A DNA stretch of 64,000 nucleotides from Camelus dromedarius. Its lineage: Eukaryota. Under the pieces are notes generated by a model. It saw nothing but the letters and a program-made list of their open reading frames with translations. It did not search any database and was not told where the DNA came from. Made by a program: the position numbers and the translations under genes. Position 1 is the first letter of the stretch, and each line of letters opens with the position of its first letter. The stretch is from positions 11,656,001 through 11,720,000 of the forward strand of contig NC_087436.1 in the NCBI RefSeq assembly GCF_036321535.1. The letters are read 5' to 3'. This document shows positions 1 to 64,000 of the stretch, piece after piece.

Positions 1-3000
1 CTGTTGATATTTTTACTTATCTGAATTCCCGTGTGCCCCAGGAATTCATCGTAGTGTTTACAATGCAACCTCTCTATTGATTGTGTCTGTGGAGGGTGGG
101 GGTTGTTTGGCTCATATGATTTTTATAAACTGCATGATGTCACTCTTCCTGGAACAGAGGCAACCAGTATTTGTCCCACCTGGGTTTGTTTGTTTTTTTA
201 GCTCAGTTGTAGCAGAAAGGAAAATCAGACCAGGTAGAAAGATTTCTTTATAGCCACGTGTTTAGATGATAACAGAAAACCGAGCAGTTTCGCAGAATTG
301 CTGAGAACTAAGGAGCGTAGCCTGTTCAGCTGGCGCCTTCCTCCTCTCTGTTGTGTGCTCTTTGATGGTTCACTCACACATCACACGTAGCCACTTCAGT
401 GCAGGTTTTCCATTCGTCTTCCCTCATCTCTAGTGTTCACGTATTCCTGTGTGAAAGTTCATTTTCTACCTTTGTCTTTTTAGTTGAAGCCATTCATGTT
501 TTACTGATTTAATTTTCCTTACAAATAACCCCTCATTTCTGTCTCTGTTTGCAGCTCCTCCTGCTCCGTTTGCCTCTTTGTGGCACTGGAGGACCAGCGC
601 TTTAAGCACCATTTTATGTCTGGTCTAATCAGAGTGATCCATAGTATAATGCTTTTATTTCTGTATTGATTTTCAGCTCTCGTGTGTTTGGGGCAATGAT
701 GGATTAAGAAATAAGAACTAATCTGTTATCCACTGTTTCTTGTATCATCTTTAGTTATTACTTTATCTTTCCATTAAATTATGTCTTTTACATTTTTTCA
801 TATTAATGCTTTTATTTAGTGTCTTTTCAAGTTTTTTTGAGTCTACATTTTTAATTGCTGCAAATGCACATTAGTAGTGCTTTTTCTGTTTTGCCCAGTG
901 TTAACAGGAGTTCTCAATTTAGAACCAACTGTGTATTCTGCCAGTTTGCTACTCCCTCCTTTTTCTAGACCATTAATAAATATTTTAATTTAGAATGGAC
1001 ATCAGCATTCTCCCTGGTGACACCTCATTAGAAATACCCACTTGCTGACATAGTCCATTTTTAGGAAGTTTTGGTCCATATGATTATGTTTATTATCTAA
1101 GCCAAAAATAAGTATTTAGACATACAACATCCGATGAGATTCAGGATCATATATGTTCAAATTTGGCATGATTTTTTAAAACATCCCTCTGCCTTTTACT
1201 CATCGTTTCATAGGCTCCTAGAAGTTCGAATGCTTTTCTCAAAATATTCTAAATTTTTACTAAGAATTATTATCACTTAAAAGGTATTTACAAGGCATTC
1301 ACCTCCTACCCTATTTTGAAAATTGGTATTTGCCTTTTTTAAATTTTCTGATCTCTCCTCAGTTCTCCAAGATTTTTCAAAAATAATTGTAAGTGGCTCA
1401 GTAAGTACATTAGCTAGTTCCCTTAACACTTTAGTATGCATGCCATCTGGGTCTGCTGATTTTATAAGTGTTTACATTTTCCAAATACCCTTTTACCTCC
1501 TTTTATAAGTAGCCATCTCTATAAGTCTTCATTACTTCATATTTGTCCATATTATTTGGTGTCAGTTTTTGTTCCTACAAAAAAAATAGATACATAAAAG
1601 GTTTTCATAGCCTTAGCCCATTCAGATTGTTATTTCCTTTATGCTAGTCTTTCAAACTTCCTTCTAAATAGTTTGTTTTATCTTTAGTACTTTTTAAACA
1701 TTTTTATTTGTAAAGAGTCTCTTCTTGTGTATTCCCTCTTTTGGCATCTTTAGCTTTGGCTTTACCCTTAGGGGGAAAACTAATTCTCTTCTAATTTCTG
1801 GAATAAGTATGTCACTTTGGAAAACGTGCTGAAGAGTTCTTGGGAAAATCCTATCAAGTATTCTTTTTTCTCTTTTGCGTGGAGTTGTGATTGTCTGTTC
1901 AGTTGCCATTGTTTCTGGGCTTCTCTGGTTGGCTTTGGAGTGTCCCTGCCACCTGTATTAACTTTGGATTTCTCACTTCTTCAGGCTTTATTTTGAGGTG
2001 GGAATGCAGGTCCCTGAAGGGTCTCTTCTCTTCTGCCCTTTCAGGGTGCCTGGGGAGGCACTGGCAGACCTGGCAGGGAGCAGTGAGCTGCATCTGCATA
2101 GTCTCCTCAAAGTGTGTTTATCTCACATATTTTTGAAAAAGTGTTTTGTTGGATGCTTTTTCAACAGCACCATTTGTCCTTTTAGAGTGGTTCTAGTCAA
2201 GATTAACTCTGCGTAGGTAGGCAAGAATGAGGCAAAGATGAATTTCTCATGCTGACATAACTTCATAGTAATGATGCACTTTATCACAGTCATGCTAAGA
2301 CACAGCAGACAGAATGTGGTAGCAGTGCTGAAATGGTAGATAATATGTCTACCATGACACTGACTTATTTATTAGGCTCTGATTCTGTGGACTCACGCTA
2401 ATTTGCATGGATGATCTCTTTGTATCTCAAACATTAGGTTAGCATCTTCAGTACGCCGTCTTGGGATTGCATAAGGTACTGTTGGATTTGGACAGCGTAG
2501 TGAAAATTGGGCATGTTGTGCTGCTGTGCTTTATTGTTCGCTTCCTTTTATCTTCGGGACCTCTGTTTTTACAAGTGCTATCGTACTATTTCTGTGCATA
2601 TGTTTTTCTTTCATTTACCCAGGATATCTATTGAGATTTCCAGTTGGAAAAATTATAAAACTTGATTATTTCAGGAGGCAATTTTAAACTAATATTTAAT
2701 AGGTGAAGAAAATGAAAGAACAAAGTTTAATTGACATACATTTCAGGATGGCCACTTGAATTTAACTCCCTACCCTTTGCCTTCCTTAAATATGTCACAT
2801 TTAACTTTTTCATGCAAATGTCTTCCTAGTTTTCTATTCTTTTACATTCGTGTAAGTAGTACTGTGTTTCTCAAATGAGATCAGGTGTCTTTTACAAATA
2901 ATTGGAGTCTAAGAGCCCTGACACCTCTTTTGATGGTAAGTAGCACAGTGGCTTTTAGCACCATCTCTTGATCTCGTACAGATATCCCTGCTCATGTCTT

Positions 3001-4901
3001 TCCATTATACGTTCTTCCTTTTCCCTGTTATCTCTGGTTCGCGGAGTCCCACATCCTCACCCCATTTCACTTCTCTTGGGTGAGTAAAGGACAGACATTA
3101 CTACTTTTCTCTCTGGTCAGTAGCACATTTTCCCCTCCATCTTCATTTTGATGTACAAAAGTGAATTATTGCATAGAAGTCATGAGATTCATAGTTGAGA
3201 ATCATGAAATCTAAGAAACCTATATTGTTTCTCAAGGATTTTTTGAAAACTCTTCCCTTCTGAGATTTTTTCAAACTGATCTTCATCAGAGATGTTAACC
3301 AAGCCTCTTTCAACTGTTGTCTAACTGCTGGTCAGAGTTTAAAAGTTTAAACACTAATCTGTAAATCCCTGGATATAGGGTTTCTCTTACTGTCTGTTCC
3401 ACCCCTATGATTTCACAACTTCGCCCCCTCCCCTTTTTTCCTTTGGGGATAGGAGGGAGTCTTTGTTAATTCTTCCATTTATTTATTTGCATTCAACACT
3501 AAAAGAAGGGCAGGTCTGGTGAAAAATAATATAATTGGTCTACGTTCAGTCTTCTTTTTAAGATCTTTAAAATTAAAACTCTTTCTACTCTCCAGTTAAT
3601 AAATTATGAAAATAGGCTTCTTTTTGGAAACAGGATTTACTCTGATTTCTGTCTGCCCATCTTCCTATAGTTCCAGGTACAGGTAGGTCATTACTCAGTC
3701 AAGGTTGCAAACCTCCCCTTTCTGTATGTATGACTCATTCCGTCTTCTATTTGTGTTGATTTTTTGTTTCTTGTGAACCATCTCACCTTTGCCTTGAAAG
3801 GATCTTGTCATTCTTTACAGCATTCCACATGTGACATCATTAGCTTTTATGTTCTTCTGATTTCATAGCCATGTTTTCAGTGTTGCCGAAGAGTGCCTGT
3901 TTGTACTCAGTAAAAACAGATACATTGACTGTGAAATTCTGTCTACTCTCAAGGTTCCACCCGCTCCAGGAAGCTTTCACTAAATTCACTAAATGGCTGC
4001 GTTTCATTGTCTGATCAGGAGCAGCAATTAATGTCTATAACTAATCATGTAGTTTTCTGGTCATATTTAATTGTAAGTTGTTCTTGAATTACTTTAGAGT
4101 CTTGTCTCCTTAGTGATATCTGTAAGCTCTTGAGGGTAGAGACCATATCTTACATTTCTTATGTAGAACACCTAGCACAATTCTGGTCAAATACAGATGA
4201 TAGGCTCTTAGTAAATAGTTGTTGGATTGAGTTAAATTGAAGAAATTTGTAGACTTATTCTCAGTGCTCGACCATTGTGCATTCATTCATTATGAGTTCT
4301 AGTATCTCCATTATCTGTCCTCTTGGTTGTTTTATTTGTGGGGCATCCAGGGAGGTCTCTTTACTTGAGATCCAGGAATCTGTGCTTTCTTGTGAACTCC
4401 AACTCAATTAGTCTTCCTTTTTCAATATTTTTTTTCCTTCTTCCATCTTTCTTTTAATATCTTACTGTCCTTTTCACATTGCCCACCCACTAACATAAGT
4501 TTCACTCCACTCTGCTCTCCTGGATTGTGGAGATCTAATCCCTGGTCATCACCAAGCTGGGGTCTAGTTTATAGCAAGCCCTGTGACATACTGCAGCCTT
4601 GCCAGTGCTGACTGCCTGCTGTTTTTGGCTTAAATACTGCTTTTGCTTGAAGGATCAGAAACTTAATTTTAGTTTCTGATATCCTTATTTTTGACTCAAT
4701 GTGCTAGATGATAGAACTGTAGTTCTAACATGTGCCCCCTTTGTTGATGTTGATTAAATGTTGAATAGGTGATTGTTTTCCCGCAGCTCACCCTACCATC
4801 TTCATCCTAACACTCTCCACGTCAGTGTCTTTGTAAGATCTTTTAAATCCCTGAATATGCAATAGCTATTTGTTCAAGTGCTTATACGTCTGCCCTTCCA
4901 G

Positions 4902-5019
4902 TTGATGGTGGTGGTCGGGGGCCAAGCACCGAAGGCTATCCGAAGTGTGGAATGCTATGACTTCAAAGAAGAACGGTGGCACCAAGTGGCAGAATTGCCT
5001 TCCAGGAGATGTAGGGCAG
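4902..5019 (+). CDS. KLHL2: KLHL2 internal coding exon (start of Kelch repeat 1; about exon 9)
   Basis: ttccag|TTG...GCAG|gtaagc; 118 nt; LMVVVGGQAPKAIRSVECYDFKEERWHQVAELPSRRCRA(G); phase-1 end joins the next exon in frame. Confidence 0.96.
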
Positions 5020-6420
5020 GTAAGCATGATGCATTATGGTCATTTCCCTACTACTGGGTCATTGAGAGCTTCTCTCTCAAGTCTTATTTTATTTAGAAGA
5101 ATCTTTATTAGCAAAACTTGGATTAAAATAGCTATGTGGTTAAACAGTGATTCAGGAGCTTCGTGCAATTCACAAGACATTGTTGGGGAAAGCCGCTCTG
5201 TCTTCAGCTTTACATTTTTTTCTGATTCTCTGGTATAAGACAGAGTAGCTTGCAATTTACTGGATATTTTCCTCGTTGCCTTTGCTGAAGCGCTAAGAAA
5301 GAATCTTTAGAATTGGGACCCTCTGTTCTAAGCGATTCCTGACTTATCTATGAGCCACAGTTGCCTTCTTCCAAGCATTTGTTTCACAGACATTTGTTGA
5401 AATAGACCTTATTTAGCCAAAACTGCAATCAGAAGAGGCAGTTGCAAACTCTAAGGATTCTTCCTGGGACTCAAACCTGGAACCGTAATTCATAGCGCCC
5501 ATAGCAAAATGAGTTCTAAGTGCAATGGAACATTTCCATCACGGTCGTACTTTAACAATACATCTTGGAGATAGTTACATAACAGCATAGTTACCTCATT
5601 CTTTTAGTGCTGTCTAATACTTCGGAGGAGAGTCTGGAGGTAGTATGATTTTTACTAGCTTTTTATTGAACATTGAACTTGTTTTTACTCTTACATTATA
5701 AACAATGCGGCAATGAATTCCTTATACATACATCATTATGTCCATGTGCCAATATATTTTAGGGGGATAAAACTCTTAACACTAGAATTAATGATTCAGA
5801 GGCTATCCTAAGAGGATACATCAATTATTACTTCTACTAACAGTAAAATATGAAGGTGCCAGTTTCCCTGCATACCCTGTTAACACCTTGTAATTAAATG
5901 TTTCGAGTTTTGCCAATCTGGTAGGTGAAAAATACTGTCTCATCTACTTTGCACTTTTATTATGAGGAAAATTAAACATCTTTCTGAATTGTCAGTTAAT
6001 GATTTTTGCCATTTTTTAATTATATTGTTTTATCAATTTGTCAGATGTTAAGGAGGGTAATTTTTTTGTCTGTCATTTGTGGTGTGAATATTTATTTATA
6101 TTAATTTTTTATCTGTTGACTTTATTTGTGTTATTTTTTTCCATGTAACTATTTTATCTTTTTATGAAGTACCACAGAGTTTTGCCTTTGGACCTTAGGA
6201 TTCATTTCTTGTGTAGAAGAGGCTTACTCAAAAATTATTTATGTGTATAATAATATATGTGTGTGTAATTCCCTAATATTAATATCTTATAATTGTGATG
6301 CAGTTATCAAAACTAAGAAATTAGTGTTGGTACATTACTGTTAACTAAACTACAGACTTATAAGTTATCATTTTTTCCATTAATGTCCTTATTCTATTTC
6401 AAGATCCCACATTGCATTTA

Positions 6421-9400
6421 TTTTTATTATTTTTTTAATTGAAGTATTATGTTGGCTGTGGGTTTGTCATAGCTGGCTTTATTATGTTGAGCTCGGTTCC
6501 CTCTATACCCACTTTGGTGAGAGTTTTTATCATGAATGGATGTTCAAATTTATCAAATGCTTTTTCTGCCTCGGTTGAGATGATCATGTGCCTTTTGTCT
6601 TTCCTTTTGTTAATAGATGTATCAGATTGATTGATTTGTGTATGTAGAACCAATCTTATGATCCTGAAATGAATTCAGCTTTATCATGGTATATGATGCT
6701 TTTTTATGTATTGTTGGATTCAATTTGCTATATTTTGTTGAGGATTTTTGCATCTATATTTATCAAAGGTATTGGCCTATAATTTTCTTTCTGTGTAGTC
6801 TCTTTGTCTAGTTTTGGTATCAGGGTGATGGTGGCTTCACAAAATTACTTTGGGAATGTTCCCTCACCAGTCTTTTGGAATAATTTGAGAAGGATAGGTA
6901 TAAGTTCTTTGTATGTTTGGTACAGTTCCCCGGTAGAGCCATTTGGTCTTGGACTTACGTTTGAAGGGAGTTGTTTTGTTTTGTTTTGTTTTAACAGATT
7001 CTGTTTTATTGCTAGTGATCAGTCTGTTCAAATTATGTTTTTTCTTGTCTCAAATTGGGCTGGCTGTATGTTTCTAGAAACTTGTCCATTTCTTCTGGTT
7101 GTCCAATTTGTTGGCCTATAACTGTTTGTTATATTCTCGTGAATTTTTTGTATCTCTGTGGTATTGGTTACTTCTCTTCCATTTCTCATTTTGGTTATTT
7201 GGGTCCACTCTCAGTTCTTGTTGGTGAACCTGGCTAGAGGTTTGTTGATTTTTTTTTTATCTTTTCTAAAAACCACCTCTTAGTTTTATTGATCTTTTCT
7301 ATTGTTTTTTGATCTTCATTTTATTTCCTCTGTGATCTTTATTATATTCCTTTCTTCTGCTGACATTGTGTTTTGTTTGTTCTTCTTCTAATTCTTTTAG
7401 GTGGTAGGTGAGGTTGTTTATTTGAGATTTTTCTTGTTTCTCGAGGAAGACCTGTATGGCTATGAAATTCTCTCTTAGAACCTCTTTTGCCACATCCCAT
7501 AGATTTTGTAAGGTTATGTTTTCATTGTTTGTCTTGAGATACTTTCTTATTTCTTATTTGATTGCTGACTGATTTTTTTTTTAGTAGCATGTTTTTGGTC
7601 TCCACGTGTTTGTTTTATTCCCATTTTTCTTCCTATGGTTGATTTCTGGTTTCATACCATTGTGGTCAGAAAACATGCTGGACATAATCTGTTTTCTTAC
7701 ATTTGTTGACATTTGTCTTGTGACCTAGTATATGGTCTTTCCTAGAGAACGTTCCATGTGTGTTCCATGTGTTGTCTGGTTTTTCTTTGAGTGTAATGTC
7801 CTGTAGATACTAATTAAGGCCTGTTGTTCTATTTTGCCATTTAAGACCTCTGTTTCCTTTTTGATTTTTTTTTTGTCTGGAAGATCTGTTCATTGATATC
7901 AGTGGGTTGTTAAATTTTCCCACTGTTTTGTATTCTTGTCAATTTCTCCCTTTGTTTTTTTAGTATTTATTTTATATATTTAGGTGCTCCTATATTGAGT
8001 ACATATATGTCAGTGAGTGTAATATCCTCTTCTTATATTGGTCCCTTTATCATTATGTAATGTCCTTCTTTGTTTTTCTTTATAACCTTTGTTTTAAAGT
8101 CCATTTTGTCTGATACGAATATTGTTACCCGTGCTTTCTTGTTACTTCCATTTGAATGAAATATCTTTTACCATCTTCTCACTTTGAATCTGTGTGTCTT
8201 TCACCCTGAAGTGAGTCTCTTGTAGGCAGCATGTTGTAATTTCTTGTTTTTTAATCCAATCTGCCACTGTGGAATATTTAATCCATTGACAATTAAGGTA
8301 ATTATTCACAAATATGTGCTTATTGCCATTTTATTTTCCAGTTGATTTTGTAGTTCTTCTTTGTTCATGTCTTCTATTTTCCCTCTTGTTGTTTGATAGT
8401 TTTCTTATGTATTGTGCTTGAGTTCCTTTCTTCTTGTTTTTTTGTGAATCTGTGGTATATTTCTGATTGATTACCCTGTTTTTCAAGTATATTGATCTGT
8501 AACTGTATCTGCTTGCTTTATAGTCTGATAGTCATATAAGTTCAAACACATTCTAAAAGATCTATAATTTTTACTCCCCTCCCCCATACTTTGTGATTTT
8601 GATGTCCTGTTTTACATCTTCATGTTTATCCTTTTGCTGTTAATTATAGTTATAATCACTTTTACAAAATTTTTTGATTTTTTTTTTAATATATGTACTG
8701 ACTTATTTAAGTGATCTTCAATTCTCTTACACACTTGCTTTTCCTATTGTGATTTTCCTTTTCCTATAGATTCGTACTTCTTTTTAGAGAAGACCTCTCA
8801 CTGTTTCTTTTAGGGTTTAGTTTAGTATCATTGAATTCTTTTAGTTTTTGCTTGTCTCAGAAATTCTTTCTCCTATTCTAAATGATAACCTTGCTGGGTA
8901 GGGAATCCTAGGTTGCAGGTTCTTCCCTTGCCACTGCCTTCTAGCCTGCAGAGTTTCTGCAGAGAAATCAGCTGATAACCTTATGAGGGTTCACTTGTAA
9001 CTGACTTCTTTCCTCTGCCCTGATTGCTAAGAAACTAGCATTCGCCCCCTCGTTGCAAGCCAACTCCAGGTCACTCTAGGCCTTCTCTCTGTCCCAGTTG
9101 ACCTTCCAGCAGTAAGGAGGCTCCCCAGGATGTGCACCTGCCAGTGTGGACCTTTCCTCCTTCACAGATACTTCCCAGGGATGCCCTGCCCTGAATCACC
9201 AGATCTAAGTGTTTGACTAGCTCAACATTTCATCTGAGAGATGCCAGTGCCGCCGTGAATGTTTTTTTTCCCCATCCTACCTGGTTACATGGAGATCTTT
9301 CTTGCAGCTTCGGTTGCAAAAGAGATCTTCTGCCAGTTTCTAGCTGGTTTTTCTGTGAGATTTATTCCACATGTAGATGTATTTTTGATGTGTTTGTTGG

Positions 9401-9451
9401 GACAAGTGAGCTCCATGTCTTCCTACTCTGCCATCTTGATCCTCCTTTCTT
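6421..9451 (-). mobile_element. LINE-1 with both termini but internally deleted, nested in an older L1M-type fragment
   Basis: Minus-strand ORF2 peptides (HMIISTEAEKAFDK at 6447-6653; LRENFIAIQ...KSQINNLTYHLKELE at 7299-7493); poly-T at 6421-6436; L1-type 5' end gccatcttgatcc near 9430-9442; TSD acattgcattta 6409-6420 / acatttcattta 9452-9463. Confidence 0.85.
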
Positions 9452-9771
9452 ACATTTCATTTAGTTGTTGTATTTTCTTAGTCTGTTCTGATCTGTGACA
9501 GTTCCTCAGTCTTTTCCTGTCTTTCATGCCCTCGATTCTTTTAATGAGCACTTGGTCAGGTATTTTGAAGAATGTCTCAGTTTTGGGTTTAATATTTTCT
9601 CATCATTAGATTGGGGTAATTATGATTATTTCTGGTGACTTTAACCTTGGTCACTTGAAAAAGGTAGTGTCTGCCAGGTTTCTCAGCTATAATAAAATTT
9701 ATATATATATTTTTAAAATATATATATATTTATTTATTTAAAGTTGTCTTTTTCTCTTTTTTTCAAAGAAT

Positions 9772-9927
9772 CTTCGTTTTTGTTTGTTTTTTGGTTTTTT
9801 GTGTGTGTGGTGGGGGGTAAATTAGATTTATTTATTTACTTACTTACTTAATGGAGGTCCTAGGGATTGAACCCAGGACCTTGTGCATGCTAAGCACACA
9901 CTCTACCACTGAGGTATACCCTCCACC
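9772..9927 (-). mobile_element. tRNA-Ala-like SINE (camelid vic-1-like)
   Basis: Reverse complement reads GGGTATACCTCAGTGGTAGAG...GGGTTCAATCCC (Pol III A and B boxes) plus A-rich tail. Confidence 0.85.
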
Positions 9928-11117
9928 CAAATTATATTTTTAAAGTATGAGTTTTTTCTAGTACTTTTACAGTTTTATTTTTTATATTTATATAAAAAAC
10001 ATCTGGACTTAATTTTGATGAAAGAAGATGTGGATTTTTTTTTTAATGGCTAGCCAGTTGTTATAACACCTTTTATTGTCCAGTCTACCTGTATCCACTC
10101 ATTTTAAGTGCTGCTTTATTATATAGTAAATTTCTAAATGTACTAGATTTTATTCTGAATTTTTTGTTCTGGTCCATTGACTTGTCTTGCCTCATGCATT
10201 AAAACAGAACAGTTTTAATTATTGTGCTGTATTATACATGATGGGACTTGTTACAGGACTAGTGATAGGACTTAATCTGTTGGTGGATATTTAACATTTT
10301 CTTATGGTTCTGCATGCTGCCTGCTGTGTCACTGCTCACTGTCCCCAGGCCCTCCCAGGAGATCTGCCACATCCCCTGCTGTCGAGGGTCCTCAGGAAAT
10401 CCAATGGTTACCCTAAATTATTTGCTAGTTCTCTGCCTAGTTAAATTGGCCATTGCCCACAGCTCTCCTCACATACTCTGGATTTTCCAGAGTATAGCTT
10501 GACTATTCATTTCCTGACTGAACCAGAAACCTAGCTGCCAATACAGTCCACTTCATCTGAACTGCAGGGTCTTCACGCCATATGAAAGACTGCACATCCA
10601 TATGAATTTTGGGGGCAGGGTTGGGGGATAGAGCACCAGAGGGTAAGACATTGGGGAGTAGTGGTACATGCTTGCCTGATGACATCATACGAAACATTGT
10701 GTTAGTCAGACACTTGGAACTGGTGATTCCTGTACTCCCAGTGGGATTCAGGGAACTGTGAGTCACAGGGCCTGCCCTCTAGCTGGGGCAGTGACATAAA
10801 TGTTATAGAATTTAAGAACAATAAAAGTTTCAACAGTTTAAAGCAATGATATTGCAAACTACATAAGATTTTTTAGCCTTAAAGTAGGTGTTATTTGCTA
10901 TAGGGGATTAGGAGTTAGCGGTAGTCCCTTCAGGACTAGTGCGGGGAAGGCCTCCTAGAGCATGTGGAACTCTCACTGGGGTGTGCAACTGGAAGGGGCT
11001 CTTCTTAGATCAGGACAGCAGCATGAGAAAACTCAGGAACATGAAGGGTGGTGGAGGCCCCGAGTCTGGCAGCCTAGTTTCTCCGTCCAGATATCCTCAA
11101 GCATCCCAGAGTTAGCC

Positions 11118-11433
11118 CCGGGGCCAGCAAACTTTTTCTTAAAGGACCAGACACTAAGTATATGTGGCTTTGTGGGTTATCGGTCTCTGTCACAACTCAT
11201 CAAGTGCCGCTGTAGTCAAAAGCAGCCTCAGACACTACATAATGAATGGGTGGGGCTGTGTTTCAATAAATCTTTATTTATGGGCCCTGAAATTTTAATT
11301 TTATATGACTTCTTATGCATCACAAAATGTTCTTTTTCTTGATTGCTTTTCAACCATTTAAAACCGTAAAAAATGTAAAAACCTCAATGAGGTTCTACAA
11401 AAATAGTCTGCTGGCTATAATTTACCAACCCCT
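11118..11433. mobile_element. hAT-Charlie MITE, MER58-like
   Basis: Termini ggggccagcaaact ... tttaccaacccctg and typical internal text; recognised from memory. Confidence 0.65.
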
Positions 11434-11833
11434 GATTTAGCCCACTAACATGATAAACTGAGAGCCTGTTGTGCAAATTAAGTATAAACATATGGAGTAA
11501 AGGTCCAAAATTGAAAGCCCTGGGAGATGTGTACAGGTTCAAGTAGCTGGAAAATATTGGCCCATTGTTTAAGTCTACAAATAAGTATTTGAAAAAGCCA
11601 AAGTCAAAATAGTACCTCAGCCTATGCCATTGCATAATTCAGTAATAGAAAGGAACACAAGTTAGTCATTGTATATTGACTAAATTGCTAATGAGTAGGG
11701 CCCATTCAGTCAGGCTTCTCCTGAGGGGAGCTTATATTCTGACAGCAGCAGAAGGCTTACTGGGATGCAGACTTTAGGTGATGGCAGCAGCTGGGTCATG
11801 TGCACATCATTAATGGCTGTATTTCTTTTGCAG

Positions 11834-12031
11834 GGATGGTCTACATGGCTGGACTCGTTTTTGCTGTTGGTGGCTTTAATGGCTCCTTGAGGGTCCGCAC
11901 TGTAGATTCCTACGACCCCGTGAAAGATCAGTGGACCAGCGTTGCTAACATGCGGGACCGGAGAAGCACTCTGGGGGCTGCTGTACTGAATGGACTGTTA
12001 TATGCTGTGGGAGGCTTTGACGGGAGTACAG
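11834..12031 (+). CDS. KLHL2: KLHL2 coding exon (Kelch repeats; about exon 10), non-canonical GC donor
   Basis: ttgcag|GG ATG GTC...ACA G|gcaatt; 198 nt; [66 protein letters not shown](G). Confidence 0.94.
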
Positions 12032-12405
12032 GCAATTTCCTTTCATCCTTTCTACATTTCTGTAAGAGTTAACGTAGCAGTCACATTTATGGAACAAGTC
12101 CTGGCAAATTAGGACACATTAGAGTATTTTAACATGTATTTTAAAGACAAGTTTAAATTTTCCATCCAGAATTCCTTTAAATGACATGAGAGTGCTGAGT
12201 ATGTAACTTTTCTTCCCCATGCTTCAGTATCAGATATCTTCTGAACTTTAAAAAGCCAATAAATGTCAGTAGCTTGGGTAGGAACTGTCTGGAAGAGAAG
12301 CCATTCCTGTTTATCATGCAGTTGGATTTTAGCCCAATTTAATGTGGCTGAATATGTAAGGAACCCAAGGAGGAGGTGAAGCCCTCTGTGCCGTGTTCCC
12401 TGCAG

Positions 12406-12507
12406 GTCTGTCCTCCGTGGAGGCGTACAACATCAAGTCTAACGAGTGGTTCCACGTGGCCCCGATGAACACGAGGAGGAGCAGTGTGGGCGTCGGTGTC
12501 GTTGGAG
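12406..12507 (+). CDS. KLHL2: KLHL2 coding exon (about exon 11)
   Basis: ctgcag|GT CTG...GGA G|gtacgg; 102 nt; GLSSVEAYNIKSNEWFHVAPMNTRRSSVGVGVVG(G). Confidence 0.96.
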
Positions 12508-12984
12508 GTACGGCTGGCCTCCTGGTTGTTAGGAGTGGTTCTTCCCGGTCACCTGGACACCAGCTTTCTAAATGGGCAAGGAAGTGATCATTTAAAGAGA
12601 GAAAGTAGTGGTTATTGTAAAATATTCGTTATCCTTTTTTTGAAATCGGCTCGTCTGTATACTAACCTATATAAAGCAGCCCACCCTCTGGCCTCTCCTT
12701 CCCCCTTCCCCGTAACCTACATAAAACTAACTCCTCTTAATACTGTGGTTTGGGGAACAAACCGGATGACACGAATATGAAATTTTACATTTGAAGAACG
12801 GCTGTTTAACATTTAAGGGATGGGTTGCCACAGTTCTTTATTTATATCCTACCTTGTCCCCCCCTTAAGAAAGGCTGTAAGTATGATTTTTTTAGTGTGA
12901 TTTTTTTTTTAATTGTTTGAATAACTTTGTGTGTTCCCACTCCCCTCCCCAAGGTGGGTATAATCCTCTGCACTGACTTTTTTT

Positions 12985-13335
12985 AGCAGCTTTACTGAGA
13001 TAGACTCCACATACCATATCATTGACTTGTTTAAAGTGTACAATCCAGTGTACATGTATGCAATTCATGTTAAATCATTTTTATTACCCCAAAAAGCAGC
13101 CCTACTCCCTTGACTGTCACCCCCTTCCTCCCAGCCCTCAACAAACACTACTCTACTTTCTATCCCTGTATAAATTTTCCACTGACGGACATTTCATATT
13201 AATGAAATCATACAGTATATGGTCCTTTGTGACTGGCTTCTTTGACTTGGCGTAATGTTTTCAAGGTTCATTCATGCTGTAGCATTTACCAGTACCTCAT
13301 TTCTTTTTGTTGCCAAATAATATTTCATGGTATAC
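12985..13335 (-). mobile_element. Old L1M 3' end fragment
   Basis: cagctttactgagata...ttcaaggttcattcatgctgtagca, typical L1MB-type 3'UTR text. Confidence 0.65.
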
Positions 13336-13698
13336 TGGTGCTAATTCTTGATTTAACTTTTTTTTTCAATTTACTGAGGTAACTTTGATATTTAATTTGA
13401 TTTTCCAGGATGTTGTGCCGTTACCAAATAGTGTTACCCAAAGGCATAATGAGTGTCCTTTCTGTTCTGTCAGTCAGATGAACGTGTTAAATTAGTATCA
13501 CCGTATATGTCCCACAGATCTTCTTAATGTGACTGGATAACTCCACCTCTCACCATTAGATAAGATTTTAGTAGTTTGTAAAAACCAGTAACGCTTTAAA
13601 GGGAAACTCTGCTACCATAAAGGAAAAATATATTCTTTTCTGATTTGCAAAAAAACAGCTTTTTATGAACCTGACTCTCCTTGTGGTTCCGTGGCTAG

Positions 13699-13827
13699 GC
13701 CTGCTGTACGCTGTCGGGGGCTACGATGGCGCGTCGCGTCAGTGTCTCAGCACGGTGGAGTGCTACAGCGCCGCGGCCAACGAGTGGACCTACATCGCGG
13801 AGATGAGCACCCGGCGCAGCGGGGCCG
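13699..13827 (+). CDS. KLHL2: KLHL2 coding exon (about exon 12)
   Basis: ggctag|GC CTG...GCC G|gtgagt; 129 nt; [43 protein letters not shown](G). Confidence 0.96.
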
Positions 13828-14469
13828 GTGAGTGGGACCGCGGGCAGCGCCTGGAGCACGGAGATTATGGAAGACAATTAAACAGTGATTTGTTGGCATC
13901 TTTTAATGTTTTCGGAAAATATGTCCTGATTCTAGTGACACTGTTAAAATGTCTTTTGAATTATGCGTGTAGAGTAGTAGACTGCTGCATTTAAATTTCA
14001 CTTCGTAAAATTTCTGAAGTGCCGTGTTAAAGACCTCTTTCCTGTTTCATTTCATTATTTATATTGTTTGGCATTGCGTTTACTTTTTTGTTTCTAGTGC
14101 TTATTGGGGAACTTGCTTAATAATCAGCTCTTTTGAGAGCCATTTCTTACACATTTTTTGCTTTAATACTTGTTTGCTTTTATCATGAAAGCTGTTTTCA
14201 GAAGGGTTATATTAAAGGACTTCCCTCTCTGTTTTCAGCTGCATTTTATTTTTATTCTATTTGACATGCTTCTTTTTTAGAACAGTAGTTCTTATTGAGA
14301 TTCTTAAGTGGAATTCTATTCATTTTCATTTCTTAGGTTTTACACTTGAATATTGACTTACTATGAATAATCATTTCAGAAGTTTTATTTGAAAGTCATT
14401 TGAATAAACCCTAATATGTTATAAATTTCTTGTCCCCTTTACTATACTTTGGTTCTTTGTGTTTTACAG

Positions 14470-14610
14470 GTGTTGGTGTGTTAAACAACTTATTGTATGC
14501 TGTAGGGGGTCATGATGGCCCTCTAGTACGAAAAAGTGTCGAAGTGTATGATCCTGCCACCAACTCATGGAGACAGGTTGCAGATATGAACATGTGCAGG
14601 AGAAATGCAG
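14470..14610 (+). CDS. KLHL2: KLHL2 coding exon (about exon 13)
   Basis: ttacag|GT GTT...GCA G|gtattt; 141 nt; GVGVLNNLLYAVGGHDGPLVRKSVEVYDPATNSWRQVADMNMCRRNA(G). Confidence 0.96.
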
Positions 14611-16749
14611 GTATTTGTCTAGTTTATGATTGTGAAATTTATGTTGAATTCTATTTAAAGTTTTACTAGTATCACTGTGTATTTCCATTGTTCTTTTACT
14701 GATCTGAGTTTCCCTAATAGACTTGCTCTTTAAAGGCAGAAACTTTCGTAATAATCTTATATAGTGAATGCCTAGCTTAGTGTCTGCAGCATAGCACGTT
14801 GATGAGATCCTTCAGTTAACTTATAACTTCTGTTAGAGGCTGCTTTTTGGTAATGATCATATAAACTAAATTAGAGGAGGAACCCTCTTTATTTGATACT
14901 TGAATTCATCCATTCTCAGCACAAACCTTTTTGAGTCCCTACCAGGTAGCATGTTCTGGAGCCCAGTTCTCAAGGCATTTAGCCTAGTTGAGTAAATATT
15001 TATACCAGATTAAGAAGCTGGTTGTTAATCTGAATCTGGAGGGGAAGCCTGAAGAAGGTAACTCCAATTTAATACAGTTAAGGATTTCTAGAAAATGGAA
15101 AAGCTAAAACAACAACAGTAATTTTAAGAAAGCTGAGGTCTTCAAGATTAGGGAACTAACTGCTTAAAAAGAAGATATATGGAAGGGAAATAGAAATGGA
15201 AAATGGATTCAGGATAGCTAGGTACTGATTTTGGGAAATGCTAGTCTTCCTGGAAACACCGTTATCTTCATGCCAGTTCTCATAATCCAAAATAAATTCC
15301 TGGTGATTCTCAAACTCACTGTGCACCATTGGATGGTGTTGCAGGATGCACCCTCCATTCCCCCAGAAACAGATCTCCTTAATTTCTCTTTAATTTCAAT
15401 GTGATCACTAAGGGAGACTAAGTATGTAGGACTGCAAGAACTCCCACTGCAGAACAGAATATATAGTTCATCCTACTAGACCTTCCATCTCACACAGTCA
15501 GCTGTGCTTGGTGAAGTACTAAAACCCCCTCAACTATGGATAGTCCAGAACCATGGAAAAACCCACACGTCTGGTCCCTAAGTCGAATTAAGTGCTTGTC
15601 TCCAGCACGTGAATTTAGAAAAGCGTATGGGTATGTGCTTCCTGGATTAGGGAATTTAGTTGCAGTTTGAACTTTCATTATTACTTTCTTATAGATTATT
15701 CCAATTTTATTTTTTCTCTACCCTTGTTTTACTGTTTTCAAATCAAAATTAGCTCACTTCTTCCAGCCAGCAGAATAAGGAGATAATTTGTGTATGTAGA
15801 GCTATTGTCATCCCACTCTTGCTTTTCAGGTGCTTGAATTACCTTTAAATGATACGAGTTTGCTTCCTGTCAAGAGGCTAGAATAGTAACACATTTGAGT
15901 TTGAGGAGAGAAGATCTGCTCTGTTTGCATAGAAGCCACTGTTGCTGGTGCACTTTAAATGCTGTATAGAGATTGGGCTCATTGTTTTATACTAGAAATC
16001 TGCAAGCACCTGTTAATTGTGTTAGCAAAACTGTCTACAGAACTCCAGGGACCACTGTGCGGGCAGCATCCTTCTGGATGTTTTGTTTAATGCTAGTTCA
16101 TAAAAAGCTCTGAATCTTGTTTAAAATTATTAAATATGCTTTTTAAAAAATAAATTGAAATAAAGAGCTGTTAAAAGGTGTTTGCCTTTTCAGTCAGCAG
16201 TTTCCTTTGTAAAATTTACGTTAAGAGAACTGTTGCACAAGTATGCAAAAATGTGTGTAAGAGGGATCTTTGTTCATTGCAACATCATTGATGAGAGCAA
16301 AAAAACTGAAACTAACTTGAAACCCATCAGTAAAAGACAAATAAATTATGGTATTATCATGAATGGAATACTATCCAGGCATTAAAAATTATGTAGATCT
16401 GTATTTATTAACTTGGGGAAATCTCCAAGGTATGTATTGTTTAGTGGGAGTGAGTAAAAAGTAGCATGTGTAACATGTGTACTGTGAGCTACTCTGGGGT
16501 TAAAAAAAAGGAGTGTCTTGAGTATATATGCGTCCTGCAAGAGTAGAGATCAGAATTTCAATTATCAGGATTCTGAGTGATATAGGACTAGCGGTAGTCT
16601 TTTTTTTTTATACTTTTCTAGATGTTTTTAATTTTTTCCAACCCCCCCATGTTATTCTATTAATAATGAAATAAATAATACTGTTCTCCCCTTTTAAAGG
16701 AGCTAAAATAGATAATCAGTCAGTTTGATTAAAATTTAGAATCATTTTT

Positions 16750-16775
16750 ACCTTCTACTATATATAGTAGAAGGT
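16750..16775. repeat. Perfect 26-bp palindrome
   Basis: accttctactata|tatagtagaaggt equals its own reverse complement. Confidence 0.95.
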
Positions 16776-17149
16776 GAAATATATATATATTTATTTCCTT
16801 AGCATTCCCTTAGAAGCTGACTTTGGAAGAGTTTCTACTTCTTCGACTTTTAATTTTCTTTTTTTTTTTTTAATAAAGTAGAAAGTAAAATAGTTTCTAA
16901 CCTGTAAAGTAAGGTTACTGTGAAGGTTAAATGAAATAATGCGTATATAAAGCAACTATGGCGTAAGTGACATGGGTAGGACCTTACAGTAGGTTTTTAT
17001 TAAGGAATTCTTTCTGGGCTCCCCATCTTCTCTTCTTGCCTCTTCCAAGGAAGTAAGTGTCTCCTGATCACCTCATCAGACACTTACAGAGATATTTGTA
17101 TTCATCCAAATTCTTAAAATAATTATTCTCTCTCTGTAATTTTTTAAAG

Positions 17150-17293
17150 GAGTTTGTGCAGTAAATGGTCTGTTATATGTCGTTGGAGGGGATGATGGTT
17201 CCTGTAACTTGGCATCGGTAGAATATTATAACCCAACGACTGATAAATGGACAGTTGTGTCATCTTGTATGAGCACAGGGAGAAGTTACGCAG
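17150..17293 (+). CDS. KLHL2: KLHL2 coding exon (about exon 14; missed by the ORF track)
   Basis: ttaaag|GA GTT...GCA G|gtaata; 144 nt; manual translation [48 protein letters not shown](G). Confidence 0.95.
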
Positions 17294-18475
17294 GTAATAA
17301 TCTTCAGTTTTCTCACAGTCTTCTATTGTAACACAAAAAGATTATATCATTATAATTTTTACATGAAGAGCATTTTATGTCAGGAAAGAGTCTTTTCTCA
17401 AAGTATATTTTATTTCTCATTCTCAAATTAATAAGTATAGGATATGTGTATCCTGAAATAAAACACAAGTATTCTTCTGTCATTGTGCAGTCATTTGTGT
17501 TCAAACTCACAAATCTTCCCAGTGTAGAATCATCATAAAATGTAATATGGCTAAACTAACATCTGTATGCAGTGGTGTGGAATTCACTACGTGGCAAGCC
17601 TTTAATTACTCTGACATCCATAAGATACAACCCCTACAACGTCTGCCCCAGATGGGCTCCATGTGTTAGTATTACAGTGAGGCTGCAGAGTCCTTTTCTT
17701 CCTTAAGCACAGCACGGATTGAATTATAAAATACCATTTTGGTCCATTCTTTTAGTAAGAGAAATGATAATACTCCTAATAAATACAACACTGAGTCTTT
17801 AAAATTGTAAGTTGCTTATTAATTATTCTGATGATACATATTTATATTGCTTTAATATTAGAATGTTTCAGTGACATTCTAATATTGATCCAACAGTGGA
17901 GAAAAAAGAAGTTTATACTAATTAGCCATCACTGTTCTTTATGTATCATCCAAAACAGCACCTAGTAGAATATATACAGTAGGATCCCAGAATAGCATTC
18001 CTAAAAATTACGTGAATTTTTTTAAACAGCTTCATTGAGATATAATTGACATAGAATAAGTAGCATATATTTAAAGTGAACAGTTTTATTAGTTTTGACA
18101 TATGTACATAACCATGAAACCACCACCACAATCAACATAATGAATATTCATCACTCTCAAAAGTTTCTTTGTACCCCTTTGAGTATTAGGTGGATTTTAG
18201 TATTTCCTGAGTGAAATTGTTTTCCCTTAATTGTAACTGTGAAGAACAAGAGACTAGTTCAAATAGTCCGATGTAGTTTTGGGCCGTGATTTTTAAACAA
18301 AGATTTCATTGTCGTTTAGATGAAAATGATAGTAGGGCAAAAGAAAGAGATTTTGAAACATCATGATCTGTTCAGCCCCTGTTACTTAAGTAATAGAATA
18401 AAAAATTCCATATTTTCTCAGAGATACAGAATGCTTCCTGTGACTTCTGTCTTATTTCTTCATTTCTTTGTTCAG

Positions 18476-18504
18476 GAGTCACAGTTATTGATAAACCATT
18501 ATGA
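18476..18504 (+). CDS. KLHL2: KLHL2 last coding exon (C-terminus and stop)
   Basis: Long pyrimidine tract, ttcag|GA GTC ACA GTT ATT GAT AAA CCA TTA TGA = GVTVIDKPL*, completing the Kelch propeller. Confidence 0.93.
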
Positions 18505-19595
18505 GCCCGAAGGACATTTTTGGCATATTTACACATGAGAAGCAGGCTTCAACAAGTACTTCTGAAGTGACTGAGAGTCGAGCACTTCTCCACTTGTAGC
18601 TGCACTGTGAGTCTCCGCAGAAGGTAAGATCATCTGCCTTTATAGGCCTCAGATACTGAAGATTATTTTTGGTAGATGCACCGCGTAGGCTTTCTCTGCA
18701 ATGAGCAGCAGCTGACTGAATTTTAATAAGAAACTTGGACTGCAGGATTGTTCTGCAGTCTTTGGACAACAGTTGCTTTCATAAAGACTAGTTAATCCAC
18801 CTTGAATGACTATGGATTATTTTTTGAAGGGGGATAAAGTAATTTGTGTTCCTGTAAAACTAAATTTCCTCTTTATTCCTTCTCTTGAAAATCTGTATAC
18901 ACAAGAACTGAAAATCTTTGAACAGGTATTAAAATCTTATGTACGTATACAAACTAATTGAGGGATAAAACTGTTTGCTTTTATAAAATGTTTGATTACA
19001 TGAGTATAATAATTTGTGTGCATATAAATGTGTGTCTATATGCTTTCCTTTAAATATGTTTGAAAAGATGTTTGAAACTTGATTATACTATTTATAATTG
19101 GCACAGTACTTTGAATTATGCCAGTACTACATTGTAAAACAGAGTTGTATTTTTTGATATTTAACAATGCTTAACACTTTAAAATGCCACTTCTGAGGAA
19201 TGAATACGGTGTGACACACTTGAATACATGTGTGATGCCAAACTTTTTTAAAATATAAATTATGCTTATTTATTATTTTCTTTGGTTTAATCTTGGTCAT
19301 GTTTTGGTGTGTATTTTTAATTTTTTTCTTAAAGTAACACTTCGGCATGAACATTACTGCAGGTTTTTGATGAATACAATGAATGTATGGAATTCAACTG
19401 AATTTGCATGGTCTTAAGAATTTTTTCTGTGTGAATAAATTTAGCTGCTATTAACAGAAGAGAGAACTTTCTGTCAGTAGCTATGTGCGTTGATCAGATA
19501 CAATTTTTCTGAGATGTTCAATTAATCTCACTTTAAAAATGACCAAAACATGTCTTTCTTGAATTAACTTTGAATAAAAGTTTGTATATTATTTG
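18505..19595 (+). other. KLHL2: KLHL2 3'UTR
   Basis: AT-rich, repeat-free stretch after the stop; AATAAA at 19434-19439 and 19573-19578, the latter followed by T/GT-rich sequence; 3' end approximate. Confidence 0.75.
19573..19578 (+). terminator. KLHL2 probable main polyadenylation signal
   Basis: AATAAA followed by U-rich downstream element; alternative AATAAA at 19434. Confidence 0.7.
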
Positions 19596-22551
19596 CTTCA
19601 CGTTGTCCTTGATTTTTATCTATTTAGTTGCCTGCTCACTTTTTGTGTTCTTTTATAAAATTTGCATTTGCTAACTTCATAAATCAATATTTTGAATTTG
19701 TTGCTCAAGTAACCTACAAGGCAAGTCTGTTAAATCAGTAACTGAAGGCACTGAAAACTGTTTTCCAAGAAGAAGCTACCTCAACTTCTTCAAGTTGAGC
19801 AAAGTCAAGGCAAAAGTCTCCCAAGGACTGGTGAAATTTAAAGTTATTGTGTTCTTCTATCCCTGATATGGGCAGGACACAAAATAAAACAACTAGCATG
19901 GGCCAAAAGGAAAGTCAAAGTGAAAATACCTACTGTAAAGCAACTGAGAAATAAATTACCGTTTTGATACCAAATAAAAAGAATTAAGGAAATAGGGGTG
20001 AGGTGGCCAGCTGAGGGGCTGGACGTGAGAGGGGTGAAGGGATGTGGTGGCTGCTCCTCAGGAATTTAACAGCTAGGCATGAGCTGTTGCCAGAATAGTC
20101 GATAATCAAGAGAAAAGAAGTACACCTGTAGCAAAAAGTTCTGTTTAGCTAGTGTATTCACATTTAAACATAGAATATATTTAATGCCATATATATATAT
20201 ATATAAAATTCCATTATAAGTGGAAATATAAAGAATTTAATCAAAAAGAAAAAGCCTGTGTTCACCGTATGAAAGCATGAATTTCTGCATTAGCGTAGCT
20301 CCAAGAACACCCATTCTCAGCAAACATGTTGAAGATCTAATAAACTTGGAGCACTGCTAGCTGCTTCTGACAGTGGCACCAAGAAAAATGTATCATTACT
20401 TTTCCTAATCACTTTTAAACACTAATGTTCCATGAAACTCTCCATGAATCTGTCAATTAAAGATTTATCTAAAATTTTTTGAAGCCTTTCTTAAAATACA
20501 ATCTCTTAGAGTAATCAAGTCTTAAATACTTAGCACATCAGATACCTCTTTGTCTTTTCTTTCTTTGAAGATTTGACCGCTATACCATAAAACAGCTTGC
20601 CAGGGTTTGTCAGTAGCTAGAGTCATAACTGAGATTTCAGAGCTTTGAATATACCCTCCGAATATACACTTTCAGGCATATAAAAGTGTTCCTGACTTGT
20701 CCTATTATTGTACAAAAATAGAGAGGTCAGAAGTCTTAGAAATCCTGTCAGGGACACAGCATGCAGTGTGAACAAAGTTCAAGGCTAAATCTGTGTGTAC
20801 TGTGAAGCAACTCTGCTGCCTGCCTCACTTGGCTCTGCACCTTCTTGATTGAAAGCAGAGATGGTGTTAAGGTGGATGGTGTGTCTACTTTCAGTTCCCC
20901 TCTTGTTCCTTACGGACTCTGGCAGATGATTCCTGTTTTTTTTTTTTTTTAATTATCACCCCTTGTAAGACAGCATGAGGACCCTGGTATTTATAATCTC
21001 AGCTGCTGATGAGTTATGAGACTTTTATTAGCATAAGGGTAGAATAACATAACACAGCGATGTGCTAATAAGCCTGCCTTTTCTTTCAAGTGTGGACTTG
21101 AGCAAATTGCCTCCTACTGACTTGTCTGGCTGCCAGCGTCTCATTTTGGAGAGGAGGCTACGTGGGAAAATGGAATCACACTTTGAATCAAGTTTCTGGC
21201 TTTCAGGACTCCAAGGGGAAAAGCAGTTCAATCTACAGGAATCAGATGGCTCTTGAGTTTGCCTCCCCCTCTGTCAATTGCTAGCTGTGACTTTAAACAC
21301 ATTTTTTTCATCTTTGACCCTTCGTCTTATCTAAAATGGCAACAGTAGTGTCTCTGTCACTTGCAAGGTTATTGAGGAGTTTGAACAGAATGATGTATGT
21401 TAGTGTGCTTGAAATACAGAAGACCCTCTGTAAATTACCACTATTGTCGCAGTTCACTGAACCATTTCTTCATTGTAAGGAAATAAGTGAGTTGAGCTTA
21501 TTTCTGTAGTTTTGCAGCCATATCTATTTCCGCTCAGCTCTAAATCTTTGAGATTTAAAATAACTTGACCCCTTCACATACATACACCTGCTCTGGTATA
21601 AAAAATGTATCTACTGTGGTAGGATTTTACGTCAGAATAATCAACGTAGTATTATTGAGCACTTGCTGTATTTCAGACACCGTGCAAAGGGCACATACAC
21701 GATCATATTATTGTCACAACAAACATCATTATAATACCTGTTTTACAGAGGTACTAGATAAAACTTAGAGAAGTAAGTTATCTAAGAGCAAACTGCTGAG
21801 TGACAAAGCCTGGCAGGTCTGACCCCGCAGTGCAAGCTCTTAACACTGGTTGACGGAGGGCAGCAGGTTTGGGCAGAGGGAAAAGTGGGCTGCGGCACAG
21901 TCATATCCAGGACCCCAGCCAGTATGGGCGGGTGTCTAGAGCCAGGCTGGCCAAGCAAAGGAGTGGCTTTCCTGTCATGATACTTTATAAAGAAAGTGGG
22001 TGTCAAACAAATGGGACAGACGAATGGGTAGAGGTCACTGGACCTGACGAGACACATCCTTCAAGCAGGGGCTTCCTAAAGCAGATGGTACCTGAATCGA
22101 TGGGTGGGGGAGGAGCTGCTGGCCCCTTATTGCAGGCAGGAGAGCCAGTCTTAGCATAGCCCTGAGAAACGACAGCATCCTGTATATATAAAGTGCCTTC
22201 AACTAGACCGAGTGGTACCCTCTTAAGCGAAAGCTTAAATTCGTATGTGACTCCCATCCGTGCACACTCCAGGGCGGGAGGCGGCCGAGCCCAGCTGCAG
22301 GTCTGCTGTCGCGACCAGGCTCTCCTAACCCGAAGCCTCGGCTTCCCGTCCGCAAGTGGAGGCGGGCTGCATTTGAAGTTCCCCAAGTCCCATGTACAGG
22401 TAGAGGTTATCAAGGGGTACTAGGGCTGCGGACCGGAAAGAGGGTGGTCTAAACCCGGGGCGCACCAGCAGGAAGGGTGATCTGTGAACACAGCGAGCGC
22501 GGCGACCGAAGAACCCACGCTCCACAGCCTCCCGGATCGCGCAGGAGCCTG

Positions 22552-22802
22552 GGGGCGGGGCCGAGGTTGCTAGGCGACACCTCGCGGTCTCACGTCCGTC
22601 CTCCTCTGCAGGCCGCGCGCTCCCGCCCATAGGCTCCTCGGCGCTGCTACTGGCCGGTCGCCTAGCTCTCACGATCCTCACTCCATCCGCGCAGCCAATG
22701 GCCTCGCAGCCAGTGCTCCGGTCTCTTGAGTCACACGATGCCGTCAGCCGCACGGACCAATCACAGCGCCTGGAAGGCGGGGCAGGGCACTCACAAGCCA
22801 AT
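22552..22802 (+). promoter_or_regulatory. Sterol-responsive module: SRE-like sites, three CCAAT (NF-Y) boxes, two GC (Sp1) boxes
   Basis: GC boxes 22552-22561 and 22776-22783; SRE-like CTCACTCCAT 22677-22686 and GTCACACGAT 22730-22739; CCAAT at 22695, 22757, 22798; classic SREBP/NF-Y/Sp1 layout of cholesterogenic promoters. Confidence 0.8.
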
Positions 22803-22829
22803 AACGGCGGGAGGAACTGGCTACCCCTG

Positions 22830-22915
22830 GAGCGGCTAGAGCCTAGCCGAGCTCGCGAGGCGGCGGCGGCGGCGGCGGCGGAGGCGGCAGTGGCGGCAGA
22901 CCGTGCGGCGTCTAG
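22830..22915 (+). other. MSMO1: MSMO1 non-coding exon 1 (start approximate)
   Basis: Strong donor TAG|gtgagg at 22915/22916 just downstream of the CCAAT cluster; TSS cannot be fixed from sequence. Confidence 0.75.
22859..22897 (+). repeat. GGC trinucleotide repeat (GGC)7 GGA (GGC)2 AGT (GGC)2
   Basis: Read directly. Confidence 0.95.
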
Positions 22916-23702
22916 GTGAGGGGCCCGGATAGAGGGGGGCGCGGCTAGCACTCGCGGGTGGAGGTCTGGATGGAAGTCAGGATAGAGCGTCTGGCCGCGG
23001 GCGCGGGTGCGGGTGGAAATGGGTGAAACCCCTCAGTGACGGAACGGGGCACGGCCCTCAGCCGTCCGGGAACAGTGGTCACAACACAGGGTGGCAGAGT
23101 GACCAGAGTTCTACAAAAAGAAAAAGGAAGATTTGTTTGTATGCGCGGCGGGGCGTGCGGTGGGGAAGGGCATCCGAGGAAAGTACTGAAGGATGAATAG
23201 GAGTTGAGCAGAGAACCGTACTGGCAAGGGACAATGTTTCGTGGGCAAAGACGAAGCACAGGATGGTCAGAGCCCATCGTGTAGGAATACGGAGGGTGGG
23301 AGAGAGAAGGTGAGCGAGGAGGACAGCAGAGGCCTAGGCCCTTATCCGTGGGAAGGCGCTACCTGAAACCGTGAGGTCTGGAGAAGGGGCGAGCCCTGTC
23401 TGCTGTTGAGAGGGTTGCTGGCTTCGTGTCCTAGAGGGAGGTTTAACAAGAGCACGGTTGGAGGTGCGATCCGGGCTCGGCAAAGGGCGGACACTGCTGG
23501 CGCGCTCAGAAAGCTAAACTATAAGTTTCTTGGGGAATCCACAAACGACTACATTTCTTTCGTCCGAGCATGTAGCAGGACTCCAGTGAGTCTGGTTGTG
23601 TAAGGCTGAGAAAAGGAAAAGATATTCAGTCTTTATTTCCCCTCCCCTCTCCTCTTTAATTCCGATTGTTTACTCTTGTTCAGCTGGCAGAAGTGTATCC
23701 AT

Positions 23703-23744
23703 TTCCCTCCCTTGGGTTCCCTCCCTTGGGTTCCCTCCCTTGGG
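23703..23744 (+). repeat. Tandem repeat (TTCCCTCCCTTGGG)x3
   Basis: Three identical 14-mers at 23703, 23717 and 23731. Confidence 0.95.
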
Positions 23745-24779
23745 TCTGAATGTTAATTAAATCAGTTATTTCTAAATCGGGAAAGTGTTTGAAGACTTAA
23801 CTCAGGCAGCGGAGACAGAGATCAAGAACTTCCGAGATAACTAAACAGGTGGTGTGGCCAGTTCAGTTTTTTGAGCAGGGTTGCAGGGAGCAGTGGCAGA
23901 ACTTTTGGACGTGTTGAACTTGACGTGCCTGTGAACCGTCGAAGCAGAAATTACTTTTGGATAACCAGTACCTGGAGTTTAGGAGAGAGGCCTAGAGAGA
24001 TTGTAGATATCGCTGTAGTCTTAAAACTGGGAACAGATAAGGTAACTCCAGGTAATCTGGAATAGTTAGAAAGGGATTAAAAAAGCATGCCTGGGACAAG
24101 CTCTCCAGCCTCAATTCTCGAGCCTTCCTTTCTCAGAAGCTGTACCACAGACATAGTAAATCAGAAAGTTCTGTATCCTTTCTCATCTCCTGTTTGAGTC
24201 TTTGGATCTGATGTCTCTACTCAAAACATGCCCTGTTCCCCTGTCCAACCCTACTTTACTCTTTTAATCTGGTCACCTCCCCTCTATGTTCCAGGTTTGA
24301 TTTTAGATGCATCTTTCTCTAGAAATCTTCCCTAGAACTCTCTGTTCTAGCACTTGATATTTCCACCTCTTTATTGTTCTTGTCACAAATTTTATGACAG
24401 TCTGGTTACTTCTTTGTGTTCCTCACTAGGTTTTATGTTTTGAAGTCAGGGTGAGGTCAGCAGCTAGCACAGTGGCTGCTCATAGTAGCACACATTGAAT
24501 CAGAGTCAATACGTATGAATCCTAAGAATCAGGAAAGGAGGGTATTTCAAGGAGAGAAGTATCAAATCTCACAGATTGGCTGAAAAAAAACTCCAAAAAT
24601 GTTTGTTGGATCTGGCAGCTAGGAGACCCTTAGATTAAGAGTAAATTCAGTGCATTGATTAGAATAGGAAACAGGTTGTGATGGCTGGAGAATAGATGGG
24701 CAGTGTGAAAATGAAGACAGCCTATGTGGAATACTCTTACTGTAATATTAATTTGTGCTTTGTTATTTAGGATCACAGG

Positions 24780-24990
24780 ATAGCACGATGGATGAGCATA
24801 CAGGCTCCTTCACTTAGCGTTTCTGTCTCGAGAAAGTTACTTAATCTTTCTACACCTCAGTTTTTCATTTGTAAAATGGGGATAATAAAATTGCCCACCT
24901 CGAAAAGGGTGGTAAGGATTAAAGTCTTTAATATGCACAGAGCATGTAACACCCTAGAACACAGTGGCATGTAGATAATGCTTCATAATT
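24780..24990 (+). mobile_element. MIR SINE remnant
   Basis: aagttacttaatctttctacacctcagtttttcatttgtaaaatggggataata, the MIR core. Confidence 0.7.
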
Positions 24991-25423
24991 GTTCGCTTCT
25001 TGAAGCTACTGTGTGTCAGGTCCTGTGGTAAGTGCTTCACATGCATTAGTTCTTGGACCCATTAGAAGAACCATACTATTATGTTTATTATTCCTTATTT
25101 TTCAGCTTTATTGAGGTATAGTTGACAAATAAAATTGTAAGATATTTGAAGTGTGCATTGTGGTGATGGGATACACACATGCATGGTGAAAAGATTCCAT
25201 CCTCTAGTTATTATTGTTACTCTTTACATTTTAAAGATAATAAGACTGAGGCTCAGAGAAGTTACTTAACTTGCTCAAGGTCACATAGCTAGTCAGTGGT
25301 GTTGGTTCAGCATTGTCAGATTTGGGAATGACCTCATGAAAAATGAGGATTGGAACAATTTTTATCTTGTAATTTAGGAGATTGAAGGAGTTTTGGTGTG
25401 AGTGGGGAGCCAGACTGCAAATA

Positions 25424-26340
25424 CAGTTGACCCTTGAACAACTCAGGGATGCTAACCCTCTGGGAAGTTGAGAATCCATACGTAACTTTTGACTCCTCCA
25501 AAACTGAACTACTAATAGTCTTATTGATCGAAGCCTTACCAATAATATATACAGTTGAGAAAACAAAATGTTAAAAAATAAGGAAGAGAAAATACATTTA
25601 CTCTTTGCTGTACTGTATTTATTAATACTGTTAAGTGTACGTCGTCTGTTTACAAGATGAATGGTCTGTCAGTACCTACATGAACATTGTCTTTATAAGA
25701 TACAAAACACTATAGGTGTTACACAGATTACTAACACCACACATCAAAACTGAAAAGATAATGTGGAAATAATTCAGATTTATTTGCAGGTATAAGGATT
25801 CATGCTTTGATAACAAAGAAGCCGCAGTGTGATTGCTTTGTGGTCTCCTGGTGTAATCGATACGATTGCTTCACGGTAGCCCAGCCTATAACTAATGAAT
25901 GACCATCATAAAATTTTACAGCATAATTTTAGTTATATTCATAATACAGTATTGGAGACATTACCTTTTAAAAAACCATTTACCTGAGATGGTAGGCTGG
26001 TACAGTCTCTCCAGGTAGAAGAGAGAGAGGCATTCTGTATGGTAATGTAATTCTTTGAAAGCAAAGTTATAAAACAGTGTGGAAATACAGCACATTAATT
26101 TTATATGAAATATCACTTGCTTCGTGCCTAGGTGGGAATAAACTAGTATCTACATGTATTTGATACATTTTTTGTGACATACCTTTTTCTTTTCTTTTTT
26201 TGGTTATTTCTAGGCTCTCTGGTTCATCTGTTTTTTCACTGTTGAAAATCTTCAAAAAATTTTCCAATATATTTATTGAAAAAAAATCCGAGTGTAAGTG
26301 GACCTGCACATTTCAAACCTGTGCCATCAAAGGTCAGCTG
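25424..26340. mobile_element. Tigger2-type (TcMar) non-autonomous DNA transposon
   Basis: TA|cagttgacccttgaaca ... tcaaaggtcagctg|TA: terminal inverted repeats with TA duplications. Confidence 0.85.
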
Positions 26341-26895
26341 TAGTTGAGTGAGTTGTGTAGGTGAGAATTAAGCAGTCGGAGGCTTGAGACCAGAGTTGGT
26401 TGGTTTAGAGGAAAAGAAGTGGGACAGTGGCTTAGGGGAGAGGTGGGAGATGTCAGGAAAACTTCTCAAGAGAGGAAGACTTGAGGATGTTTTTCAACTT
26501 GAGGAGGTGAGCTTGGTGAAGAGGGACAGACGAAAGGGTGAGTGAGGGACAAGTTCTTGATGAGGCAGGATGAGGGCACAGGAGCAGGTGGACTTAGAGG
26601 AGACGGTGAGTGAGCCCAGGCTGTGACTCGATAGTCCCTGGTGTAAGTCATTTGAGAATGAGTGGGACTCGAGTAACGATGCAGAGTGAGTTCAGAGTCC
26701 TGAGGAAGCTGGCTGAGCTTCCAGCATCTAAGATAAGAGGTCGATTTGGGGGGCGGGAGAGGGGAGGGGGGTGTTTTAAGCATTGTTAAGCGTGCTTCTG
26801 AGGCTTAATATATTTGGTCTTAGAGGGATCCATCATAGTTCATAAATTAGGAACAGTAGTGAATTTTTTTTTTAATGTCAGACAAAATTGACTTT

Positions 26896-27010
26896 TTATT
26901 TATTTAGTTTTTTTTTTTGGTTTTGTTTTTTAATGGCAGTATTGTGGGTTGAACCCAGGACCTGGTGCATGCTAAGCATGTACTGTACCACCAAGCTATA
27001 CCCACCCTAC
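26896..27010 (-). mobile_element. tRNA-Ala-like SINE inserted in a short + strand L1 endonuclease fragment (about 26870-27120)
   Basis: A/B box head; degenerate TSD caaaattgacttt / caaaaatcaacttt; flank translates KINFKTKFVIRDK (L1 EN-like). Confidence 0.8.
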
Positions 27011-29315
27011 CAAAAATCAACTTTAAAACAAAGTTTGTAATAAGAGACAAAAGGGTGGTATATAATGACAAAGGCTTCAATTCAACAAGAGGATATAACA
27101 TTTGTAAACATTTATGCAACTGTTTTCTTATCATGATAGGTAAGGTTTAGTGCTCTTACACCAATATCCTCTCTCCTTCCCTTCTTCCATCTTTCCGGTA
27201 AGGTTAGTTTACAGTTTTTTCTTAAAACAGCATTCAGAGACTATGTTATTATGCCTATGTAAAAATTATTCACAGTTAAACATTAAAATGCATGTTATTT
27301 TTTCTTTCATTTTTTTTGCTTTTGTTTTTCTCCAAAGTTAATAATTGCCTTATTATTTTCATTTGCTTAACTTTCTTTACACCCATTGCATATTCTTCCC
27401 ATGGTACACTTTTCTATAAGGTCAATCATAGGAGATAATCTGTCCTTTCCAATTTTTCCCTGGAGTTGTCCCTCTGGGAGATCTTCATTTTTCTCCAGTC
27501 TGAATTTGCTCTTCTCTAGGCCTGCCATCCAGCTGTCATCCTGGCACTTTCTTTCGCTGTCTTCCTTAAAATTTCCTTTGCTTTTCTCTTGAGTTGGCGG
27601 GGGTGGGGTGGTCCATATGTCCTGGATCTCAAGGCGTTCTCTTCTTTGGTTTACTCTCTTGCTTTCCTAAAAGCACACGATCAGGGGAACTACATGGTAT
27701 AGCAGCAAAGGGCACTGCTCTAGTCCAGACTGGCTGCGGTCTTCTGCCATTATCCTCCAGGAAATTATTTTGGCTTTTGGTTGGATCTCTTGTTTTCTGT
27801 GTCCCACTTTCTTGGTTTTAGTGGTGAACAACTTCTAGTAGCTTCCTAAGAAAGACTTTGGAGTGGTAACTTCTGGATACTGTGTGGCTGAAAAATACCA
27901 CTCACCCACCTGGTTCAGTAATTTGTCTGGATATCGAATTCTGGGGTGGAAATCCGGTTCCTTTAGAATGTTGAGGGCCTTGCTTCATTGTCTAGCAGTG
28001 AATATTTTTTAGGAAAGAGATATTCTTCATAAGTTTCTCCTTTTTAATTTGCTGACCTATTTAAACTATTTATCATATAAGTAAAACATGCTCATAGAAA
28101 AAAATGTAAGAAGGTATAGAATTGAAAGGAAAATTTTTCTCCTTTCCACAACTCCCCCACCGTGTATGCACATGCATTTTTCTGTACATTTTCTATATGT
28201 GTGTGTAGTATGCACATATGCATAAAAGTGCATAGACAAAACATACAGCCTTTTCACAAAAACGTAAGTGGGGCTCTTGCTGTACATTCTGCAACTTGCT
28301 GTTTCACTTTATACCATATCTTAGACATCTTTCTACATAGAACATGTAGGTCTTCCTCCTTTCAAGCGGCTGTGTGTCTTTGGAAGGACCTGACAATTTA
28401 ATTTGTTTCTTGTTGGTGGGCTTAACGTGTTTTTCTATTTTCTCTTTGTTTTTGCTATTGTAAGCAATGCTTCCTTCAGACTTAGTGAGTGAGAAAATTG
28501 TTGGGTCAAAAAGTGTATTCATTTTGAATTGTAATAAATACTGAATTTTTCCTCAAAGATAGGCTGATCCTCCCGTCAACAGCGTACAGTGGCGCCTGTT
28601 TCCCCATATTGTGACTGGGTGCTGGGCACTAGGAAACGTAAAGATTCTATCTTAGTATGCATTTCCTACGTGAGCGAAATTGAACTGCTCATTTGCTTAG
28701 TGAGCATTTGCGTTTATTTTTTCTGTGAAGCTTCGTGAATGGTCTTCTGTCGTTTTTCTGCCAGATTCTTAGGCTTTTTCTAAAGCACACGTTTAAAGTA
28801 GCCCTTTGTCATAATCCTTGGAAATATTTGTTCCAGTTTGTCATTTGATCTTTGACTTTATTTATAATTGTCTTTTTATTCTCCAGTTATAAGTATTTAA
28901 TTTGTATGTAGTCACATTTGGCAGGCTTTTTCTTTATAGATTCTTTTGGTTTTAAGTGACACTTCTAAACCCAACTGTGAAATTACAAATTTTTCCTTGG
29001 AGACCATGCTGAAAAGTCTCTTTAAAGATGGGTTGAAATTCCTTACCCACTATTGTTCTTTAGATCCTGCTCTTGAAAGTTAACATGTGGCTTTTAAATC
29101 GTATCTACAAGTGGAGGTGGTGAGGACATACTGTAGACTTGTGTTTTTAATCATATGTTTAGGACCTGAGAGATTGGTGCTCCTTTAGCAATTCTTATTT
29201 TAAAAATTAATCAGAAGGATTTTAAAACCTGTTTTCTTGGAATTCCATTATCTAGCTTGCTTATTACTTATTTATTTATATTTACAGAGTTATAAGGCTG
29301 TCTGCAGAGCTTTGA

Positions 29316-29639
<324 letters not shown>

Positions 29640-29661
29640 TAGCTCAAAATAGACTCTAGAT

Positions 29662-29977
29662 CAGGGTTGTCCAGTAGAAATATAATGAAGCCACATATGT
29701 AATTTTCTAGTAGAATACATTAAAAAGTAAAAAAGAAATGTAGAAAATAATGTTAACAGTATATTTTATTTAACCCAGTAAATGTCTACTGTTACTGTCT
29801 TAACAAGTAATCAAAATTTAAGAGTATTTAACAGGATATGTTCTGTTCTTATTCTTATAATAAGTCTTTGGGATCCAGTGTATATTTTACACTAATTTCA
29901 GCCCATCTCAATTTAGACTAGGTGCATTTAAAGTGTTTAATAGCCACATGTTTCTAGTTGCTACTGTATTAGCATAG
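29662..29977. mobile_element. hAT-Charlie MITE, MER33-like
   Basis: cagggttgtccagtagaaatataatg start; 8-bp TSD ctctagat / ccctagat. Confidence 0.75.
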
Positions 29978-30072
29978 CCCTAGATCATTACTGATAAAGT
30001 TGCCAAGAATAATTTGTTAAATTGTGCCTTAACTCTATTTGATGTTTGTCTAATTTGGGTTTATAAATTTTA

Positions 30073-30521
30073 TTTATTTTTTTTTTTGCTGAGATATCTT
30101 TGATTTACAATATATTGGTGTCAGGTGTACAACATTGTGATTCAAAATATTTATAGATTATACTCCGTTTAAAATTATAAAATACTGGCTCTGTACTCTA
30201 TGCTGTACAATAGATCCTTATTGTTTATCTGCTTTACACATAGTAGTTTGTACCTCTTAATCCCCTGCCTCTGTCTCTCCCCTACCCTCTCCCTCTCCCC
30301 ACTGGTAACCACTAGTTTGTTTTCTATATCTGTGAGTCTGTGTTTTGTTATTCATTTATTTGTTTTGGGGTTTTTTGCCCACATATAAGTGATAACATAC
30401 AGTATTTGTTTTTCTCTGACCTACTTCACCAAGCATAATACCCTCCAATACCACCCATGTTGTTACAAATGGCAAAATTTCACTCTTTTTAATGACCGAG
30501 TACTATTACATTATATATATG

Positions 30522-30552
<31 letters not shown>

Positions 30553-32037
30553 ATATATACATATCTTCTTTATCCATTCATCTGTTGATGGACACTTAAT
30601 TTAGGTCACTTCCATATCTTGGCTATAATAATGCTGCTGTGAACATTGGAGGGGCAGGTGCATGTATCTTTTTAAATTAGTGTTTTCTTTTTGGATATAA
30701 ACCCAGAAGTAGAATTACTGGATCATATGGTTTTAGTTTTTGAGGAACCTCCATACTGTTTTCTACAGCAGCTGCACCAGTTTACATTCCCACCAGCTGC
30801 ATACGAGGGTTACCTTTTATCCACATCCTCACCAACATCTGTTGTTTGTGGTCCTTTTGATGATAGCCATTCTGACAGGTGTGAGATGATATCTCATAGT
30901 GATTTTGATGTGCATTTCCCTGATGATTAGCAATGCTGAGCATCTTTTCATGTGCCTGTTGGCCATCTGTATATCTTTAGAAAAATGTCTATTCAGGTCT
31001 TCTGCCCAGTTTTTAATTTGTTGTGTTTTTTTTTGATATTGAGTTGAATGAGCTGTTTATATATTTTGGATATTAATCCCTTATCATTCACAAATCATTT
31101 TGGATATTAATCCCTTATCATTCACAAATATTTTCTCCCATTCAGTAGGTTGTCTTTTTGCTTTGTCAATGGTTTCCTTTGTTGTGCAAAAGCTTTTAAG
31201 TTTAAATAGGTCCTGTTTGTTTATTTTTGCTTTTCTTTCCTTTGCCTTTGGAGACAGATCCAAAAAAATATTGCTACAGTTTATATCAGAGTGTTCTGCC
31301 TATGTTTTCTTCTAGGAGTTTTATGGTGTTTCCATAAAAATTTTAAAATTATTCGTTCTAGTTCTGTGGAAAATGCTGTTGGTGTTTTGATAAGGATTGC
31401 ATCGAATCTGTAGGTTGCCTTGGGCAGTATGGCCATTTCAACAATGTTAGTTCTTCTGATCCTTCAATATGCTATATCCTTCCGTCTGTGTCATCTTCAG
31501 TTTTTTCATCAGTCTTACAGTTTTCCGAGTACAGGTCCTTAGGTAGGTTTATTCCTAGGTATTTCATTCTTTTGGCTGCAGTGGTAAATGGGATTGTTTC
31601 CTAAATTTCTCTTTCTGATAGTTTGTTGTTAGTGTATAGAAATCCAACAGAGTTCTGTATATTATTAATTCTGTATCCAGCAACTTTACTAAATTCATTG
31701 ATGAGCTCTAGTAGTTTTCTAGTAGCATCTTTAGGATTTTCTATGTATAGTTTCATGTCATCTGCAAACAGTGACAGTTTTACTTCTTCCTTTCCAATTT
31801 GGATTCCTTTTATTTCTTTTTCTTGTCTAATTGCGGTGGCTAGGACTTCCAATACTATGTTAAACAAAAGTGGCAAGAGTAGCATCCTTGTCTTGTTTCT
31901 GATCTTAGACAAAATGCTTTTAGCTTTTCACCATCGAGTATAATGTTAGCTGTGGGGTTTGTCAATATGGCCTTTATTATGTTGAGATATGTTCCCTCTA
32001 TACCCACTTTATGGAGAGGTTTTATCACAAATGAATG
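30073..32037 (-). mobile_element. 5'-truncated LINE-1 (RT region to poly-A)
   Basis: ORF 31601-31912(-) [40 protein letters not shown] (L1 RT); poly-T at 30077-30087; TSD ttataaatttta 30061-30072 / 32038-32049. Confidence 0.92.
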
Positions 32038-34921
32038 TTATAAATTTTAATTTTTAAGTTAACTGGAAGGGAAGGTTATGGGGATTTTTGAGTATTATTT
32101 TGCAGTTCACTCCAACCCTTGATGTCTCAGGCCCTAAGTGTATGTTAATTTGCTAAGACCTTGATCACGACTATTAGGGTTTTGTTTTAACATATTGTGG
32201 TAGTTCTGCGCATTCTTGTCATTCTAAAAAAAAGTGATGATGCTCCTAGCTTCTAGGTATTTGCCTCAGTGCACTAAATGTTTCTTGAGAGCTTGCTGTG
32301 CATGACAAGGTGTTGAGATATATGCAGCGCCTCTTCTCAGTTTTGAACAGGGAAAGTAATGAACTCTAGCAATGTGTAGACCAATGAGGTTGACACTGTT
32401 CCCAGTAAAGAATGTGGACCAGCTTATTAAAGAAAGGAGCCATTTATCAGCACTTGGTAAATTCATGATTGTTTCTAATGCTGTTTACCTTTTTCTAAAA
32501 AATCATGGCAAACTGAAACTGGAGGGCACACAGTCTTGGTAGAAAGTAGGCATCTTGGGAGTGTTCATCTAAGGAGACAGGTACATGTCTGGTGCAGTGC
32601 CTGCACGCATCCTTTCTGGTCCGTCTATTTGCTTCGTAGCCTCCCAGTGAGTCTCACTTTATGCAGGTACTAACACTGATGCTCTTGGGGGAGTGCAGGG
32701 GGCCAGCTCCCTGTGGACTCCAATGCAAAGGAGGGAAGAACAAGCGGTAAAGGGAGAAGGAATAAAATGGGATGTGGCCCAAAGGAGGGTAACCTGTTAC
32801 CTTAAATAAAGAACACAAAATTTCCAATTTTTTTTTTAAATGAAATAAGAACTGGTTTGAAAGGCAGAATTTCAGGTTGGATGTCTAAATTCTCATGTGT
32901 GTTTGAAATTCCAGCTGCCATGAGTCACCCAGTAGTTTATGTATAGGGCCGATTGGTTGTATGGCTGGCCAGGCCTTTCTGCTCTGCCCTCTATGGCTGA
33001 CCCACTGGTCAGAGGTGGTAACTTTTTCAGAGAGAGAAAGATCTTTTTCTGTCAAGGGTTTATGAAGACTTCAGAATAAAACATGGCAAAAGAAAGAGAG
33101 AGAGAAAGAAAGAAAAAGACAAGCAATAATCTGGTAGATCAAATTGTTATTTATAAACGGAGATTGAAAGGCTTCAAGTCTGTATTTAAAATGTTCTCCT
33201 TGAGTTTCACAACCATTAAGTTCCCTGCTTTGGGCTTTTTTGATACTAAAATTAATTGTGAAGGTAAATCAGGACCAGTTTTCACACTATAAGGGGGGTT
33301 AAAAACAAGCCAAAGAATCAGTACAAGCTAATTACAGGTTTACACATTTTGAAGGCAGATACCCTAAAACATTGAAGGTACAGGAAGAAGTTGGTGGTGG
33401 AGCTAACACTGAAGACTTTCTGCTTTGAAACAGAAAAGATAGTTAAGTGAGGGCGCTATACACACGGGAATGAAAAAGTGATGAAGTAGACCTTGCAGGA
33501 TTTTTTTTTTAAGTCATACATCTTAATAATTTTCTGGGAATTATCCTCAAGGTTATTTACACCAAAACATTCTTTCTGAAGTCTATGGCCCTGGTAAACA
33601 GAATACATGTGATTTTTTTTTTTTTTAGTTGATTCATTTTTGTGTTAATTTCTGCAGCTAGGGTACCACGAATCTGTTAATCATAGTTTCTACGGGAAAA
33701 ACCATGCCATTGCCAGCCCAAGCCAGCATCTTCCATTTATTCCCTCTTCCACTTATCTCCTTCCATTTTGTCCCCATCAAAGATGGGAAGTTTGGAGGAG
33801 CAGCGTCAGAGTAGAAGTAGACAATTATAAATTATCTTGGCCTAATTCCTTTATTTTATTGTTGAGTAAACTGAGTTGTGAATGCCACAGAAGCCCTGAG
33901 GTCAGAGCCAGCTCTCCAGATTGATTACCAGTTGAATGCTGTTCCTTTTGTTGTTTTGTTCGTCAGGGAAGGTAACTCTCCTAAAGAATTTCAGGAGCAC
34001 TGGAGACCTAGTTTGGTTTGTCCAAGTTCTGCTAATAACTGCCTGTGTGATCCTGGGCAGAGTGGTTGACCTCTTTGGGCTTCTGCTGATGGGCAGTGGT
34101 TTCCATCCATGGGCTATTGTGGTTCGGTTAAAACTTTCATTGGCGGGTTTCTGAATTTTTAAGCAGGGACATTTAAAACAAAGCAGTAACTACTATTTAT
34201 TATGACCATCTTTTTGTAAAACCAAAAGCTCCTCTTATCTAAGGGCAGCCCTTTAAATTGAATAAATTTAGATTTTTCTGTATGGCTTGCTGAGCAGTTC
34301 CATAACCTGATGAGGTTTTATGAACATTTCACCTTGATCTCACTTTCTCATTTTGACTTTAATCCGTGAAATTCTCCACCTATGAGTAGTACCTGTCCGT
34401 TCTTTGGGAGCCGCTGGACACGTTTGTTTCTAAAGTTCTTTCAGCTCAGAGTTTATAATTCTGTCACTGTTACATGAACAAAAATGCACTTATTTCTGGG
34501 AATGAATACCACTGAATGGCCGGAAGGACCGAGTTGCCTGTGCAGTGAGGCTCCCAATGCTGCGTTTACAACCACCTCAGCAGTGGGGAGAGCCCAGCTG
34601 TGATCTTAGCTTAACACTTTTCTTCCTCTTGGGAATTTTTGGTAAAAGAAGTAAACGGTCTGTGGGCAGCAAATAGGAGCGTTGTTCATTCTGTGGGGCT
34701 GTTTTGGTTTATTGAGATCACTGGGATTATTACGCCTGGGTGTGTCTGTTCACGGTTCCTTCACCTATTTAAAGTGGTGATAACAGTTGTCAAGAACTCA
34801 GCGGGGGCGGATGTTGTGGTTCCTGGGCCCTAGTTACTGTAACATAGCAATTATAGTACAGAACTCACATAGCATAGGATTCATTAAATAGCATAGAATT
34901 CAGGACTCATTTAAACACTAG

Positions 34922-35209
<288 letters not shown>

Positions 35210-35927
35210 TAAAATACTCTTAATGGTTATCTTCTTTCTTCGTTTGGTTAATGTTTGTTTGTTCTAAACTTTGCAAGTAAAATGTAGAAAAGTAAACCAT
35301 AGTAGAAACTTAAAATGTCCCCATTTTTATGTTTCTACGTTTTAATGTAATATTTTATTGGAAGGTGAGTTTCTCCCATCCGCAGTTTCTATAACATCCT
35401 TTATAGGCGTGTATACAGATACATGTGCTTATACCAAGAAAAAATAAATTGCATTTTAAGTCTAAATGAATGAAAAAAAATGAAAGAATAGTGAGATTTG
35501 TAAAAGTTGTGACCATATAGACACAAAGATGTTATCTGAGCATAAATATTTGTGTTAAATAATATTTGTATTTAACTGTCTGTTCCCAACATAACCTGAA
35601 TTTAGATGCACAGTGTATAGATATATACTTTTCCTATTAATGTATATTCCTGTAAGTTTTGAATTTTGTTTAACTCCAATTTTATACCTGTGAATTTTTT
35701 TTTTTAATGAATTAGAATGGGTATGGTGGTCAGGCTGTAACCCTTCTTCAAGTGGTATCAGATAGCCAACTTGTATCTAGCAGTTTTAAGGATTTGTTGA
35801 TTAACATATCCAATTAGATCAAGCTGGTATTTGGTTTTATGCAGTGTCTCAAGTGGTGTTCCCAGGTTAAAATCTAGATCGTTTAAGAAAAAGTTATTTT
35901 ATACTCATTACAGTATTTTCATCCTAA

Positions 35928-36062
<135 letters not shown>

Positions 36063-36190
36063 TAGAATTCTATTTAATGCATTTTTTTCTATTAGAGGCA
36101 AAAATCTCATTTTTTTAAAAAATCTGGACTTTAAAAAAAAATTGTCAGTGGTCTTTTATTTCTTTTTCCTTTGGCATCATTGTTAAGAAT

Positions 36191-36194
<4 letters not shown>

Positions 36195-36274
<80 letters not shown>
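36195..36274 (+). repeat. (CA)40 pure microsatellite
   Basis: 80 bp uninterrupted, counted from the sequence. Confidence 0.95.
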
Positions 36275-36275
<1 letters not shown>

Positions 36276-36855
36276 CCAGTTCTGCAGACTGTCTTTAGTA
36301 TCTTAATTTCATGGTAAATTGAGACTCAAAGGAAAAATGTTACATGAAAGTGTTCATCTTTGTCTTTGGGGCCAGAGCACTACCCTGACACAATTGGGTA
36401 CCTGACACTTTGGTAGAGGCTCTAGTGATGTTAGCATCACTTAATGGGATCCCAAAACAACAAACCTTGAATCGTTAAACTTCTAAAACAATTTCTAACT
36501 TAGTTTTAATGCATTTCCACCTCACTGCAAAATCCCCCCCAACTAAACAGTGATTTTTATCGGCACTACTTTGTTGTTAGCTTTTGTCGGATTGGTTATC
36601 TCAGTCTTCCTTGATCCACATTGATCCTGATTACATGATATGCTCAGCGAAACATCCCTTTCTTGGCAGAACAATTTCAAACGCATTAACCAAAATTAGA
36701 GTCAGTTGTTTAATGCCTTTACCTTAAGCCATCAAAGACAGTTTTTAAAATAGATTGTATTAAGGACATCCCTAGACCTTTTGATTTTGATAAGAACAAA
36801 AGGATATTTTTATTGAGAATTATTGTTAACGTTTATGTATATGTGGCTAGATATG

Positions 36856-37375
36856 CAGTTGGCCCTCAGTATCTGTGAGTTCTGAACCCATGGATTCAAC
36901 TGAGGATCAAAAATATTTGGGAAGAGGGGAGGGAATAGCCCAGTGGTAGAGTGCACGTCTAGCATACACAACGTCCTGGGTTCAATCCCAGTGCTTCCAC
37001 TAAAATAAATAAATAAACCTAATTACCCCCAACCAACAAAAATAAACAAACAGTGACTTAAACAAGTCAGAAGATTAAAAATACATATATTCAGGGAAAA
37101 AAATTCCAGAAAATTCCAAAAGGCAAAACTTGAATTTGTCTGAGTGGGCAACTATTTACATAACATTTAAATTGTATTCATAGCTATTTGCATAGCACTT
37201 ACATTGTTCTAGGTAATATAAGTAATCTAGAGATGACTTAAACTATGTGGGAGGTTATGCACAGGTTACATGCAAATGTTGCACCATTTTATATAAGGGA
37301 CTTGAGCATCTGTGGAGTTTGGCATCTGAGGGGAATTTCTGGAACCAATACCCTTTGGATACCGAGGGATGACTG
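36856..37375. mobile_element. MER2/Tigger3-type MITE interrupted by a SINE
   Basis: TIRs cagttggccctcagtatc ... gataccgagggatgactg. Confidence 0.75.
36926..37050 (+). mobile_element. tRNA-Ala-like SINE
   Basis: ggggagggaatagcccagtggtagag...gggttcaatcccc...(aaat)n cctaattaccccc. Confidence 0.88.
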
Positions 37376-37439
37376 TGCTATTGTAACATGCAGAAAGGAT
37401 ATAGTTTTATAAAACTATGTGCATAAATAAATTAGAATA

Positions 37440-37845
37440 TATATGTATATTAGCATTGTACACACAGATTTATTTTAAGGAACTGGCTTTAATTATGGGG
37501 GCTGGCGAATCTGAAATTGGTCGGGCAGCTCACAGACTGGAAATGCAGGTGAGACTTGATGCTGCAGCCGTGGGTCTGAAGCCCACAGGGCAGCAGACTG
37601 GAAACCAGGTAGGGTTTCTGTATTGCGGTCTGGAGAGTTCCTTCTTCCTTGGTAAGCCACAGTCTTTGCTCAGTTTTAAAGCCTTTGAGTAGGTGAAGCC
37701 CACCTGCCTTATGGAGGGTCCGGTCTACTGATTCAATGTCAATAACATCTGAAAAAGACCTTCACAGCAGCACCTCAGTTGGTGTTTGACCAGGCAGCTG
37801 GGCACCGTGGCTTCAATAAGTGGACATGTAAAATTCTCCATCACA
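37440..37845. mobile_element. ERVL LTR, MLT2-like
   Basis: agatttattttaaggaactggct...gacatgtaaaattctccatcaca, typical MLT2 text; left boundary uncertain. Confidence 0.65.
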
Positions 37846-37874
37846 CTGTGTTAAGCAGTTCTTCTTTATTTCAG

Positions 37875-38029
37875 TCTCCCTTTGGAATGGAAGCTGAATA
37901 TGCACATCCTCTGGAAACCCTAATTCTTGGAACTGGATTTTTCATCGGAATCATGCTTTTATGTGATCATGTTATTCTTCTCTGGGCCTGGGTGACCGTG
38001 CGTTTGATAGAAACTATTGATGTCCATAG
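37875..38029 (+). CDS. MSMO1: MSMO1 exon 5
   Basis: tttcag|TCT CCC...CAT AG|gtgagc; 155 nt; [51 protein letters not shown](S). Confidence 0.97.
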
Positions 38030-38306
38030 GTGAGCTATGGTTTCTATTCAGGTAGAAGGCAGCATAAAATATCTTTTTTTCCATGGTCATAGATTATCTT
38101 TATTTCTTTTTTTAAATTGAGATGTAATTGACATAAATAAAGATATAATTATCTTTTTTTAAAATTGAGATGTAATTGACATGTTAGTTTTAGGTGTACA
38201 AAATAATGATTTGATATATTGTAAAATGACCACCACAGTAAGTTTCATTAACATCTACCATTACACATAGTTGCAAGGTTTTTTTCTTATGACAAGAGCT
38301 TTTTAA

Positions 38307-38452
38307 AAATTATTTTATTTTTTATTATTTTTTTGTTGGTGGGGGGAGGTAGTTAAGTTTATTTATTTTTGGAGGAGGTACTGGGGATTGAACCCAGGAC
38401 TTTGTGTATGCTAAGCATGCACTCTACCACTTGAGCTATACCCTCCCCACCA
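38307..38452 (-). mobile_element. tRNA-Ala-like SINE nested in an L1MA-type 3' end (about 38100-38610)
   Basis: A/B box head; TSD acaagagctttttaa 38292-38306 / acaagaacttttaa 38453-38466. Confidence 0.88.
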
Positions 38453-39928
38453 ACAAGAACTTTTAAGATTACTCTCTTAGCAGCTTTCAAATTCCACAGT
38501 ACAGTACCATTAACTATAGTCTCCGTGCTGTCCATCACTTCCCCAGGACATACTCATCGTACAACTGGAAGTTCATACCTTTTAATCCCTTTACTCATTT
38601 CACCCACCTTAATCATTGTCGTAGGTTATCTTTTTTCTAAGTAGATTAATAGAAGAAGTTAATCTTGTTAATGTTATTATTTTTAAGAAAGCAAGAGAAC
38701 ATAATCATCGGATAAGAGCTCAAATAATAGATTATTTTTTACATTTCTATCTGTGTATGCTGTTGTCATTTTTATGGTGAGAGTATATTCATGTATCATT
38801 TGAGAAAATGAAATAGAATTTTGCTAGGGGCTGCAAAACTGCCCTCCCAAAGGGCCCGTCTTCACAATCCCAGCCCCACTAGGACCTGTCAGAGAGCTCT
38901 CCCTGCACCCAGCACCTTGCCAGCCCACATCACAGTCTTCTTCACTGGTGTCTGTCGGTAGTGGGGCAGGGAGCCTTCAGGCTTGAGGCTGCATGTCTGT
39001 GTGCTTGTTGACCAACAGGATTTTTTTTTTTGAATTACCTTTTTATATCATTTGCCTACTTTTCTGTTAGGTTATATGTTTTATAACCTGTTGGTCCACG
39101 TAAGCCTTGTTTGTTACATACATTGTAAATATTTTGTCTCCATCTTTCTGTGCTGCCCAGCACTGAAGGGAGACTACTCGGAATACGCGCGTACGTCACA
39201 CGCTTCCTTTCTGTTGAATGGGAGGCATTTGGTGGCAGATTATTTGTATTTCATGCCTTTTCAGATGCCTCATATCTTAGTTTTTCATTATTTTAAAATT
39301 ATTATATATACATTACATTTTTATTTGGGACTTTTTACTTCATCTGTGAAAGCAGAGTATGAAATTGTAGCAATTATTTCTAAATCACTAAGGCAGCAAA
39401 ATGAATGCTCTAGTCTTAGGCAGAGAAGTGGTAGATGGTGTCTCCTTCATTCTTTCCTTGCATTACTCTTTTCTTCCAGCCTAAGGGGAGGGAAGGATTG
39501 GGGTGATTCCAACAGGTACAATTGTGGATATCAGATTTTAGATGTGTAGAAATAAAGGAGAAAACACTAAAAGGAGTTGCTACACAGCTATGCTTAGGTT
39601 TAACCTTCTTAATGCTTGATACTAATTTCATATAATTTTTCCTAAAAGATATGTAGTGTATCTTTTAGTATTACATATCATTTAGTAGTAAATATATAGT
39701 ATTATGAGCATTACAAACTATGGTGAGAAAGGTCCTTTAAAACAGAAAAAGAAATAATTCTTGAAAATCTACATCTAAAGATTTCATTATTATAATCCCT
39801 CTCTTTCATCCCCTGATGGATAGTATTAATTTCTATACATCGTTTAAGTTTTTAATTTCTAAAAGTGGTTTCTAGACTATGTACCACTTTCTGTGAGTTT
39901 TTGTCTTTTGCAAACATGTCAGAAATAA

Positions 39929-40231
<303 letters not shown>

Positions 40232-40964
40232 ATACCCCATTTAAAGCTTCCTGAAGATACACATTTTCCTGAATTGAAGCTAGTAGCTAACATTGCTTCT
40301 GGGGAGCAGAAATAAACATGTGTCTTGGCCACTCAGCGATAAAAAGAACATTAACAACCTTTAATTATCTTCCTAGTGGGAACTTCTATATATTAAAGTA
40401 CAGTGTCCATGAGGAAGCTTTAAAGGCCATGTTGCTAACCTGACAAAAAGGATTTAAGTGATGGAAGGAGTATTAATCCATGTCTTTTCCCCCAGTGGTA
40501 CCATAGGCTGGAAGCTGAAGTTGATCTGTAAATCTTTTAAATACATAATGGCCATTTTAAGAACTCTTAGTAGTGGTGTTGGCTTCTTACTGAATTTTAA
40601 ACACTTTTTAGAATTTGCTTAAAGAGCAAATACCATGGGTTAAACCACACCGATCCAAATAGTGTGAGTGAGGCTGCGGAATCCGAAATAGCCAGCGCCA
40701 AGAACAGTCTGGGTGATTCTCTTTTTTGGAGAAATCCTTTTTGATTGCAATGTACTTCTGGTATCTCTAAATTAAGGCATTTCTGAATTGATGTAAGTGG
40801 AATATTTTAGTGTAAAGGTTTTCAGGTTACTTGAATTTTTAAAAAATTGAGCTTTCTTTCTGCTATTTACCCTTTCATTTTTGTATAGCAATTTTTCATT
40901 ATCCTTAAAGCTGTATCTGGAAACTTTGTGAACTGACTTGCTGTATTTGCACTTGGAGCTATTG

Positions 40965-40970
40965 AATAAA
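40965..40970 (+). terminator. MSMO1 probable polyadenylation signal
   Basis: AATAAA followed by GT/T-rich tract; other AATAAA at 40227, 40311 and 41179. Confidence 0.65.
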
Positions 40971-41467
40971 TGTGATCTTGTTTGATTATTTGGTTTCCGA
41001 CTTTGAGTATCAGTTGTCACCTTTTATTTTTATCAGGAAAAGTACAGAAATCACCAAATTATTAAGTTTAGTAATAAGAGGAATAGTTGTATCTTTTCAA
41101 GTGTTTTGTTTGCTAAACTTTTTTGGCAATTTCAACATGTATTTATCAGGCTACCTATTGTGGGAAATCTCTTGACCTAATAAAGTGGAGGGTATTGAAG
41201 CAGCTCTTTTCCTCCACTTAGAAAACATACAGACGGAAGAATAGAGCTAAACTTTTTAGGGCTGGTCTAATTTCAAGCATCTAGAGTCCAGCTTAAATCA
41301 AGAGTTGGTAATTCTGACTTTTTAATATGGTAGTACCAAACTGTTACGTTTTCAAATAAGGAGCCATTTTCTGGTAAATTTCTTTCTTTCTTTTTTTTTT
41401 TTTTAACTTCTACATTAAAGAGGTTCCAATTACAGCCGAGAGTATCTTGCTAGTCCATGCTTTCTTA

Positions 41468-41577
41468 TTAAAAATATTTTATTTATTTATTATTGTATTT
41501 TATTGGGAGGCAGGTAATTAGGTTTATTTATTTTTAAAGGAGGTACTGGGGACTGAACCCAGGGGATACCCTCCCGC
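41468..41577 (-). mobile_element. tRNA-Ala-like SINE with internal deletion
   Basis: ggggactgaacccagg joined almost directly to ataccctccc; degenerate TSD agtccatgctttctta / agaccatggtttctaa. Confidence 0.8.
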
Positions 41578-43746
41578 AGACCATGGTTTCTAACTTGTAC
41601 CTGCTTCTGTGGCCCTTTTCATTCTCCCTTTCCATCCCCCCCACCCCTATACTTCTGTGTGTGTGTGTGTTTAATAAATTTGTTTCCTCTTGAACCTCAA
41701 ACAGCAGTTTGGTAGCTGTACTTAAAATTGTGCTGTTTAGTCGTTGCTACCTGTGGGAGTTCTTTTATCATCTACCTTTCATCCCCTAATACTCCTAGAA
41801 CCTCACGGGCATCTGAACTAGCAGTGGAAGGTGATTCCATCCACGGCTTGGGGAGAGAGTGACACCTACTGTTGAAAATGATGCTAAACATTTTTAAACA
41901 ACTTGGTACATTCTAATTCTCTTTTCTTGCTGGTTATGTTTTACTGAGCACTAACTGTATGCCCTGACTTGTGCTTTTAATGCACGATCTCACTAATCTC
42001 TAGGGCAGATGCTCTTTTTCCCATTCATACATTAGGGAATTATCTGAGAGGTGAAGTTATTCCAGACCCATGGGGCCAGTCTTTTGACTTCAGAAGCGAT
42101 GGTTGTGGCCACTACATTCACACACTGCAGACTTGGATCTTCTAAGAAAATCTTAGGGGATTCTTCCCCAAATTCCCCCCTCATAAGACAGACACTTGAA
42201 AGAAAGTTCCAAGCTAACAGCCACCCAGAAAGTAGGAAGACTCATTCATGAGCTTTTGGTACAAATAGACTTTGATAAGATTTACTGGCCAGACTTCTTT
42301 TTAAATTATCTAAATTAAGTTATCTTAATTTGACAATGAGATAGACAAAAATGAATATGAAGATGAGCACAAAAACAGTACATAGATCTGCATGTACTTG
42401 AGAAAGTTACCAGATTCTTGGTTTCTTGGATTATCTATGTTGGATTTTGCTAAAGTAATAAGTTAAAAGCCTAAAGTTAATATTGTAATTTAAATGAATG
42501 GTAGAATATTCACAGAGTTAATGTCCACAATGTCATAATTAACTAGGATTTCCTTCTTTTGTATATAATCTAGCTAAAGACATTTAGACATTTGGAAAAG
42601 CTTGGGTCTGCAATATTTAAAGAAATTCTCGTACCAACTCCCGATTCCTCTGCTCTCATATAAAGCCTCGGGCTGTTAAATTCCCCCGAGCTGGAGAAAG
42701 ACGTTCAAGGTTCAAGGTGCACGAAGGGTTGTACATTTATCTCTGAGGATTTAGCTCCTAATCATTCTTCAAAAAGACTGGAATCTTTCAGCCAATATTC
42801 AGAAGAGTGATGCGCGCCCTTGGCCAAATGGATGCTCTGACAGGTGACTGTCAGATGCTGACATTCTTCCATAAAATCACCAGAGGACCGCGGTAAAACG
42901 TCCACGGCATGCTTAGAGTACCGTTGTGTTCCAGACATTGAGAGGAAGAGGATGAGGATGTGAGAGCGTAGAGCCCACTACTTCAAGTACTACCTTCAAA
43001 CTGTTGGGAAAAGAAGCAGAACTCGGGGTGGAGGGGTGGGGTGAGGATGGGTGCAGGCTCATTGCGCACTGAGACCTGGAGCCCCGGGCACCCTCCCCAG
43101 GATCTCCGCTCTCTGGAGACTGAACCCCGCACCGGGCGGGACAGGGCGGAGATGCAGCGGCTGCAACTGCAGGCTTTGCCCTTTTGCTCCCGGAACTGGT
43201 CCACGTCCTCGAAAGCCTTATTCCCCTCCTGTCCCTCTCACCTATCTCCTCATCTGTGAAATGAGGATAATAAAATTTCATAGGGAGATTGTGATGATTA
43301 AGATGCTCCAAGTGAAGTATGTGCTACTATGTTCGCTATTCTGTTAAACATTCCCACCTTCCTCTAACGAACCAGCTCTAGCCTCCCCTACCACCCCCAC
43401 CTTTCTTCCCGAGGTCTTACTCCCGCTTCAGGTGACAGCAATCTCTCACCACCCTCCCTCGCTCCCAGTTTGTATCCCTCACTTCTCTCGCTCCTCAGAC
43501 ATGCTGCCTTTTTGAATCCAAAAATTTCTGTTTTGCACTGTGTGCTTTCACTCTTCTGTACCTTTGCTTCTGCTAATCTCTCAGCCTGACACACGCGCAG
43601 TGAGGGTTAGTAATATGGCCACAGTCACGCAGGTCATGAGTGGAGAGCTGGGACTTAGCTGTATAGTCACCCCTGTAGCCTCTGTACAGCTGGTGCAATG
43701 CCTTGCAAGTGGTAGGAGTTCATGAAGTGAGTATGGGGGGGGGGCA

Positions 43747-43902
43747 GGGGAGGGTGCAGCTCAAGCAGTAGGGCGCATGCTTGGCATGCACAAGGTCCTG
43801 GGTTCAAACCCCAGTACCTCCTCTAAAAATAAACAAACCAACAAACCAACCTAATTTCCTTCTCCCACCAAAAGAAAGTCAATATAATTTAGAAAAAAAA
43901 AA
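43747..43902 (+). mobile_element. tRNA-Ala-like SINE
   Basis: ggggagggtgcagctcaagcagtag...gggttcaaaccccagtacctcc followed by A-rich tail. Confidence 0.85.
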
Positions 43903-46199
43903 GTATCGATTTTAAAAAGGGGAGAATATTGTAATAGCATCTTAACGTAGGGTTTGGCAATTACACTGCTATTTAAACAATCAACTCAGAAAGTTTTAAG
44001 TAAGAACAGCGAAGCCGGCGTGGGGGCTGCCTGGTCAGCTGAAGTCTGACTGCTCGCTAATAAGGTCGGATTCCATGGGTGCAGATTCTCATGGAATATG
44101 TTCCCTGATACGTTCTTGTTGTGAACAAATTACAGATTCAGAGGGCATGTGTGTGTATTTAACTTGACAAAAGACTGTGTCTACCTAGTAAAGAAAATCT
44201 AAAGTTGTTTAGTCTTTTGGCCGATTTGAGCCACACTTCTTGTATTCCATGAAGAGTCTCTGAGCTTTCTTTTGCTAGAAAATAATTCATCTGCTAATGA
44301 TAGAAAAAGGTAAAGAGGAAGCCGTAGGAATAAGGGCCACTCTTCAGGGGTGGGTGACGCACCGTTAACATGTTAGGGGGGCTTCAGAACCCCTCAGCAC
44401 CTGCCCTTCAAGGGAAAGCCGTCTTCATGTTGGAAAAGCAAGCACATTAGCCGGCTAACCAGGAGCTGAATCCCAGTGTGGAGGCGGAGACTTTCGTCAA
44501 GGGCGGAACAGCTTTAAATGACATGAAGTTTCCAAGTTCAAAGGAGTTACACTTCTCTGGAGGAAGAGGATTTGCAAATGTGATTCTGAGGCCGTGTTAG
44601 ATGATTGGTCTTTTCAGACTTTGTGTATTTCTGGAGGTTGGGTTCAGCTTCTCCAGAGAAGAATCTTCTGATCTCTGTCTGGGGAAAAATAGGCCCAGAT
44701 GCCATCATTCTGGGAATCAGGTCTGAACAGGGGATCTGGGGGTCCCTGAGTTCAGGGGGTGCCCGGTCACAAAATCCCTCTGTTCTCAGCCTCATGCCCA
44801 CCTCGCTCAAGGCCTCCCCAGTATCCCAGAGTCCTGAGCCTCTTGTTCAATTTCTATTCAGTTTCTCCAGAGAAACCCCTGGGGAGGGGTGACCATGCAG
44901 AGCTGGGGACGGGGCCTTTGTGAACAGAGTTCAGACTAAAGACTGCAATGCTGGTTGTCAGTATTTTGCAAAAACTGTTAGAAAGTTTTCATTGAAATAT
45001 ACAAACAGAAACAACCAAATGTCCAAAATAAAGGATGTAATAAATATACAGTGAAAAAAAAAAAAAAGAAATACACAAACAAAAGCCCACAGCTTGCTGA
45101 ATGATCACATCCACACAGTCAATATCCAGATCAAGAACTTGACTACCTCCTTCATCACTTCTGATGAGGAACAGAATTAGATTCTTACCTGGTTGAACAA
45201 CCGAATACAAAGTATCTTGACTAATGAGAGTTTCCAGTGTCCTGACAGGAGGCTTTGACTGTGGCCTTGTCCTGTGAAACACATGTCTCATCGACTTAGA
45301 TAATGCCATCAAAGGCAGACTTAATACACTTATGATTAAAGCAAAGGAAAAAAAAAAAAGAAAGCTAACACTTTGTCCTACAGGACAGAGTCAAGATCCA
45401 ATCTTTTTTTTTTTTTTTTTTGCCTTCATTTAAAGTTCAGCTGTACAAATGGAAGTTGAAAGCTACAGACCTGGATTAATAGAAATCTATTTCTGAAAAC
45501 CTTAAGAATTTTAGTAGATGACAAGTACTGACTTACCCTCAAATTAAGACAGTCTTAAATGGAATTACTGGCAAGTCCAAACTGCAGAGATGGTGATCGG
45601 TCGTCTCACCGGAGTGCTTGCTTGGCTGCACGTGGAAATGTACCATGTTTACTGTGGCACATTTTGACTGATACTCAAAAGAGTAACCAGGAGTGGCTTA
45701 AGGCCTGACAATAGTGACACAAAAATCTTTTAAGGGAATATAGAAACCTAGTCTAGAGCAGCTCTATCAAGTATGGGAGGGACTGGCAGCATGTGGCTAC
45801 TGACACACTTGACAACGTAGGCCACAGGGCATTTTCATCAGTACAGAGGCTCTTTTGGAAAGCGCTGGTTGGTGACGAGAGGACTAGATAGAAACATCAA
45901 AGTTGCCTTCAAATATCCAAAATGGTTTTGTGTAAAAGCAGACAAGGCGGTCTCTACTGCCCCAGAGGGAAGAACTTTACTTGGAAATAGAGCTGTAGGA
46001 GTTGTTTTTTTAATAGCTCAAACTTTGGAAGAATTTTCTAACCGTTGGAGCTTGTGACCTGCTCCTTCACTGATGGTTTAGGCAGCAGCTTTGGGATCCT
46101 TCGTCAGTGTGTAGCAGAGACCATCCCTGGATGAGGGGGCGTTTGAACGGAGTTATCTCCAGTGACGCCTCCAGCCCTGCCAATGGTCCTAATGGAGAT

Positions 46200-46671
46200 T
46201 TTTTTTTTAGTTGTACAGTCAATTTACAATGTTGTATCAATTTCTGGTGTACAGCATAATGGTTCAGTCATACATATACATGCATATATTTGTTTTCATA
46301 TTCTTTTTCATTATAGGTTACAAGATATTGAATATAGTTCCCCCTGAGCTATACACTATAAACTTGTTGTTTATCTATTTTATATATAGTATATATACAC
46401 TGCAAATCTCAAAATCCCAATTTATTCCTTCCCACATTCTTTAGCCCTCCCCACCCTGGGTAACCATAAGTTTGTTTTCTGTGTCTGTGAGTCTGTTTTG
46501 TAATAAGTTTACTTGTCTTTTTTTTTTTTTTAGATTCCACATATGAGTGATATCATATGGTCTTTTTCTTTCTCAGTGTGACTTACTTCACTTAGAATGA
46601 CAATCTCGAGGTCCATCCATGTTGTTGGAAATGGCATTATTTCATTCTTTTTTATGGCTGAGTAGTATTCG
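46200..46671 (-). mobile_element. LINE-1 3' end (5'-truncated)
   Basis: Poly-T plus L1 3'UTR text similar to 30090-30510; TSD ctaatggagat 46189-46199 / ctagtggagat 46672-46682. Confidence 0.85.
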
Positions 46672-47384
46672 CTAGTGGAGATATTTTAATGTGTTGTTAC
46701 AACCATTTTTCAAACAGCTTACAAGGTTTTGTCTCAATTGACTCAACTTGTACTGCTCCAGCCAGGCCCACACTGAGCTGCTTCAGTCCCTACAGAGAAC
46801 CCTGCTCTCTCTTGTCATTTTTATTTTCTCTTCCTGATGCCTGGAACAATCTTTCTTCTCCAAGAACTTCCGTCCTCTTCTCCTGGCTAACTCCCACGCG
46901 TTCTCCTGTCTTAGATCAGACATCCCTCCAGTGATGATTTTCTCACCTCTTCTCTCCAAGTCCGACACAGGAACGTCTCTGAAGTTATCTCTTGACTCTG
47001 TTCTCCCCCTATCACGGCCCTCAGCCCACTGGGCTGTAAAGGCCAATTTACTTGCCTGCATGCCCAGTGAACTGGGAACTCCTCAAGGACTGTCGTGGTG
47101 GTGACCTTACTCACAGTGCCTCCATGGCTCCTACAGAGTGTCTGGGGTTAAGAAAGGCTAAATAAAATGAAAACGTGACTATTTTGGACTGAAACCAGAA
47201 TAGGTATGCAAAAATGCCTACAAGAAAAGTGATTTCAATGTAAATATTAAGTGTATGAATGTTAAATCATTTTTGACCAAAATCAGAATATGTACAGGTA
47301 CCCGGAGTTTTCAAGAAAGTGAAAACACTGGCAGTGACCTAGTAGAGAGAAAACAGTGCCTGTTTAACACTCAGTTAACACACA

Positions 47385-47890
47385 TTCTATGAGACCAGTA
47401 CTATGCTGATACCAAAACCAGACAATAACAGCACAAGAAAGGAAAACTACAAACCAATATCCCTTATACATATGGATGCAAAAATCACAAGAAAATACTA
47501 GCAAACCAAATCCAGTGACATATAAAAAGAATTATATACCATCAAATTGGACTTATCCCAGAAGTGTAAGATTAGCTTAACATCCCCAAATCAATAAGCA
47601 CCATATTAATAGAATAAAAGAATAAAAACCATGTGATCATCTCAATAGGGAGAGAAAAAAGCATTTGACAAAAATCCAACACTATCATGATGAAAACACT
47701 CAACAAACTAGCAATAGAAGAGGACCACTTCAACCTGATAAGGACACGGACCACAAACCCACAGCTGACACACCTAGCGGTGAGACACTGATGGCTCAGA
47801 TCAGGAGCCCAGCAAGGATGTCCTTTCTTACCACTTCATTTGATCATAGTAATGGAGATTCTAGACAGGCTAATTAAGCAAGAAAAATAA
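47385..47890 (+). mobile_element. Old LINE-1 ORF2 (RT) fragment
   Basis: ctgataccaaaaccagac...ccaatatccctt...gcatttgacaaaatccaaca; degraded L1 RT motifs. Confidence 0.8.
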
Positions 47891-48674
47891 ACCTAGTTAT
47901 TGAATATTTATTGTGTACTATTTTCAAAGTGTTTACAATCCTCAACAAGTCACTTCTTAAGTCTGTGTTTTCCCCAGACTTAAATTCTGCTAAATCCCGA
48001 TTGAAATGGACTCTCGTGCATGAGGGGAACACCCTCATTGCTGGGCAAGGCCATCTTGGGTCTCTACACTGGAGGCTAAGCTCTGAGCTCCTGTCTGGCG
48101 GGAACTATATGTTAATCAATTTTGTATTCCTTACCGACCACATTCCACCAAGTAATTACCAAGTACCTGGTTCTAAATAAAAGTGACTGAATTAGTGCAT
48201 TTAGGACTACAGTACTGGAAATAATGCTGTGCTTCTCTGCTGTCTTGATGTCATCACTTCCTGTTCGTATAAACTTGTACTAATTATTTAACCTCTCTAA
48301 ACCTCAGTCTTCTTATGTGTGAAATGTAGTAGGATGTGGAAGAGTAACGCCAATAACTGGTAGAGTGCCTGTCTCAAGGATTTTAGGTATTAAGGCTATG
48401 AGAAATGATATTCTTCTTTTAGAGGTTAAATTGGTTATTTCCCTGAGATCTTTACAGTTTAAAAGGCATAAAGTTCTTGTGGACTTAAAATGTTAGGACA
48501 TGCCTCATTTTTCAACAAATATTTATTGACTCTCTTTTAGGGTTAGACTCCAGTGGTAGCAGCCTCCCCTTAAGGTGTGCAGGTCCTCAAGGGGAAAGAA
48601 GCAACAACTTGTGAGAGTGTGACGAAGGAAAGGAGCCTAAAGATGTGACAAGTGATAGCTGGGGTGCCTGGGAG

Positions 48675-48840
48675 ACCAGGGAGGGAGAGAAGCTGGGAGA
48701 GATGAGAAGGGGAGGGAGATGAGAGAGAGGAGGTGGGGAGGAAGAGGAGGTGGGGGAAGAAGACTGAACAGATGAGATGGGGGATGGGGTGGGGGACGGA
48801 GAGGAGATGAGGAGATGGGAAACAGGAGGTGGGGGAGGGA
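48675..48840 (+). repeat. Purine-rich (G/A) low-complexity tract
   Basis: Repeated gaggtggggg / gagatgag motifs. Confidence 0.8.
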
Positions 48841-51800
48841 CGTGCTGTGCAGCTGTGTTATGTTTGGAGTTACCACTGTAGATTCCTGAGCAAGTTAACT
48901 CTCATCATAAATAAGGATCTTATTTACTTACAAGGTTGATTAATTTATATGTTTTTAAAATTTATGCGATGGCCAGCACCTCATAGCCCAAGAAAAACCA
49001 GACATCCACTGTGATATTTGCCTGATGAGAGCACGGCATTTGATTTTTATTTTGGTAACATCATTCCCAAATGTGGGTATATAATGTTGGTAGAAAAATT
49101 AAGGCCTATAAAATAACACCACTACCACATTTTATGGTTGTTAAAGACTTATCACATTTTATTGTTGGTAAAGGCACAGAAACAATTTCTTCAGAGCCAG
49201 AGAGCTGAACACTGAAATTCAATTTACTCTTGGCTCCGAGTAACATGTTAAGACTCTAGATTTATAGCATGCTTTCCTAAAATACAATCAGCTCAGATCC
49301 AAAAGATTAAAGAAGCATTTCTAAAATAGATCTTTGAATTAATACTATTTCTCTTTGACCCCATGGATCCTTGCTTTGGAATTTATCCTCCATGAAATCA
49401 AGTGGCATGTCTGTAAACTGTGTGTAATGAAATAAGGTCATTGTGAAAGTCACGTTGGGAAATGCAGGGGAAATACTTTGTACATGTTATGGTCTTGATT
49501 TGTTGTTATGCTATGGAGCATCATGAAAAAGATAGTGACTCCTCAGTTTGATTTAGGACTGCTCTTCCAGGAGGAAGGCGCATCTCCCACACGTATCACT
49601 CCAAAGCAGATGAAGTTCATCAAGTTCCTCAGACCCTTGACTAGGGATGTTACCAGATTTTCAACTGACTTGCTTTGTTTGCTTTTTTTCTTCCCCTCTT
49701 ATTTTCCCCTCCTCTCCCTCCTCTCTCTCTTCTACTGTTTCTCTCTCTCTCTTGCTCAGTCTCCACCCTCCTGTTCTTCCTGTTTTGCACAAACTCCAAC
49801 TAAGTTCTCAGCTAGACTCTATCCCTTTCACCATGGGATTCCCTTGAGAGAGACAATACAGAAAGAGACAGTCTCATCCATGAGAAGGCATGACGGGCCG
49901 ACAGGACCTCGGGCAGCAACCCCTGTAGACTCCAGGCCCCTCACGTCCTGGTAGTGGAGTGGACTGCAGTCTGCCCCACTCTCCCTCTCTGGATGCAGAC
50001 CCCTGGGAGAAACCAGGCAACCAAGTGGGGAGCACACCGAACCGTCTTCTTCATTAACTTGGAGCAAGAATCCACATGTAAGTAACTTTTCAACAAAAAG
50101 GTCAACACCAGTCTTGTGCTTGGAGCATCAGAGAATCCCAATTTAACTTCAAAGACTTTGATCAGCCAACACTTAGGTGCACAACAGCCGTGATTATGTG
50201 ATGGTACCGTGTCAGAGTCATAGTTGCCCGTGAATTGTATCTGAACATCCACTTGATGAATATGCTGTGTGTTTTTCTTTTTTTTTTTTTCACAAATAAT
50301 GGTATGACTGACCGCTCACCCACCTGCAGGCTGATGTAAGCTGTCAGTCCTTCAGAGGAGTTGGGTTTGTTGTCATTCACAAAGCTTCTTTGAAATTAAG
50401 GGTGCAGTCCTGGTGATAAGGAAGAGATTTGCTTGTTTTTCCTCTCTGTACAGGAGTGATCCGTCAGCCTCAGTTTCAACCTCATTGGCACCTTGGTCAG
50501 TCCATCTCGAAGCAGAGGCTTCCAAAATGTTGGTCAAGCCCAGAGACACTTTAACACATATGTGTGGACACAACATATGTTTATGTACATTTACAATTTT
50601 GAGCTTGCAGGGAAGTGGGCAACTTTCACAAATAAGAGCCTGTTTCATTTTGACTTCTTGTACGTTATATAAAACAAAGCTGCGAACAGCTTTCTTTCTT
50701 GGACATTTGAGATTTTTAAAAGGTTCAAAGACATTACGGATTGAAGAGTAACGCAGCGGATGAGCACGGTTATCGTTCATCGCGAGGGATTTCAGTACTT
50801 CTTTGTGCACCTACATAATGCTTACCTTTCCCGAGGCCCAGGAAGTTCACGTCCTACGAAGTTGTCATGCGTTGTTTGTGTCAATGACCTTCCAGCAGCT
50901 GCAGAGAAACCCAGTCGTTCTTCCAGGTGTTCATCTGATGGAAATTGGCAATTTGATTTCCATCTCTGTAATTTGTTTTCCAAAGGGAAGGACATAAGAA
51001 AAAAACTCCACTTTTCTCTTCTGAATATTGTATTTGTGATGTTGTAGATTTATACAAACAATTATAACATAGACAGCAATAGGAATGACACTGAATAACT
51101 ACACAGATAAAACGAGAAAACTGGCAAATGACTTGTCACATGCAAGCAACTTGGTAAATGTGGCTGATGAGTCAAGAGGAGGCTGGAGGCATCCTCCCCC
51201 CACCCCGAGGACAGGGTCCTGCGGAGAACGTAGGAACCCAGGAGCTTGCTGAGTGCACAGAACATTAAAGGCGTGGGCATAAGTCTGAGCCGAAGTTAGA
51301 AGGGAGTTGGCCGCAGATGGAGTAGTTAGTTCACTCACCCTCCAGCATCCTGAGGCCCTGCGGCCGTGACTCACTGTGCTGGGCCCCGGAGGCCAACACG
51401 CAAGTCAGGCCAGTCTCGGCTCCCAGCGGGAGGCAGTGGACACAGGACTCCGAATCCTGGGAGCTGCAAACGGAGCAGAGAGGTGATACTTGACACCAAG
51501 AGCTTGGATGAGGTCACCCGCACAGAGCACGTGAAGAGGGAGCCAGGCAAGCTCGGCGGATGTTGTCTGGTTGGCTGGGGAGAACCCACAGAGCAGAAGT
51601 TGAGTGGGAGAGGGAATGAGAAAATTGTGAGAAAGCTGGATCATAACTAACGGGGTCAGTTTTTCAGGTTTTTTCCAGGAGACAGAAGAGGATGGACCAA
51701 AGGGAAATTCAAAGAGAGATAGGAGCTGGCAGTTCAGGAGGAAGGAAGCCTGCCTGGTGGGGGAGTGGGGACAGGAGGGGGTCTGGGGATTAAGGCTGGC

Positions 51801-52214
51801 CTTGGGAGGAGGAAGGACAGCCCAGGGTAAGGATGGGGGAGATACAGCTGTGTCGTGGTTTGGGGGGGGGTGCGGGATGAGAAAGAAGATGTGGTAGTGA
51901 GAGAGGCGGAAGGAGACACGGGAGGGAGGTTTCCTAGGGCTCTCTAATGAGCATCGCTGAGGAAGAGGCTCACAGCTTTCCTTTGATCCTCTGAGTGAAG
52001 TACATGACAGGATGGCAGATGACGGAATCGAGGTGAATGACGTAATCAAGGTGAGGTGAATGACGGAGGTGCTTTTGGCAGCAAGATTAGAAACTAAGAT
52101 TTATCAGCATCTCCAGGGGAGGATGCTACCATAGCCTGGACCAAGGCATTAACTGTTAGGATAAAGCAGAAGGAAGGATTTCAGAAGGTAGGAATGTAAG
52201 AATGGCCAGATGTC

Positions 52215-52525
52215 TCAGTTGTCCAATACAGCCGTCACTAGCCACTTGTGGCCTGTGAGCTCTTGAAGTGTGTCTGATCTGAATTGTGCTGACAGGCTGT
52301 GATGTAAACTACACAACAGATTTTGAAGACAGCATGAAAAATTATTTCATTAATGCATTTATATTGTTAACACACTGAAATGATAACATTTGGGATACAC
52401 TGAGTTAACATTTTCTTATTAAAATTAATCTCACCTCTTCCTTTTTACTTTATTTAGACGTGGCTTCTAGTAGCCACGTCTAATAACATCTAGCTCATGT
52501 TATATTTTTGTTGGGCAGGGCTGCT
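52215..52525. mobile_element. MER33/MER3-like hAT MITE
   Basis: gttgtccaata...cactagccacttgtggc; resembles the reverse complement of 29662-29977. Confidence 0.6.
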
Positions 52526-53983
52526 GGGTTACTGGGGTGGCCACTGGGATACGGAGAAACTGGTACAGGGTAGAGCTGTAGAAAAACTGTGACAAACCCT
52601 TGGGACCATGTTTAGTTTGAGTTGGTAAGTAGATATTCAGGCTGTGATATTTGTGGATGGAGCACGTGCATCGGATTCAAGCTGCGTGTCAGGGTGCATT
52701 TGGCTGTCGCCTGTCTGCCGTGGTCCACGTCCGCTCTCTCAGCTGACAAAATGGGAATAGGTAGTAGGGGGTTAACGGGAAAGACCAATTAACGAAGAGG
52801 ATCATAAAAAATGAAGCATGCAAGCACACTTTAAATAATTTATTTAAACCTAAGACATAAGTATACATTCATCCATTGGTTGGTGGTTGGTGGTTGGAAC
52901 GAGCCCGTCTCACCACACTGTTTTCTACCCTTTGAGTCTCTTTAAAGTGACAGGGTTTTGAACAAACCTAAGAGCAGACTGTTTAGGGGTTTTTCTCTCT
53001 TCCTCAGTCCTTCACTGTTTTCTCACTCATACCTAATCCCAATTTAACAATCCAGCTGTTTCTAAAGCATTCAACTTTTTCCTATTCTTGTACTTATCAG
53101 TTTACTTTCTTAAAAAATTAATTACATAACTAAAGTAAAAGTGGCATGGACATTTTGTGACACACCTGACTGACTCTTGGTGTGTGCACCCAACCCAGCG
53201 ATGAGAGAAATGAGAAATGGGAGAAAAGGGGAAAATGGGGGAGCTGTGAGACCAGTTGCAGCCCCGCCAGGTGCCAGGCTCCCTCCTAACTGGGCACTTC
53301 TCAGCGAGGACAGGGAGATAGTTGAGCAGAGGACTGTCAGAGAATGTCCTCCTTGCTCACCGGAAATGCCCGCATTGGTGCTGGGAGTTCAGAGGAAGAA
53401 GGAGGGATTCTGAAGCCGGCGCATCTGGGTGGGGCTGCGGTGCTGGTAAGAGGTACCACGGTTGGCGTGTGTCCCAGCAGGGAGCCAACGGGAGCAGAAG
53501 GCTTCGTTCATGGAGCACGTCTCTTGTGCCCGCCTCCTTGCAGGCTTTAGTTCATGGAAGGCTTCTCGTGTCCCTCATTTTCGAGTGAGCAACTTGAAAC
53601 AACTTCATTGAACAACTTCTGGAAGCCAGTAGACCTGGGATTAGAACGCTGTTCTGTCAAACCTCAGTATCAGTCTCTGGAACCAGTGCTCCTCAATCTT
53701 ATTTGGCATCAGAATCACCAGGAGAGGATGGGGGGTGGGGAGAGCTTATTCAAAGGCAGATTTCCAAGCCCCAGCCCCAGAAAACTGGATTCAACTGGTC
53801 TGGAATGCGGCCATGCTCACCAAGTGATTCTGATGCAGAAGGTTCCGGAACACTGAAGGGCAGTACCACACTGCCTCTCTGGGGAAGCCCAGAGAAGGGC
53901 CAGCCAGAGAGGGGCGCTGCTGAGTGAGGAATGGGGACTGGAGAGGGAAGAGTGGTTTGCTGGAGCCAATTCATAACAATTTG

Positions 53984-54402
53984 TGTCGAAGGAAAATCAA
54001 ATAAAGTTGGTGTTGCTAAGACAGCTCTAAAATGGAGCCAGGAGGCCACTGAGGAAGAGGTTCTGGGTGAAATCTGACCTTCCAACCACTTGCTGTCTTA
54101 ACACCAGCATCCAGAACGTCTGCCCAATGTTCTAGAAACTCAAGATGCTTATTGGACCCTCACCCTGAATAACTCTGGCAGCCCAGCCCTTAAAGGCAAA
54201 TACCTCCCTCCTGCACTGGGGTCGGTCGTAATTCTTGCCAGACAACTTCCATAACCTTGTGGCTTTCGCCCTCATGAGCCCCTGACTCTTTCTCTCCCCT
54301 GAACCCTCTCTCAGTTTTACCTGAATCTGTATCTCCAGAATTGTTAATAACCCCAAATAAACTCTTTTCTGGTTTGCAGTCTTCTGTGTTTCTTGGTTGA
54401 CA
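53984..54402 (+). mobile_element. Solo LTR, ERV1-like
   Basis: tgtcga...ggttgaca termini, aaaatggag motif, AATAAA near 54356; interrupts the hAT element; no clean TSD seen. Confidence 0.6.
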
Positions 54403-54898
54403 CTGACAAGAGCCAATTGTTAAAATTGAAGGAATTTGAGTCACTTGTTAAACACAGCCATTGTTTATAAAAAAAAAATTATATAAGCTTGCAATTATAT
54501 GAAAAACAAAGGCAATAAATACTCAAAATTTATGACTTCTTCATTATGCTGCCACATGTCATTATCCTCTGTGTTCTCCATGCTGTCTGCCGTGTCTGTG
54601 TGGGGGAGATGCTAATTGTGTTTGTTAGCCCCAACCTCTGCAGCTTGAGACAACAAACATTCTCTAACAGTTTCTGTAGCTGGGAATCTGGTGCTGCCTG
54701 GGGCTGAAAGATCTGCCCCCGTGGTTGTTGACAGGCCTCAGAAACTCACGGCGGCTGGACTGTGGACGTCCGTCTGTCCCTCTCAGGCTGTTCTGCAGAG
54801 GACTCCCTCAGTCCCTGCTGCGTGAGTGTTTCTACAACACGGCAGACAACTTGCCCAGGACGAGTGAAACGAGAAAGAGAGGGAGAGGGTCTTGTTAT

Positions 54899-55417
54899 TG
54901 TTGTCGAGTCCAAACTCGTTATGCTCACCACACGACAGGCTAATAAACCGGGAGATGAGGTGTTGGGGCAAGGAATAATGACTTTATTTGGAAAGCCAGC
55001 AGACTGAGAAGATGGCAGACTAATGTCCTGGAGAACCATCTTCCCCAAGTCAGAATTTAGGCTCCTTTTATACAAAAAAGGGGAGGGGACGTGGTTGGTT
55101 GTTGCAGACTTTCTGGTGTTGGAATCCTTGTTCTTGCCCTGTCCACCTGGGTCAGATCATGGTGCCCCTGTAAACCTCCAACAAAACAAACATTATTTTC
55201 TATTCTACAACTTGTTCTCTTTATATGAATGGAAAAGTGTTAATATCCTTAAAGGTCAGAGCCTAGAGGATGGGCTCTCCTGGATGTTTCAGCCTCTAGG
55301 CAACATTCTTTTACAAAAGGTGTAGAACCAGCACGACTAAGCCTAGGAAACGGAGCACAGGGTTAAAGCCAAAGGAACAGATGTAATATGGAGTCAGATT
55401 TGTTCTTTTCTATTACA
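54899..55417 (-). mobile_element. Solo LTR, ERV1-like, nested in an MLT1 (MaLR) LTR spanning about 54615-55570
   Basis: TG...CA termini; perfect 4-bp TSD ttat 54895-54898 / 55418-55421; minus-strand TATA (cttttatac) and AATAAA (actttattt). Confidence 0.85.
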
Positions 55418-58149
55418 TTATCACCTAAATTTGGTAGGTACATCCCATCACTTCTGCCAAATTACCTTCACTAGAAGCGAGTCACTAAGTCCTGTGGATG
55501 CTCAAGCAGAAGGGAAGTAAGCTCCCCCGTGAAAGGGAGGAGTGTAAAGAATTTGCATAAGGGTGTGCTGCCACCTATCTCTTCTCAAGCTGTGTCTGGT
55601 GACGTCACATCGGCCATTTGAAATCAGCCACGGTGGGAATATTTACCCTGTGGAAATCAGCAAACACTCTAAACCCGGTTTTATCCCCCATGGAGAGCTG
55701 AGTGTCAGACATTTACCATCAAATCACTGGACAGATAGATATAAAGTGGTAATGTCTACAGCACTTTTGTGGAGTAGATGAGTTTCAGACAGGACTTTGG
55801 AAGGAGGGAATCAAAGGTTTGGGAGATAGGAAGAGGTAGCTTCTGAATCTGAAAAGTAGTAGGGGTGATGCGGGAAGTGGAGGTTAAGGGAGCTTCAGTT
55901 GGTCCTTATGGATGCTCAGAAGTGAGATGAGCAACAGAACTCTCTCTTTTCTGTGTGCATGCACATGCATGATTTAAAATGTGGGTGCACGCTACGTTTA
56001 ACTATGGGTGCACAGAGTCCAATGCATTAGACAATCAGTATGCAAGATTTCCTACCCAGGAATCAGGATGGGTATGTAACCGTTCACATAATTGCCTCGG
56101 AAGCCACAAACAAATGACATAGGCTGCAGTGAAGCTGACCTACAGTAAAATCACCCAGAAGTTCAAAGACCTAGTTTTAACTCCTCTGAACTGATTCCTT
56201 GGTGTGTGCGGTGTGCCCGCGAGTAACTGACAGTCTCAATCATCTATCAGGTATGCAAGAGCATCTCTCAAAAAGAAAACTTCCAGAATCATAGTATTTT
56301 AGATTTAAAAAGACTTTGGAAATCACATGGGACAGTATTTCTCAAAGTATGTTTGTCAGTCAAACATCAAAATCTGAGCTACCTGGAGTTCTTGTTAAAA
56401 CCTGGAACCTTGTTAATACCTGAACCCCCGCCTCAGATCTACTGCATCGGTCAGGGCTTGGGAATCTGCACATTTTATTAATTCTCTAGATGATTGTGCT
56501 GCACTTGAATGAATCCAGATCTTCCATTTTGTAGATAAGGAAAACCAGTTTCTAAGATTACAAAAGACTCCCCTCAAATGAGACCACATTGCTGGGAGGA
56601 TTCCACCCATTTACAAAAAAGTAAAAAACAAAAACAAAAACAATCCATAAAATTGAGATTTGGGACAAAATAGAAAACACACCCTTTATCTGAAGAGAAG
56701 CTTAAGGGCAACACAGGATTTTACTGACTCATATGATGTTTACGTGTGTTCTTACCAGTATGTGACCCACCTAGCCACAAATCAGTGTGGTTACCTTAAA
56801 TTGCTAACATGAAACTCTTGACCTTCCCCTTCTGAAGTTATGGTTTTGGCTACTCTGTTTTCTTTTTCAAGGTTTCCAAGGTTGCTCTTTTGGGCATGAT
56901 TTTAGAAATCTAATTATAGCTTTGGTTGCAAACTTCTGGGGACCATGTAATCAAACTGAGACTAACCATAGAGGAAAATATACAAGGTTCTTGCATTGTC
57001 ATTCCTGCACTGAAAAGGAAAACGGCTGGGTGCAAATTCAACTGAGTGGCATGTCTTTGTAGCGGCAGCTTTCCCCCCAAAATCTCCCAAAAAAGATCTA
57101 TGCTGCTGTGGGAAACAGAGGAGTTTGAAACCAGTCTCTCTAGCAGCATTTTTTTCTTTTTTTGAGCCAATAAAATCATTTATACTTTCTCCAGGAGAAA
57201 GTTTTTATTCAGTGCACTGCATGTTAGGCATGTGGAGAAAGAGTGAATTAAGAAAAAAACTATGTCTAACATGAAAAAATTATCCACATGATGTCCAGTT
57301 TCTCTGCTTGGTTGAAATGGATTATTTATTTAGATTTGTACTATTTTTGAATCCAAATGGCAACCTCTTCAGAATAACATCTGCTCCAGATTTCTTCCTG
57401 GACTACAAATCCTGTGTAAAGGATGGGTATTTAATGCTGTAAATGATTTTATATTTTTGCAATAACTTTGGGAGGGGAACCCAGATACTATCTCCCACAA
57501 TCAGAGTTTTCTTTCTATAACAGGATTTGATCTTTCATTTATTTTTTCTTGGAAGAAGTTTCTCCAGCCCCAATCCAGCCTTCAGTTGGACTGCAGTCCA
57601 ACATCTTAGTTACAACCAGGTAAGAGACCATGAGCTCAAATCACCCAGATAAGCTGCTCTGGAAAGATTTAACCTTAATACCAGACTAAATCCTGTGTGC
57701 AGCTCTCCCAGCTGTACTGTTTCCCCCACAGGAGTAACAGAGGGGGTTGGCAAAGGCACTGGCACATGACATTGTCTTTCCTGTGCTTCCCCCCCACCCC
57801 GTTAGAATCCAGGAATATGATTAAATACAGTTAAAGACAGTATCTGCGAATGGATAGAATGCATTTTTAGTTTCTTAAACCTCTAAATCACAGGGCACAA
57901 TGTTCTGTTTTCCAGGCAGAACTTGCAATGAATGAACATCCAACCCGTGGGTTTGTGTTTGGACTATCAATACAGTTATTAAAGACACATCACGGGGAGA
58001 AGGCAAGTGGCTGCCAATACTTCCTTTGTGTTTCTTTTTTTCTGGAATATTCTCTAATTTTTGGCGCATCAAGATGGAAACCTGGTCGGCTTGGCATGGA
58101 TGGCAGTTTAAAAGGCTGCACTCCCAATCCCAGAGTGTTTTTTTCCCCA

Positions 58150-59320
58150 CGCAGCGTCACGGGTCTCTCAATGACAGCAGCGTGCCCACACCCGACCTTA
58201 GCTGTCATCCCACCTGGGTCGTCCCGGCGCCATTTGGCTCTGACGTGGCCCCGAGCCCGCAAATCGCGCAGCAGCCCCCGGTTATCCGCGAATCCGGCTG
58301 GCGGAGCCGCCCTCCCGGCCCCGCCCGCCCGGGGCCCCGCCCGGCTCCTCGCCGCCTCCCCAGCGTCCCGCGCTCGGCGGCCGTGCGTCTTGCGCTCCGC
58401 TCCGCTCCGCTCCGGCGTCGCGCTCCCGACTCCTCGCTCTGCTCCTCGCTCCCGGCCGCCGGGAGGCGAGGCGAGGGGACCCGCCGGCCGTGCGCCCCGA
58501 GGCGCCGGGCACACGGGAGGCCGCGCGGAGACGCGGGGCGCGATGGCGGGGCGAGGGGGCCGCGCGCTGCTGGCGCTGTGCGGGGCGCTGGCCGCCTGCG
58601 CGTGGCTGCTGGGCGCCGAGGCCCGGGGGGCCGCGGGGAGCGCGGCGGGCGCGAGGCGGCGCCGGCGGCCGCAGGAGGACGGCATCCCTTTCGAGTACCA
58701 CCGCTACCCGGAGCTGCGCGAGGCGCTGGTGTCCGTGTGGCTGCAGTGCGCCGCCGTCAGCAGGATCTACACGGTGGGGCGCAGCTTCGAGGGCCGCGAG
58801 CTGCTGGTGCTCGAGCTGTCCGACAACCCCGGCGTCCACGAGCCGGGTAAGGGCGCCGCGCGGGGTGGGCTGGCGCTGGGGGAGGAGGGAGAGGGGGCCC
58901 GTGGCGCCTTCTGCGCCGGGGCGCCTGGGCTGGAAGGTGGGTCGTGGAGGGAGGGTTGGGGATGGGGCTTGCCGGCTCCTAGTCTCTGCCGTCCGCCCTC
59001 CCCAGCCCCGAGGACACCCGTGGGTGGGTGGGGGGAGCACAGGCCCGAGGGGCTGCGGCGGGTGGAGGTACGGGCGCAGAGTCGCTGTCACCCCCACTTC
59101 GCAGCACCGGAGACCGCAGGGAATAACTGAGAGGCCTCAGGGAGGAGGTCGACCTTCCTTGCAAACGGGAGTAGAAGGATAAGGTGCAGAAGGCGGGGAC
59201 TCAGAGAAAATGAGTAGAAGTTTCCTAATTTCCAGAGGACCCAGTAATTGTACTGCGTGCTGGGGGCTCTGCCTACCCATCTCTACCTGTATGTGCGCAT
59301 TCGGTACACGCGCTGCTGGA
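58150..59320. promoter_or_regulatory. CpG island / TATA-less CPE promoter
   Basis: Very GC/CpG-rich; GC boxes near 58318-58342; TGACGTGG 58241-58248; (GCTCC)4 58394-58413. Confidence 0.9.
58543..58846 (+). CDS. CPE: Carboxypeptidase E exon 1 (signal peptide, pro-peptide with penta-Arg, start of M14 domain)
   Basis: gcgATGG Kozak; [27 protein letters not shown]...[32 protein letters not shown]...SDNPGVHEP(G)|gtaagg; intron 1 runs past the window end. Confidence 0.97.
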
Positions 59321-60821
59321 ATGCTCAGGGAATGTTAAGGATCTTGGCAACACTGGCTGGTAGAGGGTGAGAAAGTGGCCTCTGGCAGGCATTCTGATTT
59401 TGAAACTGCACAGTCTTTATACGGAAAAAGGAATATTTCATTTTCTCTGCTTTAGCCCTTTGAAATGAGTAGCTTGTGACCAGGTTTTTTTCCCCGACGG
59501 CTGTTCCCAGATGGCCGTTTTATGCATCTTCCTCCTGAGTGTGTTAGGGCACGTTTTCATTTATGTTAAATGTTATGTATTTGGCATTAATAAAGAGGTA
59601 TTGTAAAAAACGTCCTTGGTGCTTCTTTTTCATTGCTCTTCAGGAATGCTGTAACTCCTAAAGCCTGGTCTTATGATCCTGAAGGTACTGTTGAAGTAAT
59701 CTGGGCTAGTGAGACATCAGCGTGGCATGCCTGATTTTTTTTTTAAAGGATAAAGAAAGCGAGAAAACAGGTAAAAATTCTCAGTGTAGGGCCAGAATAG
59801 TTTCATAATGATATTGAAGAACCAGGCTGAGAAGGGATTAAAATAGGTGACCCGTGGAGACACTTTGGTTTTCAAACGGAAAGTGTATGGGGTTGACTAA
59901 TAATAGATCTTCAAACAGGAAATATTTCTTACCTTCAAAAAATGTAAATGAAAAGATTTGTATAATTTTGCTGCCCAAACCCTAAAATCAGATTCTAGAA
60001 AGCATTTTCTATAATGCACCCCAGCAGGATTCAATTGGATATTTTGGAAATTAGACTCATACTTGCATCTGAAGATAAGGACATTTTTTAATGTGACAGC
60101 TCATTTTCGGTTATTTCAGATTTTTGACCAAAGTCAAGACATCCTAGGCTCAGAGAAAGCTAATCTAAATATTTGTGATTCTCCTCCCTACTTAAATAGA
60201 ACCGTTGGTTGTTTTGTTGTAGATTGCGCCTCAAATTTTGTTAATTCTTTCTTCAAAGAGATGATATAAAAGCTAATGTTAACTTTTTGTGGTCTTGCTT
60301 CAAGTTTAGAAATAAAATTATATATAAAGTGATATTACTGTTAGAATGTGATATGCTTTTGAAAATGAAAACCGTAATTCTTTTGCTCGAATATCTGGAA
60401 CGTAGAGTCTGTCAGGATCTGTAGGTTCCTCTCAGACTGCAGGCCCGATGCCGTAGGGCTGTGTCTCCAGCGCCCAGCCTGGGTCAGGTACAGAGCAGGT
60501 GCTTAGTACACATTAGGGGAAAAGTGAGTCAGTCATTTGCTGAGTAACACAGTGCCTTAAATGTTTAATTCTTTGTAAACACAAGATACACAGGTTTAGT
60601 TCATTTTAAGAAGGTGAACAAAGAAATGTTTACATTATGTGCTTTATAAGTCCTTGTGAAATGAAGGAAACTTTTAAGTTCATGATATTACTTAATAGAT
60701 AGAATGCAAACTGTCTACCCATTGTAGGGTTTTTTGTACCCTAAAAAAACCACAGGATGATTTCACCCCCCACTCCCCAACCTTTTAAGAGGAGATAGTA
60801 GGTTGGAAATCTTTGGAGAAC

Positions 60822-61213
60822 TGTTAAAAAAATTCAACTTAGTAAATTTTAAAGATCTTATTTATTCATGATTCATTAATTCTCAATGATTCATGAATTG
60901 AACATCATTCAATCTAACAGACGGAAAGGTGTTCCTAGGAGTTGTACAAAATGAAAGACTTTGATAGGCAGAAGGGAGCAGGACCAAGGAAGTTACATCA
61001 GGCAGAAAAAAAAAACAAGAACAAAATGGATTGGTTATTGCAAAGTTACTTTCTTTTAGGGGGTGGCAGGGGTCCGTGATTACCTCGCTTGTGCTGAGTG
61101 CACGATTCCTGATTGGCTGGTTTAAGAGTTCATTTTTGGGATGTAATTAAGTTTGGTGATGTGGGGCTTAGCATAAGTGACTCCATTTTGGGCCTGTTGT
61201 GTTGTTTTTAACA
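60822..61213 (-). mobile_element. Solo LTR, ERV1-like, in CPE intron 1
   Basis: Inverted termini tgttaaaaa...tttttaaca; gactccattttg motif; TSD not recognisable. Confidence 0.6.
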
Positions 61214-61845
61214 CTAGCAAATGCAGAGATCTGGTCAGTTTGATAGTATTTATATGAATTAACTTTATAGGAAGTTTTGAATAAAGGAAAATATTCACCA
61301 TTCTTAAATGGCTTTCAGATTCCTTTTAGATGCAAATATTTTAAGGAATGAGAAAGGAATACCCATATTTATTTTGAGATTGAAGTGGATGCATTCAGTG
61401 TCTTTTGAACACCTGCACACTCTAGGTGAGCCAGGCTGTCGGGGCTGTATAGTGGTCCACAAGGTGGTCCTTGCCCTGTGGGGGACTGAGAATTGGCAGG
61501 TTGGAGGACAGTGTAAAGGTGGTCAGGGCTGCAAGAAGAGAGTGAGAGGACCGAAGAAAGGGGACTGTGGACCTTAGGTCAGGGGCATTTGGCAATTGAA
61601 GAATGGCTGACAAGAAGGCAGGGATGTACAGATCACTGAAATTCACCAGTTCCAGGGTAGCTCATACAGATGTATGTTTTCACAGAGCTGCTTTTGAAAG
61701 AGGGCAACTCTCATAAGTATTTTCACATTATAGGTTTTTTTTGGAGGGTTGAAATCATGTTTCTGATTAAGCTATTCAGAAATAACATTTAGCTTAACAA
61801 ATTTATTTTCTTGACTAAAACTTTGATGAAGTTGCCCATATTCAT

Positions 61846-61975
61846 TTTTTTGGTTTTTTTGTTTTGGGGGAGGGTAATTAGGTTTGTTTGTTTGTTTAGA
61901 TGGAAGGACTGGGGATTGAACCCAGGGCTTCATGCACACTAAGCGTGTGCTGTACCACTGAGCTATAGCCCCCCA
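61846..61975 (-). mobile_element. tRNA-Ala-like SINE
   Basis: A/B box head; perfect 11-bp TSD cccatattcat 61835-61845 / 61976-61986. Confidence 0.9.
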
Positions 61976-64000
61976 CCCATATTCATGTTATCTTCCAACA
62001 GAGAGAGATGTCAAGTTTTTTAGTTTCCTTAATCTAAATTCTCTTTCTGAACTTTAAAAACATGTAACTGACTTCTAAGTATTTAGTTGTCATAATAGAA
62101 AAACTCTCCAAAACAAAACAGCATGTATACATAAAGCCTTTCCGTGTGTTAGAACTGGGGGGTGAGAAGTTGACGAGGGTAGATTTGCAGACTGTGGACA
62201 GATGGCGCCCCTTGACCCCACCAACTCCCTTCCTGAGCAGAAAGAAGTGATTATTGTACTTGTTTGGTACCAGGCCATGGGCTGAATTTAAACTGAACTC
62301 CTGAAAAGCGATCAGTTTTCTCAGATACTCCACTTCTGAATTCATCCAGAGGGAAGGAAAGTTGCACTGGGAGTTGATTAGGGAGGAACATTCACACCTA
62401 TTCTGTCAGCTTGATTCCTGACTGGCTGGATGTTGCGCGTCTCGCATGTCATCTTGTATCACTTGGAGGCCTGCAAAAATCTCCTGGGGGAGGGCGGTGG
62501 GTCTCAGCCATTCTCAGAAGACTTGGTCTCATCCCCTCACACATCATGAATCTGAACCCCAGACACGGGACTGGGATGGAGTCTGGGCTCGGATTGAGTC
62601 TCTGCACTCAGATGTGTTCCCCTGAGATATGAGACCTGCCAAGCCTGGTCATGTTTCCCACTTTTCTTTCTGTTAGCTCATATTTTATACATTTAAGATA
62701 TTTCTACACATAGGGACTCCTGTGCTCAGACCCAAATATATGCTCTCCTGGGCATGCATATCCATCATTGCAATACTCATAAAAGAAACCTTTGTTAATT
62801 TATGTCTAAGCGGTGGAGTCCATATTCCCAGACAAATATTCCGAGAGTTACATATGAGTTAAGATTAGTTTGTTTAAAACACAAATTCTTTTACATGTAG
62901 TTTGATTGCTCTTGGGGAGTAAATCTGATTTATAGCTAAAATGCTATCTCAGAAACATTCTTCACAGCATAGATTTTTCTCTTTCAAAGGCTGGAATGAT
63001 TATTTTGGACTGGTTCCTCCCCAAATCTGTTCAGATTTAAAGTGTATGAATGCCAGTGTGCATTTGCCAAATATTGTGATGGAACATTAAATACTGGCAA
63101 AATTTCTATAGTGCTCAAAAAAAAAAAAAAAAAAAAAAGGAAGTGGGGATGTTGGTTATTTTGTATGGCTTCTTTTCCTGCAAGATGAGTGTGTATTAGT
63201 GGGAAGTGACTACAGCTGAGTAACACCTTATTGATGTTAGATTCTGGAGAAGGGTCTAGAGGTACCACATGTGGTTGAGCGTTATTTTTAGACCCAAGTG
63301 AGTCAGTGTAGTTCTTGCCAGAAATAATGTACTTGATTGACTTGTGATTGGCTAAAGGAAGAGAGGAAATTGGGCTGGCCCCTAACATATCCTGTGCTCA
63401 GACAAAATGTGTCTTCCTATGAAACTGATTTGAGAGGCGGCAAAGGAGTCAAATGCGAGCACCTCCCTCAGGGCATAGCACAGGGGTGGAACACCCACCC
63501 CTTATGGTTCTTGGTGAAAGATATTTTTGACAAATACAGAAAAGAGTCCCAGTAAGTGGAGGGGTAGGGGACACAGAACCCAGCTTTTCCCAAAGCGGAT
63601 TCAGTGGAACATTTGTTCAGCTTGGTTTAAGTCTTTGCTAAACCAAGATAAACAGGTTTGTATATTCCAGGACTTAGCAGAGCCCTTCATATGCTGATGT
63701 ATGGCTCAGATCTCCAACGCAGATGTATACTGCACAGTATTTTCCAATCTTTCTTCCCCTGGGAGCTTATCTTGTACCTGCTGTTAGACTAGGTGGAGAA
63801 GCACAGCGGTCTAGTTCATCATCATTCATCATCATATTGCGAAGTTTAGTTTAATAATTCTCCAGCAGAGCCCAGTCAAACAGGGAGCTCCCCAGGGATG
63901 GGGAGCAGATGGTTTCCATTTTTTTTTTTTTTGCCCATCAACGGCTAACATAGTGATTTACGTAGCGTAAGCTCTTAAGTTATGCTTATTGAATTGAGAA

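Follow-up and report, generated by a model that had tools for sequence, protein, structure and literature searches.

Meiotic repair of heteroduplex DNA favors G/C alleles in short tracts, and this GC-biased gene conversion (gBGC) raises the fixation of such alleles whatever their effect on fitness. Previous work in humans describes single exons that are accelerated and show a bias toward weak-to-strong (A/T-to-G/C) substitutions (Berglund et al. 2009, PMC2631073). The bias extends into the flanking introns, at 60:11 within 100 bp of the top 20 human exons, and fades with distance (PMC2631073). In rodents the class is common, with 29,845 single-exon episodes reported in about 70,000 exons (2025, PMC12290510). 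The rodent episodes have an equilibrium GC3 near 94%, and a minority include a non-synonymous weak-to-strong change (2,159 of 7,572; PMC12290510). Finally, PRDM9-independent hotspots have been described at hypomethylated CpG islands (Joseph et al. 2024, PMC11161765).

Here, we analyzed a window of 64,000 nucleotides from the dromedary genome (Camelus dromedarius, NC_087436.1, positions 11,656,001 to 11,720,000) that includes exon 12 of KLHL2. On the tests run, this exon belongs to the known class of single-exon gBGC events. A local gBGC footprint laid down on the camelid branch over exon 12, and probably over exon 11, is the likely explanation of our findings, and the mechanism put forward in the original prediction for this locus is largely right. 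Exon 12 offers a clean and nearly saturated case of how a neutral process can remodel a conserved gene.

How does this exon compare with the systems described so far? Like the human exons of PMC2631073, it shows clustered A/T-to-G/C changes in one exon with spill into the introns, a pattern that can mimic positive selection; such spill is the published signature of these episodes. Unlike those exons, it belongs to another lineage, and its footprint is nearly saturated and ends 20-40 nt from the exon rather than over kilobases. The rodent episodes of PMC12290510 resemble it in being confined to single exons, in a near-equilibrium GC3, and in one non-synonymous weak-to-strong change; they were, however, read from DNA trees with short branches, whereas the camelid branch is long, its synonymous changes are inferred, and a neighboring exon is seemingly affected. 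The hotspots of PMC11161765 share with exon 12 a GC- and CpG-rich composition with little CpG decay, as expected under long gBGC together with hypomethylation. Those hotspots are promoter-like, however, whereas the exon 12 block covers 190 bp at an internal exon near the 3′ end. The main text and examined supplements of that paper yielded no camelid names. A literature search on KLHL2, gBGC, and camel, with subscription journals and per-exon gBGC tables outside its scope, found nothing on this exon.

The KLHL2 model comprises 15 exons encoding 593 residues, with four differences from buffalo KLHL2, and sequence identity, exon structure, and gene order in the window all identify the gene as the KLHL2 orthologue. 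Genes with the Pfam domains FA_hydroxylase and Peptidase_M14, which we take to be MSMO1 and CPE, lie downstream. Exon 12 occupies positions 13699-13827 of the window (forward strand, as are all exons, flanks, and codons given below), is 129 nt long with AG/GT ends, and encodes part of a Kelch repeat (Pfam Kelch_1). Its peptide is that of KLHL2 in Camelus ferus, C. dromedarius, and Vicugna pacos (P0128, P0132) and differs from that of all other mammals compared. DNA and peptide searches each found one KLHL2 copy of exon 12 in the genome; KLHL3 lies on C3.

A two-changepoint fit delimits a GC/CpG block of 192 bp centered on exon 12 (13670-13861), with 23 CpG and a GC content of 0.69 within and 0.32 outside, so that the predicted sharp spike with spill into both introns is real. 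The block is local and sub-kilobase against an ordinary background, and the intron interiors on its two sides have GC contents of 0.37 and 0.30. It has the highest CpG content among 1696 windows of 192 bp in 170 kb of sequence, a background in which three promoter islands were masked. Within the exon, which holds 18 CpG, G or C fills 39 of 43 third codon positions (GC3 0.91, versus about 47% in other exons). The counts given in the original prediction for this exon and for the AT-rich control exons 13 (14470-14610; 18/47) and 14 (17150-17293; 15/48) were exactly reproduced. Restricting the comparison to synonymous third positions leaves 37 of 41 with G or C in exon 12 versus 225 of 482 in 12 other KLHL2 exons, a set from which exons 1 and 11 were left out (Fisher p 3e-8), and fourfold sites give 22/24 versus 111/229 (p 3e-5).

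CpG dinucleotides are close to their expected frequency in the block, with an observed/expected ratio (o/e) of 1.05 over 13675-13860 (186 bp). In exon 12, 10 of 12 sites preceding a G hold C, and NCG is used in 5 of 5 cases, compared with 17/85 and 9/41 summed over exons 2-10, 13, and 14. The bias reaches beyond CpG, since C also fills 12 of 14 pyrimidine third positions that are not followed by G. The usual rule for a CpG island asks for at least 200 bp, GC above 0.5, and o/e above 0.6, and a stricter version for 500 bp. By the loose rule the exon 12 block is borderline (the 200-bp segment at 13661 has a GC content of 0.665 and 23 CpG), and by the strict rule it fails on length.

To place the change on a branch, we compared the intron flanks with open reading frames (ORFs) from other mammals, found by a protein search with the read-through frame, in which the translation continues from exon 12 into both introns. 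(A metagenome scan for orthologous DNA returned 21 loci, the best of them 80% identical in protein and none a mammalian orthologue.) The read-through ORFs fall into three types by their exon peptide: six of cattle/whale type (the P0236 group), several of human/carnivore type, and several of bat type. Their lineages were inferred from that peptide by comparison with named proteins, and the ORFs are interrelated rather than independent tests. Differences were counted as the fewest base changes behind the codons, with ties broken against the gBGC reading and third positions invisible. The counts omit the downstream flanks of P0357 and P0243, which have a different donor region, and bat-type ORFs were cut at 11 codons at a change of frame.

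The flanks of these ORFs, including those of cattle/whale type, are well conserved among themselves and AT-rich right up to both splice sites. Against P0236, the camelid sequence shows at least 12 weak-to-strong and at most one strong-to-weak difference over 24 flank codons (binomial p 0.0017). Both flanks were usable in 13 of the 17 ORFs, which gave 10-15 weak-to-strong versus 1-3 strong-to-weak differences; the four with the upstream flank only gave 3:1, 2:0, 4:2, and 3:2, which is not significant. Ten of the 12 weak-to-strong changes relative to P0236 show up again in comparison with at least one other ORF type and therefore fall on the camelid side, and two are unassignable. The camelid-side flank changes thus amount to about 10 from A/T to G/C and 0-1 in reverse. 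Three of the A/T-to-G/C differences from the read-through ORFs, plus one ambiguous difference, lie in the acceptor-side flank (13677-13698). About seven lie in the donor-side flank (13828-13864), together with a 1-nt deletion near 13833-13838. The alignment of the downstream flank carries one 1-nt gap, and every near-best placement of it keeps 7-10 versus 0-1. Beyond about 13865, the camelid sequence again matches the longest read-through ORF.

Control flanks behave differently. Nine flanks of other exons gave a balanced 14:21 (Fisher p 0.0012), and the three cetartiodactyl ones among them 4:6 (p 0.019); these controls were hand-picked, one per flank, as 9 of 36 rows, and the exon 10 acceptor row (P0082) was dropped as an artefact. 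The lineage-specific weak-to-strong burst that had been predicted to spill into both introns is therefore borne out, and, judged from this sequence comparison, the GC spill into the exon 12 introns is a camelid-branch event. Eight of the ten camelid-side flank changes create no CpG, so CpG protection alone is insufficient to account for them.

Is exon 12 unique within the gene? The original contrast used downstream exons only. The extremeness of exon 12 survives a wider comparison, but its standing as the sole GC-rich exon does not, because exons 11 (GC3 28/34) and 8 (38/50) are GC-rich too, and both also have GC-rich near flanks. Together with the adjoining acceptor flank, exon 11 (12406-12507; CpG o/e 1.03) makes a further GC peak at 12381-12507 that is weaker than the one at exon 12. 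In a comparison of 13 internal exons, GC3 correlates with the GC content of the 40 intron bases closest to the exon (rho 0.80, p 0.001), and no such relation is seen with intron bases 100-400 away (rho 0.23, p 0.44). The exon 11 and exon 12 peaks are centered on the exons, and the 1.1-kb intron that separates them has a GC content of 0.37. GC3 that tracks near but not far flanks, and peaks centered on exons, are not predicted from one hotspot. The acceptor flank of exon 11 differs from the yak and narwhal read-throughs by 5:2 each, mainly from A/T to G/C, although these differences are not polarized; the flanks of exons 4 and 8 are without a weak-to-strong skew (3:4 and 1:2). The episode probably also hit exon 11.

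The protein changes tell a different story from the one first proposed, in which the burst had fixed three amino-acid replacements in a very conserved adaptor. The human KLHL2 residues given in that proposal are correct (P0135, P0136; PDB 2xn4), but two of the three changes are older. Ser470 (Asn in human; 13767-13769) and Ala473 (Thr in human; 13776-13778) occur together in 10 of 10 non-camelid cetartiodactyl proteins (ruminants, hippo, and whales, with no pig in the sample). N470S is also found in two lemurs, two hystricomorph rodents, and pangolin, and T473A in horse, most rodents, and lemurs. Both changes predate the camelid burst because ORFs with the same peptide keep AT-rich, unshifted flanks. 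Only Ala472 (13773-13775; Thr in human, cattle, and whales) is a camelid-specific residue of exon 12, and it is so within cetartiodactyls, since pangolin, star-nosed mole, Myotis, and an opossum carry T472A as well. KLHL3 also has Ala at the matching position. This change is common to the Camelus and Vicugna proteins and fixed in three or four camelid proteins. At least one change therefore predates the split of Old and New World camelids.

The description of the protein as very conserved also fails at this spot. Among 59 mammalian proteins, no other exon from 4 to 14 varies as much as exon 12, which has 14 variants in 43 codons compared with 11 in 47 in exon 13. These variants are concentrated in a turn between two strands that varies throughout vertebrates. 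The equivalent turn of exon 13 (residues 519-522) is just as variable among mammals, and T519A in that AT-rich exon is fixed in the same cetartiodactyl group, in parallel with N470S and T473A. A fold model with a mean pLDDT of 69.5 was used for secondary structure alone; by Kelch topology, the 470-473 turn presumably faces away from the substrate. T472A is a tolerated change in a hypervariable turn, and its effect on the protein is probably nil.

The WNK4 contacts of the KLHL3 Kelch domain have been published, together with the Kelch-WNK4 complexes of KLHL2 and KLHL3 (PDB 4CHB/4CH9; Schumacher et al. 2014, PMC4019986). The camelid gene encodes the same protein, KLHL2, and all 11 KLHL2 equivalents of those contacts are unchanged, including Y455 and G457, which lie in exon 12. 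Residues 470-473 fall outside this set and are neither among the contacts named nor among the disease mutations given in that account (PMC4019986). The protein and adaptation side of the original prediction mostly does not hold up. The exon carries a caution for scans of desert adaptation in camels, in that a lineage-specific change in the WNK pathway needs no adaptive story.

We propose that meiotic breaks clustered on or beside exon 12, with exon 11 probably affected too, and that they were repaired through short conversion tracts favoring G/C alleles in heterozygotes. New A/T-to-G/C mutations would then have been driven to fixation at nearly every free site over about 190 bp. The sites hit would be the third codon positions, a stretch of 20-40 nt in the intron on either side, and a single codon that tolerates change (T472A), with the remaining protein held unchanged by purifying selection. 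We infer that the synonymous sites of exon 12 moved on the same branch as the flanks and that recombination was the cause of the burst. A single short-lived hotspot would hardly yield near-saturation together with undecayed CpGs, which suggests a long or repeated process. The fourfold sites and GC3 of exon 12 are close to the 94% equilibrium estimated for the rodent single-exon episodes (PMC12290510).

Could the block exist without recombination drive? Germline hypomethylation, or selection for a regulatory element such as an internal promoter, an enhancer, or a nucleosome or splicing signal, could maintain a small CpG island within the exon. This would fit the CpG o/e and the C retained before G in exon 12, a width of about one nucleosome, and peaks that coincide with exons 11 and 12 but not with the intron separating them. 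We nevertheless consider this account unlikely, since most of the flank changes make no CpG and lower CpG decay slows loss but by itself yields no burst of new G/C. Moreover, T has been replaced in the polypyrimidine tract, which would not be expected under splicing selection. A hypomethylated micro-island is compatible with gBGC, and the two can coexist. It is improbable that exon 12 is GC3-rich in all cetartiodactyls or mammals and that only its flanks changed in camelids. The GC3 of the paralogous KLHL3 exon (31/43) fits such an old GC-rich exon, as do the 8 of 14 unambiguous exon 12 variants of weak-to-strong types in the 59 mammalian proteins. However, the flanks are AT-rich to both splice sites in all ORF types, and the same Thr-to-Ala changes in the AT-rich turn of exon 13 indicate that such variants need no GC drive.

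Explanations that look to the protein or to another gene fare worse. Positive selection on camelid KLHL2 for salt and water handling through WNK turnover could draw on the fixation of T472A and on the binding of the WNK4 degron by KLHL2 as by KLHL3 (PMC4019986). It would have to act, however, through one conservative change to the KLHL3 residue in a turn that varies across vertebrates, with every WNK contact equivalent conserved, and selection on the protein leaves the synonymous and intronic changes unexplained; we regard it as very improbable. We give the least credence of all to ectopic conversion with KLHL3, or a GC-rich retrocopy of KLHL2, as the donor. Although the matching KLHL3 exon is GC-rich and identical at 96 of 129 nt, a cDNA donor would leave the introns unchanged, and the genome holds a single KLHL2 copy of exon 12. 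Conversion from KLHL3 in particular is largely refuted: the two genes match at only 6 of the 19 fourfold sites that can be compared, the diagnostic residues are KLHL2-type, as had been argued from the outset, and the flanks are unrelated.

Beyond a camelid-branch gBGC footprint, might ordinary internal exons of camelids have become micro CpG islands that sustain themselves and serve as long-lived recombination hotspots independent of PRDM9? We hold this to be doubtful. It would mean that KLHL2 exons 11 and 12 each bear a footprint that is one nucleosome wide, saturated, and still active, that it started from the GC of the exon itself, and that it was sustained over the whole camelid radiation, possibly with PRDM9 control weak or lost. 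As to persistence among relatives, T472A occurs in both Camelus and Vicugna, and the flanks of other cetartiodactyl-type ORFs show no burst. If both exon-centered peaks proved unmethylated and still recombining, they would show the origin of CpG islands and stable hotspots within coding exons.

Repeated searches of this assembly found no PRDM9 orthologue, and a search for the GAS family, which usually adjoins PRDM9, gave no match. Two similar PRDM9-like fragments, at 65.75 Mb of C9 (L063:2215-2491) and 14.30 Mb of C26 (L064:1822-2638), are decayed, being 40-57% identical in protein and carrying frame changes and stops. KRAB-SSXRD-SET proteins with three catalytic tyrosines are tabulated for three Camelus species and alpaca in PMC5519329, where the tyrosine column does not record zinc fingers. 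The missing PRDM9 is probably an assembly gap or a search miss rather than a loss, because the GAS family is also unfound and the tabulated RefSeq proteins cover four camelids.

The intron flanks of exon 12 (13659-13698 and 13828-13885) are unusually well conserved among non-camelid mammals. They may carry splicing signals that were overridden by the camelid burst.

Several other features of the surrounding landscape are worth recording. Narrow non-exonic GC/CpG bumps occur in KLHL2 introns about 68.8, 67.9, and 23.1 kb before the start of the window and, within it, at 43000-43250, 51300-51600, and 53200-53600. These bumps hold 10-14 CpG per 192 bp and are weaker than the exon 12 block. Two promoter-type CpG islands lie at the FA_hydroxylase and Peptidase_M14 genes (22000-24000 and 58000-59200), the former with three coding stretches of ordinary GC3 (39/85, 17/50, and 28/64). 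A short tRNA-like interspersed repeat, presumably the camelid Vic SINE, is present in about seven copies that are 60-90% similar, at 9822, 26904, 36927, 38343, 41464, 43747, and 61871.

KLHL2 itself has two introns that start with GC instead of GT, one after exon 5 (upstream of the window) and one after exon 10 (12031). A segment of at least 3 kb that includes KLHL2 exon 2, also upstream of the window (G000:C1:11573500-11576500; L031:3500-6500), is dispersed at no fewer than about 39 other places, a lower bound from the 40 of 21,392 candidates that were scored. The copies are 79-85% identical and are spread over many chromosomes and small contigs, with 11 of them open peptide matches, and together they resemble a family of partial gene copies that is old in camelids.
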